From Candidatus Azambacteria bacterium GW2011_GWA2_42_9 (GTDB taxonomy: Bacteria > Patescibacteriota > Minisyncoccia > UBA10092): DNA of 35,511 bases. A program made the position numbers and the translations under genes. The DNA is taken from positions 1 to 35,511 of the forward strand of contig LCEQ01000006.1 in the NCBI GenBank assembly GCA_000994805.1, read 5' to 3'. The notes under the pieces were generated by a model. The model worked only from the letters and a program-made list of their open reading frames with translations. It was not told the origin of the DNA and searched no databases. Positions 1 to 35,511 of this stretch are shown here, piece by piece. Position 1 is the first letter of the stretch. Each line of letters opens with the position of its first letter.

Positions 1-571
1 GTATTTTTAACCATTTATATAAATAATAAAAGCTTATGAAAAACGCGGCCGCGGCGGCAACGTCGGTCGTTACCAGACGACTGTGGGCTAAGACCGTGGG
101 AGAAAAAGAATACATTGCTAAGGCAATAACAGCCGCCGATTCACCCCAAAGCTCACGGCTAAATTTCCAAATATAAAATCCCAAAAGAACGCCTATTAAA
201 ATTATTAACAAGCGCCCGTAGCGCATCATTTTCTGAGCGTCGTTTCCGGAATAATAAAGCAGGTCATTGCCAAAAGCGACATCGGTCTGCCAGCTCGGTG
301 TCCTATTGATGTCGGACGTGGATAGTGTGTTCCAACCGAAACTCTGATATGGAAATTTGATTTTTAAAAACAAAAGCGGCAAGGCAGATAAATCTTTCAC
401 AAGCGGCGGATGCTCCGGGTTAAGCCGCATGTCTTTGTGCGTCAGATAAGAATATCCGGCCGGCAAATGGATTCTTTCATCATAATTTGCGCTGTCATTC
501 CACATGCTGGTTATCGCCAGCACACCAAAAATCCCTAAAAGGAGAATTGCTAAATAGTTGACAGATTTCAT
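1..571 (-). CDS. GT-C (ArnT/PMT-like, family 39-type) membrane glycosyltransferase, 5' part; runs off the window
   Basis: Manual translation from ATG at 571: MKSVNYLAILLLGIFGVLAITSMWNDSANYDERIHLPAGYSYL...RLNPEHPPLVK...AHSRLVTTDV. DE and HPPL motifs and several TM segments. Confidence 0.8.
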   Translation of the reverse strand, partial: MKSVNYLAILLLGIFGVLAITSMWNDSANYDERIHLPAGYSYLTHKDMRLNPEHPPLVKDLSALPLLFLKIKFPYQSFGWNTLSTSDINRTPSWQTDVAFGNDLLYYSGNDAQKMMRYGRLLIILIGVLLGFYIWKFSRELWGESAAVIALAMYSFSPTVLAHSRLVTTDVAAAAAFFISFYYLYKWLKI

Positions 572-586
572 ATATTATATTATACT
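558..586 (+). promoter_or_regulatory. sigma70 promoter for the small ORF and tRNA pair
   Basis: TTGACA (558-563), 17-nt spacer, TATACT (581-586). Confidence 0.7.
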
Positions 587-625
587 TTAAATAATTTGCA
601 GTTCTATATATAAAAGGAGGAAAAA

Positions 626-769
626 ATGAAGATAGTATGGGCACTGATAAGCTCAACAACGATTGCTTTTGGGCTGGCGTTTTCCGGGGTTAATCCTCTT
701 GGAGCTGCCTTTCTTGGCATTTCAGTTGTATCTTTTTTGGCATCGATTGATTTAATAGTCAATTCATAA
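626..769 (+). CDS. small hydrophobic protein (47 aa), not in the ORF track
   Basis: AAAGGAGG SD just upstream of ATG; MKIVWALISSTTIAFGLAFSGVNPLGAAFLGISVVSFLASIDLIVNS has two hydrophobic segments. Confidence 0.6.
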   Translation: MKIVWALISSTTIAFGLAFSGVNPLGAAFLGISVVSFLASIDLIVNS

Positions 770-782
770 ATAAGTAAAACCG

Positions 783-858
783 GGGCCCGTAGCTCAGAAG
801 ACAGAGCCGCCGGCTCATAACCGGATGGTCGGAGGTTAAAGTCCTCCCGGGCCCACCA
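783..858 (+). tRNA. tRNA with CAT anticodon, probably tRNA-Ile2
   Basis: Acceptor GGGCCCG/CGGGCCC, anticodon arm CCGG-CTCATAA-CCGG, T arm GGAGG/CCTCC, encoded ACCA. Acceptor resembles Ile2. D and T loops are atypical. Confidence 0.8.
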
Positions 859-869
859 CTTCTTCATTC

Positions 870-955
870 GCTGGGATGCGGAACTGGCAGACGAGGCGGA
901 CTTAAAATCCGCTGGACGCAAGTCCGTGAGGGTTCGAATCCTCCTGGGCCCGCCA
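870..955 (+). tRNA. tRNA-Leu(TAA)-like gene with a non-matching (chimeric) 3' end
   Basis: GAACTGGCAGACG D-arm region, GCGGA-CTTAAAA-TCCGC anticodon arm, long variable arm, TTCGAAT loop. 5' GCTGGGA does not pair with 3' TGGGCCC. Confidence 0.65.
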
Positions 956-977
956 CTCCTTCGGGGGTGTTTTTTTT
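954..977 (+). terminator. intrinsic terminator after the tRNA pair
   Basis: CACTCC-TTCG-GGGGTG hairpin followed by T8. Confidence 0.8.
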
Positions 978-979
978 AT

Positions 980-2524
980 TTAAGGAACTATTACAGCGCC
1001 GACGTTTAATCCGATAATTTCAATCCGGCTTTTTGGATATTTTTTTTGCAAATTATGCAATAAATCGGTATTAAAATAAATCGGAGTGATAACCGTGCTG
1101 TTTTTTCCTAATTCAATTTTAGCAGTTTCATCGGCGCGTAAATAATTTATTTGCTCTTTACCGCGAGTTAAAAAATAAACCGTTTGCGCCGAAACAGGGA
1201 GGCCATTGTCAGTTGGCCGGTCGTCCGGATGCCAAAGAGCGTATTTTTTTACTTCCTCCGGCAAGCCGTTCAAGTAATTTGCCAATTCAACCTGATTGCC
1301 GGAAAAAGCATCAAAAACGCGCGGATTGGACGCCCAATGGTTAAAATATTTATTGAATTCAAAACCGGCAATAAAAACCAGAAAAACAATCAAAAGCCAG
1401 AATATTTCTTTCTTTACGCGCTTATGATCGACATAATTTTGAATTTTCCCGTAAAGCCATAATAATCCGATCCCGGAAAAAATCATTGCCGCGGGCATCG
1501 CTCCTAAAGCCCGCAAAGCGTGAGGATTGCCCTCGGTTGATAAAATATTCGGCAGAAGAAATATGCCCAGCCACGCCAGCATAAATTTTTCGCTAAACCC
1601 TAAGCGCTTAACGCTAATACCCAGCCCCAACAGAAACAAAATCCCGACCGGCCAGAAAAGTTCCGACGAGCCGGCATAATTATGCCGCCAATTGAAATCG
1701 CCAACAACGTTAAACATCCCAAGCGTTGAAGCAGTGCTTATAGCAACGGCCTTAAGCGGATTTTCTGCCGACCAAATTGCCACTTGTCCGCTTCTGCCGA
1801 AGAAATCGCCCGGATTATTTAAAAAATATAACCCGATGGGTAAGGCAATAATGAAACCGGTTATGGTAAACAATAAAAAACCGGTCCATAATTTTTTATT
1901 ACCGTATTTAATTAAATAGGGAATAAAAAACGCAGCAACCAAAACCGGCGCGAAACGGTAAGATATATAAGTGTAAAATCCGAGTCCGAATAAAATCCCA
2001 GCTAAAAATATCAAAATTATAGAAGTCGGACTTCGATAAAAATTATAGAAGTCGGACTTCGATAATTTAAATTCGCGGATTAAAAAATAAAATGACCAGA
2101 TTAAAAATAGCAGCATTAAACCGGCCCGAAATCCGATGCGGCTGAAATTTACCGCCCAAAAACTGACAGCCATAAAAAAACTTGAAGCCAACGCAACTTC
2201 AACGCTAAGAAGCTCTTTTGCTAAAAAATAAAGACCTAAAACCGCTAAAACGCCGGCTAAAGCTGGAAATAATCTTAAAGCCCACGGTTGGGTCCCAAGG
2301 GCCTTAATTGCCAACGCGTCAAGCCAGACAATCATTCCTTCCCGGCCGTTGTTGTTTTGATAAAAAACCGAAAAATTTCCTGTTTTTAAAGAAGACAAAG
2401 CATCGGCGCCGTTCATCGCTTCGTCCTGATAAAGACCGGGCGGAATTGAACCAAACTGCCAAAACCTAAAAAATATCGCAATGGCAATAATTAAAATAAG
2501 TATTACAGTAATTTTATTGGGCAT
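980..2524 (-). CDS. GT-C (ArnT/PMT-like) membrane glycosyltransferase
   Basis: 514 aa polytopic protein; PPGLYQDEA N-terminal loop motif, ALRL..AL.G, FSRIGFR. Confidence 0.85.
   Translation of the reverse strand: MPNKITVILILIIAIAIFFRFWQFGSIPPGLYQDEAMNGADALSSLKTGNFSVFYQNNNGREGMIVWLDALAIKALGTQPWALRLFPALAGVLAVLGLYFLAKELLSVEVALASSFFMAVSFWAVNFSRIGFRAGLMLLFLIWSFYFLIREFKLSKSDFYNFYRSPTSIILIFLAGILFGLGFYTYISYRFAPVLVAAFFIPYLIKYGNKKLWTGFLLFTITGFIIALPIGLYFLNNPGDFFGRSGQVAIWSAENPLKAVAISTASTLGMFNVVGDFNWRHNYAGSSELFWPVGILFLLGLGISVKRLGFSEKFMLAWLGIFLLPNILSTEGNPHALRALGAMPAAMIFSGIGLLWLYGKIQNYVDHKRVKKEIFWLLIVFLVFIAGFEFNKYFNHWASNPRVFDAFSGNQVELANYLNGLPEEVKKYALWHPDDRPTDNGLPVSAQTVYFLTRGKEQINYLRADETAKIELGKNSTVITPIYFNTDLLHNLQKKYPKSRIEIIGLNVGAVIVP
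2013..2064. repeat. perfect 26-bp tandem duplication with a palindromic core, inside the CDS
   Basis: AAAATTATAGAAGTCGGACTTCGATA x2; core GAAGTC-G-GACTTC. Confidence 0.9.
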
Positions 2525-2568
2525 AACCCTATTCTACCAGAAAACAATATATGTTAAAATATATTCAT

Positions 2569-2766
2569 ATGCAAACAGAACAAGAAAAACAACACGCGCC
2601 GGAGATTGAGGCGCTGATACAAATCGCTTTTGAAAAGGGGATAGCGGTGGCAATTGAAGCGGCAAAAGCCAAAAACGACCCGCACCTTTTGGATGATTTT
2701 CACGATGCTTTAATTGACCGTTTTTACCAGAAACTGGTTGAAGCGGGGAAGATCATCAACGAATAA
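2569..2766 (+). CDS. small hypothetical protein
   Basis: ORF 2551-2766; ATG 2569 preferred because TGTTAAAAT (-10-like) lies 8 nt upstream. Confidence 0.65.
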   Translation: MQTEQEKQHAPEIEALIQIAFEKGIAVAIEAAKAKNDPHLLDDFHDALIDRFYQKLVEAGKIINE

Positions 2767-2790
2767 CGAATTCAATACGAATAAACGAAT
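2759..2790. repeat. four copies of ACGAAT
   Basis: ACGAAT at 2759, 2766, 2777 and 2785. Confidence 0.7.
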
Positions 2791-2796
2791 CCGCCC

Positions 2797-5208
2797 ATGA
2801 TTTTTTACCTATTATTTATTTTAGTAATCACCATTGTTTTATGGTTTGTCTGGTTTTTATTTCATCGCGCCTGGCAAAAAGGAATAATTTTCAGTTCTTT
2901 GAATTTTGTTTTGCTTGAAATCCGTTTTCCAAAAATTTTAGAATCGGCCGATATCAATAAAGAAAAAGAAAAGCTTCTAATAATGGAGCAATTTTATAAT
3001 TCCTTAAATACCATCCTGCAAAAAGAAAAAGGTTTTTTTTCTCCCAAACCTTACATAATATTTGAAATTGCTGTACCGGAAGAAAGCGAGGAAATCGGAT
3101 TTTATCTGGCTCTTCCAAAAAAATTTCAAAATACAGTCCAAAGGCAGATTCAAGGGTTTTTTCCCGAAGCTCATCTCGAAGCCGTAAATGATTACAATAT
3201 TTTTAACAGAAGCGGCAAAAATGCCGGATCAGTGCTTAAATTGAAGCGTAATTACATCCTGCCATTCCAAACCTATAAAAAACTCGAAGCCAGCACCCTG
3301 GGTCTGATAACCAACGCTGTTTCATCACTTAAAGCCGCGGGCGAAGGAGTGTCGCTTCAAATTTTAGTCCGGCCGACAAAACATTCCTCAAAAAGCGATG
3401 CCGCAAAAATCATAAAACATCTGTATCAAGGCAAACATTTAGACGAGGCCTTAAACGAGATAGAAAATCCTCTGTCTTTCATTGACGCTTTCAGGGAATT
3501 TTTTAATATCAAAAAATCGGAAGATAAAAATAAACCCATTGAACCGCCCAAAACCCTAACACCGCTTTCTCAGGAACTCATTAACGCCGTTGATAATAAG
3601 GCCAAACAAAATTTGTTTGAAGTTAATATTAGAATTTTGGTGTCATCCGGTACAGGCGAAGAAGCGACTCAGATATTATCAAACGTTGAAAGCGCCTTCG
3701 CCCAGTTTGAGTTTCCAGATCTCAATTCTTTCTATAGTTTCAGGCCGCAAAAAAGAATTTTAAAAAAATTAATTTATAATTTTTCTTTCAGATTATTCAA
3801 TAAATCAGAAAGCATCTGGCTTTCCGGAGAAGAGTTGACCAGCGTTTTTCATTTTCCAATTATTAAAATGGAAACGCCAAAAGTGAGATTCGTTAAAGCC
3901 AAGGCGGCCGCGCCGCCGGCGATTTTGCCGGCATCCGGATCGGTTTTGGGCCGAAATCAATTTAGAAACCAAGAAACTGTTATAAAACTCAATCCGCTTG
4001 ATCGCCGGCGCCACATTTATATTATCGGTCAAACCGGCACCGGCAAGAGCTACCTACTGAGAAATCTTATAAAACAGGATATAGACAGCGGCGCCGGTGT
4101 CGGCGTTATTGACCCCCATGGCGATTTGGTTGAAGCGATTTTGGGACTTGTGCCCCGCCATCGTTTTAACGATGTAGTTTTATTTGATCCGGCCGACACC
4201 GAATGGCCCGCCGGATTAAACTTGCTTGAAGCGGCAACGCCCCAAGAAAAGGACTTCGCCATTCAGGAAATGATCGCCACTTTCCAAAAATTATTTTTAG
4301 CCGAGCATTTAGGGCCGATTTTTGAGCACAGCATGAGAAACGCCATACTTACTTTGATGGCCGATGAGACAAGTCCCGGGACTATTGTTGATATTCCAAG
4401 AGTATTTACCGATCCGGTTTTCATCCGCCAACTTTTGATAAAAGTTACCGATCCTTTAGTCCGCGATTTTTGGGAAAAAGAAATGCTCAAAATGACCGAA
4501 CAATACAAGTCGGAAATGACCGGTTATTTGGTCTCTAAAGTCGGCCGCTTTGTGGAAAATTCAATGATGAGAAACATCATCGGCCAAAGCCGTTCCAGCA
4601 TTGATTTTAACGATATTATGAACAATGGAAAAATTTTTCTTGTTAATCTTTCAAAAGGAAGAATCGGGGAGATAAACAGCGCTCTTTTGGGACTCATAAT
4701 CACTGCCAAACTCCAGATGGCGGCTTTTAAAAGAGCCGAAGAAAAAAATGAAGAATCAAGGCGCGATTTTTATCTTTATATGGACGAATTCCAAAATTTT
4801 ACCACCGATTCCATTGCCACAATTTTAGCCGAGGCCAGAAAATACCGGCTTAATCTTGTTTTAGCCCATCAATTTATCGGCCAGCTCACGGATAAAATCA
4901 GGGACTCGGTTTTTGGCAACGCCGGTTCAATAATTTCGTTTCGAGTCGGACCGGAAGACGCCAAATTTTTAGTTAAATATTTTGAGCCGGTTTTTAGCGA
5001 ACAGGATTTAATAAACATAGATAACCGTCACGCTTATGCCAAACTACTGATAAACGGCGCCACAACAACTCCTTTCAATATCGCAACGGAAACTTCGCCC
5101 GAAAGTAGTTTGGATGAAGCTGAAAAATTACGCGAGTTAAGCCGACAAAAATACGCCAAACCGCGAACGGAAGTTGAAGAAATTATAAATAAACGTTTCG
5201 GGCATTAA
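2797..5208 (+). CDS. VirD4/TraD/TrwB-like (HerA-FtsK superfamily) coupling-protein ATPase with N-terminal membrane anchor
   Basis: Walker A GQTGTGKS, DPHGDL, Walker B YMDEFQ, EARKY..L.LAHQ. Confidence 0.85.
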   Translation: MIFYLLFILVITIVLWFVWFLFHRAWQKGIIFSSLNFVLLEIRFPKILESADINKEKEKLLIMEQFYNSLNTILQKEKGFFSPKPYIIFEIAVPEESEEIGFYLALPKKFQNTVQRQIQGFFPEAHLEAVNDYNIFNRSGKNAGSVLKLKRNYILPFQTYKKLEASTLGLITNAVSSLKAAGEGVSLQILVRPTKHSSKSDAAKIIKHLYQGKHLDEALNEIENPLSFIDAFREFFNIKKSEDKNKPIEPPKTLTPLSQELINAVDNKAKQNLFEVNIRILVSSGTGEEATQILSNVESAFAQFEFPDLNSFYSFRPQKRILKKLIYNFSFRLFNKSESIWLSGEELTSVFHFPIIKMETPKVRFVKAKAAAPPAILPASGSVLGRNQFRNQETVIKLNPLDRRRHIYIIGQTGTGKSYLLRNLIKQDIDSGAGVGVIDPHGDLVEAILGLVPRHRFNDVVLFDPADTEWPAGLNLLEAATPQEKDFAIQEMIATFQKLFLAEHLGPIFEHSMRNAILTLMADETSPGTIVDIPRVFTDPVFIRQLLIKVTDPLVRDFWEKEMLKMTEQYKSEMTGYLVSKVGRFVENSMMRNIIGQSRSSIDFNDIMNNGKIFLVNLSKGRIGEINSALLGLIITAKLQMAAFKRAEEKNEESRRDFYLYMDEFQNFTTDSIATILAEARKYRLNLVLAHQFIGQLTDKIRDSVFGNAGSIISFRVGPEDAKFLVKYFEPVFSEQDLINIDNRHAYAKLLINGATTTPFNIATETSPESSLDEAEKLRELSRQKYAKPRTEVEEIINKRFGH

Positions 5209-5214
5209 TAATTT

Positions 5215-5856
5215 ATGGAAATATTATTTTCAAAAAAAGATTTTTGGCTGGCAGTGTTGGCCGGAGAAATTGTCGCTTGGCTTTCTTTGCCGACTTTAAA
5301 AAACCTCAAGATTTTAGACATTCTAACGGCGCGGGGAATTAATTTAACCAGCTTTGTTATTTTCTGGGCGATATTTATTCCGCTTGGCGCTATCGCCGGA
5401 CTCGGCGCGTTTTATTTTTTGGCAAAATATAAAAACCGTGTCGGATTTTTCCAACTGGGGAAATATGGTGTTATCGGCACTCTAAACACTCTTCTTTATG
5501 CCGGGATATACAATTTATTGATTTTTATCACCGATATTGCGACGGGCCTAACTATTGATTTATTTGCCGTTGTCGCTTTCATTATCACCGTAACTAATAG
5601 TTTTTTTTGTAATAAATATTGGGCATTTGAAGATAAAAAAACTGAAACTTTCAAAGAAGAAGCAATTAAATTTTTTATCGTTTCTTCGCTTGTAGCCATA
5701 ATCAACATCAGTATAATTCACATAACGGTTAATATCATTGGCGCTCCGGCCGGATTTGATTCCAAAATTTGGGCTAATGTCGCCTTGGTTTTTGCTATCA
5801 TTGTGGCCTTCCTCGGCAACTTTTTCGGGTACAAATATATTGTGTTTAACAAATAA
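5215..5856 (+). CDS. GtrA-family membrane protein
   Basis: FFQLGKYGVIG, NSFFCNKYWAF and NFFGYKYIVF GtrA-type segments. Confidence 0.8.
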   Translation: MEILFSKKDFWLAVLAGEIVAWLSLPTLKNLKILDILTARGINLTSFVIFWAIFIPLGAIAGLGAFYFLAKYKNRVGFFQLGKYGVIGTLNTLLYAGIYNLLIFITDIATGLTIDLFAVVAFIITVTNSFFCNKYWAFEDKKTETFKEEAIKFFIVSSLVAIINISIIHITVNIIGAPAGFDSKIWANVALVFAIIVAFLGNFFGYKYIVFNK

Positions 5857-5889
5857 AAAACACGGTTCTAAAACTTGAATCGTGTTTTT
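5856..5889. terminator. probable bidirectional terminator between convergent genes
   Basis: AAAAACACGGTTC...GAATCGTGTTTTT stem. Confidence 0.6.
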
Positions 5890-6670
5890 AATTTTTACAC
5901 CATTTGCCCTCCGGCGTATATTCCCACGCACAGCCGTTTTTGCTGTTTTTTTCCACGTCTTCGGGTTTGTCATGATAAGCCGGAAAAACCAGCGGCGACA
6001 TCCTGTCAAAATCATCAATAAATAATTTAATATCATACGCCGGAATTGCATAGGAAAAAAAACCATCAAAATCAACAGATTTATCCAATTTGTCGGAAGC
6101 GCTGTTAATCCCGATCACATACCCATTTTTATCAATTAACGGGCTGCCACTGAAATAAGTTAAAATTGTCGGGCTATAAATTATCGCGTTAAAATTATAT
6201 TCAGAAGACGCAGACCGGATTGTAAGATTATAACGCCAACCCTTAATGGTGCCTTTAATTACTTGCCAGAATCCGCCGCCATGACCAACGGCTGCCACTT
6301 CTTGTCCAATATATGAATTAGCTTCTTTTTCAAATTCAAGAAATGAAAAATGGGTAATTTTTTTATCGTTTTCATTACTTGGTTTTAGAAGAGCCAAATC
6401 ACCATTTTTCCATTCCCACAATCGTGTAAGCTTAATTCTTTTTCCATTAAATGACAGGGACCAAAGATATTGATTGTCAGAAATAACATGATAATTTGTT
6501 AAAATAGTCCCCGAAGAATCTATAAAAAATCCGCTACCTTTTAAAATATCTCCATCATAAATCGCCACAATGGAAGATTTGACTCTCTCTGTTATCTCAT
6601 TGGGAAATTCAGCAAAAGTAGTGGTAGAAACCATTAAAAAAACAACCGCCAGAATAACCGATTTCTTCAT
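5888..6670 (-). CDS. secreted trypsin-like (S1C/HtrA-type, no PDZ) serine protease
   Basis: Signal peptide; GSGFFI, TNYHV (His), DLALL (Asp), FSGSPL (Ser); GAGGAG SD. Confidence 0.8.
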   Translation of the reverse strand: MKKSVILAVVFLMVSTTTFAEFPNEITERVKSSIVAIYDGDILKGSGFFIDSSGTILTNYHVISDNQYLWSLSFNGKRIKLTRLWEWKNGDLALLKPSNENDKKITHFSFLEFEKEANSYIGQEVAAVGHGGGFWQVIKGTIKGWRYNLTIRSASSEYNFNAIIYSPTILTYFSGSPLIDKNGYVIGINSASDKLDKSVDFDGFFSYAIPAYDIKLFIDDFDRMSPLVFPAYHDKPEDVEKNSKNGCAWEYTPEGKWCKN

Positions 6671-6743
6671 CTTTTCTCCTCAAATTAAAAAAATAAAGAA
6701 CTAAAATTATGTCTAAAATAGCACAAAATTTTTTTCTTGTCAA

Positions 6744-7364
6744 TCAAAATTGCGGTTTAATTTCCGATCGGAAATTTTTCGCCACAATATATGCTTCCTT
6801 ACTGTTTTTTACCGACGCTTCGGGTTTTATAAGATGGACTTCTTTAAATGATTCTTTTGCCATCTTTATGAGCTCCGGCGTGTCCGGGCCTTCAAAAACT
6901 TTAATGACGGCATTGCCGCCTTTTTTGAGTTCTTTTTTAACAACGTCTAAAATCCTTAAAGACAGCTCATGCGCCCGCGACTGGTCAATATCTTTTTGGC
7001 CGGTGGTGTTTGGCGCGGCATCCGATAAAACCGCGTTAAATTTGCGGGCGCTGGCCGCACGTTTGATAACCTCAAATAAATCCGCGTCGTAAATGTCTTT
7101 TTGGATAAAAATGAAGTTCGGTGTCTTTACAATTTTTGTGCTGACCGACTCTGTATCAATCCCTAAAATAAAACCATCGGAGCTAATTTTTTTCCGCGCC
7201 ACTTGAATCCAGCTTCCCGGCGCCGAACCAAAATCCAAAACCAAATCGCCTGGTTTCAAAATTTTAAACCGGCGGTCAATGTCTAATAATTTATAGGCCG
7301 ACCGCGCCAAATAACCTTCTTTTCTAGCGCGCTCCGCCCATTTGTCCTGTGGAATATATGCCAT
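6744..7364 (-). CDS. rlmE: 23S rRNA 2'-O-methyltransferase RlmE/FtsJ
   Basis: RSAYKL, DFGSAPGSW, VLSDAAP, KVFEG, KPEAS..S.E motifs. Confidence 0.93.
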   Translation of the reverse strand: MAYIPQDKWAERARKEGYLARSAYKLLDIDRRFKILKPGDLVLDFGSAPGSWIQVARKKISSDGFILGIDTESVSTKIVKTPNFIFIQKDIYDADLFEVIKRAASARKFNAVLSDAAPNTTGQKDIDQSRAHELSLRILDVVKKELKKGGNAVIKVFEGPDTPELIKMAKESFKEVHLIKPEASVKNSKEAYIVAKNFRSEIKPQF

Positions 7365-7434
7365 AATAGTTAAATCCTAACAGCCATTTTTAAAATTGGC
7401 AAAATCGGTAAAAGAAAAACCGCAAAAATCGCGG

Positions 7435-7830
7435 TTATTGTAAAAAGGATTTAATCAGAGAAATTTTTTCCAAGCGCGCTTTGATTTCCGCTCTCCTGTC
7501 TTCATACATTCTAATTTCTACAACACATAAATTGTCGGAAATGCGCAGATCTGCTTCTTCTGAAAGCTTAATATGACCTGCTAAAAATTCACCAAGTAAA
7601 TCTATAATTTTTTGAAATTCCTTAATTTCATCGGAAATTCTGCGCTCATCAGCCGCCATTTCGTTAGGGCATAGCTCACTGCCATATTCAGCCCAAGCCG
7701 CCAAATTAAATTCTTCCATCGATTTAAGATCACACCTTAGATCTGCTTGTTTCTTTTTTAAGTTCTCAATCGCGGCAATGATTTTTGCTTTATCGACGTC
7801 TGAAATATTTAGGCCTGGATGTAGCGGCAT
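7435..7830 (-). CDS. hypothetical coiled-coil protein
   Basis: 131 aa; GAGGAG SD; TTTACA-17-TAAAAT promoter upstream. Confidence 0.65.
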   Translation of the reverse strand: MPLHPGLNISDVDKAKIIAAIENLKKKQADLRCDLKSMEEFNLAAWAEYGSELCPNEMAADERRISDEIKEFQKIIDLLGEFLAGHIKLSEEADLRISDNLCVVEIRMYEDRRAEIKARLEKISLIKSFLQ

Positions 7831-7881
7831 ATTTTTCTCCTCATTTTTTAAAAAACAAATCTCCTAAGAGTGGGAAAATTT

Positions 7882-7923
7882 TAAAATAAAAACAAAACTT
7901 TGTAAAGTTTTGTTTTTATTTTA
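7882..7923. repeat. perfect 20-bp AT-rich inverted repeat with a 2-nt spacer
   Basis: TAAAATAAAAACAAAACTTT-GT-AAAGTTTTGTTTTTATTTTA. Confidence 0.8.
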
Positions 7924-8631
7924 CCAAGCTATTTTATTATAAAACTCCAGGTTTAGTTTTGGCTTGGGTTTGAGATTTGAGTCAAAGCGGTAAGAAATCA
8001 TGGCGCAATTTTTAATCATATCTTTTTTATCAATCTCTAAAAGGGTTTCTTCGTCAAATTTTTCAAGCAATTTACGGAATGACATCATAACCGCCGAATG
8101 AGAAACAATCAAAATATTGGTTTTTGGATACTCTCTGACCAGCGTATTCAAAAACGACCAAATTCTTAAGTTAACATCTGTGAAGGCCTCGCCGCCGATG
8201 GGTCGATAATAATATTTTTTCTCTTTCTGTTTGCGCTCGTATTCGTATGGAAACAGCGTTTTTAATTCATCGGCAGTCAGTCCATCGGCAATTCCAAATT
8301 CCTTTTCGCGAATGCGTTCTTCAATGATAAATCTTGATTTTGGGAATTTTTTAGCGATAATCTTAGCGGTTTCAAGCGCGCGCTCAAAAGGCGAGGCGAA
8401 AATTATATCAAAATTTTTATAGTGATTTTTTAAAAATTCGGCCGTTTTTGCCGCCTGCTCTCTGCCTTTTTTAGAAAGGGGAATGTCCGCGTTTCGAACA
8501 TCTTTGATATTTTTAGTATAGGTTTTTAAAACACCGCGATTTATAAGTTCGCGTTCTTCGTTATATATTGATTGGCCGTGCCTTACAAGCACCAGATTAT
8601 CCGGCCATTTTTGAATTATTTTATGCGCCAT
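7921..8631 (-). CDS. histidine phosphatase (phosphoglycerate mutase) family protein
   Basis: LVRHGQS, SPFERALETA, REKEFG, GGE, VSH motifs; ATG 8631 follows the stop of the upstream small ORF. Confidence 0.88.
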   Translation of the reverse strand: MAHKIIQKWPDNLVLVRHGQSIYNEERELINRGVLKTYTKNIKDVRNADIPLSKKGREQAAKTAEFLKNHYKNFDIIFASPFERALETAKIIAKKFPKSRFIIEERIREKEFGIADGLTADELKTLFPYEYERKQKEKKYYYRPIGGEAFTDVNLRIWSFLNTLVREYPKTNILIVSHSAVMMSFRKLLEKFDEETLLEIDKKDMIKNCAMISYRFDSNLKPKPKLNLEFYNKIAW

Positions 8632-8632
8632 A

Positions 8633-8779
8633 TTATTTTCCAAAAAATTTCATTCGGCTGACATGCTTTTTCTCGCTTTTTACATTGCGTATGGCAATGT
8701 TTTTTCTTATGCGCCATTTGTCGCCGGTCCGAAAAGCCGTTTTATTGCCGCGAGCATTTTTTCTGGAATAATTTTTCAT
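8633..8779 (-). CDS. small, very basic protein (48 aa), not in the ORF track
   Basis: MKNYSRKNARGNKTAFRTGDKWRIRKNIAIRNVKSEKKHVSRMKFFGK fills the gap between two co-directional genes (6-nt and 1-nt spacing). Confidence 0.55.
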   Translation of the reverse strand: MKNYSRKNARGNKTAFRTGDKWRIRKNIAIRNVKSEKKHVSRMKFFGK

Positions 8780-8785
8780 GACTAA

Positions 8786-9931
8786 TTAGAAAAAGTTAAT
8801 TCCACCATCATTAATAATTTTTTGGCCTTTATTTTTTTTGTCAAAATCCTGTTCGCTTGTAAACATTTCAACCGTCAGACCGTTTCTGGGAATTACAAAA
8901 TCATAGTGGGAACTAGCGGTATGAAAACCCTCGGCGCCCTCGTCTCCGTGTTTTGCGTCGCCGAAAGCCAGATGTATGGTTCCAAATCTTTTTTCGGCCT
9001 CAACAACGGAAACGCCAGCGCGTCTGTAGGATTTATCCGGGTCGGCCACAACCCCTCTGGCCTTGCTGTTTGCCCCAAAGCCCATTTCGGCAATCCGGTA
9101 TGGAGCCCAAGGATCATTGTATTCTTTTTCGCTTTCTTTGGATTCTTTGGCTAACTGGTCTCTTAAAACTTCGGCTGACTTTCCTCCATCAATCGCGACA
9201 ATAACTCCGTCTTTTATCGTCAGTTTAACAAACTCATCAACCCCTTGATGAGTTTTTATCGTTGATTCCAGAACTGGCAACATTAGCGTGCCATTTGTTC
9301 TCGTTTCATCGGGAGTAGTATAAATTTCCCCGACGGGCAGATTGCCCCATTCACCGGGATTAAGCACCCCCGTTTCTTTAATCCATCGGCGTTCCCCTAA
9401 AGGACGGATGGGAATATTTAAATCGGTACCATAGACGGAAGTGATTTTAAAACCCCTTGCCCTGCTTAACAGAGCTTCCATTCTGTTTAAACGCTCAACC
9501 AATTCGGCCGGATTTTCCTCAAGAGCTCCGCCCGGCTTAAACGCTTCCTTATCAATATCCAAAAGCGCCAAAAACCGATTTTTTGTTTCTTTAATATCAT
9601 CATAAATATCGTCTGACGTGCCATAATCTCCGGCGCTTATGCTGATTATCGTTTCGTATTTTTGCAATAATTGCAGAATTTCTTCTTTCTTTGATTTTTT
9701 TGAAAGCATGAACTCTTTTCTTGAAGAGCCAATCGCGTCAATGGCCTTTTCCAAAATAACAGCCGTTTTTCCGTCGGTATCACGATCTTTGATTAATAAA
9801 ACCTTTTCCTCGGATTTTAATTGTAAATATCCTTTTAGTGCCCGTTCGGCCACTTGAACATATTCAGGAGAAACCTCCATTTCCTTTTTCTGTTCAATTT
9901 TTGATTTTGGCGCCTTTTCAACATTCATCAT
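8786..9931 (-). CDS. aminopeptidase (M29/thermophilic metallopeptidase-like)
   Basis: GNLPVGEIYTTP, EMGFGAN, EK..GTIHLAFG, SHYD. Confidence 0.8.
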   Translation of the reverse strand: MMNVEKAPKSKIEQKKEMEVSPEYVQVAERALKGYLQLKSEEKVLLIKDRDTDGKTAVILEKAIDAIGSSRKEFMLSKKSKKEEILQLLQKYETIISISAGDYGTSDDIYDDIKETKNRFLALLDIDKEAFKPGGALEENPAELVERLNRMEALLSRARGFKITSVYGTDLNIPIRPLGERRWIKETGVLNPGEWGNLPVGEIYTTPDETRTNGTLMLPVLESTIKTHQGVDEFVKLTIKDGVIVAIDGGKSAEVLRDQLAKESKESEKEYNDPWAPYRIAEMGFGANSKARGVVADPDKSYRRAGVSVVEAEKRFGTIHLAFGDAKHGDEGAEGFHTASSHYDFVIPRNGLTVEMFTSEQDFDKKNKGQKIINDGGINFF

Positions 9932-9996
9932 ATTATTATATAATATTTTTTGTTTTACTTTATCATAAATTCGTGATAAAGTACAGGTAAAATTTT

Positions 9997-11058
9997 ATGT
10001 CTAATCTTGTTTTATATAGAAAATATCGGCCGCAAAGTTGGGACGAAGTTATCGGTCAGGAACATGTAGTGCGGACGCTGACTAACGCCATCAAACTTGG
10101 TCGTGTCAGCCACGCGTATTTATTTTCCGGCCCCCGAGGCACGGGCAAAACCACCATTGCCCGGCTTCTGGCGAAATCTCTCGGCTGTGCCGACTTGGAT
10201 TTGATTGAAATCGACGCCGCATCAAACCGCGGCATTGACGAAATAAGGCAACTGCGAGAGGGGATTAAATTTTCTCCGATGGCGGGAAAATACAAGGTCT
10301 TTATAATTGATGAAGTCCACCAACTCACTAAAGAAGCGTTTAACGCGCTTTTAAAAACATTAGAAGAGCCGCCGGCGCACGCCATATTCGTTTTGGCGAC
10401 AACAGAAGCGCATAAAGTTCCCGAAACGATTTTATCGCGCGTCCAGCATTTCAATTTCAAAAGATTGGCGGTTTCCGATATTATCAAAAAACTGGAAAGA
10501 ATCACGACGGCGGAAAAAATAAAAATTGATCCGGACGCCGTGCGTTTGGTGGCGAATTTTGCCGGAGGAAGCTACCGCGACGCCGAATCAATGCTTGAGC
10601 AATTGCGGGTCTGGAATGATAAAACTATAATCAAACAAGACATTGAAGAACTTTTGGGCGCGGTTGATTTTGAAAAGGTGAAAATAATGACCGACCATCT
10701 TTCGGGAGTTGAGGCAAAACAAGCGATTGATTATATTGGCAAACTCTGCGAAGAGGGAACAGACCTTCAGGAATTTTCCAAAGCCCTGATAAACCACTTG
10801 CGCAAAATAATGCTCATTAAAGTTGATGCTTCATTGGCGAATCTTATGGCGCAGGAGCTTACCCCAGACCAGATGGAAACGGTAAAAAAACAGGCGGAAG
10901 CGTTTTCACTTGATAACGCGGCGAAAGTTATAAGAATCTTTATGTCCGCTCAGCAAGACATTAAGCGTTCGCCAATTCCTTCTCTTCCGATAGAACTGGC
11001 CGTGGTGGAGGTGATTAGTAGCAAGGGACAAATAGAAAGTAATAAGCAAAATGTTTAA
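9997..11058 (+). CDS. dnaX: DNA polymerase III subunit gamma/tau (short form)
   Basis: LYRKYRP, GPRGTGKT, EIDAASNRG, IIDEVH, NALLKTLEEPP. Confidence 0.95.
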   Translation: MSNLVLYRKYRPQSWDEVIGQEHVVRTLTNAIKLGRVSHAYLFSGPRGTGKTTIARLLAKSLGCADLDLIEIDAASNRGIDEIRQLREGIKFSPMAGKYKVFIIDEVHQLTKEAFNALLKTLEEPPAHAIFVLATTEAHKVPETILSRVQHFNFKRLAVSDIIKKLERITTAEKIKIDPDAVRLVANFAGGSYRDAESMLEQLRVWNDKTIIKQDIEELLGAVDFEKVKIMTDHLSGVEAKQAIDYIGKLCEEGTDLQEFSKALINHLRKIMLIKVDASLANLMAQELTPDQMETVKKQAEAFSLDNAAKVIRIFMSAQQDIKRSPIPSLPIELAVVEVISSKGQIESNKQNV

Positions 11059-11062
11059 AAAT

Positions 11063-11133
11063 TGCGGGGTCGTCTAACGGTAGGACACTTCCCTTTGAAG
11101 GAAGTTATTTTGGTCCGAATCCAAACCCCGCAG
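11063..11133 (+). tRNA. tRNA-Gln(TTG)
   Basis: TGCGGGG/CCCCGCA acceptor, CTTCC-CTTTGAA-GGAAG anticodon arm, TTTGG-TCCGAAT-CCAAA T arm, G discriminator, no encoded CCA. Confidence 0.9.
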
Positions 11134-11193
11134 CCGTCATATGCTAAGTCAAATGATTGAGATACATATTAAGTAAATAATAAAAAAATAATT

Positions 11194-11562
11194 ATGAAAG
11201 GCCCAATTTACCAAAATATAATATCTGGAACTGAACCGTTATATCAAAAATATTTTGAAGAAATATTAGATAAAATCGATGTTCAAAATTTTACAAACCA
11301 GGCACTTGGCAGATCATATGATAAAGATAAGATTAAGAATGACTATAAAATTGTTGAACAAATAGTAAATATGGCTAAAGAAAAAAGCCATCTTTCGCCG
11401 TTGGCACTTCAAGTAATGTTAGAACAATATTTATGGGCAGATGTTTATATGCGGGAAATGGATAAAGATAAATGGATTTATCGAGTTATTAATCGGAAAG
11501 ATGAAGACTTTTTTCCAGATTCAATGGTTATTTATAAAAAGTTTTTTGAAGATAAACAATAA
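11194..11562 (+). CDS. hypothetical protein
   Basis: 122-aa ORF in an AT-rich three-gene run after tRNA-Gln. Confidence 0.6.
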   Translation: MKGPIYQNIISGTEPLYQKYFEEILDKIDVQNFTNQALGRSYDKDKIKNDYKIVEQIVNMAKEKSHLSPLALQVMLEQYLWADVYMREMDKDKWIYRVINRKDEDFFPDSMVIYKKFFEDKQ

Positions 11563-11570
11563 ATAATAAT

Positions 11571-11846
11571 ATGAATGTTATAGCGGGGATATTAATTGGT
11601 ATTATTAACAATTCATGGCTTGCAATTATCGTAGCGCCATTACTTTGGGGTATTGTATGGTGCGTTTTGCAATTTATTTATAAAAATAAACTTAATAATT
11701 ATTTAGATCGTGCCAAAGAAAAAAACCTACCTCTGAAATGGAAAATGAGCCACACTCAAAGCTTTTACTTTATCGAATATTTAACAAGTAGCACAACTGC
11801 TTTAATTTTTTCTGTTTTAGTTAAATTAATAAAAGATCTAATTTAA
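11571..11846 (+). CDS. hypothetical membrane protein
   Basis: 91 aa with hydrophobic segments, tight operon spacing. Confidence 0.6.
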   Translation: MNVIAGILIGIINNSWLAIIVAPLLWGIVWCVLQFIYKNKLNNYLDRAKEKNLPLKWKMSHTQSFYFIEYLTSSTTALIFSVLVKLIKDLI

Positions 11847-11847
11847 T

Positions 11848-12426
11848 ATGGCCGAAGGGAGAATAAAATTAACAGAAAATGAACTTGAAGAATTTTATAC
11901 CAAGCTTGGTTCGCGACATTTTAAATTACAAGAAGAGATATTTAAAGAATATGGGTACAAAAAATTAGATATTTATTTCAAGTTGATTGAGTTTACTTAT
12001 CAGATTGTTACGGTAATAGGCGTTATTGCGGGCCTAGGATTTACCGCTCTTTCCTCCATTCAAAATCGTTACTCATTTGTCATGGGTGAAGCCTTTTTAT
12101 TTCTCGGAATTTTATTTGGTATTTATTTGGTGCATAAAATTTATTCGGGAGAGCTACTTAGTTTTCAACGAGCCCAGAATATTCACAAAAAGCATTTTGG
12201 GGAAAGAAACGAATTCTTTAAAAAGATATGGACCGAACTTAAAGCTGATGGTGCCAATATAGCAGATTGGGAAAAATTAAAACAGATAGATGATAAAACA
12301 ATTGAAATTTTCGATTCTAAAGATGAGGAATTAGACGATATTTATAGGCTAAAAGCGTACCAAAGAATTTTATTATATTTTTTGGCCGCAGGTTGTTTCA
12401 TGATTTTATTTTCTATTATTTTTTAA
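11848..12426 (+). CDS. hypothetical membrane protein
   Basis: 192 aa with about three TM segments. Confidence 0.65.
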   Translation: MAEGRIKLTENELEEFYTKLGSRHFKLQEEIFKEYGYKKLDIYFKLIEFTYQIVTVIGVIAGLGFTALSSIQNRYSFVMGEAFLFLGILFGIYLVHKIYSGELLSFQRAQNIHKKHFGERNEFFKKIWTELKADGANIADWEKLKQIDDKTIEIFDSKDEELDDIYRLKAYQRILLYFLAAGCFMILFSIIF

Positions 12427-12549
12427 TTAAATAGATCCGACCGAGACGCCTCAATCTGATATACTGAATTAGCCCTAAAAAGCTCTCAACGGCCTTGCTG
12501 GGTGTGGTTCCAGACCAAGTTAGTCAGCCAATAAATTTTAATAAAAACA

Positions 12550-13141
12550 ATGAATAAAATAATATTTTTTGATGCCGACGGCGTACTTATAGTTCAGCGG
12601 GAAAAGTTTTTTAGCCAACGATTATTCGAGGACTAAGGAGTTTCCGTTGAACTCATCATGCCTCTTTTTAAAAACGAATTTTATAAATGCGTTCTTGGAG
12701 AAATGGACCTTAAAGAAGTGCTTAAATCCTATATTGAAAAATGGGGGTGGAAAGGTTCTATTGATGAACTGCTCAAATATTGGTGGGAAGGAGAGAATAA
12801 ACCAAATATTTTCGTATTAGAGGTGGTAGATCAACTACGCGCGCGAGGCGTGAAATGTTACCTTACCACAGACCAAGAAAAATATCGGGCGGATTATATT
12901 ATGAATGGAGTTGGTCTTAAAGAACATTTGGATGGAGCATTCTTCTCTTATGATTTGGGTGTAAGTAAAAGCAAACGAGAATACTGGGAAAAAGTTTTAC
13001 AGACACTCAATATTAAAAATCCTCAGGAAGTTCAATGTTGGGATGATGAACAAGAAAATATCGATGTAGCCCAAGAGGTGGGTATTGAAGCTCACTTGTA
13101 TCTTGTATACAGATATTAGTGATTTGAAAATATTGATTTAA
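12550..13141 (+). pseudogene. HAD-superfamily hydrolase, disrupted
   Basis: MNKIIFFDADGVL (HAD motif I), in-frame TAA at 12634-12636, then continues into ORF 12658 with WDD motif IV. A 7-bp duplication CTTGTAT (13095-13108) frameshifts the C-terminus. Confidence 0.8.
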
Positions 13142-13149
13142 AAAGTTGA

Positions 13150-13215
13150 ATGCCCAAACCAAAATCAATTTGCGTATTCGGAGACAGCGTCACTTGCGGC
13201 GCGTGAAGTTTGGAA
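13150..13215 (+). repeat. truncated copy of the 5' end of the SGNH hydrolase gene
   Basis: 13150-13187 is identical to 13935-13972 (38 bp); similarity continues to about 66 bp; reads MPKPKSICVFGDSVTCGA*. Confidence 0.85.
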
Positions 13216-13305
13216 TTTGATTTTTAAACGTCCGGATGTTAAAAATAATTATTAGCGTTATTTTGAAGCCGGTCGCAGTTCTTTTATAAGAGGAGGTAGG
13301 AAACC

Positions 13306-13839
13306 ATGGCTGATTCCCTGAAAAACCAAGTACTTTGTTCGGTATTTGCCTGCCTGGCTGACCAGATAATGTCGAGAGGAAAAACTTCCGAATCCTTCGC
13401 GGCCATTATCATTCTTTTGAAAAACATGAAACCGGAACAGCCGGTTGTGGACTTCGTCGCCAAAAAATATCTGGAAATCTTTAGGAATAACCGGGACTTT
13501 CCCGCCCGCCACAATATTGATGCATTGGACGCGGCTACCAGAGTGATTGATTTCGCCGCTTCCGCCGCGGTCGTTGAAGAGGTAATCCGGGAAACCGCCA
13601 AAATGGGATGGTACGGCCGGATTGAAGATATGGCAAAGAGATTACTGAATCGGGGACTGACAGAGCAGGAAATGCGCTGGCTGGTTGACAGTTATTTGGA
13701 TCATAAGGGCACGCAAAGCAACTCGGCAGAAGAAACTCTCTGTGAACTTGCCCGGAAATACCTGAAACCGCAGGAAGCGCGCAATGTGGAAATCCGGCTT
13801 CAGAAGTTTAGGCGTGCATTTGAAAGCGACCCCCTTTAG
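13306..13839 (+). CDS. hypothetical alpha-helical protein
   Basis: 177 aa; AGGAGGT SD at 13291-13297; own terminator. Confidence 0.7.
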   Translation: MADSLKNQVLCSVFACLADQIMSRGKTSESFAAIIILLKNMKPEQPVVDFVAKKYLEIFRNNRDFPARHNIDALDAATRVIDFAASAAVVEEVIRETAKMGWYGRIEDMAKRLLNRGLTEQEMRWLVDSYLDHKGTQSNSAEETLCELARKYLKPQEARNVEIRLQKFRRAFESDPL

Positions 13840-13858
13840 GCGAAAGCGAATTTGAAAT

Positions 13859-13886
13859 GAAACCGCGGCTTGTCCGGCGGTTTTTT
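13859..13886 (+). terminator. intrinsic terminator
   Basis: AAAACCGCGG-CTTGT-CCGGCGG followed by a T tract. Confidence 0.65.
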
Positions 13887-13934
13887 GTTTTCGCCGCTTC
13901 CGCTATTTAAGTTTTTAAGGTAAAATTTAGCCGT

Positions 13935-14542
13935 ATGCCCAAACCAAAATCAATTTGCGTATTCGGAGACAGTACGGCTTGGGGCGCGTGGGATTTGGAA
14001 AAAGGCGGCTGGGTAAATCGCCTCTGGTTTCATGTTGCCCAAAGAAATGGTGATTACTATGTTGAAATATACAATTGCAGCGTTTCCGGCGGCACAACCG
14101 AAACGATTTTAGAAAGGTTCGAAAATGAAGCGAAAATAAGAAATGCCGACGCTTTGATATTTCAAACTGGCGGGAATGACGCTTCTTATGAAAATAAACC
14201 GGGTAATTATCTGGTTGCGCCAGAAAAGTTTAAAGAAAACCTTAAAGAAATCATCAAGCGATCCAAGGAAATTACCGATAATATTATTTTTATGGATTTA
14301 AAGAATTGCGATGAATCCAAAACAATGCCAGTATCATGGATTGATATTTACTATACTAACGAAAATATAAAGAAATACAGTGAAATTATACAGGAAGTTT
14401 GTAATAAAATAATGTCCTATTTTTGGATTTGGAATTATTAGACAACAATGATTTTGATGATGGCCTTCATCCCAACGCTCAAGGCCACGAAAAGATTTTT
14501 AATCAGGTAAAGGATTTTTTGATTGAAAAGGGATGGATTTAG
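13935..14542 (+). pseudogene. SGNH/GDSL hydrolase with a frameshift
   Basis: FGDS block I and GGND block III in ORF 13935-14441; the catalytic DGLHPN block lies in another frame after the A run at 14406-14409 and ends at TAG 14542. Confidence 0.8.
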
Positions 14543-14577
14543 TCCGCCCAAAACGCGTCAATATGAATTATAGTTGA

Positions 14578-15789
14578 TTAAAAACGCCTGTAATGGCGGC
14601 GGTGGCCAGCGGGAACCGCCGGTTTGGGCGCGATAATTGCCGGTTTTTTGGGAGCGTTTAAAGGCATTCTGGCGGGAGGCATTTGCGGCAACGCGGACAA
14701 AGGCAGTGTCGCGCGGATAAGGCGTTCAATGCTCCGCACGTCGTTTTTTTGGTCCGGAGTGGCAAAAGAAATGGCGTGGCCGATGCCGCCTATCCTTCCG
14801 GTCCGTCCGATACGATGAACGTAATTTTCCGGGTGTTGAGGGAGGTCATAGTTTAAAACAAGTTCAATCCCTTTCACATCTATGCCACGGGCGGCGATGT
14901 CGGTCGCGACGAGAATTCTGTATTTGCCGTTTCTGAATCCGTCCAGCGCTTCCCGGCGCTGGTTTAATGACTTGTTGGAATGAATCTCGGCCACGATATG
15001 GCCAAGTGTCCGGATGCCTTGCGTAATTTTTCTGGCGCCGTGCTTAGTCCGCGCGAATATCAGTATGGACCCGCGGTATTCGCCAAGAATTTTTTGGAGA
15101 AGCCGCGGTTTATCCTGTTTCTCCAAGAAAAAAAGCTCTTGAGTAACTTTGGCGGCCGGAGTGCCCGACGGGGCGACTTCAATGCGGACGGGAAGCTTCA
15201 TATATGTCTTCGCTATGTCAAAAATATCTTGAGGCATTGTCGCCGAGAAAAGAAGGGTTTGCCGATTGCGAGGCAGCGCCTGTAATATTCGTTTGAGTTG
15301 CGGCGCGAAACCCATGTCCAGCATGTGATCCGCCTCGTCCAATACCAAAACAGCGACTGCTCCAAGCGAAACGGTTTTCTGTTCCAGGTGGTCAATAATC
15401 CGTCCCGGAGTGCCGATTATGATTTGCGGACTTCCTCTAAGCGCCTGTACCTGGCGATTAATGGATTCGCCGCCGATTAAAACAGCCGTTCTCACACCGA
15501 GAGACGATCCGACTTTGCGAAAAACCTCATTAACTTGGAGCGCGAGCTCTCGCGTTGGCAACACGATAAGCCCCTTATTGCCGCGCAGCGCCGCCTGAAT
15601 CATCGGCACGGCGAAAGCCAGTGTTTTTCCCGTTCCTGTCTGGGCAATGCCTATCATGTCCTTGCCCTCTATTGCCAGAGGGATAGATTTTTCCTGAATA
15701 GGGGTAGGAATTTTGAAGTTTAATCTGTGGAGTATCTCCAATATATTGGGCGCGATACCGAGATTGTAGAAATCAGAAGATTGGTTCAT
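14578..15789 (-). CDS. DEAD-box RNA helicase
   Basis: Q motif, AQTGTGKT, PTRELA, TPGR, DEAD, SAT, ARGID, HRIGRTGR. Confidence 0.95.
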   Translation of the reverse strand: MNQSSDFYNLGIAPNILEILHRLNFKIPTPIQEKSIPLAIEGKDMIGIAQTGTGKTLAFAVPMIQAALRGNKGLIVLPTRELALQVNEVFRKVGSSLGVRTAVLIGGESINRQVQALRGSPQIIIGTPGRIIDHLEQKTVSLGAVAVLVLDEADHMLDMGFAPQLKRILQALPRNRQTLLFSATMPQDIFDIAKTYMKLPVRIEVAPSGTPAAKVTQELFFLEKQDKPRLLQKILGEYRGSILIFARTKHGARKITQGIRTLGHIVAEIHSNKSLNQRREALDGFRNGKYRILVATDIAARGIDVKGIELVLNYDLPQHPENYVHRIGRTGRIGGIGHAISFATPDQKNDVRSIERLIRATLPLSALPQMPPARMPLNAPKKPAIIAPKPAVPAGHRRHYRRF

Positions 15790-15905
15790 TTTCAGTATTA
15801 TGGCATAAAATCACGAGAAACACAACCATTGCTTTATTTCATCGCTGGCAAAATCGCCTCAATTTGATATACTAAATAAAGATAACCCTTGGTAAAATAT
15901 AAATT

Positions 15906-16241
15906 ATGGAAGAAGTACCGTCGGTTGAAAAACAAGAAAACGCGGAGCAGCGCCTCGCCCGCTTACTCAAGGAAAAGGGTGCGGAAGATCCTGAAGCCAG
16001 AGATCTTTTAGACGCGTGGACGCGTGAACAAGAAGAGCGCGTTGAGGAAGGGAGCGACCCTGCCGCGAAAATCGAATTCAACCTCAAACGGGCGAGGTTG
16101 TATTTTGAGGCCGGCTATGTAGAGGAGGCGCTTGAAAACTTTGAAGCCGCCAGAATGCAGGCATGGAATGAAAACAGACAAGAACTTTATGAGGCAATCA
16201 TGGCCGAAATGGATACGCTGGAAAGCGGCTTAGAAAAATAA
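15906..16241 (+). CDS. hypothetical acidic protein with a TPR-like helix pair
   Basis: 111 aa; ARLYFEAGYVEEALENFEAA. Confidence 0.65.
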   Translation: MEEVPSVEKQENAEQRLARLLKEKGAEDPEARDLLDAWTREQEERVEEGSDPAAKIEFNLKRARLYFEAGYVEEALENFEAARMQAWNENRQELYEAIMAEMDTLESGLEK

Positions 16242-16257
16242 TACCTCAATTAAACAC

Positions 16258-16779
16258 ATGAAAACAATTCTTTACATGGGCATATCGGCTAACGGATATA
16301 TTGCCAAGACGGATGGCAATTCGGAATGGACTTCGGAAGAAGATTTGAAAGGCTTTTATGAACAAAGCAAAAAGGCCGGAAATATAATCATGGGCAAGAA
16401 CACCTATCTCGCAGCTTTGCAATACGGTTATTTCCCGTTTCCAGATTCATTGAATGTTGTAGTTTCTCACAAACAAATAGAAAATAAGTGGGGAGATAAT
16501 GTGATAATAATGGATAAGCCGCCGAAAGAAATTTTGGCGATGCTTGAGCAGAAAGGATTTACTGCGGCATTTTTAGCCGGCGGAGGGCAGTTAAACGCTT
16601 CTTTTGTTAAAGAAGGATTGATAGACGAAATATATTTGGATATTGAGCCGCTGATTTTGGGGCAAGGCATTAAAATCTTTGCTGATGCGGATTTTGAATT
16701 TTGGATGGAATTAATCGATTTTAAAAAATTAAATATCAATACCATCCAGCTACATTATAAAGTTATTAAAAACCAATAA
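16258..16779 (+). CDS. dihydrofolate reductase / RibD C-terminal domain family protein
   Basis: SANGYIA, IIMGKNTY, LAGGGQL, LIDEI, PLILGQG. Confidence 0.88.
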   Translation: MKTILYMGISANGYIAKTDGNSEWTSEEDLKGFYEQSKKAGNIIMGKNTYLAALQYGYFPFPDSLNVVVSHKQIENKWGDNVIIMDKPPKEILAMLEQKGFTAAFLAGGGQLNASFVKEGLIDEIYLDIEPLILGQGIKIFADADFEFWMELIDFKKLNINTIQLHYKVIKNQ

Positions 16780-16782
16780 AAT

Positions 16783-17127
16783 ATGAAAAATATAATAATT
16801 AAAAATGCTCTAGTTAACGCGTTGTTGACAGCGCTATATATCGTAATAATAGCTTCGTTTATGTTTTATGGGCAAAAATTTTTCGGAGGACCTAATCAGG
16901 CCGATATCGTACTTATGCCAATTATTATGCTTTCACTTCTAGTATTTTCTACGGCTGTTGTAGGTTCGCTAATATTCGGCCGGCCTATTATGTGGTATTT
17001 AGACGGCCAAAAGAAGGAGGCAATTTCACTATTAGTTTACACATTAGGAATTTTCCTGATTATCACAATTTTGGCGCTTGTTGCTTTATTTATATATCTT
17101 CGCCTAGCTGTTATAATGGGGGCATGA
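16783..17127 (+). CDS. hypothetical membrane protein (about 3 TM)
   Basis: 114 aa, hydrophobic; stop overlaps the next ATG (ATGA). Confidence 0.7.
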   Translation: MKNIIIKNALVNALLTALYIVIIASFMFYGQKFFGGPNQADIVLMPIIMLSLLVFSTAVVGSLIFGRPIMWYLDGQKKEAISLLVYTLGIFLIITILALVALFIYLRLAVIMGA

Positions 17128-18143
17128 AGCCAACCATAATAACGGTTGCGATTCTGGCAATTGTTTTTCCATTTTTTAGTGCAAGCGCGGCGGACAATAC
17201 ATCTTATGACTATTTACGCGTTTTTTATTACAGAGAAGGCAAACTCGCTCGCGAATCGCTTTTCAGTTATTACAAATCAATAGATATTTTAGCGCCTCAG
17301 TCGTACTCCTTAAACGGCGATGGCAAACTTACCGGAAGCGTCAAGCCGGATATACTAGCATTTGTCGGGGCAAATAAAATAAAAATGATGCCGCTTGTAA
17401 CAAACGGCAATTTCGATAAATCCTATCAAACGCTTCTTAATGATTCCGCCAAACAAGAGGCAGCTATAAACGCCTTAATCGCCGAAGCGGCCAAAAACGG
17501 CTATTGGGGCTGGCAGATAGATTTTGAACAAATGGAATTTGCCTGGCGGGACAGATTTTCCGCTTTCGTTAAAAAAACGGCTGAATCTTTCAAGAAAAAT
17601 AATCTGGTGCTAAGCGTCGCCGTAATCGCCCAGGTTTCCGACAAGCCGGACGATTACCCGAACGACCTTTGGCGCAAAACTATCGGCGTTTACGATTATG
17701 CCGCTTTAGGCGCCGGCGCCGATTTTATAAGCGTTATGTCTTACGACGATCCGGGGTCCATCGGCCCGGTAGTCCAATACTCCTGGCTAAAACGCGTGCT
17801 TGAATACAGCTTAAAATACATACCAAATGAAAAGCTCTCAATGGGTATTCCTCTTTATTACTGGCAGTGGAACAGTACAACCGGCGCTCGCGTCGGAGCC
17901 GGCGGAAGAAAGGGGATTTATAATGTTTTCGCGAAACACAAGGTTTCCGTAAGCTACGACAAAAAAATGGAAGCGGCGTTTCTGACTTACTATAACCGCT
18001 CCAAGCCGTATATAATCTGGTACGAAAATGCCAAGAGCTTGGCAAAAAAGATAGAGCTGATGAAACAATACGAGCTCCACGGCTTTTCCGCCTGGGCGCT
18101 GGGCTTGGAGCTTCCCAGCATTTTCAACGTGATTAAAAAATAA
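17124..18143 (+). CDS. secreted glycoside hydrolase family 18-like protein
   Basis: Signal peptide from ATG 17124; GWQIDFE (variant DxDxE), VMSYD, MGIPLY, WYEN, GFSAWALG. Confidence 0.85.
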   Translation: MKPTIITVAILAIVFPFFSASAADNTSYDYLRVFYYREGKLARESLFSYYKSIDILAPQSYSLNGDGKLTGSVKPDILAFVGANKIKMMPLVTNGNFDKSYQTLLNDSAKQEAAINALIAEAAKNGYWGWQIDFEQMEFAWRDRFSAFVKKTAESFKKNNLVLSVAVIAQVSDKPDDYPNDLWRKTIGVYDYAALGAGADFISVMSYDDPGSIGPVVQYSWLKRVLEYSLKYIPNEKLSMGIPLYYWQWNSTTGARVGAGGRKGIYNVFAKHKVSVSYDKKMEAAFLTYYNRSKPYIIWYENAKSLAKKIELMKQYELHGFSAWALGLELPSIFNVIKK

Positions 18144-18193
18144 CCGGATTTTTGGTTGTCGTGGGAGTAAATTTGAGATAAAATTAAAACAAT

Positions 18194-18928
18194 ATGGCTG
18201 TAAAGAAAAAAATTGGGCTGGCGCTGGGGGGCGGGGGAGCGAAAGGACTTGCCCACATAGGAGTTATAAAAGCGCTTCTGGCCGCCGGGATTGACATTGA
18301 TTATATCGCCGGAACCAGCATGGGAGCTTTGGTAGGCGGGTACTATGCCGCGACTAAAGATATAAAAGCGCTGGAAAATATGGCCTATTCACTTAAAAGA
18401 AGCGATGTTTTCCCTATAACCGAAATACTGAAACGAAAAGATGGAGCACTTTTCCGGGGACAATCGGTGGTTAATATTCTTAAAAAAGAATTTGGTGATA
18501 TTAAAATAGAGAACTGTAAAATTCCTTTCGCCGCTATAGCAACCAATGCTAAAAACGGCGATGAAGCGCGTTTAGATAAAGATAGTTTAATTAATGCCGT
18601 CAAAGCCAGTATTGCCATTCCGGGAGTTTTTTCACCGGTGGAAATTGATGGAAAAATTTTAATGGATGGGGGGCTGGTAAATCCGGTACCGGCCGATGTC
18701 GCACGCCAGATGGGCGCCGAATATGTGATTGCCGTTGATGTTTCAAGTAAATGGTTCATGGCGCCGGAGAAATTGGCAAACACCAGTGATATTTATTCGG
18801 TAATGTCAAGCGCCTTGTCCATAATTGAATATCAAGTGGCAAAAATACCTTTAAAAAGCGCTGATATTGTTTTGCGGCCTCCGGTTTTAAATTATGATTG
18901 GTTGGATTTTAGTAAGGCCAAAGAATAA
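18194..18928 (+). CDS. patatin-like phospholipase (RssA/NTE family)
   Basis: GGGGAKG, GTSMG, DGG motifs; C-terminus may be slightly truncated. Confidence 0.9.
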   Translation: MAVKKKIGLALGGGGAKGLAHIGVIKALLAAGIDIDYIAGTSMGALVGGYYAATKDIKALENMAYSLKRSDVFPITEILKRKDGALFRGQSVVNILKKEFGDIKIENCKIPFAAIATNAKNGDEARLDKDSLINAVKASIAIPGVFSPVEIDGKILMDGGLVNPVPADVARQMGAEYVIAVDVSSKWFMAPEKLANTSDIYSVMSSALSIIEYQVAKIPLKSADIVLRPPVLNYDWLDFSKAKE

Positions 18929-18948
18929 ACCGGATTAAAAAAGTGAAT

Positions 18949-18978
18949 CCCCGGGGCGCGCTGCTGCGCGCCCCGGGG
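18949..18978. terminator. 12-bp all-GC hairpin between convergent genes
   Basis: CCCCGGGGCGCG-CTGCTG-CGCGCCCCGGGG. Confidence 0.65.
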
Positions 18979-18992
18979 TGTTTGTTCCCGAA

Positions 18993-19343
18993 CTACTCTG
19001 AGTCGAGAACGATGATCATTCTCGTTTTCTTTCGAGTTATCCGTGATTTTTCCGTAAGAGGAGCCAAGATCACCTTGGTAGCTGGCGTGTGAGCACTGTG
19101 AGTATTCCGACTTAACGCCAATTGCCTGGCTTCAACAATTGTTTCCGGCCAGTTTTTATGGCCGTGACCCTCTGGGCATCTGTACCAATTCATTACTGGA
19201 ATTCGATTAGTAAATTTTGGCCTAAGACTGCGGTATGTGGCTCCCAAATGCCGAAGTGGGCACAATACATCGGGACCACTAATTTGTACCAGTTCTAGCT
19301 TTTCTACACTTAAACCCGACAGATCGCATAAATCGAAAGTCAT
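18993..19343 (-). CDS. hypothetical protein with two CPxxH motifs (possible Zn binding)
   Basis: AAGGAGG SD before ATG 19343; CPLRH and CPEGH. Confidence 0.6.
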   Translation of the reverse strand: MTFDLCDLSGLSVEKLELVQISGPDVLCPLRHLGATYRSLRPKFTNRIPVMNWYRCPEGHGHKNWPETIVEARQLALSRNTHSAHTPATKVILAPLTEKSRITRKKTRMIIVLDSE

Positions 19344-19421
19344 GATCAATTCCTCCTTATGGAGAAAATTGATGGCATGCATACTAAAATTCAGCGCAAT
19401 GCTGATTTAGTATGTGATTAT

Positions 19422-19450
19422 ATTATATTACAATAAATCAGTTCTGTCAA
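19422..19450 (-). promoter_or_regulatory. perfect consensus sigma70 promoter
   Basis: TTGACA (19450-19445), 17 nt, TATAAT (19427-19422). Confidence 0.75.
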
Positions 19451-19561
19451 ATGTATGCATTCAACCGATCGGTTTAATACGTGCATTTTAATCAAAAAAA
19501 TTTTATTTTCATTAAAACTATTATATAATAAAATTAAGTTAAAATTAAATTTAATAAACTT

Positions 19562-20143
19562 ATGAAGTACGAACTGCCCAAATTGGAATACGGCTACGAC
19601 TCGCTTGAGCCGTATATTGACGCCAAGACAATGGAAATCCACCACACTAAGCATCATCAGGGTTATATTGATAAACTTGATGCCGTTTTGGAAAAATATC
19701 CCACAATAGCGGACAAGAGATTAGGGGATTTAATAAAAGAATTACCGACTCTCGCGATAGATGAGACCGACAAAACGGTTTTAAAAAACAACGGCGGTGG
19801 CCATTTGAACCATTCTCTATTTTGGCAGATTATGAGCCCGCAAAAGAATATTGACACAACTCTTGCTGAAGAAATAACAAAAACTTTCAACTCAACTGAT
19901 GAATTTAAAAAGCTTTTTAGCGACACCACAACAAAACATTTCGGAAGTGGCTGGGCGTGGTTGGTAAGAGATGAAGGCGGCGCATTAAAAGTTTACTCAT
20001 TGCCTAACCAAGATTCGCCCTTGGCTTTGGGTCACACTCCGATTTTCGGCTTGGACATTTGGGAACACGCCTATTATCTCAAATACCAGAACCGCCGCGC
20101 CGAATACGTTGATAACTGGTGGAACGTTTTGAAATTATTGTGA
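19562..20143 (+). CDS. sodA: Fe/Mn superoxide dismutase, Mn-type signature
   Basis: HHTKHH, NGGGH, FGSGWAWL, NQD, DIWEHAYY. Confidence 0.93.
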   Translation: MKYELPKLEYGYDSLEPYIDAKTMEIHHTKHHQGYIDKLDAVLEKYPTIADKRLGDLIKELPTLAIDETDKTVLKNNGGGHLNHSLFWQIMSPQKNIDTTLAEEITKTFNSTDEFKKLFSDTTTKHFGSGWAWLVRDEGGALKVYSLPNQDSPLALGHTPIFGLDIWEHAYYLKYQNRRAEYVDNWWNVLKLL

Positions 20144-20455
20144 GGGGTTGACCCCGCCCTTGAGATTTCTATAAAGTAATAAGTATGTTTTATATGTATG
20201 TGCTCTTATTAGATAATGATCAGCTTTACATTGGTTTTACTAATGATCTTAAAAAACGTATTAAATTGCATAAAGAAGGGAAAGTATTCACAACTAAGAA
20301 ATTTCTTCCGGTAAAACTTGTATATTATGAGTGTTATCTTGATAAAGAAGATGCTGAACAAAGAGAATTTATGATAAAAAGATTCGGTAGTACTTACTCC
20401 CATCTAAAAAAGAGAATTACCAACAGTATAAAGAAATCTCAAGGGCGGGGTTGAC
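20144..20455 (+). mobile_element. putative small mobile cassette: GIY-YIG gene bounded by inverted and direct repeats
   Basis: 20-bp perfect IR at 20151-20170 and 20432-20451; 9-bp DR GGGGTTGAC at 20144-20152 and 20447-20455. Confidence 0.6.
20185..20454 (+). CDS. stand-alone GIY-YIG nuclease (UPF0213/SLX1-like)
   Basis: FYMYVL...LYIGFT.DLKKRIKLH..G...T...LVYYE......A..RE. Confidence 0.9.
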   Translation: MFYMYVLLLDNDQLYIGFTNDLKKRIKLHKEGKVFTTKKFLPVKLVYYECYLDKEDAEQREFMIKRFGSTYSHLKKRITNSIKKSQGRG

Positions 20456-20478
20456 AGATTCTGTAGATTTGATATACT
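20451..20478 (+). promoter_or_regulatory. sigma70 promoter pointing into the structured region
   Basis: TTGACA (20451-20456), 16 nt, TATACT (20473-20478). Confidence 0.65.
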
Positions 20479-20484
20479 CAAGGT

Positions 20485-20940
20485 AGGTTGGGTAGCGGGC
20501 TAGTAGTAGCCCGTGATTACAGCCCAATCCTGCGACTGACCAACGATGGTCAGTCGCAGGATTGACGGTTCTTTTCTTCTCAACAAAGCCAAAAAATCGG
20601 CGCGGCAGTCTTTGCCAAACACCATCAGACTGTCCGAATCTGCCAGAGACTAAACCCCTGCGGTTTGCTTCTGCCGCGCCAAACAAAAATACCGCCTTGC
20701 GCCTGATCATCAGCGGTCAGGGGCAAGGCGGGACGCCTTCCATGGGAGACGGATGGCTCTTACCGTGGCAAGGCCAGACGGCACAGGCCCACCACCCTCT
20801 ATCCAAGTCCAAGCCATCCTGGATAGAGGCGCACTTTTCCTAACGAATCCCGGCCGCATCTACCAAGCCGCGGCTCGGGTGGCCGCCCAAACCCGTCAAA
20901 AGCGGGCCGTGGGCATGGCAGTCACCAAACGGGAGAGCGG
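20485..20940 (+). ncRNA. candidate large structured non-coding RNA of unknown class
   Basis: GC-rich intergenic region with at least eight helices, long-range pairings and a possible pseudoknot; upstream promoter; no credible ORF. Confidence 0.6.
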
Positions 20941-20949
20941 GAATTTCTT

Positions 20950-21906
20950 TCATTCCAAAACACTCCCAATAAAATCTTTATGGCCGTTTAAAAATTCTTG
21001 CGCTGATAAAATCTTCCCGCCTTCAAGCTGTAATTTTTTTATTATTAAAACACCAGCTCCGCATTTCACTCCCAACAATACCCCAATATTTTCAAGTATG
21101 TTGGGGTGTTGTAATGTAAAGATTTCGCCGATTTGGTGATTATTTTTATCTTCTGAGATATTGGCTTCTATAATTTTAAGAATTTTATTTTTGATATTAG
21201 CGTAAGCGCCCGGCCATGGATAATACGCCCGAACCATTCTTTCAATTTCTTCCGCCGATTTTTGCCAATCAATTTTTCCGTCTTCTTTTTTTATTATTTT
21301 CGTATAAGTCGCTTTATTGTATTCTTGGGGAACCGGTTTTATTTTCCCCGAGATATAATCGGGAATTGTTTTTATCAAAAGTTCCGCCCCCAATTCAGCA
21401 ATTTTTTTAGAAAGTGTTTCATAAGTATCGCCATTAGCTATAAGCAATTTGCTATAAGCAATCACTGCTCCGTGATCCATTTCTTCATCAACTTCCATAA
21501 TCGTCACGCCCGTTTCTTTATCGCCGTTTAAAATGGCCGTTTGGATGGGCGAAGCACCGCGGTAATAAGGAAGAAGTGAGCCGTGGACATTTATAAAACC
21601 ATAAACCGGTATGTCTAAAATTTCTTTTGGTAAAATTTTTCCATAAGCGGCGATAATTGCCAGATCCGATTTTAAATTTTTAAATTGTTCTAAAAATTCC
21701 AAATTATCGCGCAATTTTTTAGGCTGGAAAACCGGAATGTCGTGTTTTTCCGCCAGCACTTTTGCTGGCGGGGGAGTGAAAATCTGTTTTCTGCCAACCG
21801 GCTCGTCGGGATTTGTGACAACCGCTGCCGGCGTATAGCCAACATCTATCAATTTTCCCAAAACTATCGCCGCGAATTCCGGCGTCCCGAAAAAAACGTA
21901 TTTCAT
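20950..21906 (-). CDS. fmt: methionyl-tRNA formyltransferase
   Basis: FFGTPEFA, AAYGKILP, INVHGSLLP.YRGASPI, MDHG. Confidence 0.96.
   Translation of the reverse strand: MKYVFFGTPEFAAIVLGKLIDVGYTPAAVVTNPDEPVGRKQIFTPPPAKVLAEKHDIPVFQPKKLRDNLEFLEQFKNLKSDLAIIAAYGKILPKEILDIPVYGFINVHGSLLPYYRGASPIQTAILNGDKETGVTIMEVDEEMDHGAVIAYSKLLIANGDTYETLSKKIAELGAELLIKTIPDYISGKIKPVPQEYNKATYTKIIKKEDGKIDWQKSAEEIERMVRAYYPWPGAYANIKNKILKIIEANISEDKNNHQIGEIFTLQHPNILENIGVLLGVKCGAGVLIIKKLQLEGGKILSAQEFLNGHKDFIGSVLE
21076..21111. repeat. 36-bp imperfect palindrome, in-frame in fmt
   Basis: CAATACCCCAATAT-8nt-ATGTTGGGGTGTTG; encodes QHPNILENIGVL. Confidence 0.7.
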
Positions 21907-22379
21907 GATTTGTTTTCTTCAACTTTATATAATTTGTCCGCTTTATCAATAAAAAGAGTTCCGTTCAGGTGATCCATTTCATGCTGAACGACGCGCGCCA
22001 AAAGCCCTTTGGCCCGAATTTTAACCGGTTTGCCGTTTTCGTCCAGCGCCTTGATGGTTAGTTTTTTAGGACGCACTACTGGCCCCCAAGTTTTTTGAAC
22101 CGATAAACAACCCTCTTCAAAAGGAACTTTTTCAGAAGATATATCCTTAATTTCCGGATTTATAAAAACGTAAATTTTGCCTTCAATATTAACAGTAAAA
22201 AGCCGCAGAGAGCGCCCGATTTGAGGCGCGGCTAAACCGATGCCGTTAGCCGCTTTCATGGTTAAAATCATGTCCGCGACGAGCTTTTGTATTTCAGGCG
22301 CTTTTGGATCTTTTACCGGTTCGGACTTTTTTCTTAGCACCGGACCGCCTTCTTGTATTATTTTTAACACTTTTTCCAT
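21903..22379 (-). CDS. def: peptide deformylase
   Basis: GIGLAAPQ, EGCLS, QHEMDHL. Confidence 0.96.
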   Translation of the reverse strand: MEKVLKIIQEGGPVLRKKSEPVKDPKAPEIQKLVADMILTMKAANGIGLAAPQIGRSLRLFTVNIEGKIYVFINPEIKDISSEKVPFEEGCLSVQKTWGPVVRPKKLTIKALDENGKPVKIRAKGLLARVVQHEMDHLNGTLFIDKADKLYKVEENKS

Positions 22380-22602
22380 AAAATTGAGTTTCCTTTTTTA
22401 AAATCCCCATAAAATATCTTCCTCTGTCGCCGGCTTTGATTTTTCCTTCGTTATGGGCAAGTTTTACCAAACTTAAAATTCTTCTTAAAAACGACTCGTC
22501 GTAAATTTTAGATAGACGAAAATATACTCCCTTGTGTTTTTCATCTCCCAGTCCTTCAACTAAATCCCACGCCAAAACTTGATGTTTAGTAGTCAATGCC
22601 AT
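22294..22602 (-). CDS. hypothetical protein
   Basis: 102 aa; basic C-terminus overlaps the def start by 86 nt. Confidence 0.6.
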   Translation of the reverse strand: MALTTKHQVLAWDLVEGLGDEKHKGVYFRLSKIYDESFLRRILSLVKLAHNEGKIKAGDRGRYFMGILKKETQFYGKSVKNNTRRRSGAKKKVRTGKRSKSA

Positions 22603-22680
22603 TACTCTTAAAATATCACAAAAAGCTTTAAAAGAAAAATTTTACTTTTTTTAATAATTAGGATATACTGAAATAGTTTT

Positions 22681-23916
22681 ATGTCCACGGAAAACAGAAA
22701 ATACATATATTTGGCGGTTGTTGTTGTCCTTATTGCCGTATCTTTTGGCGCCGGTTTTTTTTATGGCGCAATAGAAAAATTACCCCACTCGGTGCAGGGG
22801 ATTATCAACCAGGAATTCGGCAAGCCGAAAGAATTTGATTTTTCGCTTTTTTGGGAAGCATGGGACAAGCTCAACGAAAAATACGTTGATCAAAACAAAT
22901 TAAAAGAAGATAAGCTTTTATACAGCGCTGTTTCCGGAATGATTAAGGGAGCGGGGGATCCTTACACTGTATTTTTCCCGCCCCAAGAATCAAAAAGTTT
23001 TAAGCAAGACGTTAGCGGCAGTTTTGGAGGCATCGGCGCTGAAATCGGTAAAAGAAACGGGTTTTTGGTGATTGTCGCCCCGCTTGAAGATACCCCCGCT
23101 CAGCGAGGCGGCTTTCTGGCGGGAGATAAAATTTTAAAAATAAACGGCGAACCGACGGATGACATAACGGTTGAAGAAGCGGTGACAAAAATTCGCGGCG
23201 AAGTCGGTACTAAAGTCACGCTTAATATTTTAAGAGGCAACGACGGCGCCAAAGCCAAAGATATTGTTATTGAACGCGCTATAATTAAAATACCGATTAC
23301 CAAACTCGAAACGCTCAAGAACAATAAAATAGCTCATTTATCATTTTACAGTTTTACTTCAACGGCGCCTTTTGAATTTCAGCAGGCGGCAGCAAAAATT
23401 CTAGCGACAACCGGATACAAAGGCATAATTCTGGATTTGAGAAATAATCCCGGCGGATACTTGGAAGTGGCCGTTGATATCGCCGGCTGGTTTTTTGACA
23501 CCGGAGATTTAATCGCCATAGAACAATTCGGCCAATCGGAACAAAACCAAAAAACCGAGTTTCGGGCCAGCGGCTTGGGCGCTTTAAAAAACTATCCAAT
23601 GGTAGTTTTGGTCAACCAAGGCACGGCTTCGGCCGCTGAAATTTTAGCCGGAGCTCTAAGGGATAACCGCAATATTAAATTAGTCGGAGACAAAACTTTC
23701 GGCAAGGGTTCAGTCCAAGAACTTATTAATTTTAAAGACGGTTCTTCTTTGAAAGTAACCGTTGCCAAATGGCTCACCCCTAAAGGGGTTTCTATTTCTG
23801 ACCATGGACTTGAACCGGATTATAAAATCGCGCCGACCGAAGAAGATATTGCCAAAAATAAAGATCTTCAATTGGATAAAGCGGTGGAAATATTGGAAAA
23901 AATGTTAAATAAATGA
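22681..23916 (+). CDS. ctpA: S41 carboxy-terminal processing protease with PDZ domain
   Basis: DPYT, GIG, DLRNNPGG, TASAAEI, TFGKGSVQ. Confidence 0.92.
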   Translation: MSTENRKYIYLAVVVVLIAVSFGAGFFYGAIEKLPHSVQGIINQEFGKPKEFDFSLFWEAWDKLNEKYVDQNKLKEDKLLYSAVSGMIKGAGDPYTVFFPPQESKSFKQDVSGSFGGIGAEIGKRNGFLVIVAPLEDTPAQRGGFLAGDKILKINGEPTDDITVEEAVTKIRGEVGTKVTLNILRGNDGAKAKDIVIERAIIKIPITKLETLKNNKIAHLSFYSFTSTAPFEFQQAAAKILATTGYKGIILDLRNNPGGYLEVAVDIAGWFFDTGDLIAIEQFGQSEQNQKTEFRASGLGALKNYPMVVLVNQGTASAAEILAGALRDNRNIKLVGDKTFGKGSVQELINFKDGSSLKVTVAKWLTPKGVSISDHGLEPDYKIAPTEEDIAKNKDLQLDKAVEILEKMLNK

Positions 23917-24362
23917 AAATAGCCCTGCTTCAAAATGTCCCGAATTTGGGGGAAAAAGGCGAAATTAAGGACGTAAGCGACGGTTACGGCCGCAATTTTC
24001 TTATAAAAAGAAAATTGGCGGAAATTTTAACGCCAAAGCTTGAAAAACAATTGGCGCTTCAAAAAGAAATGAGAGAAAAATCTAAAATAGTCGTTGCAAA
24101 AAAATATTTAATTTTGAAAAAAAAGATTGAAGAATTAAAATTAACATTTAAAACAAAAATAGGGGAGACAGGTAAAGTTTTTGGCTCAATAACTCCGGTA
24201 AAAATAATTGCGGAATTAAAAAAACAGGGAGTCAACTTGGAAAAAGAACAGGTTTTATCAGAGCCAATAAAAACGCTTGGCGAGCATAAAATAAAAATAA
24301 AACTGCCCCAGGGAATTGAGACGGAATTGAAAATCGCGATTGAGCCAAGCGTTTCTAAATGA
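23913..24362 (+). CDS. rplI: 50S ribosomal protein L9
   Basis: [34 protein letters not shown]. Confidence 0.95.
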
Positions 24363-24627
24363 TGTTTATTATTTTGACAACCCTTCTTCTGCCGTCAAAT
24401 CTTTTTATCTTTTTGGTGGAAAATTTAACGAAACCGGACTTTAAAGCGTACAAAGTGTCGTCGGCGCCTCTTTTGACATTTCTGCCGGCAAGCCATTTGG
24501 TTCCTCTCTGGCGGACCAGAATGTTACCGATTTTAACGGTTTCGCCGTCAAAAAGCTTAACTCCCAAACGTTTAGATTGTGATTCGCGGCCCAATCTTGT
24601 TGAACCAGCCGCTTTAGTATGTGCCAT
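24355..24627 (-). CDS. rpmA: 50S ribosomal protein L27
   Basis: [39 protein letters not shown]. Confidence 0.96.
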
Positions 24628-24652
24628 ATTAGTTGGTATAATATAACAAATT

Positions 24653-25006
24653 ATGGATATAAAATCAAGATATCAAAATTATATTATTACCGGCTTAATT
24701 TTAGTATTCGGTTTTTTAATTGGATTTGGTTTTGATCGGCTTATTAATTCAAATCAAGCGACGCCGATTATTATTGATAAAAATGTTAAAATCGGCCTGC
24801 CCGTGCAGCAACCGGAATTTTCGGAAAATTCTACCAAATCATTCAATTTTACCGGAGGCAATTTTATCGCTTCAATTAACGGAAATAATTATTACCCCTC
24901 AGATTGCCCTTCGGCAAAAAGAATTAAGGAAGAAAATATGATTTGGTTTGAAAGCGCCCAAGAAGCGGAAACTCAAGGATATAAACCGGCGCAAAACTGT
25001 AGATAA
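24653..25006 (+). CDS. membrane-anchored protein with an Ada metal-binding-like C-terminal domain
   Basis: N-terminal TM; ASING..YY...C......EEN..WF.S..EA...GY.PA..C. Confidence 0.7.
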
Positions 25007-25048
25007 CCCCCATGGATTTACAAATTATATTTGATATATAATTGAAAC

Positions 25049-25714
25049 ATGAAATGGTTATCAGCTATTTTAGCGGCAATATCGGTTTTATTTAATAACG
25101 ACGCGCCGAAAGTTGAAACGCCGGCTGTTTTGAATTCAGCGATAATTGCCTACACCGACACTTATTATGTCCCGACGGTGGCTGATCCGGGCAATTTTCC
25201 TCGCGCCAAAACAATAAAACTAACCGTTTCCGTGCCGGCTCCGGTTCAGCAACCGACACCACCGCCGCCGACACCGCCAATATCTCCGCCTCCCGCTCCA
25301 CCACCTCCACCCTCGCCCCCTCCAGCTGGAGATCCGTATCTCGCACTTGTTGAACCGGTAACATCTTGGCTTAGGATGAACTTTACGCTGGCTGGAGATG
25401 GCTTTGAGACCCCGCAGCCGCGGGAATTTGGCGAAATTAAAATTGACCGCGAATATTGGAAAATTGAAGTCTTTTCTTATTGGGCTGTTGGTGTTACGCC
25501 GCTAAAGCCGCCTGTTGAAAATGATTACTTCAAGTTAGAGGTTTATGAAAAGGGGACAAACAAACTGATTTACACAATGAGATCCGGAAAAGAAGATTCT
25601 TTTCATAAATTCCAGGTTTTTAAAAAATCCGGAGAATATTATTTTAAAACTTATACCAAACCGATAATGACATATGAAATAAACCTGTTTGTTTCACCGA
25701 AAATCGCGCAATAA
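25049..25714 (+). CDS. secreted hypothetical protein with a proline-rich linker
   Basis: Signal-like N-terminus, poly-Pro tract, beta-rich C-terminal domain. Confidence 0.7.
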   Translation: MKWLSAILAAISVLFNNDAPKVETPAVLNSAIIAYTDTYYVPTVADPGNFPRAKTIKLTVSVPAPVQQPTPPPPTPPISPPPAPPPPPSPPPAGDPYLALVEPVTSWLRMNFTLAGDGFETPQPREFGEIKIDREYWKIEVFSYWAVGVTPLKPPVENDYFKLEVYEKGTNKLIYTMRSGKEDSFHKFQVFKKSGEYYFKTYTKPIMTYEINLFVSPKIAQ

Positions 25715-25793
25715 TTTTTGACGTGTAATAATGGGGGATAATAGATTTTAAGATTGATTATACGTCGGACAATATCCATTTTGCGACGTTATT

Positions 25794-26123
25794 TTATTTT
25801 ACGGGGCAAAGCACTTCGTTAATTTTATTTTCAATCGGCGTTTTAATAGAATCGGTTATTTTATTTAAAGCCTTGGCCGTTAAATCTCCGATGCTGATAT
25901 TATCTTTTATATTTTCGGCTAAATTTTTAATATTAACATTATTTAACAAGCCATTGTCCTGATTAATAAATTTTGGCAAGATATTTTCTAAAACGATTTT
26001 TGGGATATCGATACCGCCAGGAACTACTTCATTGCCCTTGATTGATATGGATTTTTCGGTATTAACAACAAAATACAGCGACAAAATCCCCAAAATTATT
26101 CCTAAAATTATAAGAGTTTTCAT
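25794..26123 (-). CDS. hypothetical protein with an N-terminal membrane anchor
   Basis: 109 aa; TATAAT 8 nt upstream of ATG. Confidence 0.65.
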   Translation of the reverse strand: MKTLIILGIILGILSLYFVVNTEKSISIKGNEVVPGGIDIPKIVLENILPKFINQDNGLLNNVNIKNLAENIKDNISIGDLTAKALNKITDSIKTPIENKINEVLCPVK

Positions 26124-26142
26124 TAATTTAGATTATATTTGT

Positions 26143-27360
26143 TTATAAAAGATAATCAAAGGGATTAATTGAGCCGCCGAGGGGTAAAGGACCAAACCAG
26201 CGGTTTTCAACGCGGAAAGTATTGGTAGAATAAACCGTAAAATGAAGATGAGGGCCGGTAACAAAACCGGTTGACCCCTCATAGCCAATAATCTGGCCTT
26301 GGCGCACTGATTGGCCTATGTTAACGGTTCTTTCCGAAAGATGGGTATAAAGCGTGGTTAAACCATTATTGTGCCTTACGGCCACCCATTTGCCATAAAC
26401 ATATTTGCCATTATCGCCCACCGCCGCCACAATTCCGTCAAGCGACGACATTATGGGAGCGCCGTAATAAGCGGCAATATCAACACCATTGTGAAACCTG
26501 TAAGCGTCGTTATAGAATCCGGTTACCGACGTCGGACCATAACCTTGGGTAATTCTGCCAAGTACCGGCCAAGCCAAAGCGCCGGGCCGCGGCTTTGGCA
26601 CTCCCCCAACCTCTCCTCTTAATTTATTTTCAAGTTCAAAAATATCTTTTTGAATTTCCGCTTGCCGAATTTGAATTTTTGATATTATTTTCTGATATTC
26701 AATCTCCTGATTCTTGGTTTCTTTAAGTAAATTATTTTTTTCTTGTTTTTGGTTTACCACCAGCCGGTTTTTAATTATCAGACTTCCCTTAAGTTCGCCA
26801 AGTTCGTTTTTTAAGCCATTTTCTTCTCTGACCAGCTCTTCGAGTTCGCCTTTAGCCTGAATCAATGATACGAGATTGTTGTAAAGTCCGCTTTGAAGAC
26901 CGATTAGATACTGATTCTCGCTTAAGAAGCTGGAAAATTTTTTACTTTTTAAAATCAGCGCCAACAGCCCCTCGTTATCGCTTCTTTCCAAAAATCTTAT
27001 AGTTTCGCCGATTGATGATTTGCGATTTTTTATTTCTTTCCCCTTTTCTTTTATCGCCCTTGAATGAAGATTGATATTTGATTCGGTTTTGGAAATTTTT
27101 GCCTGAGTAATTTTTAAATCGGTTTGAAGCCTTTTTATTTGATTGTCTATCGTGGCAATTTGATCTTTGAGGGTTTTTGCTTGATTTTGCTTACCGACAA
27201 GGGCTTCTTTATACTTAATTTCTTCCGCTTCTAATTTTTTTATTTCCTCTTCCTTCGCTTTTATTTGTTCGCGCAAAATATCATTTTCATCAGTTTGAGC
27301 GTAGAGGCTGCCAAATGGCAGCGCAAAAAATATAAAAATAATTAAAATTTTATATCGCAT
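26143..27360 (-). CDS. M23 peptidoglycan metallo-endopeptidase with N-terminal coiled coil
   Basis: Signal peptide, long coiled coil, intact HNGVD and HLH Zn motifs. Confidence 0.9.
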   Translation of the reverse strand: MRYKILIIFIFFALPFGSLYAQTDENDILREQIKAKEEEIKKLEAEEIKYKEALVGKQNQAKTLKDQIATIDNQIKRLQTDLKITQAKISKTESNINLHSRAIKEKGKEIKNRKSSIGETIRFLERSDNEGLLALILKSKKFSSFLSENQYLIGLQSGLYNNLVSLIQAKGELEELVREENGLKNELGELKGSLIIKNRLVVNQKQEKNNLLKETKNQEIEYQKIISKIQIRQAEIQKDIFELENKLRGEVGGVPKPRPGALAWPVLGRITQGYGPTSVTGFYNDAYRFHNGVDIAAYYGAPIMSSLDGIVAAVGDNGKYVYGKWVAVRHNNGLTTLYTHLSERTVNIGQSVRQGQIIGYEGSTGFVTGPHLHFTVYSTNTFRVENRWFGPLPLGGSINPFDYLL

Positions 27361-28852
27361 TTAATTTTTTTAAAGCGGCTTCTATTCTTTCAATTGTTCT
27401 TTTTTTTCCTAATATTTCCATGATTTCAAACGGGCCAGGAGACGCTTCAAGGCCGGTTAAAGCGGTTCTGAGGGGCCACAACAATCTTCCCTTATCTTTG
27501 TTTTTGGCTCTTTCGGCTTCTTTTAATAAAGAACTTTCTAAATTTTCGCGATTGAAATCCAATTCGTTGATTTTTAACAGGGACTCACGTGAAATTTTTA
27601 AAGAAGCAATAGCGTCTTTAAATAACATATCCCGCCAGATTAGAAGTTCGGGTTTATAACTTGGAATTTTGAAAAAATAAACCGTTCTCTCCCCCATTTC
27701 ACCCAGTTTTTTAAGGCGTGGCTGTTCCAGCGCTATTATTTTTTTTAAATATTCGATATCATCCCCCGCCCGTAAACCGTCTCTTTCAAGAAAGGGATTG
27801 ATTCTTTTTACTAATTCATCTAAAGAAAGGTTTCTTATATAATGACCGTTAAGCCAATCCAATTTTTCAATATTAAAAACGGCGCCGCTTTTTTGCACTT
27901 TGGTTAAATCAAACTTTTTTATTAATCCCTTTAAACTAAAAAATTCTTCATTGGCGCCGGCGTTCCATCCCAAAAGCGCTAAAAAATTAATGAGCGTCTC
28001 GGGAAGATACCCCATTTCGCGGTAATCCATGACTGAAGTGGCGCCATGACGCTTTGAAAGCTTTGACCTGTCCGGAGCCAAAATCAAAGGAAGGTGGGCA
28101 TATTCCGGCATTGGTAAATCCAGATTTTTTTGAATTAAAATTTGTTTGGGCGTGTTTGAAATATGTTCCTCCCCTCTTATGACATGGCTTATTTTCATTA
28201 AATAATCGTCAACAACCACCGCGAAGTTATAAAGCGGCAAAAAATTACCGGCCGAAGCCGCTTTGGCCAAACTGAAATCGCCGCCCAAAGTATTGGAATT
28301 AAAACAAACTTTGCCGCGGATTAAATCATCAAAGCAAATTTCCTCATCAAAAGGAATTTTAAAGCGGATAATGGCATTTTCCTGTCCGCTGTTAGAGACG
28401 GCTTTGTTAAGCCGTCTCTCGGCGTCTTTCCGAGGTAATTTTCTGAATTCGCAAATATGGGCCGGATTTTTTTTAGCAGCAACCTGCTCTTTATATTCCT
28501 TATCAAGGAATTCTTTGCTGTGAAAACAATAAAACGCCTTTCCGTCGTCAATAAGTTTGTTTAAATATCCGTTATACAAATTCAGCCGCTCGCTTTGACG
28601 GTAAAATTCATCCCAGTTTAAACCCAGCCATTTAATGCTTTCCAAAATATCTTTTTCGTATTCCGGCCTTGAACGCTCTAAATCCGTGTCTTCAATGCGT
28701 AAAATAAATTTTCCGCCGTTTACTTTGGCAAATAAAAAATTAAAAAGGGCCGTTCTGGCGCCGCCAATATGAAATAGGCCGGTGGGACTCGGCGCAAACC
28801 GGGTTCTGATTTCTTCTTGTTTTCCGCCAAAGAATGATTTTAGAAAACTCAT
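27350..28852 (-). CDS. gltX: glutamate--tRNA ligase
   Basis: RTRFAPSPTG, HIGG, RIEDTD, HVIRGEEH, KLSKR. Confidence 0.96.
   Translation of the reverse strand: MSFLKSFFGGKQEEIRTRFAPSPTGLFHIGGARTALFNFLFAKVNGGKFILRIEDTDLERSRPEYEKDILESIKWLGLNWDEFYRQSERLNLYNGYLNKLIDDGKAFYCFHSKEFLDKEYKEQVAAKKNPAHICEFRKLPRKDAERRLNKAVSNSGQENAIIRFKIPFDEEICFDDLIRGKVCFNSNTLGGDFSLAKAASAGNFLPLYNFAVVVDDYLMKISHVIRGEEHISNTPKQILIQKNLDLPMPEYAHLPLILAPDRSKLSKRHGATSVMDYREMGYLPETLINFLALLGWNAGANEEFFSLKGLIKKFDLTKVQKSGAVFNIEKLDWLNGHYIRNLSLDELVKRINPFLERDGLRAGDDIEYLKKIIALEQPRLKKLGEMGERTVYFFKIPSYKPELLIWRDMLFKDAIASLKISRESLLKINELDFNRENLESSLLKEAERAKNKDKGRLLWPLRTALTGLEASPGPFEIMEILGKKRTIERIEAALKKLNAI
28394..28419. repeat. palindrome with an 11-bp stem inside gltX
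   Basis: AGAGACGGCTT-TGTT-AAGCCGTCTCT. Confidence 0.7.
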
Positions 28853-28858
28853 ACGTTC

Positions 28859-29998
28859 TTACTTCGGAATTAAATTTAAAAGCGCTTGGGCAATAAGCTT
28901 TGCTGCTTCAGGCGTTGAAAATTTTTTTGCTTTTTCTTCCATGGATTTCTTTTTTTCCGGATTATTCAATATAGAATTAATCACTGACAATAATAAATTC
29001 GGAGTCAAATTGGCTTCTTCAATGACTTCGGCCCGGCCATTTTCCGCAAACACGTAAGCATTGCGGCGATTATGGTCAGCGGCTGAATCGGTGATGGGAA
29101 TTAAAATACTGGCCTTTCCGCTGGCCGCAATTTCAAAAATGGTTCCGGCTCCGCTTCTTGAAATAATTAAATCGGCGGAATGCATTGCGGCTACATATTC
29201 CGGTTCCACCAAAAAATTAACAGGGTGATAAGCCACAACCAATTCGCCCAATAAGCCTTTCAAAACCACCTTGGATTCATTAAAAACGGCATCATAATTT
29301 TCACTTCCGGTTTGATGGATAACCTCGGCTGATTCCAATATGCTCGGCAGAATATCTAAAATAATATCGTTTATTTTTAAGGCCCCTTGAGATCCTCCGA
29401 GGACAAAAATAACGGGCTTGTTGGTCTTTAATCCCAATATGGCGCGTTCTTTTTCTGAATCTGTCGGCCTAAAAAACGATTCTCTTACGGCTTCGCCGGA
29501 ATAATAGGTCTTGCTTTTGGGAAAATAATTTGCTGCTTCGTTAAATGACACAGCGACTAAAGTCGCGAAACGGGCCAACAATTTATTGGCCAAACCCGGA
29601 ACGCTGTCCGAGTCGTGGATTATAATAGGAATCCTATAAAGCCAGCCGGCGAAAACCGCGGCCGCGCTGCCGTAACCGCCTTTGCTAAAAATTACATCCG
29701 GCATTATGAGCCAAACTTCCCATAATGCCTGAAAAACGCCGATTAGTATTTTGAATAAGTCAATAAAATTTTTAAGAGATACGTAACGGCGCCATTTTCC
29801 GGTTACTAATATTTTGTAATGAAAATTAATTTCTTCCCGCTTAAAACTGCTCTCTAAAAACGGCACGGGACCGAGATAATAAATTTCCGGTTCGCCCAGA
29901 TTCTGGAGCTGGGAAAGTTCATTGATTTTTCTTGAAACCGCTATTAAGGGAAATAAATGCCCTCCCGTGCCGCCGCCAGTTAAAATAATTCTAATCAT
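28859..29998 (-). CDS. murG: lipid I N-acetylglucosamine transferase MurG
   Basis: GGGTGGH, KGGY, GGSQGA, ISRSGAGT. Confidence 0.94.
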   Translation of the reverse strand: MIRIILTGGGTGGHLFPLIAVSRKINELSQLQNLGEPEIYYLGPVPFLESSFKREEINFHYKILVTGKWRRYVSLKNFIDLFKILIGVFQALWEVWLIMPDVIFSKGGYGSAAAVFAGWLYRIPIIIHDSDSVPGLANKLLARFATLVAVSFNEAANYFPKSKTYYSGEAVRESFFRPTDSEKERAILGLKTNKPVIFVLGGSQGALKINDIILDILPSILESAEVIHQTGSENYDAVFNESKVVLKGLLGELVVAYHPVNFLVEPEYVAAMHSADLIISRSGAGTIFEIAASGKASILIPITDSAADHNRRNAYVFAENGRAEVIEEANLTPNLLLSVINSILNNPEKKKSMEEKAKKFSTPEAAKLIAQALLNLIPK

Positions 29999-31098
29999 AC
30001 GTATTTTGATATATTAGCGATAATCCCGGCTCCCGCAAGGTTGATGACTAAGCCGGAACTGCCATAGCTCATAAAAGGCAAAGGAACGCCGGTTAAAGGA
30101 ATCAATCCGGAAATGGCCGCTATATTAATAAAACTTTGAATCAAAATCCAAGAGGTTATGCCGACGGCAAGAAATTTAGAAAAATTATCATGGCTTCTCA
30201 TGGCAATTCTATAACCCAGAATCGCAAATAATAAATATAAAAATAAAGAAAAACTTATACCAATAAGTCCCATTTTCTCGCCTAAAACGGCAAAAATTGA
30301 ATCGCCGATCGGTTCCGGAAGATAAGCCGAACTTAAGGTTTTATTTATTCCAATGCCGGCAAGCCCGCCGATGCCGATGGATGAAAGCGCTTGATTAATT
30401 TGATAGCCGGCGCCGGAAGGATCGCGCTCGGCATTAAGAAAAACATGGAATCGCTGCGCGGCGTAAGGCTTTAAAAAAATAAAAAAAGAAAACGTGACAA
30501 TGCCGATTAAAGCCACTAAAATCAAATGACTGATTCTACCGCCAGCTGTGAAATAAACGATGCTCCCCGAAAAAGCAATGATGGCAAATGTTCCCAAATT
30601 CGGCTGCATCAAAAGCAAAATGCCGATAACGCTGATAATAATAACAAAGGGCAGAAAACCGCTGTTCAGTTTTTTTAAGTCCTTTTGCCGCGATTCAAGC
30701 CATGAGGCCAGATAAATCAAAAATGATAATTTTAAAATTTCGCTCGGTTGAAAATTTAAAGGACCGATTTGCAGCCATCTGGCCGAACCGCTGTGGGATA
30801 AACCGAGCTGGGGCATAAAAACCAATGTCAAAAGACCTATAGAAAATACTAGGAAGAAAACGCTGTATTTTTTAAGAAGTCCTAACGGGAAACTCAAGGC
30901 TACAAAAAAACCCGCAATGCCGATTAAAACTCCTTTTAAAAATTGCTCCTTTAAATAATAAGCCGGATCGTTAAACTTCTTTTCTCCGGCTATAAACGAA
31001 GCTGAAGAGAGCACAAAAAGACCAAAAATTAAAAGCAGGCCGATAACCGCCAAAAACCATGAGTCCGCTTTTTTATTCTTCAGAATTTTTATTTTCAT
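29995..31098 (-). CDS. ftsW: SEDS family peptidoglycan polymerase FtsW
   Basis: ARW, FQPSE, GYQ, LPEP..DSIF, P.TGVPLPFMSYG; directly upstream of murG. Confidence 0.9.
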   Translation of the reverse strand: MKIKILKNKKADSWFLAVIGLLLIFGLFVLSSASFIAGEKKFNDPAYYLKEQFLKGVLIGIAGFFVALSFPLGLLKKYSVFFLVFSIGLLTLVFMPQLGLSHSGSARWLQIGPLNFQPSEILKLSFLIYLASWLESRQKDLKKLNSGFLPFVIIISVIGILLLMQPNLGTFAIIAFSGSIVYFTAGGRISHLILVALIGIVTFSFFIFLKPYAAQRFHVFLNAERDPSGAGYQINQALSSIGIGGLAGIGINKTLSSAYLPEPIGDSIFAVLGEKMGLIGISFSLFLYLLFAILGYRIAMRSHDNFSKFLAVGITSWILIQSFINIAAISGLIPLTGVPLPFMSYGSSGLVINLAGAGIIANISKYV

Positions 31099-32690
31099 AA
31101 TAATTCTCCCAAGCCATGATTCTGGATTTTACCTTCCGATAAGGCCAATTGGCCGTTAATAATAACCGAATGAATCCCCCGCGAATACTGAAAAGGATTG
31201 TCAAAAGTAGCCATATCCTTTACGGTCTCCGGATTAAATATGGCGATATCCGCGAAATAACCATCTTTAATAATCCCGCGATGTTTTAAGCCGATTTTCA
31301 AAGCCGGAAGAGCCGTCATTTTTTTGATTGCCTCTTCAAAGCTTAGGATATTTTTCTCGCGAACGTAATGGCTTAATATTCTGGTAAAACAGCCAAAAGA
31401 TCGCGGATGCGACAAATAACCGCTTTTAGAGTCTTCCAAATTAAAAGCGGCGCCATCGGAGGCAATAATGGAAAGGTTGCTTTTTAGCGCTTCGGTTAGA
31501 TTTTCTTCCGATAAAGAAGGCCAAAAAACAATAAGTTTGCCTTCGGCCGCGAGTAAAAGATTAATCATGGTTTCTAAAATGCCAGTTCCCTGATTTTTGG
31601 CGATAAATTCAAGGGTCTTGCCAATAAACGTCTTATCGATATCGCCCGAAGCGATAATAATATTCCTAAACTCGCCTTCCCTATCCCCCATTTCTTCAAC
31701 AACCCGTTTTTTTAATTCCGGGTTTTTCAAATTTTCCAAAAGTTTCATCCGGCCGCCGACCGCAACGAAGTCCGGCAATAAGGTGTAAAAAACCGTGGCC
31801 GTGGAAGTGTACGGATAAACGTCAAAATTTACATTAAGACCTTCGGCCGCCGCTTTATGAATTTCTTCCAGGCCTTTTTTAAATATAGGCCAATTATTTT
31901 GGCCGACGGCCTTAAAATGGGAAATCTCAAGATTGGCTTTGGTTTTTTTTGAAACCTCAATCGCCTCAACAACGCTTTCGTAAAGCTTGCTTCCCTCGTC
32001 TCTTAAATGGGCGCTGTAAATTTTTTCTTGTTTTCCGCCAAAGGCGGATCCGCCTTTGGCGGATAAAGTTGAAACAAGTGTTGCGATTTCTTCGGCCGAA
32101 GCCATTTTGGCATGGGAATAACCCAGGCCCGTTGAAAAACCCATCGCCCCCTGGCTTAAAGCGGTTTCAAGCAAATGCTTTGCCTGGCTTAATTCGCCAT
32201 CAGTTAAATCCCTGAATTCGTCTTTTACAATACTGCGGCGCAAGGTGGCATGCCCGATTAAAGTGCCAAAATTCAAAAGAAATTTCTTTTTCCTTACTTC
32301 ATCAAAAAATTCGGAAAGAGAAAGCCAGTTAACATTTATTTGTTTTATATCGGCCCATTTTTGGATTGCCGCGATAACGTTGCCGGTGGTAAGCGGCGCT
32401 AAAGATGAACCGCAATTGCCGCCAATAACGGTGGTTACTCCTTGATACAAGTAACTTTCTAAATCGGGATGGCTGAATAAAGTCCAATGCCTGTCGGAAG
32501 CGTTGTTAATATCAATAAATCCCGGTGCGACATGACAGCCGGCCGCGTCAATCACGGTCTCGGCCGAAGGATTGCCTAAAAAACCGATTCTTTCAATCTT
32601 CCCGTTTTTAACCGCCACATCGGCGTGAAAAGCGGGCGTTCCCACGCCATCAATAATTGTCCCGTTTTTGATAAGGATATCTAATGCCAT
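31095..32690 (-). CDS. N-acyl-D-amino-acid deacylase-like amidohydrolase with a degenerate metal motif
   Basis: PGFID, GVTT..GGNCG, GFSTGL.Y, HLRDE, SH.K, DVYPY, SDG, HPR; HxH replaced by NNA. Confidence 0.85.
   Translation of the reverse strand: MALDILIKNGTIIDGVGTPAFHADVAVKNGKIERIGFLGNPSAETVIDAAGCHVAPGFIDINNASDRHWTLFSHPDLESYLYQGVTTVIGGNCGSSLAPLTTGNVIAAIQKWADIKQINVNWLSLSEFFDEVRKKKFLLNFGTLIGHATLRRSIVKDEFRDLTDGELSQAKHLLETALSQGAMGFSTGLGYSHAKMASAEEIATLVSTLSAKGGSAFGGKQEKIYSAHLRDEGSKLYESVVEAIEVSKKTKANLEISHFKAVGQNNWPIFKKGLEEIHKAAAEGLNVNFDVYPYTSTATVFYTLLPDFVAVGGRMKLLENLKNPELKKRVVEEMGDREGEFRNIIIASGDIDKTFIGKTLEFIAKNQGTGILETMINLLLAAEGKLIVFWPSLSEENLTEALKSNLSIIASDGAAFNLEDSKSGYLSHPRSFGCFTRILSHYVREKNILSFEEAIKKMTALPALKIGLKHRGIIKDGYFADIAIFNPETVKDMATFDNPFQYSRGIHSVIINGQLALSEGKIQNHGLGELL
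32034..32063. repeat. perfect 30-bp palindrome, in-frame in the amidohydrolase
   Basis: TCCGCCAAAGGCGGA TCCGCCTTTGGCGGA; encodes SAKGGSAFGG. Confidence 0.9.
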
Positions 32691-32720
32691 TACTTATATT
32701 ATACAACGAAAGATAAAAAC

Positions 32721-32751
32721 AAAAAAACAACTGCCCCGTTGGAAGGGGCAG
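32721..32751 (-). terminator. intrinsic terminator
   Basis: CTGCCCC-7nt-GGGGCAG followed by TTGTTTTTTT on the minus strand. Confidence 0.75.
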
Positions 32752-32813
32752 GCCCTTTGAATTGGGCGGAGTGTTAAATTGGTGTGCGCCAAAATGCGCA
32801 CGACCTGTAAGCT
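32721..32813 (-). ncRNA. candidate ~95-nt small RNA or attenuator leader
   Basis: Consensus promoter upstream, two hairpins, then an intrinsic terminator. Confidence 0.6.
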
Positions 32814-32819
32814 ATTTTA

Positions 32820-32848
32820 ATTATAGCTGATTTTAACCAGCATGTCAA
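32820..32848 (-). promoter_or_regulatory. perfect consensus sigma70 promoter
   Basis: TTGACA (32848-32843), 17 nt, TATAAT (32825-32820). Confidence 0.8.
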
Positions 32849-32855
32849 ATAAAAT

Positions 32856-33767
32856 TTATTTTCCCAAAAGGCCGATGATGAGGCCGATGGTTGCAGAAAC
32901 GGCGGAAATAATCCAAAAACGCATTGTGACTTTGGTTTCGGGCCAGCCAAGCGCTTCAAAATGATGATGGATGGGTGTTGAAAGAAATATCTTTTTGCCG
33001 CGGAATTTTTTTGACAGCGTCTGGACAATCACCGAACCGGATTCAAAAACCAAAATAAAAGCGATTAAAGGTAAAAGCAGCGCAGAAATAACGCTGGTAA
33101 AAGCCGTCAAATCATAATGTCCCTGAGTAAATGCTAAGGCCCCCAAAGCGGCAAAAGCGAATAAAAGCACCCCGCCGGCTAAACCGTCCAAGCCGTCCGT
33201 TTCATTAGTGGAAAAAGCCGTGGAAACAATTATAAAAATAAAAATAGGGATGTACCATAATCCAACGCTGAAACTGCCTAAAAAGGGAATATAAAATATA
33301 TCCCAGCCGAGTTTAAAATAAAACCAATAAGCGCCTATAGCCGCTACTATCGTATAAAGTAAAATTTTTTGTTTTACTGAAAGTCCCCCGCTCTTAGGGC
33401 CGATTTTAAAAACTCCAAGTAAATCATCGGCAAAACCCAAAATCGCGGAAAACACCAAAGCGCCTAAAGGTAAAAACGTTTGAGATCGGCTTAAAAAATT
33501 AAGCTGGCTGAAAACACCGTCAAAAAAAAGAGAGAGAAGCCAAAAGGCAACCGCCAATATAAGAGTTGTCCCCCAGATTAAAATACCGCCCATTGTCGGG
33601 GTGCCCTCCTTCACGCCATGAATCTTGGCAAAAATCGGAGCGCCTTCGGCTCTAATTTGTTTTCCCAATCGGTATTTGAAAAGAAAATGCGTCAAAAGAG
33701 GCGTTGCGGAGAATGCAACAATAAATGATATAGAAGTTAAAATTAAAAGACGTGCGACCTCTGACAT
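32856..33767 (-). CDS. mraY: phospho-N-acetylmuramoyl-pentapeptide transferase MraY with an apparent internal deletion
   Basis: K.GTPTMGG, GFADD, NETDGLDGLA, PIHHHFE; the N..PA..FMGD.G segment is missing. Confidence 0.9.
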   Translation of the reverse strand: MSEVARLLILTSISFIVAFSATPLLTHFLFKYRLGKQIRAEGAPIFAKIHGVKEGTPTMGGILIWGTTLILAVAFWLLSLFFDGVFSQLNFLSRSQTFLPLGALVFSAILGFADDLLGVFKIGPKSGGLSVKQKILLYTIVAAIGAYWFYFKLGWDIFYIPFLGSFSVGLWYIPIFIFIIVSTAFSTNETDGLDGLAGGVLLFAFAALGALAFTQGHYDLTAFTSVISALLLPLIAFILVFESGSVIVQTLSKKFRGKKIFLSTPIHHHFEALGWPETKVTMRFWIISAVSATIGLIIGLLGK

Positions 33768-33768
33768 T

Positions 33769-34731
33769 TTAATTCCAAATATACGCTTCCTTGAGCCATT
33801 GAATTAATTTTTCTGATTCTAAAAACCGATCGGGCGACCCTAAAACAATAGTAATAATTTCATTTTTATCGCCAAAACTCATTCCGGAAATTAAAAGAGC
33901 TAAAGAACCTCCGGCCTCTCCGGTATATCCGGTTTTACCGGCCACCACTTCGCTTACTCTTCCGAGAAGTTCGTTGGTATTTTTAAGCCGGTGTTCAATA
34001 TTGCCGTCAGAAGAATAAACAATCATGTTTTTTGTTTTTAAAATTTCAAAAATTTCAGAATGAGTGTTTATAAGATAACTGAAAATTTTAAAAACATCAA
34101 GAGCCGAGGAATAATTATTTTCCTCATCAAGGCCGTCGGGATTAGTAAAATGCGTGTTTAAAAGCCCCAACTCTTTAGCTTTTTTATTCATAAGGGAAAT
34201 AAAATCGGGATTTTTATCCGCTAAAGCTACCGCGGCATCGTTTGAAGAATCTATAAGCATAATGCTAAAAAGAGAGCGGACGGTTATTTCCTCAGAGGGT
34301 CTCAAGTCCCCTTTTGAACCTTCGCGTTTTACGGCTGACAATGGGACCTTGATAACCATCGTAGGCTGATAGTTTTCCAAAACGACAATAGCGGTCATAA
34401 GCTTGGTAAGAGACGCCACCGGCCGCCTGATTTCCATATTTTTATTGTAATAAACTCTTCCGCCGTCGGCCCGCATAGCCAAAGCTGCTTCGGCCCCAAG
34501 TTCCAACGCCGGAGCCGACCAGTTGCGCCGCGGCAAAGTATTTTCGCTGTCGCCAAAAACAACAAAAGTCGGCGGCACAAAATTCATTAAAGCCGCCGGC
34601 CCGTCTTTTAATTTATAGTCGCTATTATTTTGAATTGGTAATCCGTTTTTAGCAGAACCAAAAATCCAAACAAAAAAAATAACGGTAAAAATCAAGGATA
34701 TTTTCAAATAAAATTTTTTATTCCCATCCAT
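33769..34731 (-). CDS. D-alanyl-D-alanine carboxypeptidase (S11)
   Basis: ASLTK (SxxK), SSN (SxN), NPDGL, GKTG; N-terminal TM. Confidence 0.9.
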   Translation of the reverse strand: MDGNKKFYLKISLIFTVIFFVWIFGSAKNGLPIQNNSDYKLKDGPAALMNFVPPTFVVFGDSENTLPRRNWSAPALELGAEAALAMRADGGRVYYNKNMEIRRPVASLTKLMTAIVVLENYQPTMVIKVPLSAVKREGSKGDLRPSEEITVRSLFSIMLIDSSNDAAVALADKNPDFISLMNKKAKELGLLNTHFTNPDGLDEENNYSSALDVFKIFSYLINTHSEIFEILKTKNMIVYSSDGNIEHRLKNTNELLGRVSEVVAGKTGYTGEAGGSLALLISGMSFGDKNEIITIVLGSPDRFLESEKLIQWLKEAYIWN

Positions 34732-34745
34732 AATGGTTCTTATCT

Positions 34746-34841
34746 TGATGAAGCTAATACAAAATAAAATTCCTTAGCCCCATTCGCCTTCGGCGAACGG
34801 CTCGCCCCCACCTAGAATTTTATTTTGTATTAGCTTCATCA
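34746..34841. mobile_element. MITE/REP-like 96-bp element with 27-bp perfect terminal inverted repeats
   Basis: TGATGAAGCTAATACAAAATAAAATTC (34746-34772) and its reverse complement (34815-34841) around a GC-rich 42-nt core. Confidence 0.65.
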
Positions 34842-35341
34842 CGCAAATTCATATAATTTGGTAAATCTTCTAATTTATTTAAACCCAGATGTTTTAAAAA
34901 ATCAAAGGTAATATTATAAATGTAAGATCGGCCATCTTCGGGATTATTATATTTCCCTATAAGCCCCCTGATTGCCAAACTCTGCAAAATGAAACTGCAG
35001 TTAACGCCGCGCAAATTTTCAATTTGCGCGCGGCTTATTGGCCCGCGATACGAGATAATTGCGAGTGTTTCCAAAGCTGCTGGCGATAAGTCCTCTTCAA
35101 AATCGCTTTTTATAAGTTTTTTTACCGGTTCAACCGAATAAGGCGAAGCAACCAGTTGGACTTTACCGTCAAAAAACACAAGGCGCAGTCCTCTTTCATT
35201 TTTTTCATAGTCGTCCACCAACTCCTTTAATGAGCCGTTGATTTCTATTTCGCCGGTTTCTAAGATCTCGGCCAGCTTTTTTACGGTAACGGGATGGCCG
35301 GCCGTAAATAATAAACTTTCTAAAAGCGATTTATAATTCAT
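34820..35341 (-). CDS. scpB: SMC-Scp complex subunit ScpB
   Basis: LESLLF, LS.AALETLAIISYRGPISRA.IE.LRGVN, FL.HLGL..LEDLP. Confidence 0.93.
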   Translation of the reverse strand: MNYKSLLESLLFTAGHPVTVKKLAEILETGEIEINGSLKELVDDYEKNERGLRLVFFDGKVQLVASPYSVEPVKKLIKSDFEEDLSPAALETLAIISYRGPISRAQIENLRGVNCSFILQSLAIRGLIGKYNNPEDGRSYIYNITFDFLKHLGLNKLEDLPNYMNLRDEANTK

Positions 35342-35511
35342 GTAAGTTTTTTAATCTTAATGTCTCCAAACAAATAATCTTGCGACGCTTCCAGAATCCG
35401 GCTCCTCATCAGCATCAGCATTGCCAAAAACGTCAGTATAACATCAATCTTTTCCTTCACCGAACCAGAAATCTCAGAAAATGACGCTTCAACCGCTATG
35501 CTTATCCTGTC
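35338..35511 (-). CDS. scpA: segregation and condensation protein ScpA, 3' end only
   Basis: ...SFSEI...KIDVILTFLAMLML.....LEASQDYLFGDIKIKKLT*; TGA overlaps the scpB ATG. Confidence 0.8.
   Translation of the reverse strand, partial: DRISIAVEASFSEISGSVKEKIDVILTFLAMLMLMRSRILEASQDYLFGDIKIKKLT

Follow-up and report, generated by a model that had tools for sequence, protein, structure and literature searches.

The GIY-YIG proteins closest in sequence and fold to the one described here are Slx1, At-HIGLE and the UPF0213 (YhbQ-type) proteins, with which it shares a minimal domain lacking a DNA-binding module. In the available portions of the literature these relatives are regarded as vertically inherited repair enzymes. 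Thus, Dunin-Horkawicz et al. (2006), in the accessible part of their survey, describe the Slx1-like proteins of prokaryotes as minimal, non-selfish and inherited for the most part vertically, predict for them a role in break repair, and place the selfish GIY-YIG members in the UvrC lineage and not in the Slx1 lineage (PMC1564403). At-HIGLE, according to its accessible text, is a homodimer that acts on four-way junctions, making two coordinated nicks on Holliday junctions (PMC9071465). With regard to the Candidate Phyla Radiation (CPR), Tsurumaki et al. (2024) report, in the available portion of their text, GIY-YIG ORFs in rRNA insertions that are not introns and seemingly stand outside homing (PMC11270868), whilst a GIY-YIG protein is mentioned, in the part of another report at hand, among genes transferred from Patescibacteria (PMC12455944). 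At the level of abstracts, the literature on COG2827, UPF0213 and YhbQ yielded nothing relevant, and no GIY-YIG element with terminal inverted repeats, a target-site duplication or miniature inverted-repeat forms was found there, nor one in Patescibacteria or the CPR.

The locus considered in this study, a 299-bp cassette of Candidatus Azambacteria encoding an 89-aa GIY-YIG protein, can be set against each of several known systems. It resembles the rRNA-insertion ORFs of the CPR in gene kind and bacterial group, and one member of its family lies in a 23S gene; for those ORFs, however, the accessible text describes no terminal repeats, duplication, ORF-less derivatives or sites outside rRNA (PMC11270868). 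I-TevI, the T4 Seg proteins and the endonuclease domain of Penelope elements are likewise GIY-YIG nucleases serving mobile elements, but carry additional DNA-binding domains or a reverse transcriptase and propagate through homing or retrotransposition, whereas the cassette has no extra domain, occurs at unrelated insertion loci and gave no intron family match in the DNA analysed. The likeness to REP/REPIN–RAYT systems lies in a nuclease gene bracketed by inverted short repeats that is single-copy, vertically kept and under purifying selection at its locus, and in populations of short hairpins in related genomes that carry the same ends. It differs from them in that the enzyme is of the GIY-YIG and not the HUH type, and in its 4-bp duplication, multiple copies in some genomes and horizontal spread; in these genomes, RAYT homologues are associated with distinct palindromes of their own. 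Insertion sequences and miniature inverted-repeat elements (Correia elements and the IS630-derived RUP) share with it terminal inverted repeats, a short fixed duplication, a preferred target and deletion derivatives that keep the ends, but at 299 bp and 89 aa it is far below known autonomous insertion sequences, of which IS200, at ~700 bp, is to our knowledge the smallest, and its protein is not a DDE, DEDD, HUH, serine or tyrosine enzyme. Finally, the RNase III-excised intervening sequences of 23S genes are similarly bounded by inverted repeats, form a long stem in the transcript, sometimes carry an ORF and are sporadic; for the cassette, excision from RNA is putative, and most of its copies lie outside rRNA.

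The DNA analysed, hereafter the window, is a stretch of 35,511 nt from Candidatus Azambacteria bacterium GW2011_GWA2_42_9 (GCA_000994805.1 LCEQ01000006.1:1-35511), and all features of the cassette lie on its plus strand. The upstream neighbour, sodA, encodes an Fe/Mn superoxide dismutase (19562–20143; identified by its ORF, Pfam domains Sod_Fe_N and Sod_Fe_C, and synteny) and terminates with a stop codon at 20141–20143. Its stop is followed by GGGG (20144–20147), a native flank resembling the right tip of the element, and by TTGA (20148–20151), the left copy of a 4-bp target duplication. The element itself extends over 299 bp from a CCCC tip to a GGGG tip (20152–20450), these limits being those of homology to the nearest copy, in genome G017, with orthologues of 299 and 300 bp. 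Within it are the left terminal inverted repeat (20152–20173), the gene for the 89-aa nuclease of the Slx1/UPF0213 lineage (20185–20454), which runs on into the flank, and the right terminal inverted repeat (20429–20450), which encodes the residues KKSQGRG. The right duplication copy, TTGA at 20451–20454, constitutes the first four bases of the −35 box of a promoter-like sequence, TTGACA-16-TATACT (20451–20478; 11 of 12 consensus matches, with TG upstream), which is kept in relatives with and without inserts. Further 3′, for context, lies an 18-bp hairpin followed by a T-rich run (20525–20564).

Much of this arrangement had been recognised in the initial annotation, which described the ORF between perfect 20-nt inverted repeats, the start of the unit directly after the sodA stop, and the end of the nuclease within the right repeat, which also supplies most of the −35 box. 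All three points hold. The inverted repeat (20151–20173 against 20429–20451) covers 23 nt with 96 % complementarity and a perfect 20-nt core. As the sodA ORF occupies 19562–20143, the direct repeat starts one base past its stop, at 20144. The last codons of the nuclease lie in the right repeat, its stop TGA (20452–20454) falling inside the duplicated TTGA. Within the window, the 20-mer of the repeat is found at these two sites only at up to three mismatches (0.01 expected; 100 shuffles), and across the 548-kb, 31-contig assembly it again occurs at the same two sites only, the cassette being single-copy in this genome. The sequence GGGGTTGAC is present twice, at 20144–20152 and 20447–20455; for any one pair of positions 250–350 nt apart, the rate of 9-mer repeats in the window is 1.7e-5, and for 256 placements around the repeat ends ~0.0045 such direct repeats are expected. 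Two other readings of the sequence were rejected. The repeat is not a plausible sodA terminator, as its arms are 255 nt apart, a T-run is absent and empty sites speak against it; and a putative promoter at the left junction, TTGACC-18-TAAAGT (9 of 12), does not stand out from the many chance matches of the region, where 12 were found and 3.3 are expected.

Several further features of the window were recorded. Between the patatin-like gene and sodA is a 129-aa ORF without a Pfam match (18993–19382, minus strand), near which a perfect TTGACA-17-TATAAT sequence is found on the minus strand (19450–19422). ARAGORN places an 85-nt tRNA-Phe, with its anticodon at 39, at 34974–35058 (minus), where Rfam returned no tRNA at gathering score, and a 27-nt inverted repeat (34746–34841) lies close to this call. 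Downstream of the cassette, a stretch at 20480–20945 has a GC content of 0.52–0.64 in 200-nt windows, compared with 0.24–0.50 in the surrounding 5 kb. It lies 3′ of the strong promoter, opens with the 18-bp hairpin and is without a long ORF of known family. Similar GC-rich stretches with a common AACAAAGCCAA motif and a terminator occur at the same place in relatives G007 and G003, and the body of the stretch is absent from G009 and G005. Rfam searches, at gathering thresholds or with E up to 10, gave no family match for the cassette or for the GC-rich stretch, the latter on either strand. The stretch may correspond to an undescribed RNA of ~450–550 nt.

The 89-aa protein matches the Pfam GIY-YIG family (PF01541) with an E-value of 1.1e-12 and 48.5 bits, against a cut-off of 22.6. 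Amongst 19 repeat-bearing members of the family, Y5, G17, R25, H29, E61 and K65 are invariant, and Y15 and E49 are at least 90 % conserved; Y5, Y15, G17, R25, H29, E49 and E61 are taken, by analogy with I-TevI and UvrC, to be catalytic. In hmmsearch the best matches are the UPF0213 proteins BH0048 (1zg2; 7.8e-15) and EF2693 (1ywl; 1.4e-11), followed by SLX1 homologues (6e-6 to 3e-3), with At-HIGLE also near SLX1, then I-TevI (2e-3) and UvrC (0.05). The predicted model (pLDDT 89.7) is that of a bare domain, and Foldseek places 1zg2, At-HIGLE, 1ywl and Slx1 above I-TevI and UvrC. Both profile and predicted fold therefore assign the protein to the structure-specific Slx1/UPF0213 lineage. A homodimer model scored 0.64; of proteins solved as pairs, 20 of 30 attain this mark, compared with one of 23 solved as single chains. 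The best control scored 0.00, and the runs agreed in 100 % of contacts with pLDDT of at least 88. This modelling supports pairing of the nuclease as a homodimer.

Evidence that the cassette arrived by insertion derives from comparison with relatives. Six genomes of the same family share the gene order patatin-like gene–sodA–gap–fmt, and in two of these the empty site predicted in the initial annotation is present: in G009 the sodA stop is followed by GGGC, a single TTGAC and the same promoter, and in G005 by CGAC, TTAAC and the promoter. In three other relatives the gap is occupied differently. G007 carries (L038) an unlike hairpin insert of ~150 bp with CCCAG…/…CTGGG ends between two TTGA sequences; G003 (L041) has two tandem 57-bp hairpins with CCCCGTTAGAAGT ends and TTGA between and after them; and G002 (L036) has another insert, GC-rich, ~190 bp long and bounded by inverted repeats. 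Counting the cassette of the window, the gap between the sodA stop and the promoter holds four different inserts in four genomes; this spot is therefore a hot spot, and the −35 TTGA of the promoter is the target. What lies in the window is a genuine insertion, and an old one, of a minimal mobile cassette with a 4-bp duplication.

Outside this locus, the nearest copy (L006, contig C23 of G017) belongs to another genome family, has 72 % amino acid identity and lies between two unrelated genes. Similarity of the DNA to that of the window is bounded by the repeats, the arms of which differ by compensating changes. Upstream of L006 is a 169-aa ORF without a Pfam match, which enters the left repeat, and on the other side a C39-peptidase-like gene; the nuclease ORF runs eight codons past the right repeat. 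With regard to other empty sites, only cassette L008 gave a further example, in G007, where 5 nt are replaced and a clean duplication is absent, and the flanking neighbours of two cassettes of G003 (L092 and L090) are rearranged in genomes of the same genus. Amongst assembled contigs of four runs, in which rare forms would not be visible, neither an empty site nor a circle junction was found.

The initial annotation had proposed a 9-bp target-like duplication. Whilst GGGGTTGAC is indeed present on both sides, other copies display a duplication of 4 bp (TTGA), so that the remaining GGGG and C are native flank that resembles the tips by chance, as the empty site has like bases there (in G009 the stop is followed by GGGC-TTGAC). 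In G003, 12 of 14 hairpin elements have an identical 4-mer on both sides. When elements bearing the ends of the window's cassette are included, flanking 4-mers are identical in 18 of 22 (TTGA in 8, TCAA in 8, TGAA in 1 and TGGA in 1), although these rows are not independent, since the cassette of the window, L159 and L186 represent one insertion and two of the G003 copies are tandem. In none of the 22 elements is TTGA paired with TCAA across the insertion; the 4-mer is therefore repeated directly and does not belong to the inverted repeat. In a control with mispaired flanks the 4-mers match in 136 of 462 cases, and the target is therefore specific. The base after the 4-mer, oriented as TTGA, is C in 12 cases and T in 4. 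More distant cassettes are irregular, with 7-bp repeats at two tRNA sites, where the GGGG tip restores the 5′ end of the tRNA. DDE transposases are the enzymes that usually leave a fixed 4-bp duplication.

Relatives of the window protein were identified in 32 of 41 related genomes, at up to eight per genome, several with internal stops. In keeping with the initial annotation, repeats flank homologues as well. At 49 homologous loci with enough flank (three contig-edge hits and one duplicate frame being left out), a flanking inverted repeat of 14–23 nt was found at 22, compared with 9 of 1000 mispaired-flank controls, and a repeat of at least 14 nt was absent at 27. In the 22 repeat-bearing loci the left arm starts 10–43 nt before the ATG and the elements measure 261–347 bp; CCC is found in 18 of these 22 element tips, as opposed to 4.4 % of background 8-mers. 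On a tree of 47 proteins, from which rows with more than one stop or fewer than 70 aa were dropped, the repeat-bearing state requires six changes, against 15.8 when shuffled (0 of 500 shuffles as low), and in the window's clade 13 of 14 members bear repeats. The protein tree disagrees with the genome families, sister pairs coming from different ones; repeat-bearing genes cluster on it, and the repeats track the protein tree and not the genome tree. Related copies lie at unrelated loci, two of one type occur within G003, and RNA-gene sites of family members include the inside of a 23S gene, a 16S–tRNA-Ile spacer, the 5′ end of a tRNA-Val gene and a position beside tRNA-Asp. A search with the single window protein returned 10 related loci, and kin copies are also present in Minisyncoccia, WWE3 and Wolfebacteria bins and in a Bdellovibrionales bin. 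These cassettes constitute a family of mobile elements of very small size, carried by ultra-small groundwater bacteria of the Patescibacteria type, and encode no classical transposase. As judged from the sequences compared, the family is large, undescribed and has spread horizontally between loci and lineages.

A longer GIY-YIG subfamily of 93–115 aa with a C-terminal KKWNREWK motif was also encountered at four loci (L115–L118) in Ignavibacteria and Flavobacteriaceae. These have flanking inverted repeats containing GCGAAGGC, of 17 nt in a Dokdonia record, and the cassette arrangement may thus extend beyond Patescibacteria.

Further copies of the repeat, with or without the ORF, had been envisaged in the initial annotation. 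Whilst none exists in the organism's own assembly, copies with the same ends but no ORF are found elsewhere. A scan of metagenome contigs with an exact 17-mer of the arm returned 60 loci, of which 52 were single matches in unrelated contexts and were set aside. ORF-less elements with the ends of the window's cassette and TTGA or TCAA on both sides measure 100 bp (L160), 61 bp (L163 and L177) and 149 bp (L166). L160 and L166 align to the 3′ 88 and 128 nt of the cassette and its ORF, and are therefore deletion derivatives, whilst L164 and L187 are 28-bp hairpins of the tips alone, without a duplication. The 61-bp element also occurs, with other flanks, in contigs of three public runs and in genome G002; the identity of its flank to the window's genome (69 %) reflects too much divergence to define an empty site. 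In G002 this element is present, yet no GIY-YIG protein closer than 46 % identity was found.

More broadly, 37 instances of the pattern TTGACCCC-(35–95 nt)-GGGGTTGA were counted, spread over 13 of 41 genomes, its reversed control being absent from all 41. The pattern TTGA-CCCC…GGGG-TTGA was found in 11 of 32 genomes with a GIY-YIG match and in two of nine without, a weak association. The most extreme case is G019, with ~60 hairpin elements (58 and 62 arms, against 5 and 7 in the control), where no cognate ORF-bearing copy was found in the assembly, its sole small GIY-YIG gene being without such ends. Many ORF-less copies thus exist without a cognate cassette, which counts against strict dependence on the GIY-YIG gene. 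The hairpins of this 1-Mb genome are 65–105 bp long with CCCGTTAGAAA ends, and some copies are ~85 % alike. In the window's own genome, two hairpins of ~30 bp (C17:23276–23305 and C8:1226–1254) have stems like the cassette tips, AATCCCGCCCTTCAG and TCCCCCACCCTTT, the TCCCCCACCCTTT stem being identical to the tip of the G003 cassettes L008 and L090; these may be footprints or minimal derivatives.

The age of the insertion is indicated by L159 and L186, which represent the same sodA site in relatives with flanks of 75 % and 84 % identity. Because two diverged relatives carry it, the insertion at sodA is, by sequence comparison, old. Amongst the three orthologous copies at this site dS ranges from 0.69 to 1.19 and dN/dS from 0.06 to 0.11, with repeats, TTGA and promoter identical throughout. 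Two copies in G003 similarly display a dS of 0.90 and a dN/dS of 0.07, with 22-nt ends and adjoining bases identical, and other pairs of copies have dN/dS values of 0.07–0.21. Low dN/dS combined with unchanged ends means that both the gene and the end sequence are constrained. The element at sodA is hence single-copy, old and under purifying selection with conserved ends, a state that fits the likeness to REP/RAYT systems drawn in the initial annotation.

What moves these elements was approached by a search of six transposase families in 5–11 genomes. No match was obtained to DDE_Tnp_1 (0/11 genomes), to rve (0/5) or to DDE_3, Transposase_mut and the TnpB zinc ribbon (0/8 each), which accords with the ~300-bp mobile unit, lacking a classical transposase, that had been postulated. 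Y1_Tnp, which is RAYT-like, matched in 8 of 14 genomes (G003, G007, G009 with two, G027, G019 with five, G012 with two, G030 and G021 with two) and gave no match in this genome. The best-supported candidate for the family's mobility enzyme, we infer, is its own Slx1-like nuclease, and the reading that we favour, with somewhat better than even confidence, is that of a 299-bp insertion element in the −35 TTGA of a promoter, belonging to a family moved by that nuclease. The element landed in the TTGA of the −35 box (TTGACA) just 3′ of sodA, duplicating four bases. A homodimeric nuclease would recognise the stem-base junction of the paired repeats, whether folded from a single strand or extruded as a cruciform, along with the TTGA(C) next to it, and nick at both ends, with excision and insertion completed by host ligation and repair. 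The proposal, already made in the initial annotation, that the nuclease would act on its own hairpin ends draws on its place in the Slx1/UPF0213 lineage and on the modelled homodimer. Family members move between loci and lineages, lie beside or inside RNA genes, and decay to ORF-less hairpins that keep the ends. In RNA, the repeats would form a stem of more than 20 bp to be cut by host RNase III, so that insertions within or next to RNA genes and operons would do no damage. The predicted transcript fold closes with a stem of ~24 bp (z −5.3), and the genome has a gene for RNase III; the modelled RNA stem and the RNA-gene sites fit removal of the insert from transcripts.

A bolder form of this proposal is put forward only tentatively. 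Here the cassettes would constitute a new class of autonomous DNA transposon, smaller (~300 bp) than any yet known, with a bare 89-aa Slx1-lineage GIY-YIG homodimer as their only encoded function. This enzyme would make its cuts at TTGA(C), next to the stem with its CCCC/GGGG tips, on either end of the element as well as in the target, and host ligase would join the resulting 4-nt cohesive ends; RNase III would remove the insert from transcripts, so that rRNA operons and promoters become habitable, and ORF-less hairpins would be non-autonomous offspring. The favoured reading, movement by the element's own nuclease, is itself weakened by several points: GIY-YIG enzymes are hydrolytic nucleases for which strand-transfer activity is not known, and the 4-bp duplication is DDE-like; in addition, the cassette is the only one in the window's genome, where its ends do not recur. 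Also to be set against it are the ORF-less elements of G019 and G002, the weak association of the hairpin pattern with GIY-YIG genes, the irregular duplications at distant cassettes, the 27 of 49 homologous loci lacking a repeat, the result from the assembled contigs of four runs, and the limitation of the transposase search to six families in 5–11 genomes.

In a rival reading, which we consider rather unlikely, the inverted-repeat hairpin is the mobile entity with some other mover and the GIY-YIG gene is a rider. The gene could be mere cargo; alternatively, its product could be a nuclease of the homing type for which ORF-less hairpins are the substrate, the gene then being copied into the cut hairpin by repair that uses the shared repeats as homology. 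Riding by repair-copying would parallel homing endonuclease genes in introns. Such an arrangement would suit G019, with its ~60 ORF-less elements and no cognate cassette, as well as the weak tie between the hairpin pattern and GIY-YIG presence (2/9 against 11/32) and the fixed 4-bp duplication typical of DDE enzymes. It also agrees with the tip CCCCGTTAGAA, which is kept across at least seven genome families with differing interiors, and with the ORF remnants in the 100- and 149-bp elements, which are compatible with a cycle of gain, decay and loss. However, no other mover from the DDE_Tnp_1, rve, DDE_3, Mutator or TnpB families is apparent in the 5–11 genomes searched, GIY-YIG is the sole gene seen between such ends, and the only Y1-like gene found next to an arm lacks a second one. 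Moreover, at least two clades have an ORF that extends into the right repeat, repeats and protein diverge together, and repeats of 20 nt are short for homology-directed copying.

Less probable again is that the sodA-locus element is now immobile, its product being a domesticated repair or maintenance nuclease and its repeats being kept as a stem for RNA processing or stability or for local regulation. The cassette is single-copy in this genome and occupies the same site in two diverged relatives (dS 0.7–1.2, dN/dS 0.06–0.11) with ends unchanged, its RNA fold has a strong closing stem, and a role in break repair has been predicted, in the accessible part of the 2006 survey, for prokaryotic Slx1-like proteins (PMC1564403). 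If only an RNA stem were being kept, compensating changes would be tolerated, whereas the ends have stayed identical in sequence over a dS of ~1; insertions, duplications and horizontal spread are, moreover, family-wide. As this suggestion concerns present activity, it is compatible with a mobile origin. Movement of hairpins and cassettes by RAYT (Y1/HUH) homologues, with the flanking TTGA a cleavage tetranucleotide as in IS200/IS605 instead of a duplication, would suit the eight genomes with Y1_Tnp matches, the pre-eminence of G019 in both hairpin elements and such matches, and a hairpin-family arm abutting the ATG of a Y1-like gene in G003, but is highly improbable given that no Y1 match was obtained in G000, G017, G018, G020, G002 and G005, all with cassettes or hairpins, that at four of five loci (in G003, G007, G009 and G027) the Y1-like gene is flanked by its own, different palindromes of ~22 bp, and that none of the G019 arms listed (all but 20) lies beside a Y1 gene.

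RAYT-like Y1 genes lie between their own ~22-bp palindromes at L076 (800–1498 on the minus strand of contig C9 in G003) and likewise at L130, L131 and L132. The G003 palindrome, CTTGGTGACGCCGTCACCAAG, is also found three times in frame within the Y1-like ORF and once more where the following ORF begins, an arrangement that recalls the palindromic elements of Rickettsia.

Should the nuclease move the element, it would represent a new enzyme class for DNA transposition and set a new lower size limit for autonomous elements. Even on a cautious reading, the cassettes provide a clean, testable system of 61–300-bp elements with a defined 4-bp target, and a minimal 89-residue sequence- or structure-directed nuclease may serve as a tool. 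For the lineage of the enzyme, movement by its own nuclease would overturn the view of the prokaryotic Slx1-like branch as purely vertical repair enzymes. For the organisms themselves, it would explain why small GIY-YIG genes are so many and so patchy in the streamlined genomes of Patescibacteria, as well as the origin of their short hairpin repeats and of their non-intron rRNA insertions.

Follow-up and report, generated by a model that had tools for sequence, protein, structure and literature searches.

A candidate structured RNA gene between sodA and fmt in one family of Parcubacteria

Locus organisation and composition

The window analysed here is a 35,511-nucleotide stretch of Candidatus Azambacteria bacterium GW2011_GWA2_42_9 (GenBank assembly GCA_000994805.1, contig LCEQ01000006.1, positions 1–35,511 of the forward strand). 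Between sodA and fmt of this groundwater bacterium lies a GC-rich, tightly folding, non-coding block of about 460 nt (20485–20948). Pfam analysis of the neighbouring genes identified SOD, a GIY-YIG protein (PF01541, 89 aa) and Fmt. The features of the locus are as follows.

20149–20172, no strand assigned: left arm of an inverted repeat (hairpin directly behind the sodA stop, with the GIY-YIG gene in its loop); 20-nt perfect repeat with 20435–20458, outside the RNA
20185–20454, + strand: GIY-YIG nuclease ORF, 89 aa (Pfam PF01541, E 1.1e-12)
20435–20458, no strand assigned: right arm of the inverted repeat (pairing check); its GGGG-TTGAC end merges into the −35 box
20451–20478, + strand: sigma-70-type promoter with TG as extended −10, 11 of 12 matches, at the 5′ edge of the GC island
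20485–20572, + strand: 5′ domain with hairpin 20495–20514 and a perfect 18-bp hairpin, 20525–20564, this genome only (fold, pairing check)
20573–20598, + strand: pyrimidine-rich tract, then the conserved unpaired linker AACAAAGCCAA at 20582–20592 (homologue comparison)
20599–20680, + strand: central domain with the 10-bp closing stem GGCGCGGCAG/CTGCCGCGCC, perfect in the window
20692–20731, + strand: hairpin closed by CCGCCTTGC/GCAAGGCGG, after an A-rich linker at 20681–20691 (fold, pairing check)
20732–20844, + strand: segment in this genome only, with hairpin 20796–20829 and a second CTTACC-type loop near 20760 (homologue comparison)
20845–20947, + strand: conserved 3′ core comprising an AATCCC linker, P4 20849–20879 (loop ATCTACCAAGCC), P5 20885–20914 and a degenerate P6 20929–20947 (covariance model R1)
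20948–20952, no strand assigned: junction with the fmt stop, where the last helix and terminator of the relatives are missing
20950–21906, minus strand: fmt, of the fmt-def operon, convergent with the RNA

The GC content at 20600–20899 was 0.61–0.635 against 0.40 (0.404) for the whole window, and the flanks of the region had 0.285–0.35 on one side and 0.32–0.41 on the other. The minimum free energy of the + strand was −217.5 kcal/mol compared to −167.0 ± 6.0 kcal/mol for shuffled sequences (n = 100; z −8.37), none of which equalled it. The raw folding energy of the minus strand was similar (−219.6 kcal/mol, z −6.25). An earlier sequence-only reading had described the gap as GC-rich and almost fully pairable, and this was borne out by the GC island, the z-score of −8.4 and the presence of all nine complementarities that it had listed. 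Perfect pairing was found for 20525–20542/20547–20564 (18 bp), 20692–20700/20723–20731, 20796–20805/20820–20829, 20599–20608/20671–20680, 20787–20792/20909–20914, the 8-nt 20751–20758/20812–20819 and, with one G.U pair, 20495–20502/20507–20514. The pairings 20849–20857/20870–20879 and 20756–20766/20929–20938 are present too, but need a bulge or mismatch. The long-range helices 20787–20792/20909–20914 and 20756–20766/20929–20938 compete with local hairpins supported by homologues, namely P5 (20885–20914) and the P6 remnant (20929–20947), and the candidate pseudoknot 20751–20758/20812–20819 sits in the segment exclusive to this genome.

A DNA search of the bacterium's own genome returned only the region itself and a self-match of the palindrome. 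A REP- or MITE-like cluster of independent repeats, the objection that the sequence-only reading had raised against itself, could be discarded because the hairpins do not recur in this genome, where the RNA is unique.

Homologues and distribution

Diverged homologues were located at the same sodA → RNA ← fmt position in three further genomes (G003, G007 and G002) of the 12-genome family. A metagenome contig, L067, carried the same locus with two RNA copies, of which copy a consists of the 5′ domain followed directly by a terminator. The known copies are related; five are full-length or nearly so, and one is short. The proposed sodA-fmt RNA family is defined by a GC island at sodA-fmt bounded by promoter and terminator, an AAYAAAGCCAA linker and the 3′ core P4-P5-P6. 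Promoter, linker, P4 and P5 are present in the window copy, with a degenerate P6 and neither P7 nor the terminator; its R1 score was 73 bits (E 2.9e-20, at 20843–20969) compared to 103–120 bits for homologues (119.6 in G007, 115.1 in L067b and 103.5 in G003). The G002 copy, which is without the 3′ core, gave no R1 match at E ≤ 0.01, and R1 had no match at that level beyond the RNA copies in the 12 family genomes.

The GC content of the RNA was kept at 0.55–0.65 in five lineages, with flanks of about 0.35–0.40. Folding z-scores were −8.37 in the window, −4.48 in G003, −3.60 in G007, −4.85 in L067b and −4.09 in G002, and in each case 0 of 100 shuffles folded as well.

Outside this set, a BLAST-type DNA search of 61 genomes revealed matches inside the RNA body only from G003 (E < 1e-4), and the RNA was not found in further genomes of the class (146 searched with R1, 389 with the motif pattern). 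A metagenome scan for SOD proteins placed the RNA at L067 only (18 best of 80 loci profiled, 7 read). Two motif-pattern scans of viral contigs gave 73 chance loci and 0 loci, with no R1 score below E 0.2 among the 73, and phage and plasmid collections contained no match to the RNA. The homology search proposed in the sequence-only reading thus gave copies over a narrow range, in four of 12 family genomes and on one metagenome contig.

The RNA was absent at the sodA-fmt locus in G009, G005 and G004, where the same gene pair lies 55–130 nt apart. In G009 the −35 box and terminator are retained with the RNA body deleted, and G005 keeps an RNA remnant of about 45 nt. Since it has been deleted in sister species, the RNA is dispensable.

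Promoter and predicted transcript ends

The sequence-only reading had placed a TTGACA-16-TATACT promoter just upstream of the block. It was recovered with 11 of 12 consensus matches: TTGACA begins at 20451 and, after 16 nt, TATACT runs to 20478. The same promoter was present in the relatives, with 12/12 matches in G003 and 12/12 and 11/12 in the L067 copies. The pattern is a general strong promoter of the phylum; on genome contigs the RNA was found at only 2 of 21 pattern loci, and these two (L061 and L062) are the G007 and G002 sequences over the stretch read, not extra homologues. Judging by the position of the −10 box, transcription would start near 20485, about 7 nt past the near-consensus extended −10 promoter. 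Transcription of the RNA gene is itself predicted from sequence only.

In the relatives, a conserved intrinsic terminator close ahead of fmt would end the transcript. It consists of a 9-bp G+C stem and a T run on the + strand in G003 and L067, recurs as the same sequence in G007, and lies 40–100 nt before fmt. In the window copy P6 is broken, helix P7 and the terminator are missing, and nothing terminator-like occurs between the RNA and the fmt stop. Strain contigs of all four DNA runs break at 20947/20948, and one contig (run X15, record 19) spans this break with about 123 extra letters. The 18-bp hairpin at 20525–20564, followed by a T-rich run, scored terminator-like on the + strand and could halt transcription of the window copy after about 85 nt. 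The ~455-nt unit of the sequence-only reading holds as a structured block but not as a clean unit, as the last helix and terminator of the homologues are missing from it.

Convergent transcription or the structured block itself might also work in cis, insulating or tuning the 3′ ends of sodA and the fmt-def operon. Such a role would fit the constant position of the RNA between convergent sodA and fmt, and the window has nothing terminator-like ahead of the fmt stop. However, the relatives possess a strong terminator 40–100 nt before fmt, G004, G005 and G009 keep the gene pair (55–130 nt gap) without the RNA, and insulation needs no conserved internal loops. A cis element is considered improbable.

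The GIY-YIG gene and the inverted repeat

Slightly altered forms of the junction GGGGTTGACAG are present in G003, G007, G009 and both L067 copies. In contigs from other runs, 20143 is joined to 20447, and 20173 to 20429 (17 nt between), with the gene omitted; these gene-free junctions are tentative because the flanking matches are only 26–30 nt long. The GIY-YIG gene is absent between sodA and the RNA in G003, G007, G002 and L067. GIY-YIG genes of the same type were found at 1–8 places per genome in eight of the 12 family genomes, including seven places in G003, eight in G007 (several with stops) and four in G009, which has no RNA. The gene is read as an independent insertion, probably mobile, and a partnership with the RNA is not supported.

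The sequence-only reading had suggested a partnership between nuclease and RNA by analogy to HEARO/omega RNAs and IscB. The likeness is that of a structured RNA of a few hundred nt beside a small nuclease gene, in this genome only, and this adjacency is the sole point in favour of a guide or partner RNA. Against it, the nuclease is missing at 4/4 other RNA loci, is multi-copy and scattered, and lies in an inverted-repeat loop upstream of the RNA promoter. Co-occurrence, which the same reading had offered as a check, spoke against a link as well, with nuclease genes in the RNA-less G009 and none at the four other RNA loci. The nuclease here belongs to the GIY-YIG type (89 aa) rather than to IscB or TnpB, and its adjacency is not conserved; a separate promoter for the RNA follows the nuclease gene, and Rfam models, which presumably include HEARO, were unmatched in the region. 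The partnership is thus regarded as extremely improbable.

A group I intron with a GIY-YIG homing endonuclease was also rejected, since the element sits between genes under a promoter of its own, with the nuclease ORF in a different hairpin upstream of that promoter; no group I match was listed in the Rfam scans.

Anatomy and conservation of the RNA

Comparison of the copies revealed conserved unpaired stretches between variable helices. The linker AACAAAGCCAA is identical in G003 and G007, appears as AATAAAGCCAA in L067b and is reduced to GCCAA alone in G002. The central closing stem is kept in G003 via a G-C to A-U double change; at its position other closed stems occur in G007 and G002, and none in L067b. 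Of the A-rich linkers mentioned in the sequence-only reading, one was located at 20681–20691 and also in G003 and L067b, where the stem CCGTTGC.../...GCAACGG stands behind it. The 113-nt segment 20732–20844 has no counterpart in G003, G007 or L067b. The RNA evolves fast, the central domain being missing in L067b, the 113-nt segment confined to the window and the 3′ core missing in G002. Strain variation inside the RNA was almost nil in contigs of the four DNA runs, stretches uncovered in X14 and X15 being uninformative; the one variant was T>C at 20808, in the hairpin loop of 20796–20829.

One lead towards a possible role was noticed after the fact: loops of the CUUACC/CUACC type complement the RNA's own 5′ end (GGUAGGU/AUCUACC in the window, UAGGUAA/UUACCUA in G003). 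The GGUAG of tRNA D-loops would also be complementary to these loops.

RNAalifold analysis of four copies predicted 42 pairs, seven with double-sided changes. In the R1-fitted alignment, 84.1% of cells pair compared to 34.6–57.5% with the partners slid by 1–3 columns, and double changes occur in 4 of 22 pairs. The paired-cell share was reached by 27 of 500 shuffles and the double-change count by 29 of 500, with an alignment that was itself fitted to R1. Covariation, named in the sequence-only reading as a check, was found in the form of some compensatory changes, but with weak statistics, and the support that the copies lend to the structure appears modest. Nine of 88 cells in this alignment are G.U or U.G, which fit the + strand only because they would be C.A mismatches on the opposite strand. 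For the 5′ domains, alignment with MAFFT was not good enough to support a second model. In G003, G007 and L067b the pyrimidine tract could form a long-range helix with GGGAGAG after P4, at about −10 kcal/mol per copy; as its register differs between copies, it is kept only as an idea.

ORFs within the RNA region had no Pfam match. Six-frame tblastn among the copies gave similarly weak matches in every frame and on both strands, so that no single frame is conserved.

The block could also consist of decaying or neutral G+C hairpins in a variable sodA-fmt hotspot, perhaps transcribed and without function, with the window copy a part-deleted remnant. The loss with scars in G009 and G005, the absence in G004, and the gain and loss of modules between close relatives are in line with this, as are the window copy's missing terminator and P7 and degenerate P6, the modest covariation, and the uptake of mobile genes nearby (the GIY-YIG gene and, ahead of sodA in the window, an additional ORF not present in G003). 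However, a GC content of 0.55–0.65 has been maintained in five lineages beside flanks of about 0.35–0.40, every copy outfolds its shuffles, and a near-perfect promoter and terminator stand exactly at the boundaries. Loop and linker motifs are conserved with some compensatory changes, and L067 retained two copies. Neutral decay has an appreciable though minor chance of being the explanation.

A base-pairing sRNA would use the pyrimidine tract and the AACAAAGCCAA linker (or AAUCCC) to pair with mRNAs, for example at ribosome-binding sites, with the helices serving stability. Among the unpaired stretches, conservation is highest in the linker and the pyrimidine tract, which are single-stranded in most predicted folds, and the strong promoter and terminator resemble those of typical sRNAs. 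A target search in the 12 family genomes revealed that the complement of the 11-nt linker is no commoner than a control pattern, the extra matches lying in coding regions at unrelated places. Moreover, a conserved G+C-rich multi-helix structure of 330–510 nt far exceeds the need of seed pairing, and internal pairing with GGGAGAG after P4 may occupy the pyrimidine tract of L067b and G007. This explanation is rather unlikely.

Comparison with known RNA families

Searching the whole window against Rfam 15 at the gathering score gave two matches, both tRNAs elsewhere, and none in the RNA region. At E ≤ 10 the region itself had ten matches, all with E ≥ 1 and mostly miRNA models on hairpins. The homologous loci L014, L037 and L038 gave five matches at E ≤ 1, all sub-threshold, and L067 gave 0. 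Three sub-threshold matches were on the RNA strand, all in L038 and touching the RNA 3′ end or just beyond: HgcC with 24 bits (gathering score 50), anti-hemB with 23.3 (49.5) and mir-76 with 22.3 (75). The proposal of a new or very diverged ncRNA class in the sequence-only reading agrees with the lack of a gathering-score match for the region in the window and of a relevant match in the homologues. No published description of the sodA-fmt RNA appeared in the part of the literature that our search covered.

ARAGORN predicted no tRNA or tmRNA in the RNA region. The RNase P RNA model (RF00010) was unmatched there, and the genome's copy maps to C28:2196–2537 (72 bits, E 1.4e-22); the tmRNA (RF00023) maps to C9:19218–19600 (132.7 bits). 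The sequence-only reading, which had seen no tmRNA or RNase P core in the block, was right on both counts. The 6S RNA model (RF00013) had no match in the RNA region. Its sole match in the genome scored only 16.3 bits (E 0.11) at C3:17975–18120; this locus, which has a promoter and a terminator of its own, is a plausible though weakly matched 6S candidate. SRP RNA was found in 0/12 family genomes with RF00169 and not in the bacterium's own genome with RF01854. The SRP protein domain PF02978 was detected in 0/51 relatives compared to 14/14 controls, and PF00448 gave only P-loop-level matches in 6 of 25 genomes, with no true SRP54 GTPase in the 25. An identity as SRP RNA was rejected, as both SRP RNA and the Ffh domain are missing in the genomes searched.

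A very diverged universal RNA (RNase P RNA, tmRNA, 6S RNA or SRP RNA) would suit the size and strong promoter, which are those of a housekeeping RNA, and the finding of SRP RNA in 0/12 family genomes. However, the genome has its RNase P RNA and tmRNA elsewhere and a weak 6S candidate (E 0.11), the sodA-fmt RNA is absent from sister species, and it has no relevant Rfam match. The missing SRP RNA is accompanied by the missing protein domain, and loss of ffh and ffs in Parcubacteria has been published (PMC4508563). A universal RNA is accordingly held to be highly improbable.

Proposed nature of the sodA-fmt RNA

With moderate confidence, the region is read as a + strand gene for a structured ncRNA that is transcribed independently, is restricted to this lineage, represents a family missing from Rfam and would serve as an accessory RNA acting in trans. 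The RNA would be modular, with a variable 5′ hairpin domain, the pyrimidine tract and unpaired AACAAAGCCAA, then a variable central domain with a long G+C closing stem and A-rich linkers, and finally a conserved 3′ core of three hairpins with CUUACC-like, CCACAAA-like and AGUGAGC loops. We infer that it may act in trans as an abundant accessory RNA. A protein or a second RNA would recognise its conserved loops and linkers, as in a scaffold or sequestering RNA, and the peripheral helices could change freely. A further possibility, clearly less probable than the reading as an accessory RNA gene, is that the family represents a new class of large (~330–510 nt), abundant, multi-domain RNA of one Parcubacteria family that is part of an RNP or binds RNA.

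OLE, GOLLD, ROOL and raiA are large orphan structured bacterial ncRNAs. The sodA-fmt RNA is similar to them in being a stand-alone gene of several hundred nt, with helices joined by conserved unpaired linkers, in occurring in restricted taxa and in having a function not known at discovery. In contrast to them, it is unmatched in Rfam (the scans being the sole comparison made), its range is much narrower (4/12 genomes of one family) and its module turnover is much faster. As it has far fewer representatives than these RNAs, its structure is only weakly supported by covariation. The HgcC family exemplifies G+C-rich ncRNA genes that stand out as GC islands of A+T-rich genomes, and the sodA-fmt RNA likewise came to notice as a GC island against an AT-rich background. 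The HgcC model (RF00062) matched the 3′ part of the G002 copy on the same strand with E 0.035, at 24 bits against the gathering 50; this match covers generic G+C hairpins and extends beyond the RNA terminator, and no such match occurred in the window, G003, G007 or L067. The 6S and Ms1-type RNAs, which bind RNA polymerase, are abundant, stable, structured RNAs with a strong consensus-type promoter and an accessory role. A strong consensus-type promoter and a structured, presumably abundant RNA that is accessory and not essential would be shared with them; however, the sodA-fmt RNA is multi-domain rather than one long interrupted helix with a central bubble, and RF00013 is unmatched.

In Parcubacteria, which are not culturable, genomes are streamlined to about 0.5 Mb, non-coding DNA is very scarce, and even universal RNPs such as SRP have been lost. 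The maintenance of a structured RNA of several hundred nt under a near-consensus promoter in such streamlined lineages suggests a lineage-specific RNA function. Its general importance would be limited by the very narrow range, the dispensability and the thin covariation. If real, the family would join the short list of large bacterial ncRNAs and give metatranscriptomic and RNA-protein studies of the candidate phyla radiation something concrete to aim at. Should it prove to be a new class of RNP component or RNA binder, the modular gain and loss of helices would represent rapid adaptation, not decay.

Genomic context and folding of the candidate RNA region

The candidate RNA (window 20485-20948, + strand) is located between two convergent genes, and the neighbouring features were annotated as follows.

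19562-20143, + strand: Fe/Mn superoxide dismutase gene (sodA; Pfam)
20185-20454, + strand: small GIY-YIG ORF (PF01541, E 1.1e-12)
20950-21906, minus strand: methionyl-tRNA formyltransferase gene (fmt; Pfam), followed by def

The nuclease ORF and fmt are separated by 495 bases, in which no ORF has a Pfam match. This interval is the window's longest GC island, with a GC content of 0.61-0.635 at 20600-20899 vs 0.404 overall, and of at least 0.55 in ten consecutive 150-nt windows. The promoter proposed by the sequence-only reading could be confirmed at 20451-20478 (TTGACA, 16 nt, TATACT; 11 of 12 matches); a TG precedes its -10 box, and it was the best among 7 promoter-like sites in 20000-21200. 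All nine complementarities listed in that reading were present, seven perfect and two only with a bulge. The claim of high structure was upheld by folding of the + strand, which reached -217.5 kcal/mol compared to -167.0 +/- 6.0 for shuffles (z -8.37). The minus strand folded to -219.6 kcal/mol (z -6.25); since both strands fold similarly well, thermodynamics alone cannot fix the strand of the RNA.

Upstream of sodA, approximately 630 nt (18929-19561) separate it from a patatin-like gene, while the corresponding gap in the related genome G003 is 12 nt (locus L014, 634/647). This interval holds a minus-strand ORF of 129 aa (18993-19382) with no Pfam match and a strong AGGAGG ahead of an internal ATG near 19343. 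The ORF may represent a second small gene inserted at this hotspot.

Comparison with known RNA families

At gathering score, Rfam revealed only two tRNAs in the whole window, both outside the RNA region, which therefore matches no known family at that score, in line with the sequence-only reading. A permissive scan of 20300-21100 produced ten matches, every one with E>=1 and mostly miRNA models on hairpins, and ARAGORN detected neither tRNA nor tmRNA in the region. In the host genome (548 kb, 31 contigs, 89% complete), RNase P RNA (contig C28; 72 bits, E 1.4e-22) and tmRNA (contig C9; 132.7 bits) were located on other contigs, so that the candidate is neither. A candidate 6S RNA on contig C3 (17975-18120; locus L033 1501-1646) gave a weak RF00013 match (16.3 bits, E 0.11) and is flanked by a promoter-like site on its upstream side and by a G+C hairpin and T run on its downstream side.

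SRP RNA was found in none of the 12 family genomes, and the Ffh M domain in none of 51 genomes (the host and 50 relatives), while 14 of 14 controls were positive. In 25 genomes searched, neither a true SRP54-type GTPase (weak P-loop matches only, in 6 of 25) nor an FtsY-type GTPase could be detected. With both the RNA and its protein missing from the relatives, a hidden SRP RNA was rejected as the identity of the candidate. This absence is already known and agrees with Nelson and Stegen (2015; PMC4508563), who report no Parcubacteria genome with a detectable ffh or ffs. A diverged form of a universal RNA is consequently highly improbable, as RNase P RNA and tmRNA lie elsewhere in the genome and SRP has been lost from the class.

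Homologous loci in relatives

When 61 relatives were searched at the DNA level, only G003 had a real match within the RNA (E 1.6e-11, 74% identity). The fmt loci of the family were then read, fmt being found in 11 of 12 genomes. The arrangement of sodA, GC island and convergent fmt was common to G003, G007 and, in more diverged form, G002. A metagenome scan with the superoxide dismutase protein added contig L067, whose superoxide dismutase is 70% identical and which holds two RNA copies with an fmt 3'-end remnant between them; the short copy runs from the 5' domain directly into a terminator, and the second (L067b) is full. Segment 2240-3010 of L067, reading promoter, short RNA, fmt 3' remnant, second promoter, full RNA and fmt, is a tandem segmental duplication.

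The same promoter opens all copies (12/12 matches in G003; 12/12 and 11/12 in L067), and G003, G007 and L067b share a + strand 3' end of a 9-bp G+C hairpin with a T run. Among sister genomes, G009 kept the -35 box and terminator with the RNA body deleted, in G005 the promoter is degenerate and about 45 nt remain, and in G004 sodA and fmt are about 55 nt apart; the query used matched no sodA in four further genomes of genus g2. The RNA can thus be lost and is dispensable. Insulation of the convergent genes in cis is quite unlikely as its role, because relatives either terminate ahead of fmt or are without the RNA.

In G003 (L014 1262-1385), the stretch from the sodA stop to the RNA promoter contains a palindromic element of ~61 nt in two tandem copies, which occupy the position of the window's hairpin with the GIY-YIG gene.

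Anatomy and conservation of structure

RNA copies were 324-504 nt long. The features shared among them, taken from sequences and alignments, were in 5' to 3' order:

Variable 5' domain; closing stem begins about 8-10 nt from the inferred start
Pyrimidine tract, then unpaired AAYAAAGCCAA
Central domain; G+C closing stem of 7-11 bp, differing in sequence among copies and missing in L067b
A-rich linkers ending in AAUCCC
P4, 3' core hairpin; CUUACC-like loop
P5, 3' core hairpin; GCCC-UA-CCG...CGG-GAU-GGGC
P6, 3' core hairpin; loop AGUGAGC
Helix P7 and terminator, 3' of the core

Homologues folded better than their shuffles (z -4.48, -3.60, -4.85 and -4.09), and for none of them did any of 100 shuffles do as well. 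For the 3' core, a covariance model (R1; 118 positions, 22 pairs) scored 119.6 bits in G007, 115.1 in L067b, 103.5 in G003 and 73.0 in the window. RNAalifold predicted 42 pairs in the four 3' regions, 7 of them with double-sided changes. In the alignment fitted to R1, 84.1% of cells pair vs 79.8 +/- 2.2% when shuffled (27 of 500 as high), dropping to 34.6-57.5% when partners were slid, and double changes occur at 4 of 22 pairs, a number reached by 29 of 500 shuffles. The + strand is favoured by nine cells with G.U or U.G. These four related sequences, in an alignment fitted to R1, support a conserved RNA structure, short of proof. Six-frame tblastn among copies gave comparable weak matches in all six frames, indicating that similarity lies at the nucleotide level and not in one reading frame.

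Relationship to the GIY-YIG nuclease

The sequence-only reading had suggested that the RNA might partner the nuclease, and this was contradicted. No GIY-YIG gene lies between sodA and the RNA in G003, G007, G002 or L067. The 89-aa ORF is the loop content of a perfect 20-bp inverted repeat after the sodA stop (20149-20458), whose right arm adjoins the -35 box of the RNA promoter. Contigs of other runs tentatively join both sides of the repeat without the gene, on flanking matches of 26-30 nt; one joint omits 303 nt, and the second omits 255 nt but has 17 other letters in their place. Among the 12 family genomes, 8 have proteins of this type, with as many as 8 places in one genome and internal stops at several of them; G009 carries such genes and has no RNA. 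Based on this hairpin-loop position, gene-less joints, multi-copy spread and G009, the gene is an insertion unrelated to the RNA, and probably a mobile one; the stop-bearing multi-copy genes fit a small selfish gene family. A guide RNA of the nuclease is hardly conceivable, as adjacency is not kept.

Peculiarities of the window copy

The window copy ends early compared to G003, G007 and L067b: P6 is degenerate, P7 and the terminator are missing, and fmt follows at once. Contigs from all four DNA runs compared break at 20947/20948. A bridging contig (X15 record 19), 99% identical over 148 letters, has ~123 extra letters between the RNA end and the fmt stop, and a loose contig end from another run has a hairpin and T-rich run right ahead of fmt. 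The breaks and the bridging contig suggest that the 3' end as assembled may reflect a deletion variant or collapse during assembly. No homologue has the perfect 18-bp hairpin at 20525-20564, which is followed by a T-rich run and has a terminator-like score; judged by sequence, much transcription in the host may stop after about 85 nt, as in the short L067 copy. Among 16 sequencing runs listed, none was an RNA run with this sequence.

Distribution

The RNA region has no second copy in the host genome and does not represent a cluster of genomic repeats. R1 found nothing further at E<=0.01 in the 12 family genomes, which make up the whole order. In a sample of 151 class genomes it recovered only the three training genomes and one borderline match (19 bits, E 0.009), and a P5-P6 motif pattern matched G003 and G007 only among 401 class genomes. 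Phage, plasmid and viral-contig collections gave no match to the RNA. Within the genomes and contigs searched, the RNA is confined to L067 and four members of one 12-genome family; one of the records carrying the locus (L062) is titled Candidatus Azambacteria.

TTGACA-N6-GTAGATTTGRTATAMT is a strong promoter shared by many Patescibacteria records (loci L046-L066, genome_contigs), found ahead of unrelated genes and RNAs, and also ahead of tuf in a Eubacteriales record. In L053 (minus strand, from ~4050 downwards; Sungbacteria) and L059 (from 3380; Parcubacteria) it is followed by a non-coding stretch of ~400 nt, G+C-rich in part, and then by seemingly homologous ORFs that each have a purine-rich ribosome-binding site. 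The non-coding stretch is possibly a long structured leader that has been conserved.

Possible function

The sequence-only proposal of a new or diverged large ncRNA stands as to absence from Rfam, structure and an own promoter; its nuclease partnership does not. We modestly favour an abundant + strand RNA acting in trans, in which conserved loops and linkers would serve as recognition sites for protein or other RNA while peripheral helices would be at liberty to change. Within this reading, a protein-binding or scaffold role is reasonably likely. Pairing with targets by a seed, as a small RNA, is rather unlikely, as target complementarity was not above control level. A hairpin-rich hotspot in neutral decay is a minor possibility, against which G+C content, boundaries and motifs have all been retained.

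Among the titles listed by a literature search, no description of a sodA-fmt RNA was found. With no Rfam match, it would be a new family within a familiar kind, the orphan structured ncRNA. It has a very narrow range and thin comparative support, and it is no major surprise; it is of interest for RNA in candidate-phyla bacteria.
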